Below are positions 1 through 64,000 of a stretch of DNA of 64,000 nucleotides, piece after piece. Both the position numbers and the translations under genes were made by a program. Each line of letters begins with the position of its first letter. The first letter of the stretch is position 1. The notes below the pieces were generated by a model. It was given only the letters and a program-made list of their open reading frames with translations, made no database searches and was not told the origin of the DNA. The stretch is taken from positions 1-64,000 of the IMG/VR virus record IMGVR_UViG_3300035698_013060. The stretch is one strand, 5' to 3'.

Positions 1-23
1 CTAAACTTAAGGAGGAATGAGCA

Positions 24-2168
24 TTGGATACGTTGAAAGTAACAAGTAAGCTGATCAAGAAGATACGGCGAGGAGAGGACTTCTCTGCCGCGAATCTCAA
101 GAATTGCCGGAAGGTCTTAGAGGCTGCTAACGTCCAGTACATTAGTACTGGTAAGACCTTTTTGACAGATGAGGAATTCGATGCACTGCGGGCAGAGTAC
201 AATCTGTATGACACCGCAATCCCTCTGAACCTTTCGGTTCAAGCAACCGGAAAGAAAGTAGAGCACACCAACTCTAACTTGCTCGGCTCGTTGGACAACG
301 TCTTCGACTGTGACCAGTTGACCGACTGGGTATCCAAACGTGCCAATGTTGGAGTCCCTGTTCCAAAGGGCGCTGTTCTGATAGCCTCATTCAAGTATGA
401 TGGTTGCTCGGTGGCGTTTGACGTTGGAAAAGAAGACGACATCATCAAAGCGTATTCCAGAGGTCAAGACGGCATCGGGGAAGACTTCACCCATATCTTT
501 GAAGGGTGGAAGTACATGTCAGATGAAGGGTGTACGAACAAGTGTGAGTGTATCATGCTCTGGGACGACTTTGAGGAATATTCGAAGTTGTACGCAGAGG
601 AAAATGGAAGGGCTTTGGCCAATCCACGCACCGCTGTGGCTGGTATACTCGGATCCAACGATGGAGCCAAGTACGCTAAGTTCCTAACGCTTGTTCCTCT
701 CGACTTCGTCCACTCTGGATCTGAAAAGTTCTCCAGACTGGAACGACTCTCACAGATGGCGAGCTCAGCTGAGTGCTCTAATGGCTTCATGCCGATGGAG
801 TACGCTACTCTCAAGTGGAACGGTAAGAAGCTCTACTGGGAGTTCGAAGGGAAGCGTCATCCGGTCAGTGACCTGTACGAGCAAGTCATTGATGATCGGA
901 ACAGTGACACATTCGGCTACATGATCGACGGCATCGTCGTTGAGCTAGCCTCTGAAGCCACCAGAACGAGTCTGGGTTTCAAAGAGAGTGACGGTAAACC
1001 GGTTCCCAAGTGGGCCGTGGCATTGAAGTTCCCCTACAAATCCGCGATCACCAGGATCAAAGAGTTTCAGTTCGACGTGGCAGGTAGCCGCTCGGGCCGG
1101 ATCACCCCGGTTGTGATGATTGACCCAGTCACTATCGACGGTAAGGAATACAGTCGTGTAAGTCTTTCCAACTTCAGTCGAGTGATGAAAGAAGACCTCA
1201 GGCACGGTGAGGAGGTTGAACTCACTATTCGAGGTGACGTTCTCGGGTACGTAGCTAGACCTGAAGGGAGAGAGGTTAACACCGATCAACCCAAGGTCCA
1301 GATCCCCAACTCTTGCCCGGTCTGTGAGGGTGACGTCGAGTTCAATGAGAGCGGAGCATGGCTGTTCTGCCAAAACTCAGAGTGTATGAGTAAGGCAACT
1401 GGCTGGGTTTTGAACTACCTCCGAAGGATGCGTATCAAAGGCATCGCAGAGGAAACAGTCCAGAAGCTCTACGATGAAGGTTGGCTCGACGATGGACCAA
1501 CTTGCTTGTATGACATTTCCAACAACGAAGAGGAGATAGCGTTAATCGAAGGCCTCGGACCAAGGTCCGTAGCTGATATGGTGGAAGCGATCGATGCCCG
1601 TCGGGAACCATGGGACTACGAGGTCGTGGGTTCAATGGGCTGGACTGGTCTCGGTCGAAGTATGATGAAGAGGGTATTCCAGGAGATGACCTGGGCTGAC
1701 CTGACGACCATGTTCAATACGTCCTCCAAGACGGAGTTTGTAGAAACCGCTAAAGGATTCAAGGACTTCGGTAAGGGCAGAGCTCAGAAACTCTATGAGT
1801 GCTGTCGAGACCAAGGAGCTTACGTAGATGCTCTCTTCGGAGAGCTCGATGTGAGGCTCTGGAGCAGGGAAGACCATTCCATACCGGAAAAGAGTCTGAC
1901 GTTTGTCATTACCGGAGACCTGCATAGGTGGGACCGAGACGATCTGAAGATCGAGCTGACACAGATGGGACACCGTCTGACCAGTTCCGTATCGGGTAAG
2001 ACCGACTATCTCGTTACGAATTTCCCTGATTCAGGGACCACGAAGATCACAAAGGCTCGCTCTCTAGGCAAGCCGGTGATTTCCGAAGAAGAGTTCATGA
2101 ATCTGCTCGGTCTCGGTCCTGCTGAGAATGTGAAGATAGGATCGGATGTCAGCGATGTCCCGTTCTGA
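24..2168 (+). CDS. ligA: NAD-dependent DNA ligase
   Basis: KYDG adenylation motif, SRGQDGIGED, NPRTAVAG, IDGIVVE, PKWAVALKF, OB fold (GRITPV), Zn finger (CPVC...CQNSEC), HhH repeats, BRCT (FVITG...SVSGKTDYLV); GGAGG RBS before TTG. Confidence 0.97.
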   Translation: MDTLKVTSKLIKKIRRGEDFSAANLKNCRKVLEAANVQYISTGKTFLTDEEFDALRAEYNLYDTAIPLNLSVQATGKKVEHTNSNLLGSLDNVFDCDQLTDWVSKRANVGVPVPKGAVLIASFKYDGCSVAFDVGKEDDIIKAYSRGQDGIGEDFTHIFEGWKYMSDEGCTNKCECIMLWDDFEEYSKLYAEENGRALANPRTAVAGILGSNDGAKYAKFLTLVPLDFVHSGSEKFSRLERLSQMASSAECSNGFMPMEYATLKWNGKKLYWEFEGKRHPVSDLYEQVIDDRNSDTFGYMIDGIVVELASEATRTSLGFKESDGKPVPKWAVALKFPYKSAITRIKEFQFDVAGSRSGRITPVVMIDPVTIDGKEYSRVSLSNFSRVMKEDLRHGEEVELTIRGDVLGYVARPEGREVNTDQPKVQIPNSCPVCEGDVEFNESGAWLFCQNSECMSKATGWVLNYLRRMRIKGIAEETVQKLYDEGWLDDGPTCLYDISNNEEEIALIEGLGPRSVADMVEAIDARREPWDYEVVGSMGWTGLGRSMMKRVFQEMTWADLTTMFNTSSKTEFVETAKGFKDFGKGRAQKLYECCRDQGAYVDALFGELDVRLWSREDHSIPEKSLTFVITGDLHRWDRDDLKIELTQMGHRLTSSVSGKTDYLVTNFPDSGTTKITKARSLGKPVISEEEFMNLLGLGPAENVKIGSDVSDVPF

Positions 2169-2181
2169 TGAGGAACTAAAG

Positions 2182-2222
2182 GCCCCCGGCCAAACGGCCG
2201 GGGGCTGGAGGTCCTTTTCTTC
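2182..2222 (+). terminator. Intrinsic terminator after ligase
   Basis: GCCCCCGGCC-AAAC-GGCCGGGGGC hairpin followed by a T-rich tract. Confidence 0.7.
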
Positions 2223-2249
2223 CTACCGTATATGAAAGGTATCGAGACA

Positions 2250-2257
2250 TATATTAG
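2250..2257 (+). promoter_or_regulatory. Early-class phage promoter motif (TATATTAG)
   Basis: Member of the recurrent intergenic ATATTA motif; resembles the phiKZ early consensus TATATTAC. Confidence 0.55.
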
Positions 2258-2323
2258 AAACTTGGAATGGCTTCAATCCTTATAGTCAGCGTACCCAATA
2301 ACCCCCAACAAAAGAGGAGATTT

Positions 2324-2458
2324 TTGAGAGTCCAATGCAAGCCATTTCACCGGGAGCTGGCTCGGGAGCAAAATGGAAACGGCTTGGGACCAAAGAGGGA
2401 ATCGTTGAAGTGGCTAAGAACAGTGAAACAACACGGAAAAATCGGCGGAAACAATTGA
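2324..2458 (+). CDS. Small hypothetical protein (44 aa, TTG start)
   Basis: GAGGAG RBS just before an in-frame TTG, downstream of an early-type promoter. Confidence 0.45.
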   Translation: MRVQCKPFHRELAREQNGNGLGPKRESLKWLRTVKQHGKIGGNN

Positions 2459-2542
2459 AAGATGAAAAGGTAAAAGGGTGTATAGATCTAATTGCCCTAT
2501 TACTGTTCCTATTATAGGGATAGTATAGCCACTAAAGAGAAC

Positions 2543-2574
2543 AGCCGCCATCGGGTCGGGACCCGATGGCGGCT
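2543..2574 (-). terminator. Terminator of HU gene
   Basis: AGCCGCCATCGGGT/ACCCGATGGCGGCT perfect stem, T-rich tail on the minus strand. Confidence 0.75.
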
Positions 2575-2604
2575 AACTCGTTCTGAAATTCTTTGGTCTG
2601 CGAC

Positions 2605-2886
2605 CTAACGGCCGTTGACGGAGTCCTTGAGACCCTGACCGGCGCGGAAGCCGACGACATTGACGGGGCCGATGTCAATTTCTTCCATCGTCTGCGGATT
2701 GATACCCTTACGGGCGGCACGTTCGCTGACGGTGAAAGTACCGAAGCCAGCCAGTTGAACCTGACCTTCTTCAGTCAGATTGGTCTGCACGGCGGACAGC
2801 ACGGAGTTGACGATGATTGCAGCGTCTTTCTTCGTCACGTCCAGGTCTTCACACACGGCGTTGATGATGTCTTGGCGATTCGGCAT
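2605..2886 (-). CDS. hup: HU/IHF family DNA-binding protein
   Basis: VQLAGFGTFTVSERAARKGINPQT...FRAGQGLKD signature; GGAGG RBS. Confidence 0.97.
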   Translation of the reverse strand: MPNRQDIINAVCEDLDVTKKDAAIIVNSVLSAVQTNLTEEGQVQLAGFGTFTVSERAARKGINPQTMEEIDIGPVNVVGFRAGQGLKDSVNGR

Positions 2887-2967
2887 TTTGGTACTAGCCT
2901 CCTGTTTCGCTTCTTTTGTATTTTGACCGATCGGTCTTTTGGAGGGTGCGAAGTAACACCCAATGCT

Positions 2968-2979
2968 TAATTTCTTGTT
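2968..2979 (-). promoter_or_regulatory. Late-class promoter AACA-N6-TA (HU)
   Basis: AACAAGAAATTA on minus strand upstream of HU. Confidence 0.6.
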
Positions 2980-3099
2980 TCTACACAGGAGCCCTCAACC
3001 GGGACTTTCCCTAGGGTGATGAGTAGGAGCATAGAAATATCTTTACACTCAAGGCGCTTTTGAGGTTCCCTTTGACCTGAGCAACCCGACGGGAGAACT

Positions 3100-3107
3100 C
3101 ATATTAG
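3100..3107 (+). promoter_or_regulatory. Early-class promoter CATATTAG (RNAP beta fragment)
   Basis: Recurrent motif about 100 nt upstream of the start codon. Confidence 0.6.
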
Positions 3108-3208
3108 ACCGAGAAGACTCTGGACCCTATTCAGGTATAGACCTACGGTCTTCACCTGAACTATCCCATTGAAATCCCTATCCGTGGAATGAAAAGAGAG
3201 GAACTACC

Positions 3209-4708
3209 ATGAATCAATCGGAACTCGTCTCCGCTGTCTCTGACAAGTCGGAGCCGTTCAACGAAGAAATGATCTTCTACAGAGAGCGAGAATCCATCAT
3301 CGCTCATCTCGAAAATATATGCAGGGCACTCGAGGTCATTGAATACATCAAATTCGTCGGCCTCGATTGGGAAGACGATGAGAGCAAGATGACTGCTTTC
3401 TCCACGGTGGACATCAAGCAAGCCAGGTTCGCCGAAGTTACGATGCGCTTCAGAGTAACGTACAAAGGGGAAACCCAAGACGTTATCAAGAAGACCTTCA
3501 TCCCGAGACTTGTCGACAACTTCTTCTTCATCATCAACGGCATACGCTACTATCCGATTTATCAGATAGTGGATCGAGGAGTATTCGTCACGCCGAAGGT
3601 GTATTCGTTGAAGACACTGCTCATGCCTATCCGCTTCAAATACAAACGGGTAGCAATGGCCGATGCGCACGACCAAGAGTTTGAAGCTCATGAGTTCGAG
3701 CTGAATCTGTTCAAAAACAGTATCAGTTATCTGTACTACTTCTTCGCAAAAATGGGTCTTCACGGGACTCTGGGATACTTCGGTTACGAGTACGGCGACG
3801 GTGCAGACCTGCTTCTCGTCGAGGCTGATGAACTGGAAGACTTGTCAGCGTACAAGAAGAGCATTTTCTATTCGTTCTGGTTAAAGGGTGATCTCTGGTT
3901 GATAGCCAAGAAGAAGACCTTTAAGACCGAAGAACAGAAGAGCTTTCTCTACTCGCTTGTCGAGGTCCTATCTGTGATAGGAGATGTCGAGGACATTGAA
4001 GAGGAATGGCTTCGTGTACTCGGAAGCCTCTTCACCAAGAGTGCTAACAGCAGGGTCGACAAGGCCCGCAAGGTTCTGTTCTCGTTGGAGAGGATTCTGG
4101 ACGACGAGACCAAGCGTATCCTCAGCGAGATCAAGCCGGAAGACAAGGAAGACACTTATTCCATCATCAGGTGGATGCTTCGTGAATTCGAAACACATCA
4201 GTACCAGGACAACGTTAGCCTCCGCTGCAAGCGGATGCAGTGTTGGGAGTATCTCACCAATCCACTTCTACGGTTTTTCAGTAACGCTACCTATCGCATT
4301 CTCAACACGAGAAACCTTACTATCAGGACTCTGACCGGTGTATTCAACATCGGCCCGAACTTCTTGACAAAGAGGTTACTCAGCAACGAACTGGTCAGAT
4401 ATGAAGGTGGAGTAAATGCCATCGACCTCTTCGGGGCATCTTTGAAAGTGACCATGCGTGGGGCTGGATCTATCGGTGGCTCCGGTGGAGACGTCTCTGA
4501 CAGATACCGAGGAGTGCACAAGAGTTACGTTGGAAATCTGTCGTTGGTTACAGCCAGCCCAGGTGATCCTGGACTGAGTGCAGTACTCACCCCATTTGCC
4601 AATGTTGAAGAAGGTGTGTTCAACATGTTGGAAGATGAGCTGGCGGACAAACCTACTAAGAAGGCTAAGAAGCCCGCGACTAAGAAAAGAGGAAGGGAAA
4701 AGAAGTGA
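3209..4708 (+). CDS. Phage multisubunit RNA polymerase, beta subunit N-terminal fragment (probably non-virion RNAP)
   Basis: FFIINGIRY (beta FIINGxE region) and YRGVHKSYVGNLSLVTASPGDPGL, equivalent to RDVHxSHYGRICPIETPEGxNIGL; stops before the C-terminal catalytic half. Confidence 0.88.
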   Translation: MNQSELVSAVSDKSEPFNEEMIFYRERESIIAHLENICRALEVIEYIKFVGLDWEDDESKMTAFSTVDIKQARFAEVTMRFRVTYKGETQDVIKKTFIPRLVDNFFFIINGIRYYPIYQIVDRGVFVTPKVYSLKTLLMPIRFKYKRVAMADAHDQEFEAHEFELNLFKNSISYLYYFFAKMGLHGTLGYFGYEYGDGADLLLVEADELEDLSAYKKSIFYSFWLKGDLWLIAKKKTFKTEEQKSFLYSLVEVLSVIGDVEDIEEEWLRVLGSLFTKSANSRVDKARKVLFSLERILDDETKRILSEIKPEDKEDTYSIIRWMLREFETHQYQDNVSLRCKRMQCWEYLTNPLLRFFSNATYRILNTRNLTIRTLTGVFNIGPNFLTKRLLSNELVRYEGGVNAIDLFGASLKVTMRGAGSIGGSGGDVSDRYRGVHKSYVGNLSLVTASPGDPGLSAVLTPFANVEEGVFNMLEDELADKPTKKAKKPATKKRGREKK

Positions 4709-5580
4709 TTGATCGAACGTCAACGATGATCAAAGTCAGAACTGCAGCGGCCATCGCTAACGTCGGTCTTCCTACTTACTACTTCTCATCAGAGGTGGCC
4801 CCGCTTGGGGTCACCTTTCCGGGGTGTAAGAATGTTCTGAAGACCATAAAGGCCATTCTAAAAGAAGGTTACACTGGCTTTTGCTTAAGAACAGAATGGC
4901 CAGATAACGCTCATCTGGAGCAGTGTAAGGGATTCCAATGGCCTCTATACCCTGTCAATCTAAACAGTCGCCTGAAGTTTTACATCTTTAGGAACATTCA
5001 ACCAGGTTCAACTGATACGACTTACGCTATTGACTATCTTGAGGCCATACTAGATGGAGGGGTTAGCAAGTACGGAAGGATGGATCCGTCCCTTGATCTT
5101 TCAAACACCGTAGACTTTAATGAGATTGTCCAGCCTTTCGGGGCGTTCCCTTTCATATACGAACATGTGAGTTGTTATCAGATGAGGATAGCCATTCAAG
5201 ACTCCTCTAAGATATCTCATTGGAACGCTACGGTGGCATGGGATAGAATCAATGGAAGAATGGATGGAAGGTACGGACTGGTCGGCGAGGTCAACCCCAC
5301 AAGCGATATCTCTCATAGGGAGGCTTTGAGTTCAGGAGGATTAAAGGCCACGGGCGTCCTCCCAGTCAGTCAATGGTTCTCTGAGGACAGAGGCAAGCTC
5401 AGATACATCATGCGAGACCATGCCATTCCAGGTATCTGGTATGAGTGTTCTAAGATTGATGGTTCTCGTTTTCAGTTTTGGGACATTGCTGAAGACTCCA
5501 CTAGAGCTTACAGTTCTTGGTGTCTGAATCACCTGAAAGACATCGATCTGATAGAGTATCATCTGGACTACCGTAAATAA
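4705..5580 (+). CDS. Hypothetical protein
   Basis: 291-aa ORF overlapping the stop of the RNAP gene (GTGA); no recognised motif. Confidence 0.75.
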   Translation: MIDRTSTMIKVRTAAAIANVGLPTYYFSSEVAPLGVTFPGCKNVLKTIKAILKEGYTGFCLRTEWPDNAHLEQCKGFQWPLYPVNLNSRLKFYIFRNIQPGSTDTTYAIDYLEAILDGGVSKYGRMDPSLDLSNTVDFNEIVQPFGAFPFIYEHVSCYQMRIAIQDSSKISHWNATVAWDRINGRMDGRYGLVGEVNPTSDISHREALSSGGLKATGVLPVSQWFSEDRGKLRYIMRDHAIPGIWYECSKIDGSRFQFWDIAEDSTRAYSSWCLNHLKDIDLIEYHLDYRK

Positions 5581-5595
5581 ACCATACGGTTGATA

Positions 5596-5603
5596 CATAT
5601 TAG
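5596..5603 (+). promoter_or_regulatory. Early-class promoter CATATTAG (ncRNA candidate)
   Basis: TGATACATATTAGTAAT is identical over 17 nt to the promoter at 53494-53510. Confidence 0.65.
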
Positions 5604-5950
5604 TAATGTATCGCGAACGATGACGTTCGTGTTGCAAAGGTACCTGGTGGACCAATGCGTAAAAAGGAAGGTTATTGATCCGTGCGCTAATGGAAGCGTG
5701 TGCACGGGGAGACTATGCCAGCCTCTGTATCCCGTCGCCTTCGGGTGTACGCTGGGATCAGGTGCAGAGGAGTCAGGAATATTGTGATCTAAGGCCCAGC
5801 AACAATTGTGGATTAAGTCGCCCTGGCAGCGATACCACGACCTAGACCAATGGAAAAAGGTTTCCAACCACTGGTCGATCCGCCGAGGTATATCGGTTTT
5901 TAAGTAATCCGCCGATAGGGTCCTGAAAGGGGCCTTATCGGTATTCCTTT
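5604..5950 (+). ncRNA. Unclassified ~350-nt structured RNA candidate
   Basis: Own promoter and terminator, no credible ORF; many G-U-containing helices, cUUCGg and GAAA tetraloops, long-range pairing 5641-5651/5879-5890. Confidence 0.65.
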
Positions 5951-5981
5951 TTCTTTTCTATGCTCCCTTTAGAAAGAAGAA

Positions 5982-6009
5982 GGCCCCTATCCCGTGAAGG
6001 ATAGGGGCC
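5982..6009 (-). terminator. Terminator of major capsid gene
   Basis: GGCCCCTATCC-N6-GGATAGGGGCC followed by TTCTTCTTT on the minus strand. Confidence 0.8.
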
Positions 6010-6047
6010 AACTCGAACTTCAGACCGAAAGGTCTGCTGGGACTCCG

Positions 6048-7715
6048 TTACGGAGTGGGCCAGCTGACGGCGCCGGTGTTGTTCTTGATCTCAATGCGGA
6101 AAATCGCATCGTTGAAGTACTCAGTCAGATGCCGCTTCGCGATCATGATGCTCGGGACCAAGCTGTACTGGGGATCCGAGTAACCCTTCTCGACGTTGAA
6201 GCTGTAGGGGAAGTACTTGTAGGTCATCTGCTCGTCCTGGGACGAGACAAAGATCACGTACAGGTAGCCCTGAGGCATCGCCGGGGTAGACACGATCTCG
6301 TAGCGATTTGCACCGCTGATAGCGCCGAGGCTGTAGTCTGCTTCCACACCCGAGCGTTCGCCAGCGGAACCAACAAAGGTCCAGGTGACATTCGGGAGCA
6401 GGTTGCAGTCCAGATCATTGCCGATGATCACGAACTTGCCGCCCGTGAACATACGATCCTGCTTGAGCTTCGTGGCGTAATGGTCGATCACGTCCTTCAG
6501 CATTTCGCGCCAGGCCTTCGGCGTACCGGAGAACTGTGCGTAGGGCTTCAGGTCGAATTCGGCCGGATAACGCTGGTCGCGGGCATAGCCCTCGACGATG
6601 AAGTCGCGCAGCTCGTGGTCGAGCTTCAGTGCCAGGGTGTTGGTCATGATATCGACGACCTTCGCGGCACCGTCGATATTGTACATGGCCATCACGTCTT
6701 GCAGGAACTCGATGGGAAGCGGGGCGTTCAAGTGTGTGCCGGTTCCGATCGTCAGGTCGCGAGTCTGAATGTCAAACGAGATACTCTCGGTATGCATGTT
6801 GAATTCAGAGCTGAGCTTACCCTTGATCTTCACTCCCAAGACGAAACCGCCGGTGGTCGCCAGCGTCAACGTCCCTGTCACACGATCCACACGGCCGAAC
6901 AGGTTGTCGGTCGTAGGAACTGCACCAGTCAAGGGGTTGCCGTCGACATCCAGGTCACTGGGATGGTACGCAGAGACGGCGTAGAAAACATCACCGTTCA
7001 GGCCACAACCGATACGTAGCTGTTCCACATCCACTGGTGCATCAGCATCACCGCCGAGGCTATGAGTGGTGGTGATCCGAACTGCGATCACATGGAAATC
7101 CGGATCAACACTGTCACCGACTGCCGCAGAGGCAACTGCCGCACCGGGAAGAGTCCCCAACAGGTCGAAGCCCTTGGTGGCACCGTCTACAATACCAGCA
7201 CCGTAATCGGTGTCGGCCAAGAACAGCCAATCATTCCAGAGAGACTGGCCTTCGACCAGACCTTCTGCACTGCCGCCGTCCATGATGGCTTCGGGCAGGT
7301 AATGGCGAACGCCATTCTTGATGATGTACGGAAGCAGGTAGCTGACCGAGAACTTCGGCAGCTTCACAACTTCGGTCGGAATGGCGTTCTTCATCGCCAT
7401 CCGGGGCCAAAGCTTCCTGATCGTCGGAACGCTCAGGCTGCTGATCGGGGTAACGCCGCTGAGGCTCTCTTGGAGAGTCGTCATCCGGCTGTTGTCAATG
7501 AGTTGCGCCAAGGAGTCCTGCTCATCGGCATCGACGCCCTTAAGCATCGCGGCCTTGTAGTCCTCGAACAGCCCGTTGTCGCTCAAGATCTCCTGGTAAC
7601 CTTCACCCAGGATATTGACGTGCTGTTCATCGAACAGGGCTTTTGCCTCATTCAGGACTTGGCTGTAGCCATCCTGTTTGGGCGCACCGAGATTGGTGGT
7701 CTTGTATGAAATCAT
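6048..7715 (-). CDS. Major capsid protein (HK97 fold, gp23-like) precursor
   Basis: 555 aa; highly biased codon usage; SLSVPTIRKLWP, LQDVMAMYNIDG...LALKLDHEL (gp23-like), LNE/LQE candidate cleavage sites; late promoter and strong terminator. Confidence 0.88.
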   Translation of the reverse strand: MISYKTTNLGAPKQDGYSQVLNEAKALFDEQHVNILGEGYQEILSDNGLFEDYKAAMLKGVDADEQDSLAQLIDNSRMTTLQESLSGVTPISSLSVPTIRKLWPRMAMKNAIPTEVVKLPKFSVSYLLPYIIKNGVRHYLPEAIMDGGSAEGLVEGQSLWNDWLFLADTDYGAGIVDGATKGFDLLGTLPGAAVASAAVGDSVDPDFHVIAVRITTTHSLGGDADAPVDVEQLRIGCGLNGDVFYAVSAYHPSDLDVDGNPLTGAVPTTDNLFGRVDRVTGTLTLATTGGFVLGVKIKGKLSSEFNMHTESISFDIQTRDLTIGTGTHLNAPLPIEFLQDVMAMYNIDGAAKVVDIMTNTLALKLDHELRDFIVEGYARDQRYPAEFDLKPYAQFSGTPKAWREMLKDVIDHYATKLKQDRMFTGGKFVIIGNDLDCNLLPNVTWTFVGSAGERSGVEADYSLGAISGANRYEIVSTPAMPQGYLYVIFVSSQDEQMTYKYFPYSFNVEKGYSDPQYSLVPSIMIAKRHLTEYFNDAIFRIEIKNNTGAVSWPTP

Positions 7716-7889
7716 GCTAGTTTCCTCGCTTAGGTCCTTTCGTCACACTTGCACACGGCCCCATTCTCTGGCAAAGTCTGGGATTTGTGTCGGTTTGAGA
7801 GAAGGCTTTGTTTTCCTGCCGGACCAATCCCCGAACCCCCAGCGCACGCATGGGCAGTGCAGGGATAGGAAACAGCCGATAGAAGTCAT

Positions 7890-7901
7890 CAATTCAATGT
7901 T
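7890..7901 (-). promoter_or_regulatory. Late-class promoter (major capsid)
   Basis: AACATTGAATTG on minus strand, about 175 nt upstream of ATG. Confidence 0.7.
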
Positions 7902-7920
7902 ACGTCTACACTAGGAATAG

Positions 7921-8541
7921 CTACTCAGCGGGCTTCCTGCTAACCCGTTCGAGGACATCAGCAATAATCTTCACCTGTTCTTTGATAGCGATGAAGGAAA
8001 GAAGAAGGTTCTTGTATTCTGCCTTCGCAAACTTCTTGGTGAGTAGAATCCCGATCTTTTCTTGGATATCGAATGAGTGATCCTTCAGGACGGTCAAGAC
8101 CTCCTTGACGGTCAAGTCGGATGTAGTAGATGTCACTCTGAGAATGGAATCCAGAAGCTCTTCAGCCATCCCATTGAGGCCTTCGTACTCAGAGAAGAGC
8201 TTTTTTCGCTTCTCTACCTCAGCCTCGTCAAACTCTGGCTCTTCCATAGCGGGATCTTCTTCGCCGCCGCCGCCAAAGTCGCCTCCAGCATCATCATCAT
8301 CATCACCAGCACCTGCTCCAGCAGCATCATCATCGCCAGCACCTGCTCCATCCCCTAGATCATCTCCCCCGGTATCCCCTGCACCAGTGTCTTCCTTCTT
8401 TTCTTTCTTCTTTTCAGCGCCTCCAGCGTCCTCCCCTTCAGCTTTACCGGCAGGATCGTCTTCAGGTTTACCTACAGCTGTATCGTCTTTGTCCTCAGGA
8501 GCCTCATTAAGGAGGCTTTTATTCTTATAAAAAATGGCCAT
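7921..8541 (-). CDS. Acidic low-complexity head/scaffold-like protein
   Basis: D/E/G-rich N half, helical C half, directly upstream of the capsid gene; MAIFY...LLNE N-terminus. Confidence 0.6.
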   Translation of the reverse strand: MAIFYKNKSLLNEAPEDKDDTAVGKPEDDPAGKAEGEDAGGAEKKKEKKEDTGAGDTGGDDLGDGAGAGDDDAAGAGAGDDDDDAGGDFGGGGEEDPAMEEPEFDEAEVEKRKKLFSEYEGLNGMAEELLDSILRVTSTTSDLTVKEVLTVLKDHSFDIQEKIGILLTKKFAKAEYKNLLLSFIAIKEQVKIIADVLERVSRKPAE

Positions 8542-8551
8542 CGGCGCCTCC

Positions 8552-9223
8552 TCATTCCGGTGAAGTAACTCTTGAGACTTCTGAAGCTTTCTTACAGTTG
8601 TGAGAGTAAAGCATCAGAGAACAGTTCAAAACAATGATGTAAGAAACCATCTTACAGTTATGTGAAATGACAAAAGCCGTATCGAATAGTTTCGTAGAGA
8701 ACATTATCACTATGCCTGATATCATACTGGCGCAAACCTGCCACTTTAAGATCCTACCCCATGCCGAGTATGTATCTATCATTCTTCCAAAGATGATTGC
8801 AGCCACAACAACACTGAGCAATGCTTGCGGTCTTCCTATGAGCATTCCATCTCTAATCATCATAGGACATAACAACGAACCGTATACACACACAAGGGCA
8901 TACATTAGTGGCGTGAGTTTCAGTATCTTGAATCGCTTCTCAAAACTGTGTCCATTGTTACCTGAGTAAACACATAGCATGACGATTACTGGGTCAGCGA
9001 TTCTTTCAGGAAGGTATGTGAACGTAATCCAGAAAGAAGGATTATCACTGAAGTATGAAAAAAGGATATGGACTAAAGTAAGTCCTCCCATTAATGCTCC
9101 CCAAGTACTAAACCAGAAGAGGGATTTCAGTTCCCTGTTCTGGCGGTACATCTTCAATGATAGCCCGAAAACGGACAACCCCATGAGAACACAGAGTATC
9201 TCTTGAAATAAGTGTAGTTCCAT
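8552..9223 (-). CDS. Polytopic membrane protein, MASE3-like stand-alone sensor domain
   Basis: About 7 hydrophobic segments; LHLFQEIL, GALMGGLTLVH and SHNCKMVSY resemble MASE3 HxxxE / MGxLDxxH / HxxKxxxY; start moved to MELHLF (AAAGGA RBS). Confidence 0.55.
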   Translation of the reverse strand: MELHLFQEILCVLMGLSVFGLSLKMYRQNRELKSLFWFSTWGALMGGLTLVHILFSYFSDNPSFWITFTYLPERIADPVIVMLCVYSGNNGHSFEKRFKILKLTPLMYALVCVYGSLLCPMMIRDGMLIGRPQALLSVVVAAIIFGRMIDTYSAWGRILKWQVCASMISGIVIMFSTKLFDTAFVISHNCKMVSYIIVLNCSLMLYSHNCKKASEVSRVTSPE

Positions 9224-9224
9224 T

Positions 9225-9731
9225 TCAACTTCCTTTGATAGCAGGAATGTCGTGTCTACTATCATCCATTTTCTTGAGGGCCTTTTCTAACTCGGAAAAG
9301 CTGTCCAGCTTCGCCAGAAGGTTTGTATTTTTCTTCTTCTCAAGATCGAGTTCCTTCCGGAGCTGAGCGTTTTCTTCTTGGAGCTTTTTGACCGAATCTT
9401 CAAGGATGTCTACTCTCTCCCTGAGAGCCCCAATGAGGTTCCGATACTCTTCACAGATCTGGGTTACGTTAGGCTCCTCGGTCATTCCCTTGAGAAGCTT
9501 GGCTCTCTTGATCTTTTCGTTAACAATCTCTTCCTCAGCTACATCAGCTTCTGCGTTTTCCTTCCGCACCTGGCTTTTTCGTACATGAACGGCCCCTATA
9601 ACTCCTAGAGCGATAGTAGTTACCAGAGTTAGGATTTTATGTATGGTGTCTGCGCTGAGGTTGAACGTCATTTTGCTATACTCTACCCTTTGATAACTAT
9701 TTATGATTTCTTGGAGATGGCTTGTCCCCAT
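9225..9731 (-). CDS. Single-TM coiled-coil protein (holin/spanin-like architecture)
   Basis: One TM helix (ILTLVTTIALGVIGAV) followed by a long heptad region; start may be 9671. Confidence 0.6.
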   Translation of the reverse strand: MGTSHLQEIINSYQRVEYSKMTFNLSADTIHKILTLVTTIALGVIGAVHVRKSQVRKENAEADVAEEEIVNEKIKRAKLLKGMTEEPNVTQICEEYRNLIGALRERVDILEDSVKKLQEENAQLRKELDLEKKKNTNLLAKLDSFSELEKALKKMDDSRHDIPAIKGS

Positions 9732-9804
9732 AACTAATTACTTAGTTACAGGGAACGAAGCCTGAATCGGCAGAGTTTCTTGGGTCTGGTTCAACCCGTG
9801 GGAC

Positions 9805-10200
9805 TTACGCTCTGTCGACGGGATCGGCCAGAATGAGCTTGGCTCTCTCAACTGACAACCTGCCTTCTTTCGACTTGTTGATGAGATTCACTGCGTATGA
9901 CAGGATGACCTTGATGACCATACCGTCAGCGATCTCCAAGTACCACGGCAGTTTCAGCATGTCATCGAGAAGATCGACGGCAGCATCGAGTTTGTCACCG
10001 CTCTGTACGTCCTCTATGACCTCGGAGGCCAATTCGGTAAGAGAGATGACATCGTTGACGATCCGTGAGAACGAATCGATGTTCTTCAGAATGTCTTCGA
10101 CTGAGCGAAACTTAATCCGCTGAAGAGGACCTTCGTCCGCTCTGTACTCGTCCCAGAGCTCTTTCACTTTTTCCACGAGTTGTTTCACGGTGTCTGCCAT
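9805..10200 (-). CDS. Hypothetical protein
   Basis: Start moved to MADTVK (GGAGG RBS); late promoter at 10257-10268. Confidence 0.75.
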   Translation of the reverse strand: MADTVKQLVEKVKELWDEYRADEGPLQRIKFRSVEDILKNIDSFSRIVNDVISLTELASEVIEDVQSGDKLDAAVDLLDDMLKLPWYLEIADGMVIKVILSYAVNLINKSKEGRLSVERAKLILADPVDRA

Positions 10201-10388
10201 TTTTCGTTCCTCCGTTTTTCCATTGAGGTTTGGTTTCCCGCGATTGGGCATTAAGACAATTTGTTGTTCTCACACGGCCAAAGCGAATGGTTCCAACTTC
10301 TAGCTGATACTTCTCTATATATAAACCTCACGATAGCAACTATAGAGGGCCTCTTCAGCGAATTCCCTTTTCGGGAGCTGGGTGACTC

Positions 10389-10400
10389 AACAACAGATTG
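10389..10400 (+). promoter_or_regulatory. Late-class promoter (prohead protease), inside a 10-bp inverted repeat
   Basis: AACAACAGATTG flanked by CTGGGTGACT/AGTCACCCAG. Confidence 0.65.
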
Positions 10401-10454
10401 ACAGTCACCCAGTCGTCTGGGATCTAGCAGAGAACATTACGGAGATCCGTTACT

Positions 10455-11279
10455 ATGAGTGAAAGAACAGTTGCTTATCTGATCACAGAGGGTAGGGGTC
10501 CTGAGACTCAGCCGAAAATCCTCCGTTCTGGAAACCCGAATGTCTGCCGGTTTAAGGTGGACACGCTCCAAGAGGGTGGTATCATCAATAGGAATAAACG
10601 GCGTTACCGCTGGGATCTCCTGGTTGATGCATGTAATCATCCTTACGTTCAGGAACGCTTGAGCACGGGAACCTTTTACTGCGAGTCCGGGCACCCGCGC
10701 GAGAAGACCGTGGCGAGGCAACTCAGGATTGAACAGGATCGGGTTTCCTGCATCATTAAAGAAATCGCTCTGAACAAACCCAGGGTCGGAGGTCCGATTG
10801 TCGAGACTGCCTCCACCCGTCGTGGTAAGGACCTGATGGGTTTGATCAGAGACAACGGTTGTAAAGTGGCGTTCTCCATGAGAGGCCTTGGTAAGGTCCA
10901 AGAATCTTCAGGTATTATTGATGTCGTTCCACCTCTACGTATCGTGTGCTGGGATGAGGTTGTTCACCCATCCGTCCCGAACGCCTACATGGGTGAGATC
11001 CTCACCGACGACGTGTTTGAGCCTGGAAAGGTTGATGAAGAATCTCTGATCATCCTGGCCGAAGACGACTTCGCCAGATACGTTCTGGACGCTTCTCCTG
11101 ACGCTAAGAATGCTTTGGATGCTTTGGAAGTTGATCCTCATGCATCTGGTAACAAGATCATCGTCAACGAGGACGGTACGCTCTCGATACAGCAGGAAAG
11201 CGAAACAGTCATCTGTCTTACAGAGACATTCGTCCGTCGTGAGATCGCCAATTACTTCTCAAACAGAACCGACGCTTAA
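10455..11279 (+). CDS. Prohead core protease (T4 gp21-like)
   Basis: INRNKRRY, ESGHP (catalytic His), AFSMRGLG (catalytic Ser), WDEVVHPSVPNA. Confidence 0.92.
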   Translation: MSERTVAYLITEGRGPETQPKILRSGNPNVCRFKVDTLQEGGIINRNKRRYRWDLLVDACNHPYVQERLSTGTFYCESGHPREKTVARQLRIEQDRVSCIIKEIALNKPRVGGPIVETASTRRGKDLMGLIRDNGCKVAFSMRGLGKVQESSGIIDVVPPLRIVCWDEVVHPSVPNAYMGEILTDDVFEPGKVDEESLIILAEDDFARYVLDASPDAKNALDALEVDPHASGNKIIVNEDGTLSIQQESETVICLTETFVRREIANYFSNRTDA

Positions 11280-11311
11280 TGTCGTGAATAATTGAGTAGA
11301 GGGATAGAGAT

Positions 11312-12067
11312 ATGCCAGTAGACGAACCGCAAGTCGCCCTCTCCATGGACTACTTTATCGGCCGCATTCTGAGTCGATTTGGTGCATCCAATAGGAAGGT
11401 CGAGATCAAAGGCCTGGATATGGCAAAGGTGATTGCTGAAGACACCTTGCCCCTCTACTCGAAATTCTTTCCATGGGAATATCTCTTTGACATAACGACA
11501 GAAAGTGCTGTTCCAGGTAGACAAGGGTTCTACTTCATCACAGCACCGACTGCTATCATGAGCGTTGCCAGAATTGTTGGAGGATTGAGCAGTCAATCTG
11601 CCATCGGTAACATTGGTGGAGTGACTACTTCAACGTATCAGGCTGACGTTCATATCGGAAGTAGAGGCATAGCCTTTAGTCTAATGGACGCCATGAACCA
11701 GAATACGCTCAACGCAGCTACATCCTTACCAGTGACAACTAGGTTTTGGCCTCCGCAGACATTGGAGATCACTCCTAAAGGACCGTATAACGGAAACGTA
11801 GCGATCATTAACTGCATTCATCCAGTCACTCTCCATACAATTCCATGGAACATGGCTGATGAGTTCTTTCAACGAGCTCTCACTGATGTGTGTCTATCTC
11901 TCAGAGGTCTCCGTAGGAAGTTTGAGAGGATCAACACAATCTACGGTGAGATTAACTTGTCGATGGAAGATATCGACAAGGAGGCGGACAAGGACGCTGA
12001 AATCACCGAGAAATGGCGAGCTTGGGCTCCAAAGAGAGCTAATCGAAAGAGATGGTTCGTCGGATAA
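11312..12067 (+). CDS. Putative neck/head-completion protein
   Basis: Follows the protease; DTLPLYSKFFP and RRKFERINTIYGEINL resemble jumbo-phage neck proteins. Confidence 0.55.
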   Translation: MPVDEPQVALSMDYFIGRILSRFGASNRKVEIKGLDMAKVIAEDTLPLYSKFFPWEYLFDITTESAVPGRQGFYFITAPTAIMSVARIVGGLSSQSAIGNIGGVTTSTYQADVHIGSRGIAFSLMDAMNQNTLNAATSLPVTTRFWPPQTLEITPKGPYNGNVAIINCIHPVTLHTIPWNMADEFFQRALTDVCLSLRGLRRKFERINTIYGEINLSMEDIDKEADKDAEITEKWRAWAPKRANRKRWFVG

Positions 12068-12102
12068 CAAGAAAGATCTATAAGGGGCTAACGGTATTAC
12101 CG

Positions 12103-12264
12103 TTAGCCTCTTTTCTTTCGCATAGCACATACTCTACATCTAGTTATCTTTTTCCGTCTCCAGTCAGAAAGCCTCTTAAGAGGTATCTTCGGTTTCTTTT
12201 GGAGTTTCGATGAAGTCTTTTCAGTCTTCTTCCCTCTGAAAACGATTGTCTTTAGAGCTTTCAT
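12103..12264 (-). CDS. Small basic protein (53 aa; not in ORF track)
   Basis: MKALKTIVFRGKK...CRVCAMRKKRG; AGGA RBS. Confidence 0.45.
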   Translation of the reverse strand: MKALKTIVFRGKKTEKTSSKLQKKPKIPLKRLSDWRRKKITRCRVCAMRKKRG

Positions 12265-12327
12265 AAAAAAATCCTAAAAGATGCGGGGGAGGTTGTCCTC
12301 CCCCGCTAAATACGCTTTCCGCCCTAC

Positions 12328-12717
12328 CTAGAGGATCCCAAGCTTGATTTGAAGAAGGACCGTATCAGGGTCTTCTTTTTCATCAGACTCAGTGCTTTCC
12401 TCGGGGAACAGATCGACCACATAGTCCGGATCGATTCTATCCTCCTCGATGATGAAGTTATCCACTATGAAATCTGGAGTAAATTTCCCAACAAGAGCAG
12501 CGATCTTACAAGCATCACATGCCTCTACTCCAAACCTCTTGAGTTTCATTGCCACGGATGCCGCTTCTGCGACTAATCCGATTTCATTTAAGGCCTCAAG
12601 GATAAATCTCCTTCTACGTTCTTCCTGATCCTCCCAGTCTGACACCGCGTCGATTTCCGCCTCCCACCAATCTTGGCCAGAAGTGCGATCCTCGTTCTGC
12701 AGTGCCCGTGTCCTCAT
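12328..12717 (-). CDS. Hypothetical acidic protein (early-class promoter)
   Basis: GGAGG RBS; GATATTAC motif at 12800-12807; hairpin terminator near 12284-12306. Confidence 0.75.
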   Translation of the reverse strand: MRTRALQNEDRTSGQDWWEAEIDAVSDWEDQEERRRRFILEALNEIGLVAEAASVAMKLKRFGVEACDACKIAALVGKFTPDFIVDNFIIEEDRIDPDYVVDLFPEESTESDEKEDPDTVLLQIKLGIL

Positions 12718-12818
12718 AACATACCTCCTCTTTTTCCTCTTCGGTTACTGTCTCCTTCCTAGTAGAACACCGTCTATAGGCGTCCTCGATCTACATTGCG
12801 TAATATCTGTCTGTTAGG

Positions 12819-13448
12819 TTACTTCAGTTTGACAGGAGCCATCCTTTGCTCCATCATCTTTCGGTTCATATACTTCTCAGGCTCTTCTTCCTGAACCTGT
12901 GTCGCCTCATCAGCCATTCTTTGTAATTCTACAACTGGAACCTCCCTAATAGGTAGAGGTCTCGGCATCGGGTTCACTCTAGATACTAGATCCGGTTTAG
13001 GTTCCAAAGGCCTCAATTTGACCACTGGTTCATCTGGAATGTAAGGTAGCATCCTGTCTACCATTAGGTTCGTTATGGCCTTGTTGGTGCCGATCTGGAT
13101 CTCACCTTTAAGGAGCCTCCGATCGACACTCTGGACTACTCCCCATTGAACTAACAGACTTCTATTGAAGGTCATCATGTTTGATTGGAGCTCCATGAGG
13201 TTGGTCCCCATAGAGTCTATCTTGTCTTCTACGCGAGCAATACCCTCTTTACGGTTCTCAAGCTTTCCAATCCTATTATTAAACTGAATAGCTGTCCGAC
13301 AGAGCCATGACGCCGTGACGAGGATGCATGCAACAACAATCCTTTCCCATCCTCTTGTTGTGAGGAATAGAAACTTCTTAGGTCCAACGGCCTTTTTAGA
13401 GATCGAGTCTTCCAAGGCCTCTTCAGCGGCATCTATGATATCGCTCAT
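12819..13448 (-). CDS. Membrane-anchored coiled-coil protein
   Basis: One TM segment (IVVACILVTASWL), then a coiled coil and Pro-rich tail. Confidence 0.7.
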   Translation of the reverse strand: MSDIIDAAEEALEDSISKKAVGPKKFLFLTTRGWERIVVACILVTASWLCRTAIQFNNRIGKLENRKEGIARVEDKIDSMGTNLMELQSNMMTFNRSLLVQWGVVQSVDRRLLKGEIQIGTNKAITNLMVDRMLPYIPDEPVVKLRPLEPKPDLVSRVNPMPRPLPIREVPVVELQRMADEATQVQEEEPEKYMNRKMMEQRMAPVKLK

Positions 13449-14080
13449 ACGTCAATCTCCTGCCCACAGACGAACTGTGTGACTTTTGCCAAGATCACTG
13501 AGTTCCTGTATACTCTCATGAATACGTCATGGTTGACCCTGGCAAACTCATCTACTGCTTTGGCAACTCCGACGAATTTAGGATGAGGATAGTCATGAAC
13601 GAACAAAATTCCCCCTGGAGAAAGCCTGGGCCAGACATGTTCGAGAGATACCTTTATAGACGAATAGTAGTCTCCATCAAGAAATCCAAAACAAATTCTT
13701 TCAGGGAGACCAGTAGGAAGAGTATCTTCAAACCATCCCTTGTGGATTTTCGGCATCCTACATCCTTTAAGATTGTTCCTGAAAACATCTATACTTGAGA
13801 TGAGTAGCCCTTTCTCATAGAGTGGAGTCCCATCTTCTTTAGTCTTCTCAGGTAAACCTTCAAAGCTGTCGTACACATGTAGTTGCTTTTCCGACCCGAA
13901 TCTTTCCAAAGCCATCTGAAGCAACCTGGAGGTACATCCTTTGAAGCACCCTACTTCCACAACGTCTCCTTCCAAGTGAAGACATGACCGCATGGAAAGC
14001 AACATCGGTAATCCGTTGGATCTGGAAACATATCCTGTTTTATCGGCTGTCAGAATGAATTCTTGGAGAGAATTTTTCAT
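13445..14080 (-). CDS. TylF/MycF-family O-methyltransferase
   Basis: EGDVVEVGCFKG, YDSFEGLP, KGWFEDTLP, LDGDYYSS, PGGILFVHDY. Confidence 0.92.
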   Translation of the reverse strand: MKNSLQEFILTADKTGYVSRSNGLPMLLSMRSCLHLEGDVVEVGCFKGCTSRLLQMALERFGSEKQLHVYDSFEGLPEKTKEDGTPLYEKGLLISSIDVFRNNLKGCRMPKIHKGWFEDTLPTGLPERICFGFLDGDYYSSIKVSLEHVWPRLSPGGILFVHDYPHPKFVGVAKAVDEFARVNHDVFMRVYRNSVILAKVTQFVCGQEIDV

Positions 14081-14127
14081 TTGGATTTTTCACTATCTAA
14101 AATTACACTTGAGATACTAGATTCTTG

Positions 14128-14694
14128 TCAGTACTCTTCAGCTAATCCTTCTCGGATTAACAGATTGTTGACGTTCGTTGATCCAATGAAGAGGGTTGCC
14201 AGGTACCGACCGTATTTCCCTGTTTTATCCTTGACAGTCTCAACGATGATTCTCTTTCCGAGAGTCAAGTCCATGAGTCTGTCCCTAGCTTCCAGGCCCT
14301 TCAGTTTGACAGCCTTAGATACACCTCTGAGCTCCGGAGTATTGATTCCAGCGAGTCTGAGTGTCGTAACGAAGTTGGCTCTCAATCCGAGGTCGATATC
14401 AGCAGCTGTCACAGTATCACCATCGTAGATCCTGATGATGTGGGTATGATACCAATATGTCTTACTCCAGTTTCCCTCAACCGGCACGGCAGACCATATT
14501 ACGTTGTTCCCTCTACCCCTCTTACCGATATCAAGAACGCAGTCGCCAGGACCTTTATCCTTTTTCAAACGAGCGTATATGATTTGACCTCTTTTGAAAC
14601 CGAGATCCACCCAAATGGGAACCAGACCACGGGAGCGACGAGCATCCAGTCTCTTACAAAAATACCTGTGTAGTTTAGGTCTTATAGATCTCAT
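14128..14694 (-). CDS. Thermonuclease (SNase-family) with N-terminal extension
   Basis: RIYDGDTV, LRLAGINTPE, DKTGKYGRYLA, NNLLIREGLA. Confidence 0.9.
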   Translation of the reverse strand: MRSIRPKLHRYFCKRLDARRSRGLVPIWVDLGFKRGQIIYARLKKDKGPGDCVLDIGKRGRGNNVIWSAVPVEGNWSKTYWYHTHIIRIYDGDTVTAADIDLGLRANFVTTLRLAGINTPELRGVSKAVKLKGLEARDRLMDLTLGKRIIVETVKDKTGKYGRYLATLFIGSTNVNNLLIREGLAEEY

Positions 14695-14695
14695 A

Positions 14696-15016
14696 TCACG
14701 TTCTCCCTTCGGTGAACACTTCTCTGGCTCGGAGCGCATCCGGTGCTGACAAGTTGCTCGGTCGGTTTTTCTGTTCTTCTGTATCAGACATCATCTTTTC
14801 GTAAATCTCATCAAGGGTCTTGTGTTTAGAGTAACTTCTGAAGAAAGCTTTTACAGTCTTATCAGAGATCCCATGGATTCTTGATAAGGACTTAACTTTG
14901 TCTTTGAAGCTTTGGCCTGGTCCAATCTTTATCCCGAATACATTCCTTATGAACGCCACTACGCTTATGTCTCTGCGGAGTGAGTTAATCGGGCTTTTGA
15001 CCCTTATATCAGTCAT
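14696..15016 (-). CDS. Hypothetical basic protein
   Basis: ORF translationally coupled within the minus-strand operon. Confidence 0.7.
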   Translation of the reverse strand: MTDIRVKSPINSLRRDISVVAFIRNVFGIKIGPGQSFKDKVKSLSRIHGISDKTVKAFFRSYSKHKTLDEIYEKMMSDTEEQKNRPSNLSAPDALRAREVFTEGRT

Positions 15017-15801
15017 CTTACATTTCCAAATTTCCCAGTCCTAAGAAATCTGTCGACCACTGTCCTGGATCTAGGATGACTGATGAGTTGATTATGAGTC
15101 ATTTCCAAAGTAGCTGTGTCTACTACCCCATGTGCAGTAGGAAGGCCATGAGCCGACCTAACTGTAACTGATCCATCGTTCGGACCCTTAAGGCCTTTGA
15201 TTCTGAAATCAAGTTCTTTCTGAGATCTTGTCAACAACTCACTTACATTCGAGTAAGGTTGACTTCCAGCCACAAGACCGATCTTGAACTTACTTTTAGG
15301 TTTATCACTCATCACAGCTTTGAGGATTTCGTCCATATACTTGATGATGAAAGTTTTACTCAATGTCGGACGGATGTCTTCTATTCTTTGGAACAACGGA
15401 CTCCCCTTGAATGGAGTACCAAGAGAGACAACCTTTCCAGGATTCTTAAACCTCCACCTAGAAAGAATATCAAAGACAATGAGTCCACCGAGAGAATGTC
15501 CGATGAAATGGACCTTTTTGTAATCTCTACCGAAGTTTACTTTCTCCAACTGTTCACCGGCTTCACCCATAAGTCCTTCCCAGGAGGTAAATACCGTTGA
15601 GAGATCCATTCTGAAAACTGACCAACCGAAATCTTGTTGGAGACCAACACCCATAACCTTAGTGACATTAGCACTCCCAATCCAACCGTGGACGACGAAG
15701 ACGATTTCATCTTTATGCTCTTTACCCCCTACAACCTTAGGGGTGTAAAAAAGCATTGTCATTGGATCCCTCTCATTGAGGAATAATTTCTTGTCACTCA
15801 T
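15013..15801 (-). CDS. Alpha/beta hydrolase (lipase/esterase)
   Basis: VVHGW oxyanion, GHSLGG nucleophile elbow, LGTPFKGS, NDGSV, catalytic His (THNQL); start moved to MSDKKLFLNE. Confidence 0.9.
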   Translation of the reverse strand: MSDKKLFLNERDPMTMLFYTPKVVGGKEHKDEIVFVVHGWIGSANVTKVMGVGLQQDFGWSVFRMDLSTVFTSWEGLMGEAGEQLEKVNFGRDYKKVHFIGHSLGGLIVFDILSRWRFKNPGKVVSLGTPFKGSPLFQRIEDIRPTLSKTFIIKYMDEILKAVMSDKPKSKFKIGLVAGSQPYSNVSELLTRSQKELDFRIKGLKGPNDGSVTVRSAHGLPTAHGVVDTATLEMTHNQLISHPRSRTVVDRFLRTGKFGNVR

Positions 15802-16015
15802 CGTCCTTTTTTCCTTTGCCTGTCGGCCCGGACTTCTTCCCGGACTTCTTAGCTTCTTCCTTAGAACGCCAGGAGTCGTCAACTCGCCCGAAGAATTCCT
15901 TCTTGTCGGCTTCGCTCATGCCAGCCACCGGATCTCCTTCAAGATTGCCCGCCTTGTCCTTGAGCATCGACTTGAAGTGCTTTTGGTATTTGGTTTCCTC
16001 AGTGAATATCGACAT
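15794..16015 (-). CDS. Small charged protein, putative internal head protein
   Basis: MSIFTEE start with AGGAG RBS; late promoter at 16061-16072. Confidence 0.7.
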   Translation of the reverse strand: MSIFTEETKYQKHFKSMLKDKAGNLEGDPVAGMSEADKKEFFGRVDDSWRSKEEAKKSGKKSGPTGKGKKDDE

Positions 16016-16198
16016 TTCGAGGACTCCTGTTGTGTTCTGTGAAAAAAAGAGAGAACTACTCAATTCACTGTTCAAGGTGGTGTAGAAATGAAGTCAAGAG
16101 AAATGGGCCCGGGCGACTCTCATGAGCCACCCAGACCCGGGCGGAATATGTTTTTTATATAAGGTATTAATATCAGTTTTTCAGGTGCTGTAGATTCG

Positions 16199-16855
16199 TT
16201 AGAAGTTTATTGTCAGCACCAACTTGGCAGCTTCCTTCCCCTTCCGGTTGATATTGAGGACGATCTCGATGGGACCTTCGTCTTCAGTCATCGTCACTAC
16301 TTTCTTCTTAGGTCTTTTCCTCGCATCTACTTTCTTCAGAGGTTTGGTTCGAGCTCTGAATTGAATCAACTTCTCGAGAAGGTCAGGTCTTCTGTTCTTG
16401 AGCCTGCTTATGAAAAGAGCATCTTTCACGGCGATGTGAGCCTGTTTTGTAGAACCACACCGATGACAATTCCGTATGATTCCATGAACCCGTACGGATA
16501 ACCGGTTCCTCTCCTCAGAGCACCCAGCGCAGAACTTTTTTCGAAGACTGATCTTATTACTGCAATCGTTAGCCAAGCAAATTCTTGTCTTCGTCTTCAT
16601 CTTCTTGATCTCCCTAGGCTTTTGTATTTCTTTTCCCCATTCGGAGGCGATCCCCTCGCCTCTCTCCCTTAAACTCTTTTTAAGGATGCACAACCCAATG
16701 CGCATTTCGTAAGAGTTCCTCGGGTACTCGAATGTTCGTGGCTCTCTGCCATTGAGTCTGAAGAACACCCTCTCGAAGTGGGTGTAACTCCGTTTCGATA
16801 TCCCTGTCTTTTTTGGATCTGGTCTGTTGATCTCTAGTCTGACTTCCCTACTCAA
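16199..16855 (-). CDS. Basic Cys-rich (Zn-finger) protein
   Basis: CLANDC...CAGC and CHRC...H motifs; very K/R-rich. Confidence 0.65.
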   Translation of the reverse strand: MSREVRLEINRPDPKKTGISKRSYTHFERVFFRLNGREPRTFEYPRNSYEMRIGLCILKKSLRERGEGIASEWGKEIQKPREIKKMKTKTRICLANDCSNKISLRKKFCAGCSEERNRLSVRVHGIIRNCHRCGSTKQAHIAVKDALFISRLKNRRPDLLEKLIQFRARTKPLKKVDARKRPKKKVVTMTEDEGPIEIVLNINRKGKEAAKLVLTINF

Positions 16856-16966
16856 CTCAATCCCCCTATCTGGTGTAGTTTACGACTATACGGCTTCGAT
16901 ACTCTTTCATTATATGAGTTCGAAGGAACTAACCATTGGAAGATGAGCTTAATATAGGATGACGAC

Positions 16967-19003
16967 ATGTCTAAAACTAACACCCAGTCCGGTCCTATTC
17001 TGGACATACGCACCAAGAACTTGAGCTTTCTAGCTACAGTCCATGAGCTCAAAACTTTCGGAGTAAAGAACTATGCGTTCTTTCTCAGGCTTAACGATCC
17101 GAGCCTGGTGGGAGTAGACCCGTTTGACGAGAATTTATCCAACGATATGAAGGGTAGGATCCTTAAAGAAGTCATGACCAATCCGTGGTACTACTTCAGA
17201 GAGGTTACCCGAATCCCAGTCCCTGGTAGAAAGAGTGGTATACGATTCAAGCTTCATAGAGGGAATTTGGCTCTCCTATGGTGTCTACTCAATAACTTAA
17301 ATACAATCATAGTTCTACCCCGTCAGAATTACAAGACAGTATCAGCTTGTTGCTACTACGGCTATCAATTTGAGTTTGGAACAGAGTCGTCAGTCTTCAC
17401 GTTCGGAAACAAGGAGTACGGAGACGCTAAGAAGAATTTGCGGATCATGAAGGATATTCTCCTTCTAAATCCAGAATGGTTAACTTTTCGACAGGGTTCT
17501 CAAGACCAAAATAACATAGAGTTCTATATTCTCAAACATACCAAGAATGAAGTCAAAACGATTTCATGTGGTAAAGATCCCGAACACGCTGATACTATTG
17601 GTCGCGGTCTGACCGCTCCTAATGAATGGTGGGATGAGTTCTCATTCTTACGTTACAACCAGATCACATATAATGCCGCCGCTCCAGCCTTTTCAGAAGC
17701 TGCTGATATGGCGAAATCGAATGGTAGATGTTACGGCAAACTCATCTCGACCACGCCTAACAACACTGACCTAGCTTCTGGTAGATATTGTAAAGACCTC
17801 ATCAACATGGCGGCTGACTTTACTGAGAAGATGTACGACATGGATCGGACGGAGATCGACGAGTTCGTCGATAGAAACTCGTCCAATGACTTTGTATATA
17901 TCTTCTTTGACTACAAACAACTTAGGCGTGGTCCTCAATGGTTCCGATCGCAGTGCAGGAATCTTAACAACGAACTGGATGTCATCCGCCGAGAGATATT
18001 GTGCGCATGGTCTCCATCATCAGACGTTAATCCATTCTCAGATGAGGAAATCCTGGAGATAGAAAACTTCCAAAGGGATCCCATCAGTACAGTGATGCTT
18101 CAAGGGTTTTACGAACTCCAGTATTTCGCAGAGCTCCAGAGAGGGATAAATTACTTAACTACAGTAGACGTTGCTGGTGGACTAGACCGAGACAGCTCTG
18201 CTATTGTACTTTCAGATCCTGATTCACTAGAAACAGTAGCTTGTCTAAAGAACAACAAGATCAGTACTGCTGAACTTGAGGATGCTCTTAGAGAACTTCA
18301 TCGGATGTACCCTGACGTTATTTTCATAATAGAAAGGAATAGTTACGGGTTAAACATCATCCAGAGGTTTGAAAAAGAACCAGACTTGAAGAAGTCTCTC
18401 TTCTATACAGAGACAAAGACTAAGGCGGAAAAACTTTCTAAATCCAAGAAAGGCAAAAGAGTATACGGGATTAATACGACTTCTACGACTAGACCTCTCA
18501 TCATCGAGTGCATCAAGACCATGGTTTCCGATATGCCAGAAGTCTTAGTGGCAAAAGCTATCATAGACGACGTTAAAACCTTGGAAATGAAGAAGAGCAA
18601 TAAAATCGAACATGCTAACGGCGAGCACGACGATGCTATCTTCTCCAAGGCGTTCGCCCTGTATGTGAAGGATTACCATTGGGAAACTCTCAAAAGGTTC
18701 TTGAAGGGCGGAAGGTCAGCTATGTTCAAAGCAGTCCGCCGAATCTCTGTAAACAATAGACGTAACGATGGTAGGAAGGACTCTAGTAGGTTTATCACAG
18801 AGTCTGAGGTACAGCTCGAAAAGCGAAAACCTAAGAAGGAGGAGACCTTCCTAGCTCAAGTCATTGCTCTAAATAAAGGGGATTCAAAAAAAGGACCGAG
18901 CCCTCTCGGAGCCGTTCGAACCAAACCCGTGAGCGGGCTTGGGGACTACCTCGAACCGCAACCTGAAGAAGAGAATAATACCGCCCTGATAAAACACCGG
19001 TAA
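16967..19003 (+). CDS. Terminase large subunit
   Basis: Walker A LPRQNYKT, GRGLT, Walker B WWDEF, STTPN, RNase H-like VDVAGG...DSS, IIERNSYG, HDDAIF; promoter AACTAACCATTG at 16927-16938. Confidence 0.93.
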   Translation: MSKTNTQSGPILDIRTKNLSFLATVHELKTFGVKNYAFFLRLNDPSLVGVDPFDENLSNDMKGRILKEVMTNPWYYFREVTRIPVPGRKSGIRFKLHRGNLALLWCLLNNLNTIIVLPRQNYKTVSACCYYGYQFEFGTESSVFTFGNKEYGDAKKNLRIMKDILLLNPEWLTFRQGSQDQNNIEFYILKHTKNEVKTISCGKDPEHADTIGRGLTAPNEWWDEFSFLRYNQITYNAAAPAFSEAADMAKSNGRCYGKLISTTPNNTDLASGRYCKDLINMAADFTEKMYDMDRTEIDEFVDRNSSNDFVYIFFDYKQLRRGPQWFRSQCRNLNNELDVIRREILCAWSPSSDVNPFSDEEILEIENFQRDPISTVMLQGFYELQYFAELQRGINYLTTVDVAGGLDRDSSAIVLSDPDSLETVACLKNNKISTAELEDALRELHRMYPDVIFIIERNSYGLNIIQRFEKEPDLKKSLFYTETKTKAEKLSKSKKGKRVYGINTTSTTRPLIIECIKTMVSDMPEVLVAKAIIDDVKTLEMKKSNKIEHANGEHDDAIFSKAFALYVKDYHWETLKRFLKGGRSAMFKAVRRISVNNRRNDGRKDSSRFITESEVQLEKRKPKKEETFLAQVIALNKGDSKKGPSPLGAVRTKPVSGLGDYLEPQPEEENNTALIKHR

Positions 19004-19097
19004 AGTAGGAGGGGCTAGGATAGCACCTTAAAAGAGTGAGATCCCATCGAACAGGTAATGGAATCACATCAGCGAAAAAACCAGGAGGTTAACTAAG

Positions 19098-19940
19098 ATG
19101 GCAGTTGAAATGACAGAGAATATGATAGATCAGATGCTTGGAAGAGAAGTCGATGAAAGCGCCTTCTTCAAAGTAGCTGAAGGCAATGACGAAGAAATGG
19201 GGCTTTCCATAGGGCTTCTCTACCGAACTTTTCTCAAGGAGCAGATCGAAACTGAGATCATCGAAGCAACGGTAGAAACTCCTCCAAAAGATTTCCTCAC
19301 CCAGATCACTGAGAGGATTGATCTGATCCGTATCAAGGCGGAACAAGAGGAAGAGGATGTCAATATTGACGAGATCGATGGAGAGTATCGTGCCCTATTG
19401 GTAGACGTAGTAGAGGCGCTAGAGAAGCGTTTCGATTTCGACTTCTCAGCTGGGACAGAAATGACTGCTGAAGACATGGACCTGTCGGACTTAGAGTCCA
19501 GGGTCTCTGGTCTCTACGAGTTCTTCGTCGTCAAGCGTATCAAGAACATGGTTACGTTTTTCCAGAAGTTCATCTTTTCCAATAGGAAGGTCTTGGCACG
19601 AGAGTACCGACCCCGCTTGGAGAACAAGAAGGACTTTTCTCTTACCTCCTTGAAGGAGACATTCAAGAACTTTGATGATGTCGTAGTGATGTATTTCCTC
19701 AAGGATATCATGGTCGATGCCGTCGAATCTGGATTACCATTTTCTGACTTGATTTCTCTTCTTGAGACCGAGAATGAAGGAGAGATATCGTTGGTGGTTG
19801 CTAAAGGAGCTATCGACGGAGAAGAGAGCGATGTAGTGAGGAATTACTTAGCTCCCATCGTGAATGACGACGAAGTTCTACAAGCCATAACGGCTAAGGT
19901 AAGAATGGAGCTCATCGAGGACCTCCCGAAGAAAGACTAG
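19098..19940 (+). CDS. Hypothetical acidic protein
   Basis: 280-aa ORF, GGAGG RBS. Confidence 0.8.
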   Translation: MAVEMTENMIDQMLGREVDESAFFKVAEGNDEEMGLSIGLLYRTFLKEQIETEIIEATVETPPKDFLTQITERIDLIRIKAEQEEEDVNIDEIDGEYRALLVDVVEALEKRFDFDFSAGTEMTAEDMDLSDLESRVSGLYEFFVVKRIKNMVTFFQKFIFSNRKVLAREYRPRLENKKDFSLTSLKETFKNFDDVVVMYFLKDIMVDAVESGLPFSDLISLLETENEGEISLVVAKGAIDGEESDVVRNYLAPIVNDDEVLQAITAKVRMELIEDLPKKD

Positions 19941-19955
19941 AACCAGGAGCCAGAC

Positions 19956-20699
19956 ATGGACGACACAAGAAAAACGGACATTGAAGACTCGGACCTGACA
20001 CTCATCGAGCATCCAGGAGCTGGAGGAGTGATAAGTCATCCAACAGCGTTGTCGGGACCAAAAGGAGAACTCACCGTATCAGACTCGATACCGGCGATAT
20101 CCGATCTTGACATGATGAGTATGGGGGTTTCGGACGAGACTGAGCAAGCCATGCGGGGAGGTCGAGATATTGCCAAGGAGCTTTCTCTCAATAACATCAG
20201 CAAAAGTCTCGTTGAAAAGATCAACGCCGCTATTGTTGTCGCTGAGAAAGAGGGAGCCCCGGAAGACAAAATTGAGAGGCTCAGACAGTCCAAGCGGCAA
20301 TTCGAAGCTGTTTCCACACTAGGGCCACTCAGAGACCACATCGTAGCGAGGGGTTCCAAGTATGATAAGATGAATGATGTTCAGAAGGCTAGACGACTGA
20401 AGAGTTTGACGTCCAAGGCCACCAAGAAGCTGAAAGATGACAAAGAAAATCGTTATCTTCCAGTCCATACATCTTGTCGACACCTGAAGGGTTCTCTCCC
20501 CAAAGGTCGGGAGCACTATGCAGATGAGTTCATCGAGAGGTTTTCTGACTTCATCTGTCGTAGGAAGCTTAAGGAATGGGCGGTCTTCATCTCCCAGACC
20601 TTGAACAACCTACACAGACTGAGAAAACCATTCCCAACCAACGGTGACTTTGTTCAGCTGGTTATCGACGTCATCGAGGGTAATGAGACTAGCGAGTGA
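19956..20699 (+). CDS. Hypothetical protein
   Basis: 247-aa ORF, AGGAG RBS. Confidence 0.8.
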   Translation: MDDTRKTDIEDSDLTLIEHPGAGGVISHPTALSGPKGELTVSDSIPAISDLDMMSMGVSDETEQAMRGGRDIAKELSLNNISKSLVEKINAAIVVAEKEGAPEDKIERLRQSKRQFEAVSTLGPLRDHIVARGSKYDKMNDVQKARRLKSLTSKATKKLKDDKENRYLPVHTSCRHLKGSLPKGREHYADEFIERFSDFICRRKLKEWAVFISQTLNNLHRLRKPFPTNGDFVQLVIDVIEGNETSE

Positions 20700-20841
20700 C
20701 ACAGCACAGAACTCTCTTGAAGATTCTTCTAAATCCCCTTCTCCGAAGACTTGGATGGTCCATCATCTCTGTCATTGGAGAAGGGGAACAATTCATTAAA
20801 TACGAGCTAAGAAGATATCCTGAGAACTGCCGGAGGGTGTA

Positions 20842-21570
20842 ATGAGATTCAAGTTTTTCAAGAAGAGAGACGGTAAGGTCATAGTCAATGCGGCCTCACT
20901 GGAAATACTGGTGCCGAGGGAATACTTCGACACTGACATAGCTGAGATCTCAGGCGACAAGTTAATCGTCTTAGGGATCTTTCGCTTCCGGGTCAGGATG
21001 GATCCGAAAAGTCAACCAACACTGTATACTGTGAACATTCCCAGTCCACTCTCTATACAGTACAGTTCTGAGCATTCTCTCAGAGAAGCTGTTGGGAAAG
21101 ATAAGGACAAAATTCCTTACAGAGTTTTCACACTGGAAAGGGGTGATGTCTTTCTTGAGAGTGAGACCATCGTCACTAGCGCTAAGAACGTTGAGTCTTT
21201 CGTGAAACTTCTTCACTCTGGTAAACTTCCGACAATGGTGTATGCAGACGTCTACCGCCAGTATATGCAGGTACAGGACGATAACGAGACTTCCCTTGGA
21301 GTGTCATCTGCAACATTGGAAGCTATTGTCTCTGAACTGTGTCGGTACGAGAAAGACCATGACATTCCTTTCCGTTTGGCCCTTGCCAAGGCCGGAACTA
21401 CTGAGAGAGATTTCGAAATGGTGACTCTTAAGACCCTCCCTGAGCTCACCAGTACATTTAGTGGGATCTCTTTCGAAAATGTGAACAAGGCGCTCGCGTC
21501 AAGCGTGAATAATAAAAGAAAGAAGAAAAAGGAGAAAATCACTCCCATGGAGGCTGCCATCAGGAGGTAA
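20842..21570 (+). CDS. RNA polymerase beta-prime C-terminal fragment (probably virion RNAP)
   Basis: LEAIVSELCR and TSTFSGISFENVNKAL match beta-prime HxExIVxQM / SxxxxxSFE motifs and the C-terminus of 60977-62821; late promoter at 20787-20798. Confidence 0.75.
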   Translation: MRFKFFKKRDGKVIVNAASLEILVPREYFDTDIAEISGDKLIVLGIFRFRVRMDPKSQPTLYTVNIPSPLSIQYSSEHSLREAVGKDKDKIPYRVFTLERGDVFLESETIVTSAKNVESFVKLLHSGKLPTMVYADVYRQYMQVQDDNETSLGVSSATLEAIVSELCRYEKDHDIPFRLALAKAGTTERDFEMVTLKTLPELTSTFSGISFENVNKALASSVNNKRKKKKEKITPMEAAIRR

Positions 21571-21710
21571 GCTGTCTTAAAAACTATTGGTTTTATGCAT
21601 TTGATGGTCCTTTCAGGCACACCTGCTTGAAAGGGCCTTCCAAACCGCTCAGTACATATTTACGGCAAGGGAAACAAGCGACCTACCCCTTCGAGCGAAT
21701 CAGACTAGTC

Positions 21711-21722
21711 AACAGTAAATTG
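21711..21722 (+). promoter_or_regulatory. Late-class promoter (tail sheath/tube)
   Basis: AACAGTAAATTG. Confidence 0.7.
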
Positions 21723-21787
21723 AGTGATTCCTATTAGCGTCGGCGAGAAGCAAGTGTGAAACCCCAAATTGTGGAGAGAGTTGGATT

Positions 21788-24694
21788 ATGCCTGATCTTT
21801 ACCTTCACCCGTCAGTCACCTCGTACATCACGGACCAGAGCCAGGTCTTTCAGACCGCAGCTGGAGTGACGACCCTGTTCTGCCCTCTGATCAGTCAGAA
21901 GGGTCGGGACAATGTCCTCCAGGTCGTGGACGGTCCCAGTGATGATGATTTCGTGGACAAACATGGAGACCCGGACAGCTCCAAGTACGGCCAAGCCCAG
22001 CTGAATGTTCTTGAGTGGATCAAGGCAGGCGGGACTGTGGTCACAATGCGTGTCCTTCCGGAAGATGCCCTGTACGCGCATGCCATCATTGACCTCCAAA
22101 CCAAGGACGTCGATATCAAGAAGTGGCAATTCTTCGGTATGGACATCCAGAAGGTTGTCCAGAGTGCCGGGAACTATTACTTCTCAGTGATCGAAGAGGA
22201 CGGCAACGAGCTTATCCTCATCACTGCTGAGAAACTCCAGGAATGGTACGACGGCACGGATACGGGAAGCGGCGGTATTTACCTCGACATCCCGATCTAT
22301 GACGACGACGAAGCCATCATTCGTCTCAACGGCGGATATGGTACTGGCGTATTCGGTTCTGGTCCTTACTCGACCACTCCCACCAAGGTGGCAGAAGTCG
22401 ATGAGAGCCGTGTTCTGATTCGTTCCAGGACCAAGAGAGTCGTAGGCGGTGCTGCTTCTGAGTCTGCCATTCTCGCGTACGCCGAATCGATCGACGGCGA
22501 CCTCATCATTGCAGACGGCTTCATGCATCATGCAGTAGGCTACTTCCGGGCCGACGGTCGGGGAGCAGAATACTACAATGAGCTGGAGTTCAAGCTCACT
22601 GCCAACGACGCACTGGACGATACGTACCAGTTCCGCGTGTTCGACCTCGAAGTCTACCACCAGAAAGATGGTGTGAATGTTGTGGTCGAAGGACCGTATC
22701 AGGTCGCTTTCGATGAGACTGCACTGGATCGTAGTGGTGAAAGCATGTTCATCAGTAACGTGCTGGAACGCTATGGAAAGGGTACCACGTTCGTCCTGAT
22801 CGATGACGGTTACGAAGCCCTGTGTGAAGAGCTCAACGCTACCACAGATCCCGCACTTCAGGATCCCTTCTTCCTGAGTGAGAGAAACCTGTACAGCGGC
22901 GTGACCGACATCCATGGTCTCAACGTTCTGTCGAGTGGGCAAACTACCCTCTCCATGGACGTTTCTCCGAACGACGACAAAGCCTACGTCGAAGAGCCCA
23001 ACCTGTTGTACCCTGGTGGCCCGATCGTGGCTGCTGGAGTCGATGCACTTGAGATCGGTTCTGTCATCAATGTCACCACTGGTCGGATTGAGTTCGTTGC
23101 ACCGATCTTCACTGATGAGCTGAAAGCAGTGACTCACGTCTGGGAAGATGCGACTACTGTACTGGCTATCGGTGCGGTTGCAGTACCTACTGACATCGTG
23201 AAGCTTACCTTGGCTTCCATGACGAATAACCTCGGTCGTGGTGTATTTGCAGTTGGCGACTGTCTGTTGGAAGTCAATGACGGCGTGAATGACAGCATCG
23301 TTGAGAACTCTATCACAGCCATCGATCTGACGGCTATGACAGTGACGCTCGGTACGGTCCTGCCGATCGATGCAGGCTACACTATCAACCTCAAACAGGT
23401 GAAGTACGAAGCTGGTGACGTCATCACTGAATCGGCCCTGCCTGAGTTCAGTGAAGCCAACTTGATCAAGAGATCCTTGGATGGCGTGACGTACATGACT
23501 CCCACTGACGCAGATGTGGCAGCAACGGCTCTCTTCATCAGCGTAACTGCTGCGCAAGCCGCGACATTCGTGGTTGGTGGAAGTGTTGAGTTGGAAGTCT
23601 TCCAGAACGGAGTCGATTCCGTGATGGTTGATGCTGAAATCGTCGAGATCGACGAAATCGATGCTGTCGACAGCTACTTGAAGCTGGCAGATGCAGTTGA
23701 CATTCCGGCTGGTGCAGTTAGCGTGTTCACTCCAGGTATCAAGGTCGTACAGACCATGAATGCTGACAGTGACGGTTCGAGTGATGTCAACTTCGATGAG
23801 AGCGTTCCCCTGTCTGGCGGTTCCGTGGGATCTCTGATGACAGCCAATGGCCTAATCGATACCACTGTCCGTGACCAGCTCCTGGTCCAAGCGTACACAG
23901 GTGCGATCAACGAGGAAATCCTCCAGAAGAAGCTGTGGCCCATCGACATGGTTCTCGACGCGAACTACAACAAGTCCGTGAAGGATGCGTGTAACGACTT
24001 TGTCGCCACACTACGTCAGGACTGTGTGTTCTGTGCAGACCTTGGCTTCACAGCCAATCCGCAACAGGCGTTGGATATGAGAGCAACCCTCGGCTACAGC
24101 ACGTTCTTCACAGCGATGTTCTCTCAGGACGCTTCGGTGTTCGATGAGTACATTGGTCGGAACGTCAAGGTCACGGTCCCGTTCTTCATCGCTGGTAAGG
24201 TTCCGCTCAATGACAAGAATAACGGCTTGCACTGGCCCTTCGTCGGTCCCCGGCGTGGAGTCATCAGCGGCTTCGAGAACTTGTCATGGAATCCGACAGA
24301 CCAGTGGCAGGAACGTCTGTACCGCAAGCAGGTGAACTATGTCAAGAAGGACCCGAGACGGACGATGCTGTATGGACAGCTGACTTCGCAGACGGTCACG
24401 TCGGCCTTGTCAGACCTCAACCACGTTCGCGCTCTTCTCCGGATGCAGCGTGAGGTCGAGGAAATGATGGAGGACTACAACTTCGAGTTCATCTCGGACG
24501 CGACCCTCGGTACCATGAACTACAACCTGAACAACTATCTCGCCAAGTGGCGTGACAATGGTGCTTGCAGCTCCATCAGTGGTCAGGTGTATTCTTCGGA
24601 CTACGACAGGAAGCAGAAGACTGCGCGTGTGAGAATCGAGATGGTCTTCACGGCCGTCCTGGAACGCGTCATCATCAACTTCGTCGTCAAGTAA
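21788..24694 (+). CDS. Contractile tail sheath protein
   Basis: YLHPSVTSYI N-terminus; C-terminal RQDCVFCAD, WPFVGPRRGVI, SALSDLNHVRAL, FEFI...LERVIINFVV; large acidic beta-rich insertion. Confidence 0.93.
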   Translation: MPDLYLHPSVTSYITDQSQVFQTAAGVTTLFCPLISQKGRDNVLQVVDGPSDDDFVDKHGDPDSSKYGQAQLNVLEWIKAGGTVVTMRVLPEDALYAHAIIDLQTKDVDIKKWQFFGMDIQKVVQSAGNYYFSVIEEDGNELILITAEKLQEWYDGTDTGSGGIYLDIPIYDDDEAIIRLNGGYGTGVFGSGPYSTTPTKVAEVDESRVLIRSRTKRVVGGAASESAILAYAESIDGDLIIADGFMHHAVGYFRADGRGAEYYNELEFKLTANDALDDTYQFRVFDLEVYHQKDGVNVVVEGPYQVAFDETALDRSGESMFISNVLERYGKGTTFVLIDDGYEALCEELNATTDPALQDPFFLSERNLYSGVTDIHGLNVLSSGQTTLSMDVSPNDDKAYVEEPNLLYPGGPIVAAGVDALEIGSVINVTTGRIEFVAPIFTDELKAVTHVWEDATTVLAIGAVAVPTDIVKLTLASMTNNLGRGVFAVGDCLLEVNDGVNDSIVENSITAIDLTAMTVTLGTVLPIDAGYTINLKQVKYEAGDVITESALPEFSEANLIKRSLDGVTYMTPTDADVAATALFISVTAAQAATFVVGGSVELEVFQNGVDSVMVDAEIVEIDEIDAVDSYLKLADAVDIPAGAVSVFTPGIKVVQTMNADSDGSSDVNFDESVPLSGGSVGSLMTANGLIDTTVRDQLLVQAYTGAINEEILQKKLWPIDMVLDANYNKSVKDACNDFVATLRQDCVFCADLGFTANPQQALDMRATLGYSTFFTAMFSQDASVFDEYIGRNVKVTVPFFIAGKVPLNDKNNGLHWPFVGPRRGVISGFENLSWNPTDQWQERLYRKQVNYVKKDPRRTMLYGQLTSQTVTSALSDLNHVRALLRMQREVEEMMEDYNFEFISDATLGTMNYNLNNYLAKWRDNGACSSISGQVYSSDYDRKQKTARVRIEMVFTAVLERVIINFVVK

Positions 24695-24804
24695 GGAATT
24701 TTCAGAGTTGCTTCCACCGGGTTGGGTATGGAACCCTTCCCGGAGGGAGTTGCGATGACTAGGGCACAAAGAGACTGAATGAGAACGAAAGGGAGTAGAG
24801 TATC

Positions 24805-25575
24805 ATGAGCATTGTCAGACCCGGCGAGGGCATGAATAGTGGCTCCGAGGAAATTTACGCGGAAGCCAATTCAGCCCAGGAAAACTTCTACACTGGTGGG
24901 TTCAACAGCGACGTGCTGTACTTCGATCCCCTACTGGTGGGAATGGCGTTCATCGTTTGGACGCGGTTTCCTTCATGGGTGACCGATGAGTATCCCAACA
25001 TCAAACTTCTGACCCAGAAGAATTTTGCGGGCTTTGATGGCCTGGCAGATCTCGAAATCACTCCGGCCGATGTGACCGAAGGATTCGCGACGAATGCCTA
25101 TCAGATCGCTCAGAACATGGGTCCGAAGCCGAACAACTTCACCCTGCGGCACCTGGAGTACTCCGGGAGTCCTATCAAGAATGCGTACCAGCACTGGGTC
25201 ACTGGCATCCGGGATCCCGAGACCGGCATTGCCACGTATCCCAAGCAGTACGGCATGGATTACCGGGCCAAGAACCACACCGGTGAGCTCATGTACATCG
25301 TCACGCGTCCGGATGCGGACAACCTCGAGAAAAAGATCATCGAGTTCGCGTGCTACTGGACTGCAGTGTTCCCCCGGCGGATTCCGCTGGCTCACTTCGT
25401 CTACACCAAGGGTACGCAGAACGCGCCGGTCGAGATCGAGCAACCGTTCTCTGGTGTGATGCACATCAGTTCCAAGGTCGACGAGGCTGCGGTGCAGCTG
25501 TTGAAGAACAGTCAGCATGGTTTCGACTTCCGCGAGGAAAATGAGTACGAGGCGCCAAACGCCGTCAACGCTTAA
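24805..25575 (+). CDS. Tail tube protein
   Basis: Immediately after the sheath; EYSGSPI...WVTGIRDPETG, YIVTRPD, YWTAVFP typical of jumbo-phage tubes. Confidence 0.85.
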   Translation: MSIVRPGEGMNSGSEEIYAEANSAQENFYTGGFNSDVLYFDPLLVGMAFIVWTRFPSWVTDEYPNIKLLTQKNFAGFDGLADLEITPADVTEGFATNAYQIAQNMGPKPNNFTLRHLEYSGSPIKNAYQHWVTGIRDPETGIATYPKQYGMDYRAKNHTGELMYIVTRPDADNLEKKIIEFACYWTAVFPRRIPLAHFVYTKGTQNAPVEIEQPFSGVMHISSKVDEAAVQLLKNSQHGFDFREENEYEAPNAVNA

Positions 25576-25610
25576 TCTCTGAGCCCAAGCCGGACTGAGA
25601 TGACAAATGA

Positions 25611-25651
25611 TTCCCCTATCCCGTTGCCCTCGGGATAGGGGGATTTATTTT
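25611..25651 (+). terminator. Terminator after tail tube
   Basis: TCCCCTATCCCG/CGGGATAGGGGG followed by T tract. Confidence 0.8.
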
Positions 25652-25724
25652 CTCTAAGAAGAATAAGAGACAGGAGAACCCGAAGGTTCTCCTGCCAATC
25701 CGTCCATTGTAACGGTTTTATACG

Positions 25725-28160
25725 TTAGAACTCTTCGTCTTCTCCGTCTTTTCTATCGAGAGTCTTCTTAGCTTTTTTCTCCTCGACTTCCTTGAGAATC
25801 TTCTCAACCTTGTCCCATGGGATAGTGGTCATGAGTTCCTTAGCCATGGCTAACCTGAAGTATCTAACCTTGGCTTCGTCATTGTCTCCAACGGTCAAGG
25901 ATACCAAGAAGTCCATCACTATAGACATGTTGTTAATCTGGTCACTCAAGTTAGTGACATTCAAAGAAGCTGGCGGAGGGAATCTGACGAAGAGCTTATA
26001 GATGTCGATGAGAACGACGGCGTCATTGCTATCAACTTTCTTTTCAATCTTCTCAGCTTCAGTCTTCTTGGTTTTCTTTTTCTTCTCTTTGTCAGTACTT
26101 TCCTGAGCTTCAATATCGCCGTACTCATTCCGGTACAGGATTTGAATCAAGATGGAGAACTGTTCACCATAGTTCTGCTGACGTCTAACGACGGAGCGTA
26201 GAAACTTGGCATTCTCCATGGTCAGGGACCTAGCGAACTGCACGGCTTCCGAGTCGGCAATGAACGCATGCGGGATGCCAGTCCCAGCCGTCAGCGCCTT
26301 CATCAACCATTCCATGAACTCGTCCTGCATCTGCGGCGAGTTCTCTTCAATGGTCTCCACGTCCACTGGCTTCTCCGAAGAGACGACAGGAACGAAGATG
26401 TCGTTGAATGACCCAATGAGGGCCAGAAGATGGTTGATAGACGACGAAGCAATATCGTCAAAGGTCAACTCCTTGGACCTAAGGTCCCGTATAAAGGTGT
26501 TGACTGCCGCTCCTTCATCGTTATCCAAACCTGTCTCGATGTAGAAAATCCGCTTGGATGGAGCCCTAACGAGTCTGTGCATCAAGGTTGCAGTCAGGAT
26601 GGAGATGTAGAGCTTTGCCGTGAACAGAATGGACTGGAACAAGGAGTCGTAGTAGACACCTTCACCTGTATCGTCACCGAAGTGAACACATTCGTTCGGG
26701 GTCAGGTACGTAACCCTAACCTTCTTACGAATCAGGTAATCCTGTTGGAGAAGGTTATAGATGACATCAGCGAACTGCTTGTTCTTCTCCAGGACATCGC
26801 GGTTTAGCCTCTTGGCGATTCCTTTGATAAAGAGCTTGTGAATGAAATTCTGCTTGGCAGCTTGGACCTTGTTGGTATTACTCCGACCAACGAGGGCATC
26901 CCATGTACTACCAGCGTTGACTGTATTCCGGATAAGGTATTCACCAGAGTCGACGCCCTCAGAACAAGGTTCGAAATACAAGTAGCCGTAACAGACGTCA
27001 TTGACCTCGAGCTTAACTACCCTCTCAGGCATAAGGGTTCTAAGCACAGATCCAGCTACTTCGACCGGCTTACCGTCTTTGTCCTTCTTCTTGTTCTTAG
27101 GATCGAACGGATTATGAAGAAGAGTGCTCTTCTCTTCGTCCTTTTCTCCAAGATTCCTAGCATCTTCAGAAGCTTCAGCAAGGAAAAGACTGGAATTGTT
27201 TGCCACTAGGAGATTACTGTTCAGGCCATCGATAGTAGCTTTAATAACATCTTCCGAAAAGCCATTAATCTCAGTTTTACCTTTTTCCGATTCTTTCTTT
27301 GCCTTTTCATCTTCTTCTTCGTCGATGTCGAAAGCCTCATCAATGGCTTTCTCAAAACCTTCCATCACTTTGACGAATGCGCCTTCTGTCAGTCTGTTCT
27401 GTTTGAAGATTCTGGCGTTTTCCGGATCCCAAAGAGAATCACCCTCGAATGCCGCCGAGTCTACACCATCTTCAGATAGAAGTTTGGTCAGTTCCTTCTT
27501 GAGAGAAATGACTGCGAGGAAGTAATCCCCGTCTATCAAAGAGTTCCTGAGAATCTTTCTGGCGCGTTTGCTCAGACTGTACTTGGTATCCAGAAATTTC
27601 AGGTTAGTTTGAGTCCTGTCCCGATCGCTTTCCTCAAGTTCCTCTCCCTCATATCCGTAGGTGAGAGAAATCTTAGTGAAGTCGTCCGGACTCATAATGT
27701 TGTCGACATAGGTATCAACAGCTTGGGACATCTGTGGAATCATGTCCTTAATCCGACGGTAATCATGATAGAGAGCAACTCTTTCGCTCTCTGCTATCAA
27801 AAGCTTGTTCAGTCCCTTGACTTCAGCTTTCTCCACAAGCTTCTGGATGTCGACGAGGTTCTTAGCCCCATCAGGATCTAGCTTCCCATTGACCGGGTCA
27901 TTGGCCTTCTGAATCGTGACAGCTGAGAAGAATTCACAAATGTCAGATCCGACTGCATCTTTGATCCGACTGGAGGCTCTGTTGATAGCCGTCCTAATGT
28001 CCCGATCATCCTTCCTGTTTTGTTCCAGGAACTTCTCGTCCATCCCTAGGATAGATGACGTTGTCATTCGCCTAAGTGAACTCAGGCTCTTGAATTCAAC
28101 GCCGAACAGGCCCTTACCCGGACCTTTCGGTTTCTTTTTCTCTTCGGTGGTCACTGCCAT
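25725..28160 (-). CDS. Portal protein (T4 gp20-like)
   Basis: AVDTYVDNI, RNSLIDGDYF, HRLVRAPSKRIFYIETG (gp20 RAPERRxFYIDVG), TGIPHAFI. Confidence 0.9.
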   Translation of the reverse strand: MAVTTEEKKKPKGPGKGLFGVEFKSLSSLRRMTTSSILGMDEKFLEQNRKDDRDIRTAINRASSRIKDAVGSDICEFFSAVTIQKANDPVNGKLDPDGAKNLVDIQKLVEKAEVKGLNKLLIAESERVALYHDYRRIKDMIPQMSQAVDTYVDNIMSPDDFTKISLTYGYEGEELEESDRDRTQTNLKFLDTKYSLSKRARKILRNSLIDGDYFLAVISLKKELTKLLSEDGVDSAAFEGDSLWDPENARIFKQNRLTEGAFVKVMEGFEKAIDEAFDIDEEEDEKAKKESEKGKTEINGFSEDVIKATIDGLNSNLLVANNSSLFLAEASEDARNLGEKDEEKSTLLHNPFDPKNKKKDKDGKPVEVAGSVLRTLMPERVVKLEVNDVCYGYLYFEPCSEGVDSGEYLIRNTVNAGSTWDALVGRSNTNKVQAAKQNFIHKLFIKGIAKRLNRDVLEKNKQFADVIYNLLQQDYLIRKKVRVTYLTPNECVHFGDDTGEGVYYDSLFQSILFTAKLYISILTATLMHRLVRAPSKRIFYIETGLDNDEGAAVNTFIRDLRSKELTFDDIASSSINHLLALIGSFNDIFVPVVSSEKPVDVETIEENSPQMQDEFMEWLMKALTAGTGIPHAFIADSEAVQFARSLTMENAKFLRSVVRRQQNYGEQFSILIQILYRNEYGDIEAQESTDKEKKKKTKKTEAEKIEKKVDSNDAVVLIDIYKLFVRFPPPASLNVTNLSDQINNMSIVMDFLVSLTVGDNDEAKVRYFRLAMAKELMTTIPWDKVEKILKEVEEKKAKKTLDRKDGEDEEF

Positions 28161-28171
28161 GGTTTTTATCC

Positions 28172-29269
28172 CTAGATGTCGGTGCTGGTTACTTTCAACC
28201 TACTCGCGGACTCGGAGCGGATAAGAGCCGCCATGTTCACGAGAGCTTCGAGCTTTCCTCTCAGCACTGTTATTCCGTTCTCTATATCACTGACCTGCTG
28301 CGTTGACAACGTCCCATCAGTTAGAGAAACGATTTTGTAGAACAGCAGAAATCTGTTAAGCGCCCTAGAAGGGGCATGTTCAAAGCTCTCATCTCCTATG
28401 AATGTCGAGATGTCAGCTATCGTTTGACTAAACTCGTCAATGGTATCATCACTGTTCTCTACCATAAGAGCGACAACCTCATCAAGGACGTTCCTAGTGT
28501 TCCTATAAGGGAAGAACCAATCCAGGGCACTAGATGAGACCGCTGAGTCAGAGTCAACCTTGGAAAAGAGCGATGGTGACGAGATACAAAGGCGACTGAC
28601 AAGATTGTTCTCTAGCACTGGGAGAAAGTATGAGAATAGCCTTTCGTAAGCATTTGCGAAGGCCAACTTCATTCCCGCGTCAATGATAGGGTTCCCCGAA
28701 TCAGTCATGGCAATGTCCCCGTCGAGCGGGAATACATCTCTAACGTCTGTTGCTGATATGTCTGTGAAGTCGTCGGAAGCGAGGATTTCAGGAAGAACCT
28801 CAGTCTCGAAGGCGTCGTCGAACTCAGTAGAGTCAACGTAGGACCGATAGCTTCTCCGTGTCATGAAGAACTCGTACCTCAATCCGTGGTTAGAAGAAGG
28901 TTTCTGTGGATTTCCTGAAGAGAGAGCATCAGCTTCGTCAGCTGTGTCTCCAAGATTGATACCAGTATCGGTGAATACAAAGTTTTTCTTGACTAGATCC
29001 CCAGCTTGGTGTACCATGAGGAAATTCCTGGAGAGGACTTCCTCGATGAACAAGTCTACGGTAGCTTGATCTAGAGTATTGAGTCCAGCTAAATCTTCCA
29101 TACTGATCAGTTCCAGAAGAAGACAGTTTGTCAACGGGATAAAAGAATCCCTAGACAAATTAGCCAGTCTCGACATCTGGGTATACTCTCCAGGACGAGT
29201 CTTGCTTTCGAAGAAATCTTGTACTTCCTGCGCTGTAAAGAGCGAGGAGCTTGTTATGTCTACACTCAC
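28172..29269 (-). CDS. Hypothetical (likely virion structural) protein
   Basis: 365-aa acidic ORF in the late operon with the portal. Confidence 0.75.
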   Translation of the reverse strand: MSVDITSSSLFTAQEVQDFFESKTRPGEYTQMSRLANLSRDSFIPLTNCLLLELISMEDLAGLNTLDQATVDLFIEEVLSRNFLMVHQAGDLVKKNFVFTDTGINLGDTADEADALSSGNPQKPSSNHGLRYEFFMTRRSYRSYVDSTEFDDAFETEVLPEILASDDFTDISATDVRDVFPLDGDIAMTDSGNPIIDAGMKLAFANAYERLFSYFLPVLENNLVSRLCISSPSLFSKVDSDSAVSSSALDWFFPYRNTRNVLDEVVALMVENSDDTIDEFSQTIADISTFIGDESFEHAPSRALNRFLLFYKIVSLTDGTLSTQQVSDIENGITVLRGKLEALVNMAALIRSESASRLKVTSTDI

Positions 29270-29279
29270 GTCTTCCTCC

Positions 29280-30587
29280 TTACACGTTTGATGGGACTAA
29301 CAAGAGCTCAAGTCTCTCATTAAGGAGAACTAAGAGATCTCTAACAGAGGCTAAATCTGTCCTCATCAGAGATATTTTATCAGTCCATTCAGTATCAATG
29401 GCCGTCTGTTCTCCGGCACTCTTAGCAAAGTAGTCTAGAGATGGAAGGTAATACCGAAGGATCTGCGCTCTCCACCACTGCTTTTGAAAGTCCATCTCAA
29501 TGAGACGAACGCTAGCTGTTCCCGATCTGGCTTCTTCAAACCCGATAACAGTTTCTCCAGGATTCCAGCTGACAGATTCCACAGTCAGTATTTCACCCAA
29601 ATCATCTCTGGCTCTTATCTCCTCAAGACTGATATCGAACTCATAGGGGATAATCCATGTGATAGACGTGGCAGCTTGGATATGCCTGTACTTCAACGTC
29701 TCGATCGACCCCCATACAGAGTCATCAAAGAGATACCCGTCAGAGGCATCTAGTAAAACATGTCTGGCGCTCTCTTGGTGCGTCTCGGCTCCAGCCTGGT
29801 CAACGTATCTCTGAGCCGCTTCTTCCAAGAAAGTTCTGACTTCAATGTCCCATACTCCAGGAGAACCGTACGTATAAAGCTCGCTGAGAGAGAAGTCAAC
29901 GAATGGGTCATCTTTCATGATGGATGAAACGCCGAGAGTGTCTACCATGACATGAGGTAAACTAAAACAATAGTCAATGGACTCTTCCTGTAGTAGGTAC
30001 GGAGCATCCAAAAACATGTTGGTGGCTTTTTGGGTAGAGTACTCCGACTGAATAAGAGCGTCTCCCAATGTGGGATTGGTGAGAATCTCAGAGAACTTGT
30101 TGATGAGAGTCGAGTATGACCAGAACTTCGTAGTGTCGGCTTTAGTCTCGTCTATCACCCTCTCCACAATGTACCTATCGTTTCTTTGCATGGAACGAAC
30201 GACGTACTTCTCAAATGCTTCAGGATCTACGGTCCCACTGATCTCAGCTCCGGAGACAAAAGAAAAACGTAAGGCGTCGTACCCGTAGATGGCATCTGTG
30301 CTGACTTTGATCTCAGCCATAATGATGGCTCTGGCGTCAGCCAACTCAGATGATCCGGTAGCTAGTTCCTCAAGTTTGAGGGATACGCTCTCGTCGTCTA
30401 TCACCGTCAAAGAATAAAAGTCACTAATGACTACTCCGCTACCGATATCGACAAGCTTCTCCATCAACTCAGTGAAGACTTCATTCGAGAGAAGGGTAAA
30501 GCGGTTGAAGGCCTCGTACGCCTCTGCGTCTTCGTCTAGACTCAACCCCTTGATGTATTCTACTATCTCAAGTTCTGTGAGTGGCAT
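29280..30587 (-). CDS. Putative virion structural protein
   Basis: 435 aa; YRHIQAATSITWII...VIGFEEARSGTA beta-module seen in phage virion proteins. Confidence 0.7.
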   Translation of the reverse strand: MPLTELEIVEYIKGLSLDEDAEAYEAFNRFTLLSNEVFTELMEKLVDIGSGVVISDFYSLTVIDDESVSLKLEELATGSSELADARAIIMAEIKVSTDAIYGYDALRFSFVSGAEISGTVDPEAFEKYVVRSMQRNDRYIVERVIDETKADTTKFWSYSTLINKFSEILTNPTLGDALIQSEYSTQKATNMFLDAPYLLQEESIDYCFSLPHVMVDTLGVSSIMKDDPFVDFSLSELYTYGSPGVWDIEVRTFLEEAAQRYVDQAGAETHQESARHVLLDASDGYLFDDSVWGSIETLKYRHIQAATSITWIIPYEFDISLEEIRARDDLGEILTVESVSWNPGETVIGFEEARSGTASVRLIEMDFQKQWWRAQILRYYLPSLDYFAKSAGEQTAIDTEWTDKISLMRTDLASVRDLLVLLNERLELLLVPSNV

Positions 30588-30590
30588 CTC

Positions 30591-31259
30591 TTATCTCCTA
30601 CCTTTCGATATCGCCATCCGAAGGATCTTCTTGGCTTTATTGTATGCAACGGTCTTGGCGGCATACATCGACCTGATGGGTGAATTACTGGGGTTAGCAT
30701 CGTGACGGGATTGAGCTTCGTCCATGACTTCTCGGGCTTCTCTAGCTTTTCTCTCCGCCTCAATAACTTCCAAGGACTTACCAGCCTCTTCCTCGCTCAT
30801 ATTGAGGATGATATCGTCAAGGTCTATATCACCTGGATCCTTTCCAGCATCGGTAGCAATAGCTACCTGCATGTTATACCTTGCCTCAGATCTCCCTACT
30901 GGAAGAACGGCGTTAGATGGGACCACCTCTTTATCATCAATCTTTCGCATAGCAGACCCAAGAAGGACGTTCTCCATGTCATTGAGAATCGCACTTCTAG
31001 CAGCACCGGCTGTGGAATTAAGTAAGTCGATGAAGCTGACAGGATCCGCCCCTGAAGAAAACTCTTTCTCGTATTTCGAGAGAGTTGAGTTAAAGTCATC
31101 CATTGATACTGACCCATCGATCAACCTGTTGATCACCTCTACGAACACCGTGTACGGAAGACCTAGTACGCGGTCGTACCTATCAAAGTTGGACGAATCG
31201 ATGCTGAAGCCCTCGATGAAGGCCTCCACAACCGCTCTCGGCTTTAGGTTCTCAGGCAT
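30591..31259 (-). CDS. Hypothetical protein
   Basis: First gene of portal operon; GGAG RBS; AACA-N7-TA promoter variant at 31294-31306. Confidence 0.75.
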   Translation of the reverse strand: MPENLKPRAVVEAFIEGFSIDSSNFDRYDRVLGLPYTVFVEVINRLIDGSVSMDDFNSTLSKYEKEFSSGADPVSFIDLLNSTAGAARSAILNDMENVLLGSAMRKIDDKEVVPSNAVLPVGRSEARYNMQVAIATDAGKDPGDIDLDDIILNMSEEEAGKSLEVIEAERKAREAREVMDEAQSRHDANPSNSPIRSMYAAKTVAYNKAKKILRMAISKGRR

Positions 31260-31383
31260 GGCTTATCTCCGGTAAGCTGTATACACTTTCCACTAATTGT
31301 AATGTTCGGGAAAAAAGTCAGCACCCCCCAGAATGGGGGGTACCGACGGTTCCCGCGCAGGGCTTTTAAACCCTGGCGTCACT

Positions 31384-32127
31384 TTACAGTTGGACGGTCA
31401 TGAAATACTGTTCCCAACGGTACCTCTTCTCTTCACAATCTATTCCCACGAGGACTCTACCGTCTTCCATGTCGATGACATGCACGAGCATCCCAGCCTT
31501 CTTTGAAATTGGCAAAAGGAACTTCCGATCGAGTATGACTTGTATCAGTCCCTTTTCACCAGGTCTTAGCTTCTTATCTACGCTAAGGAAGCGGCCTTTC
31601 TCGATGATGACTACAGGGAAATCCCCTGAAGTTAGTGCTTCTTGGACTCCATCCGGTATCTCGAAGGAATTCACATCTTGATCCCCGACATACATGTCAT
31701 ATGTATTTTTGTGCCTCTTGTGTAGACTCGAGTTACTTATGAAGGTAGTCTTCTTCATCGAGTCAGCAAGAGCTCTATCCGGGAATCCCCTTTTCTCTAG
31801 TTCGTCATCCGGAACTGACCCGCCAAGTATTCGAATCATACGATCATGAACGACAACGTCTTCCACGAACGACTTGTACTGCTTGTATGCTTGGAACAGT
31901 TCACCACCGTTTGCTGCATAGTTCAGTTCGAGCAATGGGTACTTCTTCTGATCTGGTGTCAGCTCAAGCTTGACAATAGAAAACCATGTGGTTCCCACAC
32001 CTGGAGCATGGTAACAGACGTTATTCTCCATAGCGTATTCGGAACCAATATTCTTCAAAACCTGGTTGACGTCCCAGACCCATCCGAATAGTGCCTTACC
32101 ATGACTCTGACCTGCTTTAGGCTTCAT
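31384..32127 (-). CDS. Hypothetical protein
   Basis: 247-aa ORF. Confidence 0.75.
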   Translation of the reverse strand: MKPKAGQSHGKALFGWVWDVNQVLKNIGSEYAMENNVCYHAPGVGTTWFSIVKLELTPDQKKYPLLELNYAANGGELFQAYKQYKSFVEDVVVHDRMIRILGGSVPDDELEKRGFPDRALADSMKKTTFISNSSLHKRHKNTYDMYVGDQDVNSFEIPDGVQEALTSGDFPVVIIEKGRFLSVDKKLRPGEKGLIQVILDRKFLLPISKKAGMLVHVIDMEDGRVLVGIDCEEKRYRWEQYFMTVQL

Positions 32128-32387
32128 GTCAGTTCTCCTATTCTTTCTTCAATCATGTTCCCAAGGACGATGAGTGCTCCTAAAGCGTGAACTCCGCACC
32201 TCATATCACTATGTGCAGAAACACAGTGATCCCACTCATCGATACTGACAGAGACCTTGAGGTATACTCCCATGTCATCTTTTCTACAAGCTGATGCTGA
32301 CACTAGAGCTTTCATATCCCCTTTCGTCACAGTCCCCGTAAAGGAAAAGGACATCTCACTACCAGAGAATTCATAATCATCCTTCAC
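32124..32387 (-). CDS. Hypothetical protein
   Basis: Coupled small ORF. Confidence 0.6.
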   Translation of the reverse strand: MKDDYEFSGSEMSFSFTGTVTKGDMKALVSASACRKDDMGVYLKVSVSIDEWDHCVSAHSDMRCGVHALGALIVLGNMIEERIGELT

Positions 32388-32390
32388 ATG

Positions 32391-32504
32391 TCACCCTCTT
32401 CCAGGGAGGCCGATGGCTCTGAATCCGATTTCGAGACTGGTGTATGAATGAAAGGACAACTTGGCAATATCACCTGACTTACTAAGCTTCGCTTTGTCAG
32501 TCAT
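32391..32504 (-). CDS. Small hypothetical protein (37 aa; not in ORF track)
   Basis: MTDKAKLSKSG...GLPGRG fills the gap between co-oriented genes; GAGG-containing RBS. Confidence 0.45.
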   Translation of the reverse strand: MTDKAKLSKSGDIAKLSFHSYTSLEIGFRAIGLPGRG

Positions 32505-32515
32505 AACTACCTACC

Positions 32516-32968
32516 TCACTTTCCGTAAAGAGCCCATGTTTTCCGAATTTCAAAGATAGCTCCGTAACCATGCTCAGAGTCAGTCGATGAGAACCACAAG
32601 GCATTGTCAGGATCTTTATGTCTGAAGTTGGACACGATCCAACCTTTCTTTCGACTCCCATCAAAGGAACTCTCATCGAATTCTGGGTACAAACCGTCTC
32701 CCATGAGCCACGAATAGATGAATCCTTTAATGGCTTCTCGGTCCATAGCGAATGGCAAACACGTCGGATCTTTTTCCTTTGGAGGATTGCGAGGCTTGTA
32801 CTGCGTGAACAGAAGCATCGTACATCCGTTGTCTCGGATTTGATACCACGTCAAGACCTCTCCGATCTTCTCTCCACACATTACCATGTCAATGGATTGA
32901 TCCAAGAGATTCCGACCTTCTCTATCGGAAAGACCAGTCACCATGATATGCTGATTGTCGAACTTCAT
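32516..32968 (-). CDS. Hypothetical protein
   Basis: DGSRKKGW...WALYGK C-terminal pattern common in uncharacterised phage proteins. Confidence 0.75.
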   Translation of the reverse strand: MKFDNQHIMVTGLSDREGRNLLDQSIDMVMCGEKIGEVLTWYQIRDNGCTMLLFTQYKPRNPPKEKDPTCLPFAMDREAIKGFIYSWLMGDGLYPEFDESSFDGSRKKGWIVSNFRHKDPDNALWFSSTDSEHGYGAIFEIRKTWALYGK

Positions 32969-32969
32969 T

Positions 32970-33341
32970 CTATTCTTCTATCTTGTTTTTCAACATCTCC
33001 TGTAACTGTTCCGTCTCCCGAACCTTCGGAGCTAACTTCATCGCCACTTTAGCAGCGTTAGCATCGAAGTCGCCCGATAGGAGAGTAGTCAAGTTTATCA
33101 ATATAAGTTTCTCCAGCATAGCTGCGAGACGACCATTAGTCTTGATCGCCGTTCGTAGCTTCTTGAGAGCATTGCAGTGGTCCTTCTCAACAAGATCCCA
33201 CTGATCATCGACTTGAATGCATCCGAGTTTGGTCCGAGTGCATACATCCAAGTCTCGTGTGAGTTCTCTGACGATCTGCTCTTTGTTTCTGAGCATCGAC
33301 ATGAAGAGATTGTATGCTTGTTCGCTGCTCATCTTTGGCAT
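32970..33341 (-). CDS. Hypothetical protein
   Basis: Coupled ORF. Confidence 0.7.
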   Translation of the reverse strand: MPKMSSEQAYNLFMSMLRNKEQIVRELTRDLDVCTRTKLGCIQVDDQWDLVEKDHCNALKKLRTAIKTNGRLAAMLEKLILINLTTLLSGDFDANAAKVAMKLAPKVRETEQLQEMLKNKIEE

Positions 33342-34333
33342 CAGTGTTTAACCTTTTGGATTTTACACATATGGATTCCGTGGTCACAATCCTCACACTC
33401 AAAGGATTTCCGGCTAGCGATGCAGTCATGACAGACTTTGATCTCACACTTAGTGCAGACTAGTTCAGCAGACTTCATTTCCTTGCATTTTTCGCAACGA
33501 AAATGAGTCTTCTCAGGAACTTTCAGACCACGATGCTTGACTGCTGATGGCCATTCATCTGGGAAGTACCAGATATCATTACTTGGTACATCGCACGAGT
33601 AAATGGGGATTGCACCTCCAGCCTCTTTGACGAACCTGTCTGTTTCCGGGTCGTCGTAGCATCCGCAGACGTAGACTTTCACGATTCCCGCAGCTGCCAA
33701 GGCTTTGTAACAAGGGATACATGGAGTGTACGTCATATACGCGATCGCACCATCAGTACTCACACCCCTCTTAGCGGCCTGTCCGATAGCGTTGATCTCG
33801 GCATGTATGGTTCGAACACACCCTTTAGTACCGTCTTCCTCGTTCATAACGAGATGACCGACCTCGTTACAGTGTGGTGTTCCAGGCATGGAACCGTTAT
33901 ACCCTGTCGCCAGTACGAAGTTGTTCTTCACTAAGACACATCCTACGTGAATCTTATCGCACGTAGACCTCTCACTAGCGAGCATTGCCTGTTTGAGGAA
34001 GTACTGTCCCCATGAGGGACGGTCTACATGCTTTTCAGCTGCGAGAGCATCGACTTCTGGACCCATTTTTTGAGCCACACCCAGAATCTCAGCCACAGCA
34101 GTATCTATATTCGAGACACTGACACTCCCTCCGAAGCAGTCGATTCTTGATTCGTCACAAATCCTGGCCTTGACCCATGTATTCTCCGAGTGCATGGGGT
34201 TGATCAATTCCATCATCTTTTCCCCGTGGATATTCCTGACCTCAGGATACCACGAAAGTACCCCAATCGCCACCTCCTTGATGGTTTTAAGGTCCAACCC
34301 GCTTGTGATCTCCAGTCCGTAAAGTTTCGCCAT
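33341..34333 (-). CDS. dCMP deaminase with N-terminal extension and C-terminal Cys-rich domain
   Basis: RPSW..YF, RSTC, VGCVLV, TGYNG, IHAEINAI, TPCIPC; tail with four CxxC. Confidence 0.92.
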   Translation of the reverse strand: MAKLYGLEITSGLDLKTIKEVAIGVLSWYPEVRNIHGEKMMELINPMHSENTWVKARICDESRIDCFGGSVSVSNIDTAVAEILGVAQKMGPEVDALAAEKHVDRPSWGQYFLKQAMLASERSTCDKIHVGCVLVKNNFVLATGYNGSMPGTPHCNEVGHLVMNEEDGTKGCVRTIHAEINAIGQAAKRGVSTDGAIAYMTYTPCIPCYKALAAAGIVKVYVCGCYDDPETDRFVKEAGGAIPIYSCDVPSNDIWYFPDEWPSAVKHRGLKVPEKTHFRCEKCKEMKSAELVCTKCEIKVCHDCIASRKSFECEDCDHGIHMCKIQKVKH

Positions 34334-34336
34334 TCT

Positions 34337-35962
34337 TCAAGTCTCCAGTATTTTCAACAGTTCATCCTTGGCCGGGAGTCCTAGCCATCGGTGTCCTAGC
34401 TTCAGCATATCTCCTCTAAGGAGATCAGCTGTCAACTTGTATCCTAGTTCGTCACCAGGGTCATTGTCGCTTTTAAACATCAATCTACCAATCTGGTTAG
34501 ACGGGTCTATCATACACGACAGAATGATAGATGGATACAGAGAAGACAAGTCCAAATCACAGACATTCTCGAAGATCGAGTTCAGTAGGTGACCCATGAC
34601 CCTCACCCCGAGGGACGCATTATTTTCAGGGCTCATCACCCACGCTCCTCTGAATTTTCCTCCATGCTTTCTCCCGACGTTTCTGTTGTTACTCATTATG
34701 AGTCCCTGATCAAACATGTGTTTCAGGGCCAGGTTTCTCAAGGACACCGTCTTCCTCCATGCCTTATGCACTCTGGTACGAGTGATCATGGCGATCTGAT
34801 AGATGAGGTCGATGTCTTTGGTCTTCTGTTCGATCTTGTGCAACAGAATCGAGTCGTTCATGTTGTAGAAGACGTATTTCTTGTAATCCGTCCTCGAGAA
34901 TTCTCTCATTGAGCAATCCATGGGATCTTTACCACTGCCGACCTTTTCTTCTTCTGCAATGTCGTCAAGACCGTAACCGTCCTTCTTACCAAGAGTAGCT
35001 CTCAAGTTTGCATACGTAATGAGCTGGTCGATGTAATTCGTCCATCCTGCTACGACAGCATAGTCACCCTTCGTGCTCCAATCCTGGTTCCGTGTATCCT
35101 CATAGTAGTAGGCCTTCTTAAAGGGGAAGTCCTTAGGACACATGATCTCCGAAGGTTCACACCTAAAGAGTTTCTTGATTCTCCCTTCCATATAGCAAAA
35201 ATCATAGCCCTGGTTCCATGCTCCGAGGAAGTCCGGACGAAGCTCTTCGTTAACGGTTCTGAAGAATGACAAGATCAGCTTCCGCTCATCTTCGAAGAAT
35301 GTAATGCGACACTCGTCTAGATCGAAGCGATCAATCGCTTCATCAGCGTTTGCCTCTAGATTCTTCTCAAACTCTTCTACCAGAGGATTATCCTCATTCC
35401 GGAGTAGAAAGACATACAGCGTGTTCAACTTTCCACTGTACAACGAGATAGCGTCAATCGGACATGGAGCGTTCTCTCTGTCAAAAGGATTACCATCCCA
35501 ACTGTCAACCTCAATGTCCCAGTGGGCTTTGTGTAGATTTGGAGCTATATTGATCTCCCCTTGATATCTGTCAATCCACCGGCCGATATAATGATCTTCT
35601 ACGTGGATATCAGTACCATGAAAGAATGGCAGCTTCCGCATGTACTCTTTCATATTCCAGCTCGTCCGGTCACGAATACTACGCTCCCACTCCGTCTCTA
35701 GTCCTGCCAACTCAGCCATGGTCCGACCGACGTCTCCATACGGAACTTTCTCTATTGGTACGACCTCGTCGATGGGGACGAACGTCGCTCCTCTATCTCT
35801 TTCGATATCGTCCATATCCACAAAGAAACTTAAGGTTGGTTTCTTGTCGACATGAAGCTTCTTTTCACCGTCAATACATTCGGTAAGTAGGAGCTTACCA
35901 GTGGAGTTGGAACCACGGCGACTGTTAACGTAAGTTACTGTTGAAAGGTATCTCTCCGGCAT
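34337..35962 (-). CDS. Split family-B DNA polymerase, N-terminal part (3'-5' exonuclease + motif A)
   Basis: ExoI WDIEVD, ExoII AWNQGYDF, ExoIII YNMNDS, FRGAWV, motif A DLSSLYPSII. Confidence 0.92.
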   Translation of the reverse strand: MPERYLSTVTYVNSRRGSNSTGKLLLTECIDGEKKLHVDKKPTLSFFVDMDDIERDRGATFVPIDEVVPIEKVPYGDVGRTMAELAGLETEWERSIRDRTSWNMKEYMRKLPFFHGTDIHVEDHYIGRWIDRYQGEINIAPNLHKAHWDIEVDSWDGNPFDRENAPCPIDAISLYSGKLNTLYVFLLRNEDNPLVEEFEKNLEANADEAIDRFDLDECRITFFEDERKLILSFFRTVNEELRPDFLGAWNQGYDFCYMEGRIKKLFRCEPSEIMCPKDFPFKKAYYYEDTRNQDWSTKGDYAVVAGWTNYIDQLITYANLRATLGKKDGYGLDDIAEEEKVGSGKDPMDCSMREFSRTDYKKYVFYNMNDSILLHKIEQKTKDIDLIYQIAMITRTRVHKAWRKTVSLRNLALKHMFDQGLIMSNNRNVGRKHGGKFRGAWVMSPENNASLGVRVMGHLLNSIFENVCDLDLSSLYPSIILSCMIDPSNQIGRLMFKSDNDPGDELGYKLTADLLRGDMLKLGHRWLGLPAKDELLKILET

Positions 35963-36111
35963 AATTATCCTCCTTGATTGTTTTTCTTAAGTAATCCCAT
36001 GTTTTCATAAGGGCTTTTAACCTATAGGCGACACCGGATCAGTTGGTTAGTCTTCGAACAGTCTATTGAGTAAGACCGTTAATATACGTTTGAACAGAAG
36101 GGGAGTCCGAC

Positions 36112-36810
36112 ATGTCTGATCAAGAAAAAGACGCTATCTCGCTGGGCAAGTACGTCGACCACTTTACCGCCGAGATGGAGCTCATCATCGCTGAGCTCGA
36201 AAAGCTCCAGAGAGATGCCGACGACATATCCTCTGAGATAACGGAGAAGAAGGCTGCTGCTAAGAAAAATCGCGCTCGGCATAATTCGGGACCGAGTCCG
36301 CTGACATACATGTACAATATGTACGCCAATCTAAACAACGTCAGAGGTAACCGAATTTCATTGATGACGCTTCTTGTGAATATCAAGAGACTGATAGCTG
36401 ACCTGAGCATTAAGGATGTAAAGGTGGAACAGGATGTCTCTAAATTCGCTGGTCTTGCTGCCGAACTCTATGCACGCATATCTCAGGACAGAGACCCCTC
36501 CACAGAACCTGCCACAGATAAAGCAGCTGTGTTAGTAGCTGATGCAATCGAAGGGCTCGATGAAGCTGGAGAAACCGCATACCAAGACTTGACCGAAGAT
36601 GTCGTCGAAATGGAAGGTCAATACGTCTGTACGGATGAAGGCGTCATCCTCAGAGTCGATGATGACTATGAGCTCTTGGAAGAAGTTTCAGGGGCAGACA
36701 TGAATGACTTTAGGATAGCTTTGAATAGAGACAAGTCAGTTCGAAAGGCTACCTGGATTAGCGGAGATCAAGAACTTGAGATCGTTGAGATTGGTGATGA
36801 GGAGGAGTAG
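36112..36810 (+). CDS. Hypothetical protein
   Basis: GGGAG RBS; late promoter at 36057-36068. Confidence 0.8.
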   Translation: MSDQEKDAISLGKYVDHFTAEMELIIAELEKLQRDADDISSEITEKKAAAKKNRARHNSGPSPLTYMYNMYANLNNVRGNRISLMTLLVNIKRLIADLSIKDVKVEQDVSKFAGLAAELYARISQDRDPSTEPATDKAAVLVADAIEGLDEAGETAYQDLTEDVVEMEGQYVCTDEGVILRVDDDYELLEEVSGADMNDFRIALNRDKSVRKATWISGDQELEIVEIGDEEE

Positions 36811-36816
36811 AACATC

Positions 36817-37044
36817 ATGTTGAATCTAGACGAATACGCAAAAGAGTTTGAGATTACTCCCATGCTCTCGGATGTGGATGAGAGAGAACTCGTTACCTTA
36901 CTTCATGCTGCCAAGACAAAACTTTATCTTATGAGAAGAGACATGTTGAGCAACGATGCTCTTAAGTTAGTTCAACATGAACTTGAAGTACTCTCCGGAT
37001 ACTACACTGAAGAGTACAAGAACGATGAAGATGGAGGAGCATAG
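36817..37044 (+). CDS. Hypothetical protein
   Basis: GGAGGAG RBS. Confidence 0.7.
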   Translation: MLNLDEYAKEFEITPMLSDVDERELVTLLHAAKTKLYLMRRDMLSNDALKLVQHELEVLSGYYTEEYKNDEDGGA

Positions 37045-37048
37045 AAAG

Positions 37049-37639
37049 ATGTTATTTTACGAGCAAGTAGATATAGATTCAAAGAGACAAGGACGGTCTG
37101 CCTACGAAGAAGTCGATGATCTCCTAGACGATTGGAGAGATATGACTCGAGAGGCTAACTCGTATTGCGGAAGCAAAGTTTTGAAGATAATCGACCCTAG
37201 CGGTAAATACAAAGGGCCGTTCAATGGAACTGAGTCTGATCGACTGAAAGCTGTAGAACTTGTAACGTCAACTCTTTCCAAGGTGAAGAAGGTCGTTCCG
37301 AAGATGAAGAAGGCTCTTCGTCCAATGATTCAGAAGTTGGAAAAGGGTATCGAGTCAGGAGAGTTTCCAGACGAACGAGAATTTCTGATCTTTAAGTCCA
37401 AAGGGGAAGAGCAACGAATTCGAGCTGATCAACTTCTGGCTAGAATGAAGGCCTTTATGAAGGTTTCCGACTCAGAAATCTCGTTGGTTCTTTCCGATGT
37501 GACAATTATGTGGCAACAATTTGGAGATCTTAAAGCTAAAACAGAAGGTCTTCCTAAGAAAGCATCTGAAAAGAATAGTTTAACAGTCATGAATCTTTTC
37601 GGTTCTCAATCCTTGAGTAGTCAACATTTCCGGAATTAA
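37049..37639 (+). CDS. MLFY-family putative head protein
   Basis: Start moved to MLFYEQ (GGAGGAG RBS upstream; avoids overlap with the previous gene). Confidence 0.7.
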   Translation: MLFYEQVDIDSKRQGRSAYEEVDDLLDDWRDMTREANSYCGSKVLKIIDPSGKYKGPFNGTESDRLKAVELVTSTLSKVKKVVPKMKKALRPMIQKLEKGIESGEFPDEREFLIFKSKGEEQRIRADQLLARMKAFMKVSDSEISLVLSDVTIMWQQFGDLKAKTEGLPKKASEKNSLTVMNLFGSQSLSSQHFRN

Positions 37640-37645
37640 GCAATC

Positions 37646-37796
37646 ATGCTGTTTTATGAGAAAGCAGAGGTCATTGGATTCCACTCCATGACATGGCCTC
37701 AAAGTTCGGATGCAAGGAAGTAAGAAGAATGCCTGGGCTCTTTTGGGGACGAAGTTCACGAAACTCACCTTGAAGCAGGTCAAAAACAGCTTCTAA
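37646..37796 (+). pseudogene. Remnant of an MLFY-family gene
   Basis: MLFYEKAEVIGFHS... stops at 37723; another frame continues HGLKVRMQG...KNSF to 37796. Confidence 0.4.
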
Positions 37797-37816
37797 TATT
37801 CATAGGAGATTGAGAG

Positions 37817-38989
37817 ATGCCATTCGCAGGAGTTACAGACGCCATGGAGCGTCACCCAAATCTAAGCAAGTACTCTCCTAAAGCCCGCAAAGCGTGGTTC
37901 AAGGTGTGGAATGAGTGTGAGATCAGAGAGCTCAAGAAAGAAGGCAACTCTGATAAGAACCGGAAGAATTGGGAGGGGAAGTGCTTCGCCACAGCCTACA
38001 AGGTTGCCAACCGAGTTGATGGAAAGAAGTCCATCGATGAGGGGACCATCTTCAAAGGAACGATCCAAGAAGCCATTATGGCTAACGTGATCTCGAAGTC
38101 GGTTCTCGACGAGGCTATGGGTAATGTCACTTCTGATGACTCTTCACTCGCTGTTCATAGACTCAAAAATTTTCATGAAGATTTAGCTTTCCTGAAAGAC
38201 GAGCTTGAGAGGGGTAGATCCATCTATGTGGCTCGCGATGGAGTGGATCAGGGTAAGTTCAAGATCGGTGACCTCGTCGGGGTACCGTTCTGGCACAGAG
38301 CCCTAGAGGTCACTTCTGTAGAAGAACATGCGAGTGAAGAAGAGCTCCTACCTGACGCTGGCGAAGGTCCAGAAGGTCATACATCGGACGAGAAAGGTAA
38401 TACGGTGGACATGTTCGATGTTCTGGAGCTCTCTGACATGCATCAAGTAAGAGAAAACCGCTCTCTTATGTTCCTCAAGGAAGTTGACGTCGAGGGAGCC
38501 TTAAAGGGTATCGCTAAGAAAGTCGGCTTTGGTGTCGAGGAGCACAAGGAAGGACAGAATCCTGAGAAGTTCATTGCTGAACAGAGCGCCTTCTTGAAGG
38601 AGATCAAACATCTCCTTTCCCTTGGAGAAAAAGCCAAGGACATGTCTGATCCTGAAGATGAGGTCGTCCTGAAATGGCAGGGATTGATCTACGACGTCGT
38701 CAAGACCCAGGACAGCGACCGGGAAGAAGACAAAGAGATCGCTGGCAAACGTCTCAACTTCATGAAGAGCAAAGATGCCAAGTACGTTGGCAGAGGTATT
38801 GGAAGATTCGACGGGTGGTTGATCTTTGTCAGTTCGAATGGACGAGTGTTTTCTCCTGACAGAAAAGGTATCAGAGTTCTGTGGGATCTGAAGAAGGCGA
38901 AGAACACTATCTTCTGGGTAGAGAAGAATATTCAGGAAGCCAGAGACGCTTTGAAAAAAGGGAAGAAAGAAGAAGGGTCGAAAGAGTAA
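37817..38989 (+). CDS. Protein with N-terminal ChaB-like domain, probable head protein
   Basis: LSKYSPKARKAWFKVWN...CFATAYKVA resembles ChaB; several IxE/LxE sites follow. Confidence 0.65.
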   Translation: MPFAGVTDAMERHPNLSKYSPKARKAWFKVWNECEIRELKKEGNSDKNRKNWEGKCFATAYKVANRVDGKKSIDEGTIFKGTIQEAIMANVISKSVLDEAMGNVTSDDSSLAVHRLKNFHEDLAFLKDELERGRSIYVARDGVDQGKFKIGDLVGVPFWHRALEVTSVEEHASEEELLPDAGEGPEGHTSDEKGNTVDMFDVLELSDMHQVRENRSLMFLKEVDVEGALKGIAKKVGFGVEEHKEGQNPEKFIAEQSAFLKEIKHLLSLGEKAKDMSDPEDEVVLKWQGLIYDVVKTQDSDREEDKEIAGKRLNFMKSKDAKYVGRGIGRFDGWLIFVSSNGRVFSPDRKGIRVLWDLKKAKNTIFWVEKNIQEARDALKKGKKEEGSKE

Positions 38990-39117
38990 CAGCCTTTTCG
39001 AACGGATATTAGGCTGTTGTCTCCGATTCCTACTCTTTTGGAGGATTCTGAGATGAGGACGGACGTAAAGTCGGTAATCGAAGAATATTGGAAAAAGAGC
39101 GAATTCAAGCTCAAAGT

Positions 39118-39194
39118 ACCCTGGTAGCTCAGCTGGATAGAGCAACGGCCTTCTAAGCCGTAGGTCCCGCGTTCGAGTCGCGGCCGGGGTGCCA
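39118..39194 (+). tRNA. tRNA-Arg(TCT)
   Basis: Full cloverleaf: ACCCTGG/CCGGGGT, anticodon loop CTTCTAA, TTCGAGT T-loop, encoded CCA. Confidence 0.97.
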
Positions 39195-39216
39195 GTAGTC
39201 TAAAAGGAAGTCACAT

Positions 39217-39735
39217 ATGCTGGACCTCGAATTGTTAGCCAGATGGTTTTGGCTACTTCCACTGTCTATACTTCTAGCAATATCGTATGTATCATACATG
39301 CTTAAGAAATGTGAAAAGTGTGAACACGTCGTAACTCTAACTCTAGCTCGAGAGGCCTTTAAAAGGTCCAGGGAGTTTGTCCTCGTGTTCTCTTCAGAAG
39401 GGAGGATTCTCTTTGTCAACAAAGTGTTTCCTCACATGAGTAAGCTTATCGGTATCACGAGTATTAATGGGACATTAGTAGATGAGTGGTTAGCGAGCTC
39501 TTGCATTAAACGACATAACACGATGATATCTGAAGTGTTGAAGGATGGACAAGAGAGGGCGATGTTGATCGAGATGAAGTTCGGTAACTTTCTGATTACT
39601 AGAATATCTAAGTTCTCCTTAGGGAAAGATCGAGAGCTTGTCATCGCCATTGCGCATGACGTGACTGATGAGTTCAAAGATCTAGAGGAACAAGAGAGGG
39701 AGACGATCATGAAAAATGGATGGAGGCTCCCATGA
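39217..39735 (+). CDS. Membrane-anchored PAS-domain protein
   Basis: N-terminal TM; VLVFSSEGRILFVN ... VIAIAHDVTD PAS/PAC motifs; no output domain. Confidence 0.7.
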   Translation: MLDLELLARWFWLLPLSILLAISYVSYMLKKCEKCEHVVTLTLAREAFKRSREFVLVFSSEGRILFVNKVFPHMSKLIGITSINGTLVDEWLASSCIKRHNTMISEVLKDGQERAMLIEMKFGNFLITRISKFSLGKDRELVIAIAHDVTDEFKDLEEQERETIMKNGWRLP

Positions 39736-39944
39736 ATGTAGGAGATAAAGCGATATTCCCTCGCAGGAAAATTTCCTCTGGTGGGAAGACACTGTACGAC
39801 ACCAGATGGACGGTCTCTGAGATTCAGGATGACATATTCACTCTGACAAATCGAAGAGGTCGGACTATCAAGGTTAGAAAGACTGCAATTGGTTTCAGAG
39901 AGCCGACTCCAGCCGAACTGGTCAAGTACCGGAAGAGTTGGTAA
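39732..39944 (+). CDS. Small SH3/KOW-like hypothetical protein
   Basis: MNVGDK start with GGAGG RBS; terminator hairpin 39966-40002. Confidence 0.65.
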   Translation: MNVGDKAIFPRRKISSGGKTLYDTRWTVSEIQDDIFTLTNRRGRTIKVRKTAIGFREPTPAELVKYRKSW

Positions 39945-40029
39945 CAAGTTTGTGTTCGCAACACAGTCAGTCCCCCATCCCCTTAAAGGGATGGGGACTG
40001 ACATTCTGTCCGGACATGAAAGGAAGAAC

Positions 40030-40245
40030 ATGCCGATCTTGAAGAGCAGTTATTCGTGCGTGTCTTGTGGGAACACGATGTACGGTATGAGATGTGGGAT
40101 GAGAGACCCACGACTGCCAGGGATCAGCGTGGTAAAGTGTAATAAGTGTTCAGCAAAGACCTTCATTTGCTTGAGGACTGGAGACAGAATACCCAGACCT
40201 CAGATCATTTCTATGCTCGGATTAGAGCTTTGGGAATCGATCTAA
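40030..40245 (+). CDS. Small Zn-ribbon protein
   Basis: CVSC...CNKC; AAGGA RBS. Confidence 0.6.
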   Translation: MPILKSSYSCVSCGNTMYGMRCGMRDPRLPGISVVKCNKCSAKTFICLRTGDRIPRPQIISMLGLELWESI

Positions 40246-40254
40246 CACATGATT

Positions 40255-40320
40255 GGGCCGCTAGGGGTGGACCGATGATCCGGGGGTGATTCCCCGAGGA
40301 GGTCCACCCCAGGCCGCCAC
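40255..40320 (+). ncRNA. Kink-turn hairpin RNA/leader upstream of tmRNA
   Basis: GGGGTGGACC/GGTCCACCCC stem, 3-nt bulge, tandem GA/GA; begins at late promoter AACACATGATTG (40244-40255). Confidence 0.5.
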
Positions 40321-40328
40321 ACCTTTTC

Positions 40329-40780
40329 GGGGGCGAATATGGTCTCGACTGGGTAGACTAAGGTGATAGCTGCGTTCAGAGGATGGGTCGTTGGCCTCTG
40401 TAAAAACATCGACCTGCAAACACAACTGCCAAAACCACACCGGTTATGCAGTTCCCCGCTCCTCTTGCCCTCGCGGCATAAGGAACTAGTTGACGAGACA
40501 ATGCCCGGCCGAACTCGCCGCCCTAGAGGCACAGAGTTTCGTCACGTCAGCGAAAAGAACATAGGTATCGGGTAAAGAACCCACGGGTCGTGTAGCTAAC
40601 GTACACGTGGACGGTCCTTCGGGACCACTAGCTCGACTCACAATGTCGCTCTTCGGAGCGGTGGAGTGTCTTTCCATGCCTGTAATAAGGTGAGTCGTAT
40701 CGGCACAAACATAGACTATAACGTAGACGCTATTACTAAGTGTATCTAGGACCCGGGTTCGACTCCCGGCGCCTCCACCA
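40329..40780 (+). ncRNA. ssrA: tmRNA (452 nt)
   Basis: 5' GGGGGCG...TCGAC; 3' T-arm CCGGGTTCGACTCCCGG, then CGCCTCC-A-CCA with G3-U wobble; tag ORF 40428-40481 AKTTPVMQFPAPLALAA*. Confidence 0.96.
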
Positions 40781-40788
40781 TTCATCAA

Positions 40789-40814
40789 ATCCCCTATCCA
40801 TTTGGATAGGGGAT
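40789..40814 (+). terminator. Hairpin after tmRNA
   Basis: ATCCCCTATCCA/TGGATAGGGGAT; no U-tract. Confidence 0.6.
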
Positions 40815-40831
40815 CAATACTGAGGAAGAAA

Positions 40832-41194
40832 ATGACTGAACAAATTCTCACTCAAGAGGAAGTTCTGTATGCTCCGGGGACAATGGGAGAATGGATTAAG
40901 TCCCAGCTCATTTCAATGGGCATGTTCTCTCACCATGCTGATGCCATCATGAAGATGGTCGTCGAGGATCCCTCATACCAGAGTGTCATCCAGTGCTTGG
41001 ACAAGAGGAAGGATGGATATCCTGAAATACTTCCGAAAATTGTCCTTCGATCCTTCAGAGCGGCAACCTTGAAGTGGATCGACGCAAACATACCAGAACA
41101 TTTTGCTCGGCCAATGTTTTCGGGAGAGCTCGATGACATTAAGAACAATCCCCCTCAATGGCTAGTCGATCAGATGTCTAAAGAATCCTCTTAG
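40832..41194 (+). CDS. Hypothetical protein
   Basis: MTEQIL start with GAGG RBS; WIDANIPEHFARPMF pattern. Confidence 0.75.
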   Translation: MTEQILTQEEVLYAPGTMGEWIKSQLISMGMFSHHADAIMKMVVEDPSYQSVIQCLDKRKDGYPEILPKIVLRSFRAATLKWIDANIPEHFARPMFSGELDDIKNNPPQWLVDQMSKESS

Positions 41195-41231
41195 GATTTT
41201 CCGTTTAGACGATTCGGGAACTCCATATCAT

Positions 41232-41355
41232 TGAGGCAAATGATCCGATCCATCCCCGACGACGCGCTCGGTGACCGCTCCCACAGGCGGTCTACCGAGG
41301 ACCTTCACTCAGATCATGTCCCCAGGCGTTCCAGGACGCTTGGGGACTTGGTTTG
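41232..41355 (+). ncRNA. Small structured RNA candidate
   Basis: Closing stem 41240-41248/41309-41317, inner hairpin 41267-41299, terminator 41318-41347. Confidence 0.45.
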
Positions 41356-41382
41356 GCTTTGGTTCCATAACAGTATTCATGT

Positions 41383-41458
<76 letters not shown>

Positions 41459-41473
41459 CTTTTAGGAGAGACC

Positions 41474-41737
41474 ATGGAGCTTGGAAACGGAGATTTGGAT
41501 AGGATTTCATTACACTGTCATGCTGTAGCGGTTCACCATTTCGCAACATTCTACAATCCAAAGAACAGAGGCCCAAACTTTACATGAGAAAAGTTTCCTG
41601 AGATGTTGGCTGAGTTTTGTGAGACACAAGCATTCTGTATCTGTCGGAATGACAGAAAGAAGAAAGAGTACAGAGAGCATGGTCGAAGGACTGGTCTAGA
41701 GATAGGCCAGAGAATGTTGAAATGGATGACAGAGTAG
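41474..41737 (+). pseudogene. 87-codon gene with one in-frame TGA (41585-41587)
   Basis: AGGAG RBS + ATG; frame continues after the TGA (GPNFT*EKFPEMLAEF...) to TAG 41737. Confidence 0.55.
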
Positions 41738-41970
41738 ATATAAATCTTCAACTCAGGAGTTTAACCATGGTGAATCAGTGCTCTGATAGCACCGGAAATC
41801 ACATAGTCGTGAAGGGAAGCAGAGTCCGATGTCGTGGTAGAGATTATACGGTCAAGAATATCATTCCTGGAGGTGGTAGGCACGGGACCTGCGCTTTGGA
41901 GTTCGAAGAGGAATTCCATATTAAAGGAATTGAGGTCCCAGATGAGATCTCGATCGATTTGATCCATTGA
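41722..41970 (+). CDS. Small hypothetical protein
   Basis: CSDSTGNHIVVKGSRVRCRG SH3-like pattern; true start may be 41767 (AGGAG RBS). Confidence 0.65.
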   Translation: MDDRVDINLQLRSLTMVNQCSDSTGNHIVVKGSRVRCRGRDYTVKNIIPGGGRHGTCALEFEEEFHIKGIEVPDEISIDLIH

Positions 41971-41991
41971 ACAATCAATCAGACAAGAATC

Positions 41992-42047
41992 GGGGTTCAC
42001 GTTCGTCCCTCCCTCCTTCCCCCTCTTCCCCAGCGGACGTGAACCCC
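41992..42047 (+). ncRNA. Hairpin with 28-nt C-rich (anti-SD-like) loop, copy 1
   Basis: 14-bp stem; loop TCCCTCCCTCCTTCCCCCTCTTCCCCAG. Confidence 0.55.
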
Positions 42048-42063
42048 TTATTTTCGGAATGAA

Positions 42064-42094
42064 AAACCCCCAGGCCAATGAGGCCTGGGGGTTT
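42064..42094. terminator. Bidirectional terminator
   Basis: AAACCCCCAGGCC/GGCCTGGGGGTTT between convergent units. Confidence 0.75.
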
Positions 42095-42133
42095 CTCTTC
42101 GTCTTCTTCCACCGGAGCCGCCGGGGAGAAAGA

Positions 42134-42559
42134 TCAGGTCTTGTTAGCGCCTGCGCCCTTGGGCAGATCAGACGACTTCTTGTTACCCTCCGAACCGGAA
42201 AGGATTTCACGAGCGGCGGAAGTGGCCTTACTCCGGTACTTGGTCTCGATTTTCTTCCGGAAATTCTCAGCCATCGCCCGGTGCTTCTTCCACTGGACCC
42301 AGTTGGCATCCTTGTTGCGAGAAGCCATTTCCATGGCAGTCCTCTGCACCAACCGACCAATCTTTTGCTTCTTTGTGATCTTGACGCGCTTGATCTCCGT
42401 AGAGAAGCTAGCACGCTTCCGTTCGGTCAGGATCTGTTCGTCAGAGATCTCTTTGCCAGATTCATCCAAAAGGCCAAGGTCTTGTGCCTCCTCGACGATA
42501 ATGGCGATAAGGGCGTCTTCCTGAACTTGCTCTTCTGCTTCGTTTCCAAAAATGCTCAT
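42134..42559 (-). CDS. Putative internal head protein (acidic propeptide + basic domain), paralog B
   Basis: MSIF start, LDE/LTE sites, basic C-half similar to 42623-43099. Confidence 0.75.
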   Translation of the reverse strand: MSIFGNEAEEQVQEDALIAIIVEEAQDLGLLDESGKEISDEQILTERKRASFSTEIKRVKITKKQKIGRLVQRTAMEMASRNKDANWVQWKKHRAMAENFRKKIETKYRSKATSAAREILSGSEGNKKSSDLPKGAGANKT

Positions 42560-42622
42560 GGGGCCTTCCTCTCCTGTATTTCGGCTCCGGAATTATCCTC
42601 TACTCCCGGTGGGAGAGCGGTA

Positions 42623-43099
42623 TTACTTCTTCTCTGAGGCTGCTTTCTTCTTCTTCTTGCCGCCGCCAGAGATGGTCTGTTGAACCGTCTGACGCGCTTT
42701 GGATTTGTACTTCTTCTCAATCTGCTCACGGAGCTTGAGCTCCATCTTACGAGCTTTCTCGTAACGCTTGTACAGACCGCCGCCCTCAGCTTTGGCCAAC
42801 TTCATCGTGGCCTGTTGACGCATGAGCGACAACTTCTGTTTCCGCGTCTTCACGACAATCTTGCGACTCATCTTCGGCGCAGCTTCCGACAAGAGTTCGT
42901 CAAAGAAGCTCTTGTCTTCTTCGGTGAGACTCTCAGTACTGTCGTCGTCAATGAAGAGTACGGATTCGTTGATTTCGACCAGTGATTCACTGATCTCTTC
43001 AGCATCCATCTCGAGAGCGTCGAAGAGCTCGTCCATCTCATTCACGAGATCCTCGCTCAGCTGAACCTTTTCTTCCGGACCCGTGTTCAAGAACAACAT
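42623..43099 (-). CDS. Putative internal head protein, paralog A
   Basis: MLFL start, many (L/I)xE sites, basic C-half; late promoters at 43142-43153 and 43173-43184. Confidence 0.75.
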   Translation of the reverse strand: MLFLNTGPEEKVQLSEDLVNEMDELFDALEMDAEEISESLVEINESVLFIDDDSTESLTEEDKSFFDELLSEAAPKMSRKIVVKTRKQKLSLMRQQATMKLAKAEGGGLYKRYEKARKMELKLREQIEKKYKSKARQTVQQTISGGGKKKKKAASEKK

Positions 43100-43322
43100 A
43101 GTCTTTGTCTCCGCTTTGTTTTCATCCCTTTTAGTCACTGTCAATAGACAGTTACTTAACGATAGAGTCAGGTAATTAGATGTTCCAGACAACGCCCCCC
43201 TTGGACAGATATTAGATACGAGGTTTCGGGTTCAAGGACCCTCAGAACTACTAATTAGTTAAAACAAAAATCGTCCATTAAATCGTCAAATTTCAGAGGA
43301 TTGGGCGCAGGAGAAATTACAC

Positions 43323-45302
43323 ATGAAGACTGGAGCTTTTCTAGACGAATACTCGGCGGAAGCCACTGCCATGCTTGAGACAGCAGCCGGAAGAAAACTC
43401 ACTGAGAGTGAGATTAATACTCTAAGTAAAACAATCCAAGGGGTAGAAGACACACAGATTGAACTCTCTAACACATATACTGAAACAGAGAGGACTTGTT
43501 CCTTACTATCGGTCCTAGACCGACTTCGAGAAGTGAAACCAATCATCACCGGCAATGGAACCCTCTTTAATAGGGAAGGGGCTGGAGGACACAACGTCGC
43601 TGGTGGTTTTGTGAAGAGTCTTTTAGATACCAGGAAGGCTTGTAAGAAACGGATGTTCGAGGTTCAAGACAAGGCTAAAGGAAAAAAGGGAAATGACAAG
43701 AAGGTTTTGGACCAGCAGAAAGAAGTGTTGGACATGCGCCAGAAGGTCTTTAAAGTCTTAGTAAATGCTTACTACGGCTCGATAGGAATGCCCGCCTTCA
43801 TATTCTATGATCCGAATTCTGCTCCAGCTGTGACTGGAACTGGTATGAACGTAGTCACTAGTCTAGTACAGTCGTTCGAACAGTTCCTTGATGATAACTG
43901 GGCTTTCGAATGTTGGGGTGACGTCTTCGAGTTCGTACAAGCCTCTCTCGACAAAGATTCCTCTTATGAGATCGAATTGTCAACTGACATTAATGTCTCT
44001 GATATCCATGAGAGACTGACGAGAAAGCTTCCAGAAGGATTACATCCTTCAGAGGGTGAAGAGATCTTGTCTCAGATGTCTGCAAGACTTCAGACCCTTC
44101 TTGAATCCTTGGATGATGATCAACTCGCAAGGTTGTATTACAGGAACAATCTTTATGCGTTTCTGGTAGAGAGTGACGTCTCTGATCTCCTTGTAGAAAT
44201 TCTGGGATATGATATCCCATCCGGTAATCCTGGAGAAGTTGATGATCCAACGCTCAAGAAAAATTTAGATACTCTGTGGGCGGTGGTGAATGATTACGTA
44301 GTTCTACTAACGTTCCATCAGGACAGGATGGACTTCTGTGAGCACTCTGAGAAAAGGTCTGTCCTTGTAGTGGACACTGATTCGACATTCCTGTTGATGG
44401 ACACGTTCGTCAAGTGGGTAGTTGACACCTACGATATTGGAGAACTCGATCCTAACAGAAGAATCAGCCTATGTAACATAGTGGTTTTCATGATGGCTGG
44501 ATACTCTGATATTATCCTAGAGGACTATGCTCGTAGGACCAATATCGAAGCATCAGAACATCTGGATTTGAAGAATGAATTCATCTTCTCCAGAATCATG
44601 CTAACTCCTAACAAAAAGTCATATGCTGGAAGCATCATGTCTCGAGAAGGTAAACTACTTAGTCCTCCAAAATTCGAGATCACCGGTCTAAAGATCAAGA
44701 CAATTAATGTGAACAAGAAAACGAGGGAGTACTTCAAGCGCGTATTGAAGGATAAGATAGTTGAGTGTAAAGAGATCGATATCCAAGATCTCTTAGGGGA
44801 ATTTGTAGCTTATGAGGTTATGGTCGCTGAAAGCATCGAGAACGGCGAGCTAGTGTTCGCTCAACCGACGAAATACAGCGGCTTCAGCTTTTATAAGGAA
44901 CCATACAGACAGGCAGTTGTACGGGGAACAGTCGTGTGGAACGATATTTACCCAGAGACTCCAATCCAAGCACTTGACAACGTCAGAATGCTTAAGTGTG
45001 CTGGAATCTCCGAAGGGGATTTCGACGCTATTGTTACTAACTTGAAAAAAGAGGATGCAAAGATAGCCGCCAGGGTCCGTGACCTGGTATTTGAGAATGA
45101 AAAGACTGCTCACCACGGATTCAGCAGAGTTTGTTTACCAAGGTCTGTCAAGGAAATCCCATCCTGGGTCAAGCCGTTTGTGGACGTTGAAATGATCGTC
45201 CATGACAACGTGAGGAACGCGCTCATCCTCCTGGAATCTGTCGGCATTGTAGTGCTCGACGCCAGGAATCGTTCGCGGTACTCCAACATCGTCCGGTTTT
45301 GA
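43323..45302 (+). CDS. Split family-B DNA polymerase, C-terminal part (motifs B and C, thumb)
   Basis: LLDTRKACKK, QKVFKVLVNAYYG, VTGTG, VVDTDS, LKNEF, KKSYA, ITGL. Confidence 0.92.
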   Translation: MKTGAFLDEYSAEATAMLETAAGRKLTESEINTLSKTIQGVEDTQIELSNTYTETERTCSLLSVLDRLREVKPIITGNGTLFNREGAGGHNVAGGFVKSLLDTRKACKKRMFEVQDKAKGKKGNDKKVLDQQKEVLDMRQKVFKVLVNAYYGSIGMPAFIFYDPNSAPAVTGTGMNVVTSLVQSFEQFLDDNWAFECWGDVFEFVQASLDKDSSYEIELSTDINVSDIHERLTRKLPEGLHPSEGEEILSQMSARLQTLLESLDDDQLARLYYRNNLYAFLVESDVSDLLVEILGYDIPSGNPGEVDDPTLKKNLDTLWAVVNDYVVLLTFHQDRMDFCEHSEKRSVLVVDTDSTFLLMDTFVKWVVDTYDIGELDPNRRISLCNIVVFMMAGYSDIILEDYARRTNIEASEHLDLKNEFIFSRIMLTPNKKSYAGSIMSREGKLLSPPKFEITGLKIKTINVNKKTREYFKRVLKDKIVECKEIDIQDLLGEFVAYEVMVAESIENGELVFAQPTKYSGFSFYKEPYRQAVVRGTVVWNDIYPETPIQALDNVRMLKCAGISEGDFDAIVTNLKKEDAKIAARVRDLVFENEKTAHHGFSRVCLPRSVKEIPSWVKPFVDVEMIVHDNVRNALILLESVGIVVLDARNRSRYSNIVRF

Positions 45303-45329
45303 GCCGGAAGAACAAGAAAAACGAGGAGA

Positions 45330-46130
45330 ATGAAGATGGCGAGAAGAAGAGGAAGCGGAATGTTCACGAGATCGGCGCAGGTCTATAACTCCCAGGTTGG
45401 AGCCTTGGAGTTGGGATTTGCTGATTTCGTCGGGTACGTGAAAGTCACAAACGTCAATGAGGACTCGAAGGGCAAGAAAGCTCGGCGTGGTGCTCAGATG
45501 TACGATTATGACCACAGCGTGATGCTGACACTGAATCAAGAAGAACTGGCGATGCTCTCAGCGTCCGTTGAGGACCTGATTGCTGGTGGTCTCGACATGA
45601 TTGAGTTCAGCCACAAGAGCGGGAACAGTATCAAGTCCGTCAGTTTCGGCATCGGTCTGGATGGTGAATCCAAAGAGTTCCAAGTCTGTATGACCGAACT
45701 CGAAAGAGATGATCCTGATCCGGAGAATCCGATTGAGCAATCGTGGTATGAAGTTCCTGTCGAAACCCTCGGATCTGAGGGGAATGAACGGGAATATCGT
45801 CCGGCACTCGAAATCTTCAGATCCTGGATCAGGAGTGCTTTGGCTGTCAGCCTAATGGGCGTGGCCCATTCAACTAACTGCTCGCTTCCGGAGCGTGGAA
45901 GAAGTGGCAGGGGTCCCGGAGGTGGTGACCGCGAAGATGATCGTAGTGGTGGTGACCGTGGAGGAAACCGCGAAGATGATCGTGGTGGTGGTGACCGTGG
46001 AGGAAGTCGCACGGCCGACAGGTCTTCCAGGCCCCGCAGACCAGCACCGAGGCGAGATGAAGGTGATGGTGGAAATGACAATCGCGGTAACGACAACGAT
46101 GGACGTGGTAAAGACGACATTCCGTTCTAG
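45330..46130 (+). CDS. Putative single-stranded DNA-binding protein
   Basis: After the polymerase; G/R/D-rich disordered linker and C-terminal DDIPF. Confidence 0.7.
   Translation: MKMARRRGSGMFTRSAQVYNSQVGALELGFADFVGYVKVTNVNEDSKGKKARRGAQMYDYDHSVMLTLNQEELAMLSASVEDLIAGGLDMIEFSHKSGNSIKSVSFGIGLDGESKEFQVCMTELERDDPDPENPIEQSWYEVPVETLGSEGNEREYRPALEIFRSWIRSALAVSLMGVAHSTNCSLPERGRSGRGPGGGDREDDRSGGDRGGNREDDRGGGDRGGSRTADRSSRPRRPAPRRDEGDGGNDNRGNDNDGRGKDDIPF
45928..46005 (+). repeat. 39-bp tandem duplication in the SSB-like linker
   Basis: ACCGCGAAGATGATCGT[A/G]GTGGTGGTGACCGTGGAGGAA x2. Confidence 0.9.
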
Positions 46131-46152
46131 GACGGGATTGATCTAATGAATT

Positions 46153-46187
46153 AAGAGGACTGGACGGGAAGCCGTCCGGTCCTCTTT
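46153..46187 (+). terminator. Terminator after SSB-like gene
   Basis: AAGAGGACTGGACGG-GAAG-CCGTCCGGTCCTCTT. Confidence 0.7.
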
Positions 46188-46203
46188 CACTGGAGGAATA
46201 AAG

Positions 46204-46950
46204 ATGAAAAGATCTGAGCAGGCGCACCTAAGTGTAGGTTCGCCTACAATGCTCGAGTTCGAGAAAGACCCGAAGGTCCTGGAGAAGAAAGTAACAGAAT
46301 TCCTTCCTGGGATCGTGAAAGAGAGTCCCATAAAGCTCATGGTATGTGACTTGGACGAAGTCCTAGTCCGCATCTGTCCGAAATGGCTTGTAGAGGCTTT
46401 CAAAGTCGGGATGGTTGATGAAGAATTAGTCAACCCTCTGGCAGTAGATGCCAGAACGAAGTACAACATTAGCGAGTACATGGGGGTATCTCAAGAAGAG
46501 GCCCTCAGGGTCTATGACACCTTGGACTTCTACGATGACCTCGTTCCTACTAAGTTGGGAGCAGCTCTCTCGTTTGCCTCTTCTAAAGAGGTGATAAAAC
46601 TGGCCATTGTCTCACACAATACTCCGAGGAACCTGGAGAGTAAGAGGAGATTCTGTAAGAAATTCTGGCCCAGAGCTAGTAGGTTCTTTCTTCCGTTGGA
46701 CCAGCCTAAGTCCGATATCATCAATGAGAAAGGCCTTGGAGGATACTGCACATTCTGTGACGATAGCGTAGCCGTAATGTGTGACGTGGTAGCCAACACC
46801 GATCCAATAGGAAAAGAATTCCTTATGCCCCTATACGGATACAACGGGGAGGATTCCTTTCCAGACGTTCTCATCCAGGCTATGGCTGAATCAGGGGCGA
46901 CCCTTAGGTACTACTCTCCAAGTTCAGAGGGGCCATCCCCGGTAATCTAG
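46204..46950 (+). CDS. HAD-superfamily 5'(3')-deoxyribonucleotidase-like protein
   Basis: CDLDEVLV motif I, DFYDDL, IVS motif II, K, FCDDS motif IV, YGYN. Confidence 0.75.
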   Translation: MKRSEQAHLSVGSPTMLEFEKDPKVLEKKVTEFLPGIVKESPIKLMVCDLDEVLVRICPKWLVEAFKVGMVDEELVNPLAVDARTKYNISEYMGVSQEEALRVYDTLDFYDDLVPTKLGAALSFASSKEVIKLAIVSHNTPRNLESKRRFCKKFWPRASRFFLPLDQPKSDIINEKGLGGYCTFCDDSVAVMCDVVANTDPIGKEFLMPLYGYNGEDSFPDVLIQAMAESGATLRYYSPSSEGPSPVI

Positions 46951-47012
46951 GTCCGAACAGGATATTGACTACACCTCACTCAAATTCCAAGAGCCGGAGA
47001 GAGTCGAGACGC

Positions 47013-48563
47013 ATGAAGACGGACATATTCCAAATAGACACGTTCGTGGAGGTCAACAGCCTGAAGGCCGTTACCAACCCGATCTACCTCAATCCCGACA
47101 GGACACCCACGTCCAACGGGATCTTTTCGTTTGAGATCTTCGGTACTCCGGGGACTAGGGATAGGAAAGAAAGGTTCGGGTATATCGACCTCAATGCACA
47201 CGTCATACACCCGTTCCTGTACAAACATCTCGTTCAGATGGACCGGAAAATCCGGGCCGTGGCCGAAGGGATGAACTTGTTCAAGGTTGATAAGGCTGGA
47301 GATCTTGCCAAAGCAGAAGAAGGTGATAAGGATGCTGGTACAGGATTGGAGTGGCTATACTCTGTCTTTAAGACCATCAAGTGGAAGCCTTCCGGGACTA
47401 AGTCTCGTGATACGAAGATCTCAATGTTTCGCCAACTGAAGGTGGATGAGATCTTCGTGACCAAGTGGCCGATAATTCCATGTCACTACAGAGATCTGAA
47501 CTTTGCCAAATTAGATACCGGACGTATCGGTATTGGTGAAGTGAATGAGTTCTATGTTAGGGTCCTTGGAGCATCTGAAGCAGTCAAGAGGAACCCTCCT
47601 GGTCTTGGTTTGGTTGGTCACTCAGCGTCGTACAGGATGCAGACTGTCTTAGTTGAGCTCTATGATCATCTGATGTCCCGTATGACCTTTGGTAAGCGGG
47701 GCTACATTCGTCGGTTCCTTATGGGTAAGAACCTAGACTATACGGCTCGGGTAGTCATCACAACCAGTAAGATGTCCGAGGCTGATAGGTACACTGATAC
47801 TGAAGTGCCTCTTTCTCACATGGGCGTTCCTTTGCACATCTGCTGTGTTGCCTTTCAACCATTCGTGGTAAAGGCAGTACAGGAGATGCTTGGGTCCATC
47901 CTAGCTGGAAAGAGGCGTATCATCATGGGGCAGAAGTCTGTCGAGGGTATAGATCTTCTCTCCGAGAATATCTCGGATGATGGAGTCGAACAGATGATCT
48001 CCATGTTCGCCAGATCCCAGGAAGAGCGGTTCAGTCCGATCCTCTTGGAAGATGCTGAAGGGAACAAGACGGAACTCAAGTTGTTTGAACAGTTTCTGGG
48101 CCGTAGCTTTACGGTGTGCGATCTTCTTTTTCTTGCCTGCCGAGAGGCTATCAAAGGCAAGTACATGTACATCACTCGTTATCCAGTAACGTCACATCAG
48201 TCAACCAACGTTGTCAAACCAGTCATTGTCACTACCGAGAAAACTACTACGATCGACTTCACCCCAGGTGGAACTGCCGAAGGACGTAGATCTATTCTTG
48301 GAAAGATTGACAATTACCCGGATATCAATTACGGTCACCTGTGGCGTGAAGCTGCAGTGATGGACAATACTATGACTGGAATCACTGGCGCAGACTTCGA
48401 CGGAGATCAAATGAGTCTCGTCGGGATGTTCACCCAGGAAGCCAACGCTGAAGCTGAAAAGATCATGAAGAGTAAGATGAGTCTCGTGACGGCTGACGGA
48501 CGTCCGTCCAGAAACGTTAGTAATGAGGCTGTGCTTTCGTTGTACATGATGACAAAGGATTGA
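47013..48563 (+). CDS. RNA polymerase beta-prime N-terminal/catalytic fragment
   Basis: GIFSFEIFG, RFGYIDL, IIPCHYRD, GKRGYIRRFLMGKNLDYTARVVI, TRYP, catalytic GADFDGD; start moved to MKTDIF. Confidence 0.95.
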   Translation: MKTDIFQIDTFVEVNSLKAVTNPIYLNPDRTPTSNGIFSFEIFGTPGTRDRKERFGYIDLNAHVIHPFLYKHLVQMDRKIRAVAEGMNLFKVDKAGDLAKAEEGDKDAGTGLEWLYSVFKTIKWKPSGTKSRDTKISMFRQLKVDEIFVTKWPIIPCHYRDLNFAKLDTGRIGIGEVNEFYVRVLGASEAVKRNPPGLGLVGHSASYRMQTVLVELYDHLMSRMTFGKRGYIRRFLMGKNLDYTARVVITTSKMSEADRYTDTEVPLSHMGVPLHICCVAFQPFVVKAVQEMLGSILAGKRRIIMGQKSVEGIDLLSENISDDGVEQMISMFARSQEERFSPILLEDAEGNKTELKLFEQFLGRSFTVCDLLFLACREAIKGKYMYITRYPVTSHQSTNVVKPVIVTTEKTTTIDFTPGGTAEGRRSILGKIDNYPDINYGHLWREAAVMDNTMTGITGADFDGDQMSLVGMFTQEANAEAEKIMKSKMSLVTADGRPSRNVSNEAVLSLYMMTKD

Positions 48564-48566
48564 GAT

Positions 48567-49733
48567 ATGTTATTTTACAGCGAAGTTAATAGTATTCCAA
48601 CGAACTGGGAACCTATTGATGAAATGGCTTTCCCTTTCTTTGGGACTATGGACCTGTACCATGGATCCAGATACGAGATCAATGGAGGTTTCCTTGACGC
48701 TCAAATGTGGGTCAGTAGTAATAATCTAGAGGAAAACTCTGGGTTGGGAGTATTCTTTTAGGATAACAAGGCTTCTGCTGCTAACTGGGCTCTAGAAACA
48801 TACGCTAACTGGGTATTTGACGAGTACAGGAAGTCTAAGACTAAGAAGGTTCTTACGTTCAAGAAAGTACGATACGCCGGAGGGTATATACTTCCTATTT
48901 TCGCTACGAGACCTAACGCTAGTGAACTTTTGATCATGGACGACAATGATTCAGCTTGGGATGGATTCTATTCTGAGAACGAGGATAGCTCGAAGTTCTT
49001 AGATAAAGACGGCAATAGGAATCTGATGGGGGGATTTGTAGATTGGTTGTGGACACATAAGAAACACAATAACAAACTTTGGATCTTCAAAGCTACTGAG
49101 AATAGGAGTAATATCACTCACGGTCATAGCCTAGATTACTCTGAATACACTGTTGTTCAGGACAAAGTGAAGATACAGTCTAAGAAGAGTATAAGTCCTA
49201 GTGACTTGAAAAGACCGAGAGTAGTTAGTGGTGGTGAATTCTACCATTATTTCCAAAGCGAACGTATATTCGGTAGAATATTCCTCAGTCCGAAAAAGTC
49301 GATACATAATCTCAACACTTCTAGGATAATCGCTGGAGAGGCGAAGGTGGTGGGGACCAAAAATGTGATGCGTGTTGATGATCCGAGAAGAATAGCTCAC
49401 ATCAAAATGAGGAACTACATATTCTCCGATGGAATTGGACTGACGTTTAAGGAAGCTTCTGGAGGATATAGTCCAAAAAGTGATGTGAAGGAAGGCTACA
49501 GAGATGTAGTTTTGAAGGGTGGAATTGACAGAACAGCTCTCGTAGCTGCTGTTAAAGCTGCTCTTAACACTGAGCTTGTGAACGAAGAAATCATAGTTTT
49601 AGTATACGTCCCATCTGATTCCCAGATAATAAAATGGGGTAGAATCAGGATTATGAGCTTCCAGAAGAAAAAGAAGGGTGGAGTCTTTCTTGTGATTACC
49701 AACCCTAAAAAGTTTTACTGTTTGGGGAAGTAA
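48567..49733 (+). pseudogene. MLFY-family protein with ADP-ribosyltransferase-like N-terminal motifs, interrupted by one in-frame TAG (48759-48761)
   Basis: ORFs 48567-48761 and 48930-49733 are one frame with no other stop; LYHGS...GLGVFF*DNKASAANWA. Confidence 0.65.
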
Positions 49734-49735
49734 TC

Positions 49736-50365
49736 ATGCTTTTCTACAACAAAGACATCATTACTGAAGTAGTACACGGAAGTTTAAAGCTTCCGGTATC
49801 TACTCCGGAAGAGCTCTTAGAGTGGATGGACAGACTCGAATACGGGTGGATCGGTAAAGATGGAACAGAGCATTCTTCACCAAAAGGCGACAGTGACATC
49901 TTCGAGAAATGGTGGGACGAGTATGCTCTTCTACTTCCAAAGGACGTCGCTAAGAAAAAGATAGGGACGTGCTACGAGCAGACTATTTTTGCGGCTCACG
50001 TCTTCAAAACCCAGTTCGAGATACAACACAAACTTGTTCATATTCAGCAGTACCTTACCAGCAATCATGCTTTCCTAGTCTTTAAAAGAGACAGGAAGTG
50101 GTACCACTTCGAGCATTCCTTCGCCATGTTCAGAGGGATACATGGTCCATTCAACTCAGTGAAAGAGATCGCTGAGAGGGTCTACGTGATGATGAACTCT
50201 CATACCCAGGGAGGCCATGGATTTGAATGGCATTACATGGATCCGAAGAAGTTTAAGAAGAAGATGTCAGCTCGAGAATTCTATAGAGAAGTGAAATACA
50301 ACTGGAAATACTCCGAAGGGGATACCTCTAAGGAACCTCTTGAAACTGAACCCAAGGAGACATGA
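49736..50365 (+). CDS. MLFY-family transglutaminase/papain-like protein
   Basis: GTCYEQ (Cys), NHAFLVF (His), WYHFE (acid) triad. Confidence 0.75.
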   Translation: MLFYNKDIITEVVHGSLKLPVSTPEELLEWMDRLEYGWIGKDGTEHSSPKGDSDIFEKWWDEYALLLPKDVAKKKIGTCYEQTIFAAHVFKTQFEIQHKLVHIQQYLTSNHAFLVFKRDRKWYHFEHSFAMFRGIHGPFNSVKEIAERVYVMMNSHTQGGHGFEWHYMDPKKFKKKMSAREFYREVKYNWKYSEGDTSKEPLETEPKET

Positions 50366-51408
50366 ATATGATCGTTGGAATTGAAGAAAAAGTAAAAGAA
50401 GCCTCCGAGATGGATGCCATGCTCGAGGCTGCCCTGGAATTCCTTGACAAGGTTGCTGTCGTCGAGGGAACCAGTGAGCTCATGATGATGGAAGAGAGCA
50501 AGGAGCTCTTGGAAGCAATGGGTTTTGACGAGGGCGATATTACTCTCACTGAGGACTCTGAGTTCTACGAGGAGCTACTTGACGAGGGATTCAAATCATC
50601 CTTTGGAAAGTACTTCGGTAGGATGATTGGCAAGGGATCTGCTAAGGGAACAGAAGTAGCCGTTCCAGATACAGGGGGTTTCGCTGTAGAAAGAGCTGCA
50701 TCGAAAGCTGCTGGAGAACAAGCTAAAGCTCCGAAGAAGTCAATAGCTAACAGATTGATCGATTACGCAATGAAACCTATGCGTAAGGCTGTAGGAGAAG
50801 GAGCTAAAGATGCGGGGGATCAGGCTGCTGAAGGAGCTAAAGAGAATATCAAGGAATGGAAGAAGGAAATAGAAACCAAGGTACAGGACGCCAAGTCCGA
50901 AGCCTTGAGAAAAGCCTACTTCCTCGGAGGAGCCTCCCTTGTCGGTACTGCTGCGTCTTCAGCGATCCTTTATGACAAGAACAAGCTGATCGAAGATTCC
51001 AAGAGCTTCGTCAAACAAGTGCAGTTTCTCAGGAACTCAGCCACTGGTAATAGCGGAGAACTAAAGATTCAAGAGACCAGTATTCGCAAGAAAATAGGTC
51101 TCTTCATTCGGTTCTTCATCGAAGGCCTTGTGATAGCGATTTCATCAGCCCTGCTCGGAGGAGCGTTCGCCCTTATTTCGTTCCCTCTTGCCGTCGCTGT
51201 TGCTGTCTTAGTCCCGATCATCGCATCGATGCTTACCACAATGAAGAGAGGTGAAGCCGTCTCTGTCATGGTAAACAACGAGATCAAGGATTTTGACAGA
51301 TTCATGAAGTCAACGTCCGGAAAGCAACTTTCCAGAATCCAAAAGAAGTCACTGACAAAGTCCAGAGACAACTTGATGGAACTACAAAGAAGGCTGGTGA
51401 CAGGATGA
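50362..51408 (+). CDS. Putative ejected/head protein with acidic propeptide and hydrophobic helices
   Basis: Acidic N-terminal ~75 aa ending LTE/LDE; C-terminal hydrophobic hairpin. Confidence 0.7.
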   Translation: MNMIVGIEEKVKEASEMDAMLEAALEFLDKVAVVEGTSELMMMEESKELLEAMGFDEGDITLTEDSEFYEELLDEGFKSSFGKYFGRMIGKGSAKGTEVAVPDTGGFAVERAASKAAGEQAKAPKKSIANRLIDYAMKPMRKAVGEGAKDAGDQAAEGAKENIKEWKKEIETKVQDAKSEALRKAYFLGGASLVGTAASSAILYDKNKLIEDSKSFVKQVQFLRNSATGNSGELKIQETSIRKKIGLFIRFFIEGLVIAISSALLGGAFALISFPLAVAVAVLVPIIASMLTTMKRGEAVSVMVNNEIKDFDRFMKSTSGKQLSRIQKKSLTKSRDNLMELQRRLVTG

Positions 51409-51770
51409 TTTTTTATGACAAAACGGATACAAGTAAAACTACCATTGGTGGGTCCGATGATCTTGTCGAGATCTTCGCTGAAATGACTTTCCATGAAGCG
51501 AAAGATGTCGAGCTTCTCAATGAGATTCCTAAGCCGACGCTTGGAGAAGGTGAGTGGGCTGTCGCTAAAAGGGTGAAGATCAAACACCGCAAGCGCAATC
51601 CTCGTACCGGCCGGATGAAGAAATTCAAGCAGCTTCAGTGGATTAAGACCAAGATCTCTCCGGAACAGCGGACCTTCAGGAATATGCCTAGATACGCTGA
51701 CAAGAAAGTCCATGGTTCATTTCTCAGACTGGTTGGGATTGACGAAGGGTGGCGGCAAGGCTGTGAGTAA
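51405..51770 (+). CDS. MIFY-family protein (possibly 5' part of a frameshifted gene)
   Basis: MIFYDK start, LNE site, basic domain; overlaps the next ORF by 59 nt. Confidence 0.65.
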   Translation: MIFYDKTDTSKTTIGGSDDLVEIFAEMTFHEAKDVELLNEIPKPTLGEGEWAVAKRVKIKHRKRNPRTGRMKKFKQLQWIKTKISPEQRTFRNMPRYADKKVHGSFLRLVGIDEGWRQGCE

Positions 51771-52251
51771 TTACAGAACTGTTGACGCTGTTACTGGGAA
51801 ACTTATCAAAGAACCCGGAAGAATCAGTGTGGCGTCATATGAAAAGATATCTCAAAAACAGGGAATGATTTTCAAACCGTCGTCAATAATAGCAATCGAT
51901 CCAGGTGGAGAGTTTACTGCTGCTATCTGGTTGGAGTCTATCTATAGGTATATGGCTTTCTCAGCTTTCAATATGAAAGGAGAGAGTCTCGTTGACAAAA
52001 TGGCCAAACGGTTGAAGAAATCTCTTATGGTCAACAAGTATTGGGGTAAGCTCTCCGAGCTGATAGATCATCTCGAATACTACAAATCTTTGGAGCCGGA
52101 CGAAGAGTGGATTGCTGTACTCAGGGCCTTGAAAAGCAAAAATCATTTCGTGAAAGCAGCATTGGCTGATCTAGAATCGAAAGATGAAGTGAAGTTTGAC
52201 AAGAGTCTTATCAGGGCCTTGAAAAAGGAATCCTCAAGTAGGAAGAATTGA
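51712..52251 (+). CDS. Hypothetical protein (possibly 3' part of the gene starting at 51405)
   Basis: No clear RBS; +1 frame relative to the upstream ORF. Confidence 0.55.
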   Translation: MVHFSDWLGLTKGGGKAVSNYRTVDAVTGKLIKEPGRISVASYEKISQKQGMIFKPSSIIAIDPGGEFTAAIWLESIYRYMAFSAFNMKGESLVDKMAKRLKKSLMVNKYWGKLSELIDHLEYYKSLEPDEEWIAVLRALKSKNHFVKAALADLESKDEVKFDKSLIRALKKESSSRKN

Positions 52252-52350
52252 CGTAAAGAAAGAAAGTACTTGGTGCTGTCACCGGACATCTTATCCATGA
52301 ACAACTCATTGCTCTGAATTCGAACTAAACAAACTGGAGAGGTAAGAGAA

Positions 52351-52719
52351 ATGCTGTTTTACGCAAAAGAACAAGAAGATGGAGAGCTCCTGGACGAGAT
52401 GTTCGGCGGCATTGGCTCTTGGCTCAAGCGCAATTGGCTCGGTAAGGATGAAGACCTCCTTACCGACATCAAAGACAAGATGAAGTCTGAGATCAAGACT
52501 CAGGAAGACAAGGACGAAGCTCTCGAGGATCTTGATGAGATCATCGATGCGACTCCGTCCTCCGGTAAGATCAGTTGGGGAGACGTTGCTTCCTTCTTGA
52601 TGACCAGTGGATGGATCTACCTCGTTATACGCATTATCCATGGACAGTCCAAGACGTCCAAGGATTTTCGGAAGAATCTCATGGACCTGCGGAGCAAGAT
52701 CAAGGCCATGAAGGTCTAG
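52351..52719 (+). CDS. MLFY-family putative head protein
   Basis: MLFYAKEQEDGELLDE; own late promoter at 52300-52311. Confidence 0.8.
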   Translation: MLFYAKEQEDGELLDEMFGGIGSWLKRNWLGKDEDLLTDIKDKMKSEIKTQEDKDEALEDLDEIIDATPSSGKISWGDVASFLMTSGWIYLVIRIIHGQSKTSKDFRKNLMDLRSKIKAMKV

Positions 52720-52898
52720 TAGCTCGAGAATTGAACATTTGATTGAGAGGACCAGAAGCTGCCGCGGGTCATCTCCTTTCTGCGACTAGCCCCACGGGTA
52801 AACCCCGTGGGGCTGGTTTTTTCCGAAGCGTGCCAACTAGGCGCTTCGGGCACATATTACGCCGACGTCCTGAGTCAACTCTAACAAAGGAGGTCGGT

Positions 52899-53597
52899 AT
52901 GATGAAGAGACTGAGGGAAGATGCGTCCACGATAAGGCGTATGTGGAAGCTGTTACTGTCGGACTTCGTTGTCGGCTTCGTATCGGCTGTGTTCATGGCT
53001 GTTTTCTTCAAACTCAAAGGAGAGTATTTGACGCTATCAACTATCGCTATGTTGGGATGCTTTGGCAGTTCAGCTGGAATACTCAGACCGATGTTCGCTA
53101 AAACGAGTTTGAAACGTCTCAGGACATGGGCTATAGCATTGGACCTTCTTAGTTCGTTCACCATGGTAGCGTTTGTATTCGTGAAGAATCCTCTGTGTTT
53201 AATCATAGCGACGATCAACAACATTGGAGTGGGAACGACATACGGAGCTATGGACGATGGTATTGAGCATAGCATTATGGAGGCAGGAATAATGTATCGA
53301 GTCCATAAGTCATGGGCTAGAACATTTGGGTGTGCCGGAGCTCTAACGGGAGGACTTGCTCTCACTTTATTGAATGGTATGGGACTAGTTGACAGCGATA
53401 CTGCTCTAGCATTTGCCTGCTCAGTCAATATACTGGTCCTACCAGTGACGTGGTGGGCTGTCGAAGAGTGGGTGAGGCGAATGCTTACTCTTCTGATACA
53501 TATTAGTAATTTAGACTGGAATGGTTTCAGTCTGTCGCAGGAGGCTCTAGGTGAACATCACCGAGACAATCCAGCGGGCAATAGCAGCGACCCGTGA
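52899..53597 (+). CDS. MFS-like membrane protein (single ~6-TM half)
   Basis: AAGGAGGT RBS, early promoter at 52853-52860; about 6 hydrophobic helices; 3' end runs through the next promoter and is uncertain. Confidence 0.6.
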   Translation: MMKRLREDASTIRRMWKLLLSDFVVGFVSAVFMAVFFKLKGEYLTLSTIAMLGCFGSSAGILRPMFAKTSLKRLRTWAIALDLLSSFTMVAFVFVKNPLCLIIATINNIGVGTTYGAMDDGIEHSIMEAGIMYRVHKSWARTFGCAGALTGGLALTLLNGMGLVDSDTALAFACSVNILVLPVTWWAVEEWVRRMLTLLIHISNLDWNGFSLSQEALGEHHRDNPAGNSSDP

Positions 53598-54078
53598 GGT
53601 CATTCCTGACTACTTCGAGTCGACCCTGGTGATGCATCGTCAGGGCTCCGGCAAGGAGCAAGGGAGTGTCTTTGTGGGCTTCGGTTCCGATAAGGAACTT
53701 GAGGACGCGCTTGTGGCAGCCGAGTGGGAGTCTTACTCTCACCCGGACGTCATGGAAGGCTGTGAAGCCTTCAGAGCGCCAATCGAGGGACTACTCGGTA
53801 CCGTCGATCTCGCAGCTCTGCCCGGCGACCACGTCGTCATCCTCGAGGATCCGAAGGAGACCGGTCAGGTCTCTGCGGTGGTTCGAGGAGTTCCAGCTGA
53901 GAAGGTGGCGTTCTGCGCCATCATACTCGGTTTGGAGCAGGAGAAGACCGTGGTATTCACGGTTCATCCTGGCGATCCCGTCCGCCCTTCTCAGGTACCC
54001 GCGCAGGACCTGGCTGGGAAGACGGTTACCGTAAAGGAAGCCCTGGAACTGGGTCTCCCGATCGGTAAGTTCGCCTAG
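53551..54078 (+). CDS. Hypothetical early protein
   Basis: GGAGG RBS + GTG; promoter at 53499-53506; VFTVHPGDP. Confidence 0.8.
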   Translation: MNITETIQRAIAATREVIPDYFESTLVMHRQGSGKEQGSVFVGFGSDKELEDALVAAEWESYSHPDVMEGCEAFRAPIEGLLGTVDLAALPGDHVVILEDPKETGQVSAVVRGVPAEKVAFCAIILGLEQEKTVVFTVHPGDPVRPSQVPAQDLAGKTVTVKEALELGLPIGKFA

Positions 54079-54352
54079 TCAACCTTCGGGTTGTACGAAG
54101 CGGAGTGGTCACTCGACTGGCTATTTGCTCACCGTACATACGGTGGCGGTAAGACCTGCCTAAAAATTGGTCAGTGCAGCCACGCAGAGCTACCATGCCT
54201 GCACAAGCCCTGAATGGCAATCAGGAAAAGGAGTGCGCCGGTTGCCAACCGCAGCTGCTCTCCTTTTTCTATGCCCCGTAGCTATACGCTTTTCGGTCTC
54301 ATATTACCGCATTGACTTGAAGAAACACGGAAACGAAAACTGGAGAAGATCA

Positions 54353-54820
54353 ATGCACAGCAGTAACAGAATCCTCAAGGCTCTTGGTGAAATCGCAGAA
54401 GTGATGACTGAGGTCGCTATAACTCCCGTCATACGGGAAGAAATCGTGGTGGTTCCCCGGGTACGGACAGTTCCTGTTCGCCGCATGGTAGTAGACACTG
54501 GCAGTGAAGAGATCGACGCCGCCCTCTGGATCCTGTACAACTGGAACCATAGTGACTGGTTGTCTGAACTGCGGGATGCCGAGGACGTCATCTGTCGGTA
54601 CTTGGAGCGGGCATACTGTCCCAACTCCAAGGAAACAGAAGTCGCCCGTGCCGTCCTGCTCTGCCCCAATCGACGTCAGATGTGGTCCAGTATTGTCAGG
54701 GCAGCTGAGAAGGTGATCGAGCGGGACAGCCGTCGGAGCCGCCAGGTCGTGGTTGAGCGTGTGGTGGTTCGCCGCCGTCGCAGTACCAGCCTCTTGGAAG
54801 AACTCCTCCGCACTCTCTAA
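54353..54820 (+). CDS. Hypothetical Arg/Val-rich early protein
   Basis: GGAG RBS; promoter at 54300-54307. Confidence 0.7.
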   Translation: MHSSNRILKALGEIAEVMTEVAITPVIREEIVVVPRVRTVPVRRMVVDTGSEEIDAALWILYNWNHSDWLSELRDAEDVICRYLERAYCPNSKETEVARAVLLCPNRRQMWSSIVRAAEKVIERDSRRSRQVVVERVVVRRRRSTSLLEELLRTL

Positions 54821-54954
54821 CGGAAAGGGACCGGTCAGGAGCCGGAAAGGGCCTTCGGGCCCTCCTTTCTTCTATGATCCAACGTATGTGTAGAAGTGTC
54901 ATATACATATTATGGGACTATACTGAGTTAGTCTCTAGCTCTAAACCACAATTT

Positions 54955-55004
54955 GGCGAGGACCCTTTCTCCCTCCCTCCACCATTCCCTAGAGGGTCCT
55001 CGCC
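54955..55004 (+). ncRNA. Hairpin with C-rich (anti-SD-like) loop, copy 2
   Basis: 12-14-bp stem GGCGAGGACCCT/AGGGTCCTCGCC; loop contains TCCCTCCCTCC. Confidence 0.55.
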
Positions 55005-55031
55005 TCCCATTCCAACAAGGAGATTTGAAAG

Positions 55032-55502
55032 ATGAAGATTTGTATGGTTCTAGCAATGGTCTTCGCCGTCTCATGTACAGCGCAGGACAACACAGTAGCA
55101 CGTGTGATCTTCGCTGAAGCCGCCAATGCTGATCACTTGGAGAAGAAACTCGTGATGAGTGTGATCCTGAACCGGGTAGGACATATAGGTTTTGGTCGCA
55201 TTGAGTCGACACGAGGTGTAGTCCTCCAGTCGAAGGCCTTCTCATGTGTCAACGGGAAGGGTAGTACCCTTTGGACTATCTCAGGTAACCCGTCGAAGAT
55301 CGATGGGTTAAATCGAGATACCTGGAAAGAGTGTTTAGATGTAGCTAAGATGACAGTCCCGCTCAGGACTGATATTGTATACTATCATGATCACTCGATC
55401 AAAAAACCATCCAGTTGGAACAACGCATACTGGAACGCCATCGAAGTGGTAAGGACGAAGAAATTCGTCTTTTACCGTGTCGAAGAACAAAAGCATCAAT
55501 GA
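55032..55502 (+). CDS. Cell wall hydrolase, SleB/Hydrolase_2 family, with signal peptide
   Basis: VARVIFAEA (catalytic Glu), VMSVILNRV, AFSCVN, YYH...PSSW, FVFY; N-terminal hydrophobic signal ending VSC. Confidence 0.88.
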   Translation: MKICMVLAMVFAVSCTAQDNTVARVIFAEAANADHLEKKLVMSVILNRVGHIGFGRIESTRGVVLQSKAFSCVNGKGSTLWTISGNPSKIDGLNRDTWKECLDVAKMTVPLRTDIVYYHDHSIKKPSSWNNAYWNAIEVVRTKKFVFYRVEEQKHQ

Positions 55503-55598
55503 TGATCCTCCGCCTGGTAGGAGCCCCACCCGGGGCTCCTGCTTTTTCGTTTTCATCCAACAAAAAATAGACAAATTAGTACAACAGGAGGAACTGTC

Positions 55599-58424
55599 GT
55601 GTACATATCTTATTTAAGACTCGTTAACTTTACAGGAGTCTTCTCGGGGACCGGTCGTAGTGACATCGAGATTGAATTTCCGGACCCAAAGTCAATGTCG
55701 TCTAGGGTAATCTTGTTCATGGGAGCCAATGGCTCAGGCAAGTCAACTACTATGTCTCACCTACATCCCTTTGCTGGGAGCTTCGATGGTCGTGAAGACA
55801 CTATGGTTAGGACCAATGAAGACGGTCTTAAACAGATCCAACTGATCGACGGTGATACTGTATACGACATTGAACACCATTATATACGTTCCGGTAAGAA
55901 GCCGAAGACTAAGAGCTTCATCCAGATTTCTCAGGTTGGTGACGAGAAATCGACTGAACTGAACGAGAATGGTGGAGTTGGTACCTTCAAGGATGTTTTA
56001 GTCGAACGCCTCGGATTGACGGAAGAATTTTTCAAGGTCGGTAGACTGGCTTCAACGACCTCCAACTTCGTGGAGTTGTCCGCAGCACAGAGGAAAGACT
56101 TCATTACGTCTCATCTTCCCAGAGTAGAGCCGTACTTGGAAGCTTTCGGGCATGTTAGGAAGAAGTGCTCGACTAGTGAAAAAACTATGAAGTATCTCGC
56201 CTCAGAGATCTCACGGTACGACGACAGAGAGCAAGTTAACACTGAGATGAACGACGCTAAAAGAGAACTGAAGCGTCGGGATAAAGCTCTGCGAATTCGA
56301 CAAGGTGACGTCTCTGTAACTCAGAGTAAGATTGATACTCTGGTTGAAAAGATCGGTGATGGTACGGAAACCAAAGCCGAGCTCGAGACTGAGCTTCAAG
56401 AATCTTTAGAGTCTTTGGAGGAAGAGCTGGAAACTGTTGTGGAAACGACTGGCGTAGATTACGAAGATGTAGAGACGGTTCAAACTTCGTCGAAAACAAC
56501 CGTAGCTAGGTTGGAACAGGACTTTGATACACAGGATTCACGAATGAGTGAACTGCGTAACGAATTGATCAAGATCGAGAAAGGTTTGGCTGTCAAGGAG
56601 CGCAGGCTTGCTTCTGTCGGAGAACGAGGAGTTGATATCAAGAAACTCCAGAAGGTAGCCAAGGACGAAAAGGTTGAGAAAAAGGCCTCTACTAAGAAGG
56701 CTCAATCTCTTCTGAAAAACTCGACTATCAAAAGGTTTCTTTCACTCGCTGACCATATTCCTGAGTCTCGTTACAGGGGCGAAGCTAGGATGGGTTTAAT
56801 TGAAGCCTCCAGACTCGTCGCTGAGATCTTTCAGTTCCATTCTTCTGTCGAAGCTGACGAAGATGACAACTTCTTTGAGAGTATCACTGAAGAGATCATT
56901 GATCCCAGTTGTAGAGAAGCTACGCTTACTGCAAAGCATGCAGCTGAAGGACTCAGAAAAGACTACATCAAGGCTAAAGAAGACTTGGAGGAACTGGAAC
57001 GTGCAGCCAAGGCTGCTGATGAACTCAATCTCAGACCAGAGGATTGCTCCATTGACTCATGTCATTTCCTCCAGGATGCTGTAGAAGGAAGTAAGAAAGC
57101 CAAGATGATTCCAAAGGCCAAGAGGAAACTGAAGGATATCAAAGAGAAAGGTTTGGAGCAGAAAGAAGCAGCTGAATACTATTCTGCTGTAATGAACGCA
57201 GCCGGGTATGTAAGACAGTTAGCAGAGTTATTAGCTCAAGGCGAAGCCTTTGAAGGTGTTATCCTTCAGAGTAAGAACAAGAAGAACAATCTTGTACCGT
57301 TCTCTCGAGCCATTTTCTCAGGGATGGATCCGTTTGATGTTCCTTCTGTCGCTTCGTACGTCGGTGAAACCGGTGAACTTCATTTCAGAAGTGCTGCTGA
57401 GTCATGTCAGGTTATCTTTGACTATCTGGAATACTTGGAAGACATCCAGAGACATAACGTGAATGCAACAGCTGCTGAAGAGAAGATTGCAACTGTTGAA
57501 GGAAGCGTGGAGTTGGTAACCGGATTGAAGACTGAGATAACCGAATCCAAGAATGATGTTACTAAAAGGAAGACTGCTATCTCTAAGAAGCTCAAAAAGC
57601 TAGTTGAGACTGAAAGACGTCGCAACGAAGCTAGAGAAGTCTGTAGAGGAGCTGATAGAGTAGCTATTCTTGTGAAGAAGTACTCTAAGGCTAAAGAAGA
57701 GCTGACTGAGGTATCGAAGTCTCTTGGTAAGGTTCGGAAGCAGATAAAGCAACTCTCTGATTTCAGAGAGAAGTTAACAGAACAAACTGAGAGTATGGAG
57801 ACTGATGAAAAGTCCAGGGATGCTGCCGCTGAGAAAACTAGACTCTTAGAGGTCAAGATCTCCAAACTGGACGAGTACCAAACTCGATACGATGAGTTCC
57901 AGGCCAGCTACGTTAAACAGGTTGCAGTCAGAGATGCCTGTGATCCTAAGAAGGGTCTCCCACTTGCATTCATGAGAGAATTCATGGCCTCTACTGAAGT
58001 GACAGCAAATACACTCTTCGACATGGCTTTTCGAGGCCGTTTCAGGGTCGGATTTGAAGTCAGTGAAAAGGAGTTCAAGGTCCCTGTTCTAAAGGATGAC
58101 GGTGACATTCTACCGGACGTCAGTTATGCCAGCGACGGAGAGCGAGCTTTGGTCAAGACCATCGTTTCACTTGCTTTACTCAGTCGATACGTCAATGTAT
58201 TCCCGATTCTCGCTATGGATGAGGTAGATGCTACCTTAGACGAAGAGCACAGAGGGAATTTCGCACAGATATTAGACAACCAGGTTGAGGAGCTTGACCT
58301 ATCACAGGTCTTCGCCATCAGCCACAACGAAAACTTCCGTGATCCTAGCGTTTCTGTTGTCCTATTTCCAGGACATACGCTCGGTGAGGGAGAGACAAAT
58401 CCGGTGTTGATGGACTTCTCATAA
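55599..58424 (+). CDS. SbcC/Rad50-like SMC ATPase
   Basis: Walker A GANGSGKST, long coiled coils, CSIDSC hook-like motif, ASDGE signature, Walker B AMDEVD, ISHNE. Confidence 0.93.
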   Translation: MYISYLRLVNFTGVFSGTGRSDIEIEFPDPKSMSSRVILFMGANGSGKSTTMSHLHPFAGSFDGREDTMVRTNEDGLKQIQLIDGDTVYDIEHHYIRSGKKPKTKSFIQISQVGDEKSTELNENGGVGTFKDVLVERLGLTEEFFKVGRLASTTSNFVELSAAQRKDFITSHLPRVEPYLEAFGHVRKKCSTSEKTMKYLASEISRYDDREQVNTEMNDAKRELKRRDKALRIRQGDVSVTQSKIDTLVEKIGDGTETKAELETELQESLESLEEELETVVETTGVDYEDVETVQTSSKTTVARLEQDFDTQDSRMSELRNELIKIEKGLAVKERRLASVGERGVDIKKLQKVAKDEKVEKKASTKKAQSLLKNSTIKRFLSLADHIPESRYRGEARMGLIEASRLVAEIFQFHSSVEADEDDNFFESITEEIIDPSCREATLTAKHAAEGLRKDYIKAKEDLEELERAAKAADELNLRPEDCSIDSCHFLQDAVEGSKKAKMIPKAKRKLKDIKEKGLEQKEAAEYYSAVMNAAGYVRQLAELLAQGEAFEGVILQSKNKKNNLVPFSRAIFSGMDPFDVPSVASYVGETGELHFRSAAESCQVIFDYLEYLEDIQRHNVNATAAEEKIATVEGSVELVTGLKTEITESKNDVTKRKTAISKKLKKLVETERRRNEAREVCRGADRVAILVKKYSKAKEELTEVSKSLGKVRKQIKQLSDFREKLTEQTESMETDEKSRDAAAEKTRLLEVKISKLDEYQTRYDEFQASYVKQVAVRDACDPKKGLPLAFMREFMASTEVTANTLFDMAFRGRFRVGFEVSEKEFKVPVLKDDGDILPDVSYASDGERALVKTIVSLALLSRYVNVFPILAMDEVDATLDEEHRGNFAQILDNQVEELDLSQVFAISHNENFRDPSVSVVLFPGHTLGEGETNPVLMDFS

Positions 58425-58461
58425 GAGAAAAAGATGCCAAAAAAGGCAGGAGGGTTGACAG

Positions 58462-58785
58462 TTGGCTGAGTACGAGAAACTGCAAAAGATCGAGAAAGCT
58501 CTGGACCACACGTTCAAAGCTTTGGGGTGGGACGAAGATGGTAACATGTTTGCGTTCATCGATGACGATGACGAAGACAACATGTTCATCAGTATCAGCG
58601 AAGATAGTGGTATTACCATCAAAATCAGAGAGACAATCCACACTAACCAGATCACGGTCTTTAAGGATGGGATCCCCCAACAGGGTAGGACCACTATCGC
58701 GGAGACCGTCAAAGTCGTCGTTGAAATGATGCTAAAGCCTTGGCTTGACGAGTTCTTGAAAGACATAGCACAGACTCTACTTTAG
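58462..58785 (+). CDS. Hypothetical protein
   Basis: GGAGG RBS + TTG. Confidence 0.7.
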   Translation: MAEYEKLQKIEKALDHTFKALGWDEDGNMFAFIDDDDEDNMFISISEDSGITIKIRETIHTNQITVFKDGIPQQGRTTIAETVKVVVEMMLKPWLDEFLKDIAQTLL

Positions 58786-58962
58786 ACCCGGGTGTTGGGG
58801 GGTCAGGTCCGATTCCTTAGTATAATCCGCGAGCATCCCGGGTCCAAGGTCTAACAATCCTTGTCTCCTTATGTAAACGGCACCCCTTGCACTGGCGTGG
58901 AGCCATGTAATGGGAGGGCGACCGGAGCCCTTGCAGGACCACCGGTAAATTTTCAGGAGAGA

Positions 58963-59271
58963 ATGATGACAATCACAGACCATTTAAAGGCATACGTCGA
59001 GCAGGCCGGTTTAGTTCCTGGAACTATGGACTATTACCTGGCAGAAAATGCCTTTTGGTTTGCAGCAGCTAGTGTCTTTAATGAAATCCTTAGCGTAACC
59101 AATAAGCCAAAGCTCATCAGCAGTTACGTGCTCAGGGAGCAGCTAGAGGCAATGAGGGGAGAAATTGAGGGAGGAGCTAAGAAAGCTGTCATTGATGCCT
59201 TTCTATCTAGATTCAAAACTCAAGGAGAGGAAAACGATGAAATTGAACAACGACCAGATGGCAACCCTTAG
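58963..59271 (+). CDS. Hypothetical protein
   Basis: AGGAG RBS, start moved to MMTITD. Confidence 0.7.
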   Translation: MMTITDHLKAYVEQAGLVPGTMDYYLAENAFWFAAASVFNEILSVTNKPKLISSYVLREQLEAMRGEIEGGAKKAVIDAFLSRFKTQGEENDEIEQRPDGNP

Positions 59272-59605
59272 AGTAGCCTTTCAACACGGTCCTGAGAGAT
59301 GCATGGTACGCTTGAGAGCTTCTGACAAGAAGTGTACTCTCATGGTCCGCAAAGGACAAGCAAAGGCCGTCCCACTGAGAGAGCTTGGAGGCATGGCAGC
59401 TAGGGCTGTTCTCAACATGTGCACCGAGATTCGGAAAGACCGGATGGCTGTGTACTACAAGTTCAAGCAAGAGGCTCTCAACGCCTACCAGGAGGAAATG
59501 GATCGTGTGCGAAAAACCAAACAAGGTGAAGGTGGGAGTACTGGGACCGGGACACAACCAGGACAGACAAGCTCAGATGATGATAGAGGGGCTGAAACAA
59601 AGTAG
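59237..59605 (+). CDS. Hypothetical protein
   Basis: GGAGAGG RBS, start MKLNND. Confidence 0.7.
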   Translation: MKLNNDQMATLRVAFQHGPERCMVRLRASDKKCTLMVRKGQAKAVPLRELGGMAARAVLNMCTEIRKDRMAVYYKFKQEALNAYQEEMDRVRKTKQGEGGSTGTGTQPGQTSSDDDRGAETK

Positions 59606-59918
59606 TTTGAATGAGATAATTCCGGTGAAGACAGAGATGGAGCTGGAACAAGAGGAAGCGAAGAAAAACTGGCCTGGTCCTGAGGAAGAGAAACCTCAAG
59701 TAGTCTTCCCTTTCAAAAAGACCCCAGACGCGTCAGCGGCTATGCTATTGGCAATGGCCTCCTCAATGGGCGGAGCTATGTATGGAGGATCAGGGAGAGG
59801 AGCCAAAGGAGTCGGCTTTGGATCCAAGCAAACGAAGAGTCGTTCCAAGAGCCAAAAGACCAAGCGCAACACGGCTAAGGCTAGTAAGCGAAGTAACAGG
59901 AGAAAGAAGAAGAAATGA
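59577..59918 (+). CDS. Hypothetical protein with basic tail
   Basis: KRNTAKASKRSNRRKKKK C-terminus; start uncertain. Confidence 0.6.
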   Translation: MMIEGLKQSSLNEIIPVKTEMELEQEEAKKNWPGPEEEKPQVVFPFKKTPDASAAMLLAMASSMGGAMYGGSGRGAKGVGFGSKQTKSRSKSQKTKRNTAKASKRSNRRKKKK

Positions 59919-60919
59919 TTAATTTCATCCAGAAGGCATCTTATGACAGAGCTCTGAAACTGGCTTCAGCCAATTTCACCTCCGATACGAAGATTCCTGA
60001 CTGGACAACGGAGAAGGGCTGGGAGGCTGAGATCGGAATGGATTTAGCCTCCCTAGCTCTGCATCCTGGTCTGGTTTGGGACCATAATAGAGAGAAGGCT
60101 ATTCATTTTTCCAAGAGGGTGGTGTTTGCTACGAACATCAACAAGACCAATGGAGTGGCTCATATCATTCTTCCGGCGTTCGTCAGCGATCCTTTCACAG
60201 ATGATCGTCGAATTGACTACGATGAAATCGAGAACGCAGTGTGGTATGCCCACAGGGCCATGGAAAGAATCTATACCACCAAAAAAGATGATTCCTGGGT
60301 TAGACGGAAAGTCGGTATCACCGGTCTGGCTGATATGCTTCTCATGCTGAACATCAGGTATGATAGCATGGAGGGACTGGAAGTCTGCCGAGAAGTCTGT
60401 TACCATGTGGCAAGAGCTTCATGGATGGCGTCTATCGTTCATCATGGAGAGAATCTTTCATTCGATACGCATAGCTACATAAGGTCAGATAAGCTCGATA
60501 GGTTCTTGAACCAAGCCGGTCGTAGACTCGACAACGTTATCATGAAGCAGATGAGAACGTCATCCAAATTCAGATATTTTGACGGAACAACGGCTGACAG
60601 TCCTCCTGCTAACGCATGCGAGATTGCCAATTTTGTATCTTCCGGAGTGGGAGTTCTACAACCGACGAGGGCATGGTGGAAAGATAGTAACGACAGATCT
60701 GACACCGAGTTCGGTTACTCCTTTATGGAGTTCGTCAGATGGTTCTATGAGATCGAGTCAGGTGTTAGCATCTCTCGTGACAATCCTCCGGAATTCCTTG
60801 ATAGATGTTGGGCTATCGATCACAACGTCTACAATACTTGTTGTAAAGGGATCTCTGAACCGAATGTATGCATGAAGTATACATGGGTCTATGAGATCAT
60901 TGCCCTGGACCTGCTCTGA
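59915..60919 (+). CDS. Degenerate ribonucleotide reductase large-subunit-like protein (catalytic loop missing)
   Basis: HPGLVWD, FVSDPFT...IDYDEI, RRKVGITGLADML..LNIRYDS.EG, PPANACEIANFVSSGVG align with NrdJ/NrdA; NPCGE absent. Confidence 0.75.
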   Translation: MINFIQKASYDRALKLASANFTSDTKIPDWTTEKGWEAEIGMDLASLALHPGLVWDHNREKAIHFSKRVVFATNINKTNGVAHIILPAFVSDPFTDDRRIDYDEIENAVWYAHRAMERIYTTKKDDSWVRRKVGITGLADMLLMLNIRYDSMEGLEVCREVCYHVARASWMASIVHHGENLSFDTHSYIRSDKLDRFLNQAGRRLDNVIMKQMRTSSKFRYFDGTTADSPPANACEIANFVSSGVGVLQPTRAWWKDSNDRSDTEFGYSFMEFVRWFYEIESGVSISRDNPPEFLDRCWAIDHNVYNTCCKGISEPNVCMKYTWVYEIIALDLL

Positions 60920-60976
60920 AACTCATATTAGGTCCAGGACGCTGGAACAACAAACCCTGAAATAGGAGATAGGTGC

Positions 60977-62821
60977 ATGGATATAACGCGCATGGAGATA
61001 GAACAGCTGCTGGAAGGCGGCAGAGACTTCCGTGATAGCACTAAGTGGATGGTCATGGGATCTCACTTCGATGACTATAGAAATGAGTCCCTTAGGATCG
61101 GCTTCCCGAATGGGGACGAGATTGAGACCACTCGCAAAGAGTTGATGGTCAACCTCATCGTACTTCCTATCTTCCCGAAGTTCGGAGTGGAGTTGGAGCC
61201 AGAGCTCTGGTTCGACTCGGAGGTCTATGGGTCCGACATGGCTGAGTACTTCGATATGGCCATCACAGCCCTTGGAGAGGTCGAGGACGTCGGGGCAGTC
61301 AACAGAGCGGTAGCTGAAGCCATCGCTGAGCTCTCATCGTTAGCGGTGGACGCTAACGTGAGAATAGGAAGCACCGTAAACCTCTGGGAGCTCGGACGTG
61401 TCTGTGACGAGGTTCCTAGGCTTGATGAGATTCTACACACGGACATGAGTGCTGTTGGGGATTTCCGTAAGGTTGAACTCCGCATCAACGAGCTCATGAG
61501 AGAAGCAGAAGATCTCCTCTCGGAGCACTCTCAGATCTATAAGGCGCTTCTACGGAATACCAATTCGGATCAGTTCAAACAGATTCTTGTCAGCATCGGT
61601 CCCAAGCCGAACTTGTTTGGAGAGGTCATTCCGGAGCTTCCGGACACCAACTTCATGCGAGGTCTGAGGAACGTTCAAGACTTCTTTCTGATGTCAGAGA
61701 CGGCCAGGAAGGTCCTGATCACGACTCACAGATCGGTCAGACAATCGGGCTATCTCACCAGGAAGCTCTCGTTACTAACCATCGACACACTACTCAGTGA
61801 AGAAGATGACTGTGGCACTCAGCACTGCGTGAAATTTGAGATCACTGACGAAGATGCTCTTTCTCGTATCAAGGGAAGATGGTATAAGGAGACCACCACA
61901 TCAGATGAGCTGGTTATGGTGGATCCTGACAACGAGTCGTTGATCGGAAAGACCATATTTCTGCGATCCCCGATGACGTGTGCAGGGACAGATGTCTGTC
62001 GGACTTGCTATGGTGATCTTTGGAGAGTTAACAAGGACATGCATGTCGGCATCGTTGCCGTACTGTTCTTGACCAGTCAGTTCACCCAGAGGCTTCTATC
62101 GGCAAAGCATCTACTTCAGACCCGTTCTCCTGACTTGGATTGGGGTGAGAAGTTCTTGATGGCATTTTCTGTTGATAGATCCATCGTCACAGTCCTCCCG
62201 GACTTCAATGCCACGTTGGTTTTAGATGACGATGACGTCGAAGACGACGAGAGTACTGGAGAGAAGTACATCACCGGCATGACCTTGACTACCTCGTCGA
62301 GGGAACTCAGGATTCCACTCCCAGCCCAACTGTATTTCACTGATGACTTTCAGAAAGCCCTACCAGGTTTCAGGACATCAGAGGGAAAGTTCGAAATCAA
62401 ACTCAAGGACTTCGTTGATGAGGTCATCTTCTCAGTGTTCATCCAGAACGAGGAGATCACTCAGTCTCTCAATCAGATCAAGGCGTTGATCGAAAACAAG
62501 GATCATCTTGGGGCCGAAACGATTGATGAGATGGTAAGCATGATGTTCGGTCTGCTCAGTGGCAACGGTATCTTGTTGGACATGATTCACATCGAGTGCA
62601 TCATGCGGAACTTGATACGGGATCCGGAAGACATCTCCGAAAGGCCGGACTTCCATACGGAATCACCGGACTACGTCATCTTAAGGCTGGCTGACTCCAT
62701 CCTTCACGGGAAGAGTGTCACCGTCGGTCTTTCGTTCGAAAATCTCAAACAGCAGCTTAACTCAGCCAGGACGTTCCGTAAGGAAGGTTCCTCATTGATA
62801 GACTGCTTCTTCGAAAGGTAG
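60977..62821 (+). CDS. RNA polymerase beta-prime C-terminal half (bridge helix, trigger loop)
   Basis: NFMRGL, SGYLTRKL, EDDCGT, LRSPMTC, VCRTCYG, TQRLLSAKH, HIECIMR, LSFE; early promoter at 60924-60931. Confidence 0.95.
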   Translation: MDITRMEIEQLLEGGRDFRDSTKWMVMGSHFDDYRNESLRIGFPNGDEIETTRKELMVNLIVLPIFPKFGVELEPELWFDSEVYGSDMAEYFDMAITALGEVEDVGAVNRAVAEAIAELSSLAVDANVRIGSTVNLWELGRVCDEVPRLDEILHTDMSAVGDFRKVELRINELMREAEDLLSEHSQIYKALLRNTNSDQFKQILVSIGPKPNLFGEVIPELPDTNFMRGLRNVQDFFLMSETARKVLITTHRSVRQSGYLTRKLSLLTIDTLLSEEDDCGTQHCVKFEITDEDALSRIKGRWYKETTTSDELVMVDPDNESLIGKTIFLRSPMTCAGTDVCRTCYGDLWRVNKDMHVGIVAVLFLTSQFTQRLLSAKHLLQTRSPDLDWGEKFLMAFSVDRSIVTVLPDFNATLVLDDDDVEDDESTGEKYITGMTLTTSSRELRIPLPAQLYFTDDFQKALPGFRTSEGKFEIKLKDFVDEVIFSVFIQNEEITQSLNQIKALIENKDHLGAETIDEMVSMMFGLLSGNGILLDMIHIECIMRNLIRDPEDISERPDFHTESPDYVILRLADSILHGKSVTVGLSFENLKQQLNSARTFRKEGSSLIDCFFER

Positions 62822-62827
62822 GGAAAC

Positions 62828-63256
62828 ATGGCGACGGAAGCGAAAAGAGAGTGGATGTCCGAAGCTCTGAAATACATGTGGGACAAACTGCTGGGAGTCG
62901 TCAGCGGGAATCTTCTCGAAGATGACGTTCTTGCCGTTATGCTTAAGATAGAGGAAACGATCCTCTATAACGGGTACTCTGTTAAGTACGGAAGGGCTAG
63001 AGACAAGGCTCCACACCAGATCATCAAGATCTATGAGACCCCAAAGGGATCCAAACAGTTTGCAGTGTTTACGATGCTGTTGGGTGGCGAATCCTCCAAA
63101 AAGATCATCGACGACAACAACCAGGAACGCCTTATGCTAGGTGAGATCTGGGATGATAGTCGAGGTAAGAAACGGAAGATTGGTCCTGGTAAAAAGGGTC
63201 ATCGGAGAGAGGAGAATGATAAGAATGCAAGTAATGATAAACCTCCTTCAGTCTGA
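62828..63256 (+). CDS. Hypothetical protein
   Basis: 142-aa ORF directly after RNAP gene. Confidence 0.7.
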   Translation: MATEAKREWMSEALKYMWDKLLGVVSGNLLEDDVLAVMLKIEETILYNGYSVKYGRARDKAPHQIIKIYETPKGSKQFAVFTMLLGGESSKKIIDDNNQERLMLGEIWDDSRGKKRKIGPGKKGHRREENDKNASNDKPPSV

Positions 63257-64000
63257 AGAGACAGTGCTTAAAGAGACCTGGAATTCAATTCTGGATCTAT
63301 GTTATCATTGTGTGGCTGGAGATGTTAAAAGGGCTCGTGAAAGAACCCTTGAGGGTTTGGAACTCTATATCGCATCTCTAGGCTACTCCGTTGACTTCGT
63401 CTCTGCGGCAAAGGAACAAGGTCCTAACTACCTTGAGTTAGTACACTGGCCTCTAAAAGGGGAATGTCAGTTCATCAACTATAAGTTCTCAATTTGTAGG
63501 GGTCATCCCAACGACCCTCTCAAACTTATCATCGATGCCAACAACAACGCCAGAAAAGATTTGGTGGAACCTCTGAGAAGCGGAGCCAATAATCACCGCA
63601 AGGTGATTAGAGACAAGGCTGGAAGGCCCTTCAAGCCTCATCTCCCAGACCCGAAGCTGGATACTACATCCAAGGTTGAGGCTGATAGAGTCATAGCCAT
63701 GGAGATGTCTGAGGGAGACCCGATCGAATTCTGTGAGATCTGTCCTTCATTGGAAGGGTGTATCGTCAGAGTTGAGAAGTGCGACTTGAAACCTGAGAAA
63801 GTTGGAGTCGTGTATTGGGTGCAAGGTCAGAATGTCCATACCAAGAACAAGGGGACAACCATCGAGTTCAGGGTATGGGGAAAGACTCTCGACAAATCTG
63901 GGACCATCATTCGTATTCCAGACAAGAGCCAAAGTACAAGGAAAGAGAAAGATAAAGTCTCTACCTTTCCGTGCACCAACATCAAAGTGATCGCTGACAG
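63216..64000 (+). CDS. Hypothetical protein, truncated by window end (not in ORF track)
   Basis: GAGGAG RBS; frame MIRMQVMINLLQSEE... stays open to position 64000. Confidence 0.75.
   Translation, partial: MIRMQVMINLLQSEETVLKETWNSILDLCYHCVAGDVKRARERTLEGLELYIASLGYSVDFVSAAKEQGPNYLELVHWPLKGECQFINYKFSICRGHPNDPLKLIIDANNNARKDLVEPLRSGANNHRKVIRDKAGRPFKPHLPDPKLDTTSKVEADRVIAMEMSEGDPIEFCEICPSLEGCIVRVEKCDLKPEKVGVVYWVQGQNVHTKNKGTTIEFRVWGKTLDKSGTIIRIPDKSQSTRKEKDKVSTFPCTNIKVIAD

What the first reader, a model, noticed from the sequence alone, without database searches (positions are those of the whole stretch)
59915..60919. Ribonucleotide reductase pseudo-enzyme with the radical cysteine loop excised
Seen: the 334-aa intact ORF aligns by eye with the C-terminal half of NrdJ/NrdA. 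Where those read ATNPCGEQPL...CxLGSINL..FV.DPF, this reads ATNINKTNGVAHIILPAFVSDPF: both catalytic cysteines and the Glu are gone, and the APT motif is degraded. It remains open, overlaps the upstream stop codon, and sits just before an RNAP subunit. Inference: a repurposed fold, e.g. dominant-negative inhibitor or decoy of host RNR, nucleotide sensor, or anti-defence bait.
Basis: partly seen in the sequence, partly recalled or inferred. Interest (0 to 1): 0.6.

Follow-up and report, generated by a model that had tools for sequence, protein, structure and literature searches.

The report
Dead ribonucleotide reductase relic in jumbo phage
A giant salt-lake phage keeps, under selection, the back half of a vitamin-B12-type ribonucleotide reductase from which the catalytic loop and the whole front half are gone, so it is a conserved non-enzyme of unknown job, not a working enzyme and not a rotting pseudogene.

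Summary
ORF 59915-60919 (+, 334 aa) is a true homologue of the C-terminal half of class II ribonucleotide reductase (NrdJ): Pfam PF02867 above its cut-off, profile-profile probability 99.2%, and Z 16.4 to Thermotoga NrdJ. It lacks the finger loop with the radical Cys and Glu, the second redox Cys, the APT phosphate loop, the C-terminal tail and the whole N-terminal half.

The complete 241-kb phage genome has no other RNR piece, so this is not a split enzyme. It is also not neutral debris. Two more lineages carry the same truncated, loop-less ~320-aa ORF in the same place, just upstream of the non-virion RNA polymerase beta'-C gene. They are 26-39% identical to it, while synonymous sites are saturated.

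In sister phages that slot holds an intact class II RNR, or an NrdJ interrupted inside the catalytic Cys codon by a LAGLIDADG-bearing insert. This points to mobile-element damage as the origin of the deletion.

The function is unknown. A non-catalytic binding or scaffold role is inferred. The gene is absent in one close relative and evolves about twice as fast as its neighbours. The closest analogy is the inactive or moonlighting R1 homologues of herpesviruses. Interest is moderate.

The parts
59915..60919 (+). RNR-derived non-catalytic ORF (334 aa, P0001); corresponds to the second half of the NrdJ barrel domain
59915..59918 (+). ATGA start/stop overlap with the upstream ORF (translational coupling likely); an AGGAG lies 12 nt upstream of the ATG
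   Evidence: read from the sequence
60128..60157 (+). Scar of the finger loop: residues 72-74 (A-T-N) are kept, and residues 75-81 replace the stretch that in NrdJ carries N-P-C-G-E and the second redox Cys
60155..60439 (+). Best-conserved RNR core (residues 81-175; strands betaF and betaG with their helices), the only part that profile methods align to NrdJ with significance
   Evidence: AF2 pLDDT 75-93 here
60617..60634 (+). Family-specific motif C-E-I-x-N-F, sitting where NrdJ has the phosphate-binding A-P-T-G...N-N-V-S-S-G region (degraded)
60716..60748 (+). Family-specific aromatic motif (Y..[LM]EFV[RT][WY]FY), invariant in all three members and absent from NrdJ
59577..59918 (+). Upstream small ORF (113 aa counted from its double Met) ending in a poly-basic tail. 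A like-featured 130-aa gene lies directly upstream of beta'-C in relative L109.
59237..59605 (+). Conserved small ORF (122 aa), 36% identical over 92 aa to the gene upstream of the RNR-like gene in L009
60977..62821 (+). Non-virion RNA polymerase beta' C-terminal subunit (36.6% identical to the AR9/PBS1 subunit); conserved downstream neighbour of the RNR-like gene in all three lineages
55599..58424 (+). SbcC-like ATPase (941 aa), the conserved upstream landmark of the slot

Best explanation
SHOWN
- The ORF encodes the second half (about betaE to the last barrel helix) of a class II RNR (NrdJ-type) alpha subunit.
- It lacks the N-terminal half-barrel, the finger loop with the thiyl-radical Cys, Asn and Glu, both redox cysteines, the phosphate loop and the C-terminal redox tail. 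It therefore cannot reduce ribonucleotides.
- No complementing fragment and no other RNR exist in the complete genome.
- The same truncated, loop-less architecture is kept as an intact ~320-334-aa ORF in three lineages whose neutral sites are saturated. New family-specific invariant motifs lie in the C-terminal third. The gene is therefore under purifying selection for a non-catalytic function.

INFERRED
- It descends from an RNR gene that occupied this slot upstream of the nvRNAP beta'-C gene. Sister phages carry there an intact RTPR-type RNR, or an NrdJ interrupted in the catalytic Cys codon by a LAGLIDADG-bearing intron-like insert.
- The left edge of the deletion in this ORF lies within 1-2 codons of that homing site. 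Imprecise loss or repair at a mobile-element site is thus a likely way the loop was excised.
- The protein most likely works by binding rather than catalysis. It could be an adaptor or scaffold kept from the ancestral enzyme's contacts in the early replication and nucleotide-supply module, or a binder of a host factor.
- It is accessory, not essential. It evolves about twice as fast as its neighbours and is absent in one close relative.
For: Homology and fold.

Missing residues.

No other RNR and no N-half in the 241-kb DTR genome, which CheckV rates 100% complete. In one search, hmmsearch --max with an NrdJ N-half profile on all six frames gave a best E of 3.1.

Family of three with conserved synteny.
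- RNR-like identity is 36-39% where the neighbours are 65-67% identical.
- RNR-like identity is 26-29% where the neighbour is 44-46% identical.

Third-base identity at four-fold sites is 12-36%, which is saturated. GC3 of the homologue tracks its genome at 96%.

beta'-C tree: the three carriers fall in one 98/98 clade, sister to the phages with real RNRs in the slot.

Slot content in relatives and mapping of the insert to Pfam profile positions 211/226.
Against: - No expression data. All holders are DNA runs.
- No microdiversity for a proper dN/dS. Every copy found is 100% identical.
- Only three family members exist among 1.8 billion representatives.
- One relative in the same clade (L109) has no such gene.
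- Orthology with the slot RNRs of sister phages is positional only. The relic's core is more like alphaproteobacterial and roseophage NrdJ (36-38% identity) than the AT-rich L105 NrdJ (26%).
- The last 100 residues are poorly modelled, with pLDDT 30-48.
- No partner has been identified.
- Rfam does not recognise the L105 insert as a group I intron.
Confidence: 0.7

Rival explanations
1. Neutral relic: a fragment of a dead nrdJ gene that happens to remain open and has no function.
For: - Catalytic parts are gone.
- It evolves faster than its neighbours.
- It is absent from relative L109.
- The slot is visibly battered by mobile elements in relatives.
Against: - The same start, end and deletion are kept in three lineages with saturated synonymous sites and GC contents from 46 to 67%.
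- Protein similarity is E 1e-66 and 2e-51 against 1.8 billion proteins.
- There are invariant family-specific motifs.
- The chance of 334 open codons is about 2e-8.
Confidence: 0.06
2. Piece of a still-active, fragmented RNR (genes-in-pieces as in Aeromonas phage Aeh1 NrdA-a/NrdA-b, or trans-splicing) whose other part is elsewhere.
For: RNR genes of phages are often split by homing endonucleases (PMC3045599). A relative (L105) has an interrupted NrdJ in this very slot.
Against: - No N-terminal half anywhere in the complete genome.
- The region on both sides of the loop is contiguous in one ORF, and the Cys, Glu and second Cys are simply missing.
- No invariant Cys in the family.
- No Rfam intron nearby.
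Confidence: 0.02
3. Accessory factor of the phage non-virion RNA polymerase, co-expressed with its beta'-C subunit.
For: It lies immediately upstream of the beta'-C gene, and is co-oriented with it, in all three lineages.
Against: - The adjacency is inherited from a slot that holds ordinary RNR genes in sister phages.
- AR9, BpSp and phiR1-37 have unrelated genes there.
- L109 has the polymerase gene without it.
- The known AR9 and phiKZ nvRNAPs have no RNR-like subunit (PMC9209446 and PMC7598289 by title and abstract; otherwise my own knowledge).
Confidence: 0.08
4. Inhibitor or decoy aimed at the host: either a dominant-negative partner or decoy of host RNR, or a binder of a host defence protein, as herpesvirus R1 proteins bind RIPK1/3 or APOBEC3B.
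For: - Faster evolution than neighbouring core genes fits host-interaction genes.
- Viral RNR large subunits are known to be repurposed this way (PMC5469499, PMC12282084; 7rw6 BORF2-APOBEC3B appears among the structural matches).
- New conserved aromatic motifs could form an interface.
Against: - No host is known and no partner was tested.
- The canonical RNR dimer interface lies in the missing N-terminal half.
- The PADLOC scan gives nothing meaningful.
- The rate difference is unspecific.
Confidence: 0.14

Closest known systems
Class II (adenosylcobalamin) ribonucleotide reductase NrdJ, dimeric type (e.g. T. maritima NrdJ; NrdJ of Rhodobacter and roseobacter phages)
   Same: Homologous sequence and fold for the second half of the 10-stranded barrel: betaF/betaG core 36% identical to an NrdJ profile, Z 16.4.
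   Different: It has no N-terminal half, finger loop, radical Cys, redox cysteines, phosphate loop, TSCPD domain or C-terminal tail. It scores 41 bits against the 400-bit cut-off of TIGR02504. It cannot be an enzyme.
Betaherpesvirus inactive R1 homologues (HCMV UL45, MCMV M45) and moonlighting herpesvirus R1s (EBV BORF2, KSHV ORF61)
   Same: A viral RNR large-subunit homologue kept without catalytic function and without a partner subunit, used (in herpesviruses) as a binding protein against host defence (PMC5469499, PMC12282084). These proteins appear among the structural matches.
   Different: Those are full-length class I R1 folds with added N-terminal motifs, from animal viruses. This is half of a class II fold in a bacteriophage, and no function has been shown.
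Fragmented RNR genes of phages (Aeh1 nrdA-a/mobE/nrdA-b; intron- or intein-interrupted nrd genes)
   Same: Mobile-element damage at the most conserved RNR codons. Relative L105 has a LAGLIDADG-bearing insert inside the catalytic Cys codon of the NrdJ in this same slot (PMC3045599).
   Different: In those cases both parts persist and activity is restored. Here the loop and the N-half are lost for good.
NCBIfam NF005401 'ribonucleotide reductase-like protein' (PRK06948, 604 positions)
   Same: Weak local similarity in the betaG region (20-37 bits).
   Different: That is a full-length family with a cut-off of 906 bits. This protein is not a member.

Membership tests
Class II RNR (NrdJ), active enzyme | Thiyl-radical Cys with Asn and Glu on the finger loop that joins the two half-barrels (PMC9531940) | tested here: not met
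   The loop is replaced by 7 unrelated residues. Cys and Glu are absent in all three members, and Asn is kept in P0001 only.
Class II RNR (NrdJ), active enzyme | N-terminal half-barrel (betaA-betaE) with the first redox Cys, the specificity site and the dimer helices | tested here: not met
   The ORF starts about 70 residues before the loop. There is no N-half in any frame of the genome.
Class II RNR (NrdJ), active enzyme | Second redox Cys after the loop, the A-P-T-G phosphate loop, and the C-terminal redox tail or TSCPD domain | tested here: not met
   Alignment A1. The protein ends before the G-C-K-G strand.
Class II RNR (NrdJ), active enzyme | Score above curated family cut-offs | tested here: inconclusive
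   Pfam PF02867 domain cut-off: passed by P0001 (31.2 bits) and P0003 (34.2 bits), not by P0002. NCBIfam TIGR02504 equivalog: 41-50 bits against a cut-off of 400, failed.
RNR/PFL 10-stranded barrel fold | Structural match to RNR large subunits | tested here: met
   For the second half only: Foldseek E 2e-6, VIA Z 16.4 with 268 residues aligned, ESM Atlas model TM 0.7. The model is confident for residues 55-225 only.
Fragmented but active RNR (Aeh1 type) | Both fragments present, with the catalytic residues retained between them | tested here: not met
Viral inactive R1 homologues (UL45/M45 kind) | RNR homologue lacking catalytic residues, no partner subunit in the genome, maintained by selection | tested here: met
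   This is an analogy of kind, not common descent: class II origin, half-length.
Viral inactive R1 homologues (UL45/M45 kind) | Demonstrated binding of a host defence or signalling protein | not testable with these tools
   The host is unknown. Only a homodimer job was run, and it gave no verdict.

The most novel reading that the evidence does not exclude
The relic is a true phage pseudo-enzyme, the first half-barrel RNR derivative. It was created when a mobile intron or homing endonuclease site in the catalytic Cys codon was repaired imprecisely. It has since been kept as a binding module that captures a host or phage protein of nucleotide supply or defence, in the way herpesvirus R1 proteins capture RIPK1/3 or APOBEC3B.
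Probability: 0.2. Interest if true: 0.7.

Novelty: new variant of a known kind. Interest (0 to 1): 0.45.

Why it matters
Dead-enzyme homologues of RNR are known from herpesviruses, where they became immune-evasion proteins. I found none described for bacteriophages (paper search; otherwise my own knowledge).

Three states of one phage gene slot are visible side by side: intact, mobile-element-interrupted at the catalytic codon, and a truncated loop-less form that is still selected. This makes a natural series for how a mobile element can turn an essential enzyme gene into raw material for a new protein.

It also shows that half of the RNR barrel can persist as an independent protein. That bears on ideas that the 10-stranded barrel arose from two half-barrels.

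The practical value is limited. The family is tiny, the host is unknown and the function is open.

Tried and rejected
- **Homodimer test.** I asked whether two half-barrels re-form a barrel, using complex prediction with 2 copies. The score was 0.23 against a mark of 0.42, which is no verdict and counts neither for nor against.
- **Microdiversity for dN/dS.** The IMG/VR twin contig, the two contigs of P0002 and contigs from four salt-lake runs are all 100% identical, so no pN/pS was possible.
- **More family members.** The word search with the single protein and with the family profile, IMG/VR and JGI metagenome scans found only true NrdJ genes beyond the three members.
- **Sequence search of PDB** with the protein and with the family profile gave nothing significant.
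- **phiR1-37 g101.** This 347-aa gene lies in the same position upstream of beta'-C. It is not related.
- **AR9 and BpSp** have short unrelated genes in that position.
- **Rfam** found no intron, either near the ORF or in the L105 insert.
- **PADLOC** gave only a weak Cas3b hit (18 bits) in one member, taken as chance.
- **Promoter and terminator scan** was no better than shuffles.
- **The L105 exons** were searched separately by reference.

Full report
**What is there**

The window is the first 64 kb of a 241,176-bp virus record with direct terminal repeats, rated complete. ORF 59915-60919 (+) is 334 codons long. Its ATG overlaps the stop of the upstream ORF (ATGA), and it ends 57 nt before a 614-aa gene.

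That downstream gene is the C-terminal beta' subunit of a jumbo-phage multisubunit RNA polymerase. It matches PHROG 3015 at E 7e-70. It is 36.6% identical to the non-virion beta'-C subunit of Bacillus phages PBS1/AR9, and the next best matches are BpSp, Yersinia phiR1-37 and the Staphylococcus jumbo phages.

Upstream lie a SbcC-like ATPase (55599-58424) and two or three small ORFs. Further upstream are a family-B DNA polymerase and another polymerase subunit. By composition, the chance of 334 open codons is about 2e-8.

**Is it RNR-like?**

Yes, on every line of evidence:
- Pfam's RNR barrel domain is matched above its gathering score: 31.2 against 23.9 bits, residues 82-175 matching profile positions 230-328 of 523.
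- The best NCBIfam model is the class II equivalog NrdJ_Z (E 9e-11), although far below its cut-off.
- tblastn against 50,697 phage records finds only class II RNRs, at about 25% identity over residues 60-303.
- A three-member family profile aligns to an NrdJ profile with 99.2% probability, but only over columns 79-174.
- An AlphaFold2 model has mean pLDDT 60.8. It is good for residues 55-225 and poor for 1-50 and 233-334.
- With that model Foldseek finds RNR large subunits only (E about 2e-6). VIA-align gives Z 16.4, rmsd 4.2 Å, with 268 residues aligned to T. maritima NrdJ.
- The ESM Atlas model of the same sequence superposes on NrdJ clusters with TM about 0.7.

**What is missing**

The RNR catalytic domain is a 10-stranded barrel made of two five-stranded halves. 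The finger loop joins the halves and carries the thiyl-radical Cys. In class II enzymes the adenosyl pocket lies between that Cys and strand betaJ (PMC9531940).

Alignments with nine and with three sequences show the following:
- The ORF starts about 70 residues before the loop and keeps A-T-N.
- It then has seven unrelated residues where NrdJ has P-C-G-E and, after a spacer, the second redox Cys, up to the start of strand betaF.
- The A-P-T-G-(T/S) phosphate loop is degraded.
- The chain stops after the last barrel helix, before the G-C-K-G strand and any redox tail.
- No Cys is invariant among the three relatives.

It understates the loss, because the whole first half-barrel is absent too.

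**Is another piece or another RNR present?**

No. Six-frame searches of the whole genome were run with the Pfam barrel domain, PHROG 84, NrdB and NrdD. They find only this locus or nothing, while the controls ring. A profile of the N-terminal half of 20 NrdJ sequences, run at maximum sensitivity on all stop-to-stop frames, gives a best E of 3.1. AR9 has an ordinary RNR large subunit elsewhere in its genome, and phiR1-37 has none.

**Is it decaying?**

No. An exhaustive HMMER search of 1.84 billion representatives gives just two relatives that share the architecture:
- P0002: 319 aa, full-length match, E 2e-51.
- P0003: 319 aa, E 3e-10.

Everything else found is a true RNR that matches only the core. 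The word search, IMG/VR and the JGI metagenomes add no further members.

Both relatives lie on short metagenome contigs with the same gene order as in the window:
- The RNR-like gene is followed after 58-73 nt by the beta'-C gene.
- On the P0002 contigs it is preceded by the SbcC-like gene and by a homologue of the small ORF at 59237-59605.

| Comparison with the window | RNR-like protein | Neighbouring proteins |
|---|---|---|
| P0002 lineage | 36-39% identical | 65-67% identical |
| P0003 lineage | 26-29% identical | 44-46% identical |

At four-fold degenerate codons of identical residues, third-base identity is 12-36%, which is no better than composition predicts. The three genomes have 48, 67 and 46% GC. 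GC3 of the P0002 gene is 96%, like its neighbour. Neutral DNA would long since have lost all similarity and its reading frame.

Instead, start, end, length and the loop deletion are shared. New invariant motifs have appeared in the C-terminal third: C-E-I-x-N-F, and an aromatic motif ending in E-F-V-x-x-F-Y. The protein evolves roughly twice as fast as its neighbours, so the constraint is real but looser.

A proper dN/dS could not be obtained, because every other copy found is 100% identical. These copies are an IMG/VR twin contig, the two contigs of P0002, and contigs from four further salt-lake runs.

**Where it came from**

Relatives were found through the beta'-C protein, and their contigs show what else occupies the slot:

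| Relative | Content of the slot upstream of beta'-C |
|---|---|
| L103/L104 (beta'-C 47% identical) | Intact 738-aa RTPR-type class II RNR with its N-P-C-x-E loop, between the SbcC-like gene and beta'-C |
| L105 (46% identical) | NrdJ in two pieces around a 251-aa LAGLIDADG endonuclease ORF, followed by a TSCPD-domain ORF and preceded by a TnpB-like gene |
| L107 | No RNR there |
| P0069 contig | No RNR there |
| L109 | A basic-tail small gene, then beta'-C, with no RNR-like gene and no trace of one |

In L105, the first piece matches Pfam profile positions 5-211 and the second matches 226-523. Reading the DNA, the first piece ends ...AAT CCG T and then runs into a stop. The open frame of the second resumes so that GT GGC GAA follows.

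Removing the insert would therefore restore N-P-C-G-E. The upstream exon ends in U and the insert ends in G, as in group I introns. Rfam does not recognise the insert, so "intron" is an inference. I searched the two exons separately by reference and did not join them.

A beta'-C tree places the window with L008 (support 100/99), and these together with L010 and L109 in a clade with 98/98 support. That clade lies next to the L103 and L105 lineages.

The simplest reading is a single origin of the truncated, loop-less gene in this clade, from an RNR resident in the slot. The left edge of the deletion lies within one or two codons of a known homing site, which suggests imprecise repair or imprecise loss of a mobile insert.

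This last step is inferred. Orthology with the L105 or L103 genes is positional only, and the relic's core resembles alphaproteobacterial and roseophage NrdJ more than either.

**How it most likely works**

Catalysis is excluded by what is missing. A split enzyme is excluded by the genome-wide searches.

The canonical RNR dimer and specificity-site helices lie in the absent N-terminal half (established structures of class I and dimeric class II enzymes). This makes a classical dominant-negative heterodimer with host RNR unlikely. Loss of the phosphate loop and of the adenosyl pocket argues against substrate sensing or AdoCbl chemistry. Binding of cobalamin or a nucleotide elsewhere on the protein cannot be excluded.

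What remains is a stable alpha/beta core plus a newly conserved, aromatic-rich C-terminal part. That profile fits a binding protein.

I therefore favour a non-catalytic adaptor or binder, expressed with the early replication and transcription block. Its partner is either a phage nucleotide-supply or replication protein (a contact inherited from the ancestral enzyme) or a host protein. Its absence from L109 and its faster rate mark it as accessory.

Adjacency to the polymerase gene is best explained by inheritance of the slot, not by a polymerase function. A homodimer prediction gave no verdict.

**Comparison with what is known**

By descent it is a derivative of class II NrdJ, but it fails every defining catalytic feature. 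It is not a member of the enzyme family.

By kind it resembles the inactive or moonlighting R1 proteins of herpesviruses: UL45/M45, and BORF2 and ORF61, which bind APOBEC3B (PMC5469499, PMC12282084). Several of these appear among the structural matches. Those proteins, however, are full-length class I folds in animal viruses.

By origin it is related to the fragmented RNR genes of phages (PMC3045599), but it lacks their restored activity.

A search of the paper library for inactive RNR homologues in jumbo phages found nothing pertinent.

**Verdict**

The pseudo-enzyme reading is supported and sharpened.

It is a new variant of a known kind and of moderate interest. The evolutionary series in the slot is its most instructive aspect, and the unknown function and tiny family limit it.

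Noticed in passing
window 33341-34333 (-): A 330-aa ORF with a dCMP/cytidine deaminase domain (PF00383, 83-87 bits; ComEB-like) and an N-terminal extension of about 100 aa. The genome has no ThyA, ThyX or NT5C match. Together with kinship to PBS1/AR9, phiR1-37 and Staphylococcus S6-like phages, which I recall as deoxyuridine-DNA phages, this hints at dU in place of dT in the DNA. It is not shown.
   Followed up: partly
window 59237-59605 and 59577-59918 (+): Two small ORFs that overlap by 29 nt. The first is 36% identical to the N-terminal 92 aa of a single 177-aa ORF in L009. The second ends in a run of Lys/Arg, like the 130-aa gene directly upstream of beta'-C in L109. They could be two genes or one gene read with a frameshift.
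   Followed up: partly
L105 1407-5159: NrdJ of a related AT-rich phage (31% GC), interrupted inside the catalytic Cys codon by an insert of about 1 kb encoding a LAGLIDADG endonuclease. The junctions look like group I splice sites (U before, G at the end), but Rfam finds no intron. A separate TSCPD-domain ORF follows and a TnpB-like ORF precedes.
   Followed up: partly
L103 3197-5413 (also L104): An intact 738-aa RTPR-type (monomeric-type insertion domain) class II RNR in the same slot between the SbcC-like and beta'-C genes. The slot thus holds two different RNR subtypes in sister phages, which suggests repeated replacement.
   Followed up: partly
L107 6467-8582: In another relative, the genes just downstream of beta'-C include an Acb2/Tad1-hairpin-domain protein (anti-CBASS/Thoeris sponge family) and a Volactin/MreB-like actin homologue. 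These annotations are precomputed Pfam hits only.
   Followed up: no
window 60904-60938 (+): A 10-bp inverted repeat whose loop holds the stop codon of the RNR-like gene. No U-run follows, and the folding energy of the 101-nt stretch is not unusual (z -1.4).
   Followed up: partly
window 58800-62900: The phage occurs in salt-lake metagenomes filed under 11 studies. Contigs from four further runs that were laid on it are identical to the window, without one difference.
   Followed up: yes
L008/L009 versus window versus L103/L105: Relatives sharing this gene order span 30 to 67% GC. In the 67% GC relative, third codon positions are 96-98% G+C.
   Followed up: no
model of window 59915-60919: BFVD holds an unnamed 292-aa viral protein (H9NJL2) that aligns with the model over nearly its whole length (TM 0.50 by target, E 3.5e-3). 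It could be another short RNR-like viral protein. The ESM Atlas also lists a 333-aa bacterial 'hypothetical protein' cluster as nearest by features (0.93), which is untested.
   Followed up: no
window 43323-48560 (+): A family-B DNA polymerase (43323-45299) and a second RNA polymerase subunit with an Rpb1 domain 2 match (46965-48560) lie in the same + strand block, so the target sits in a replication and transcription module.
   Followed up: partly
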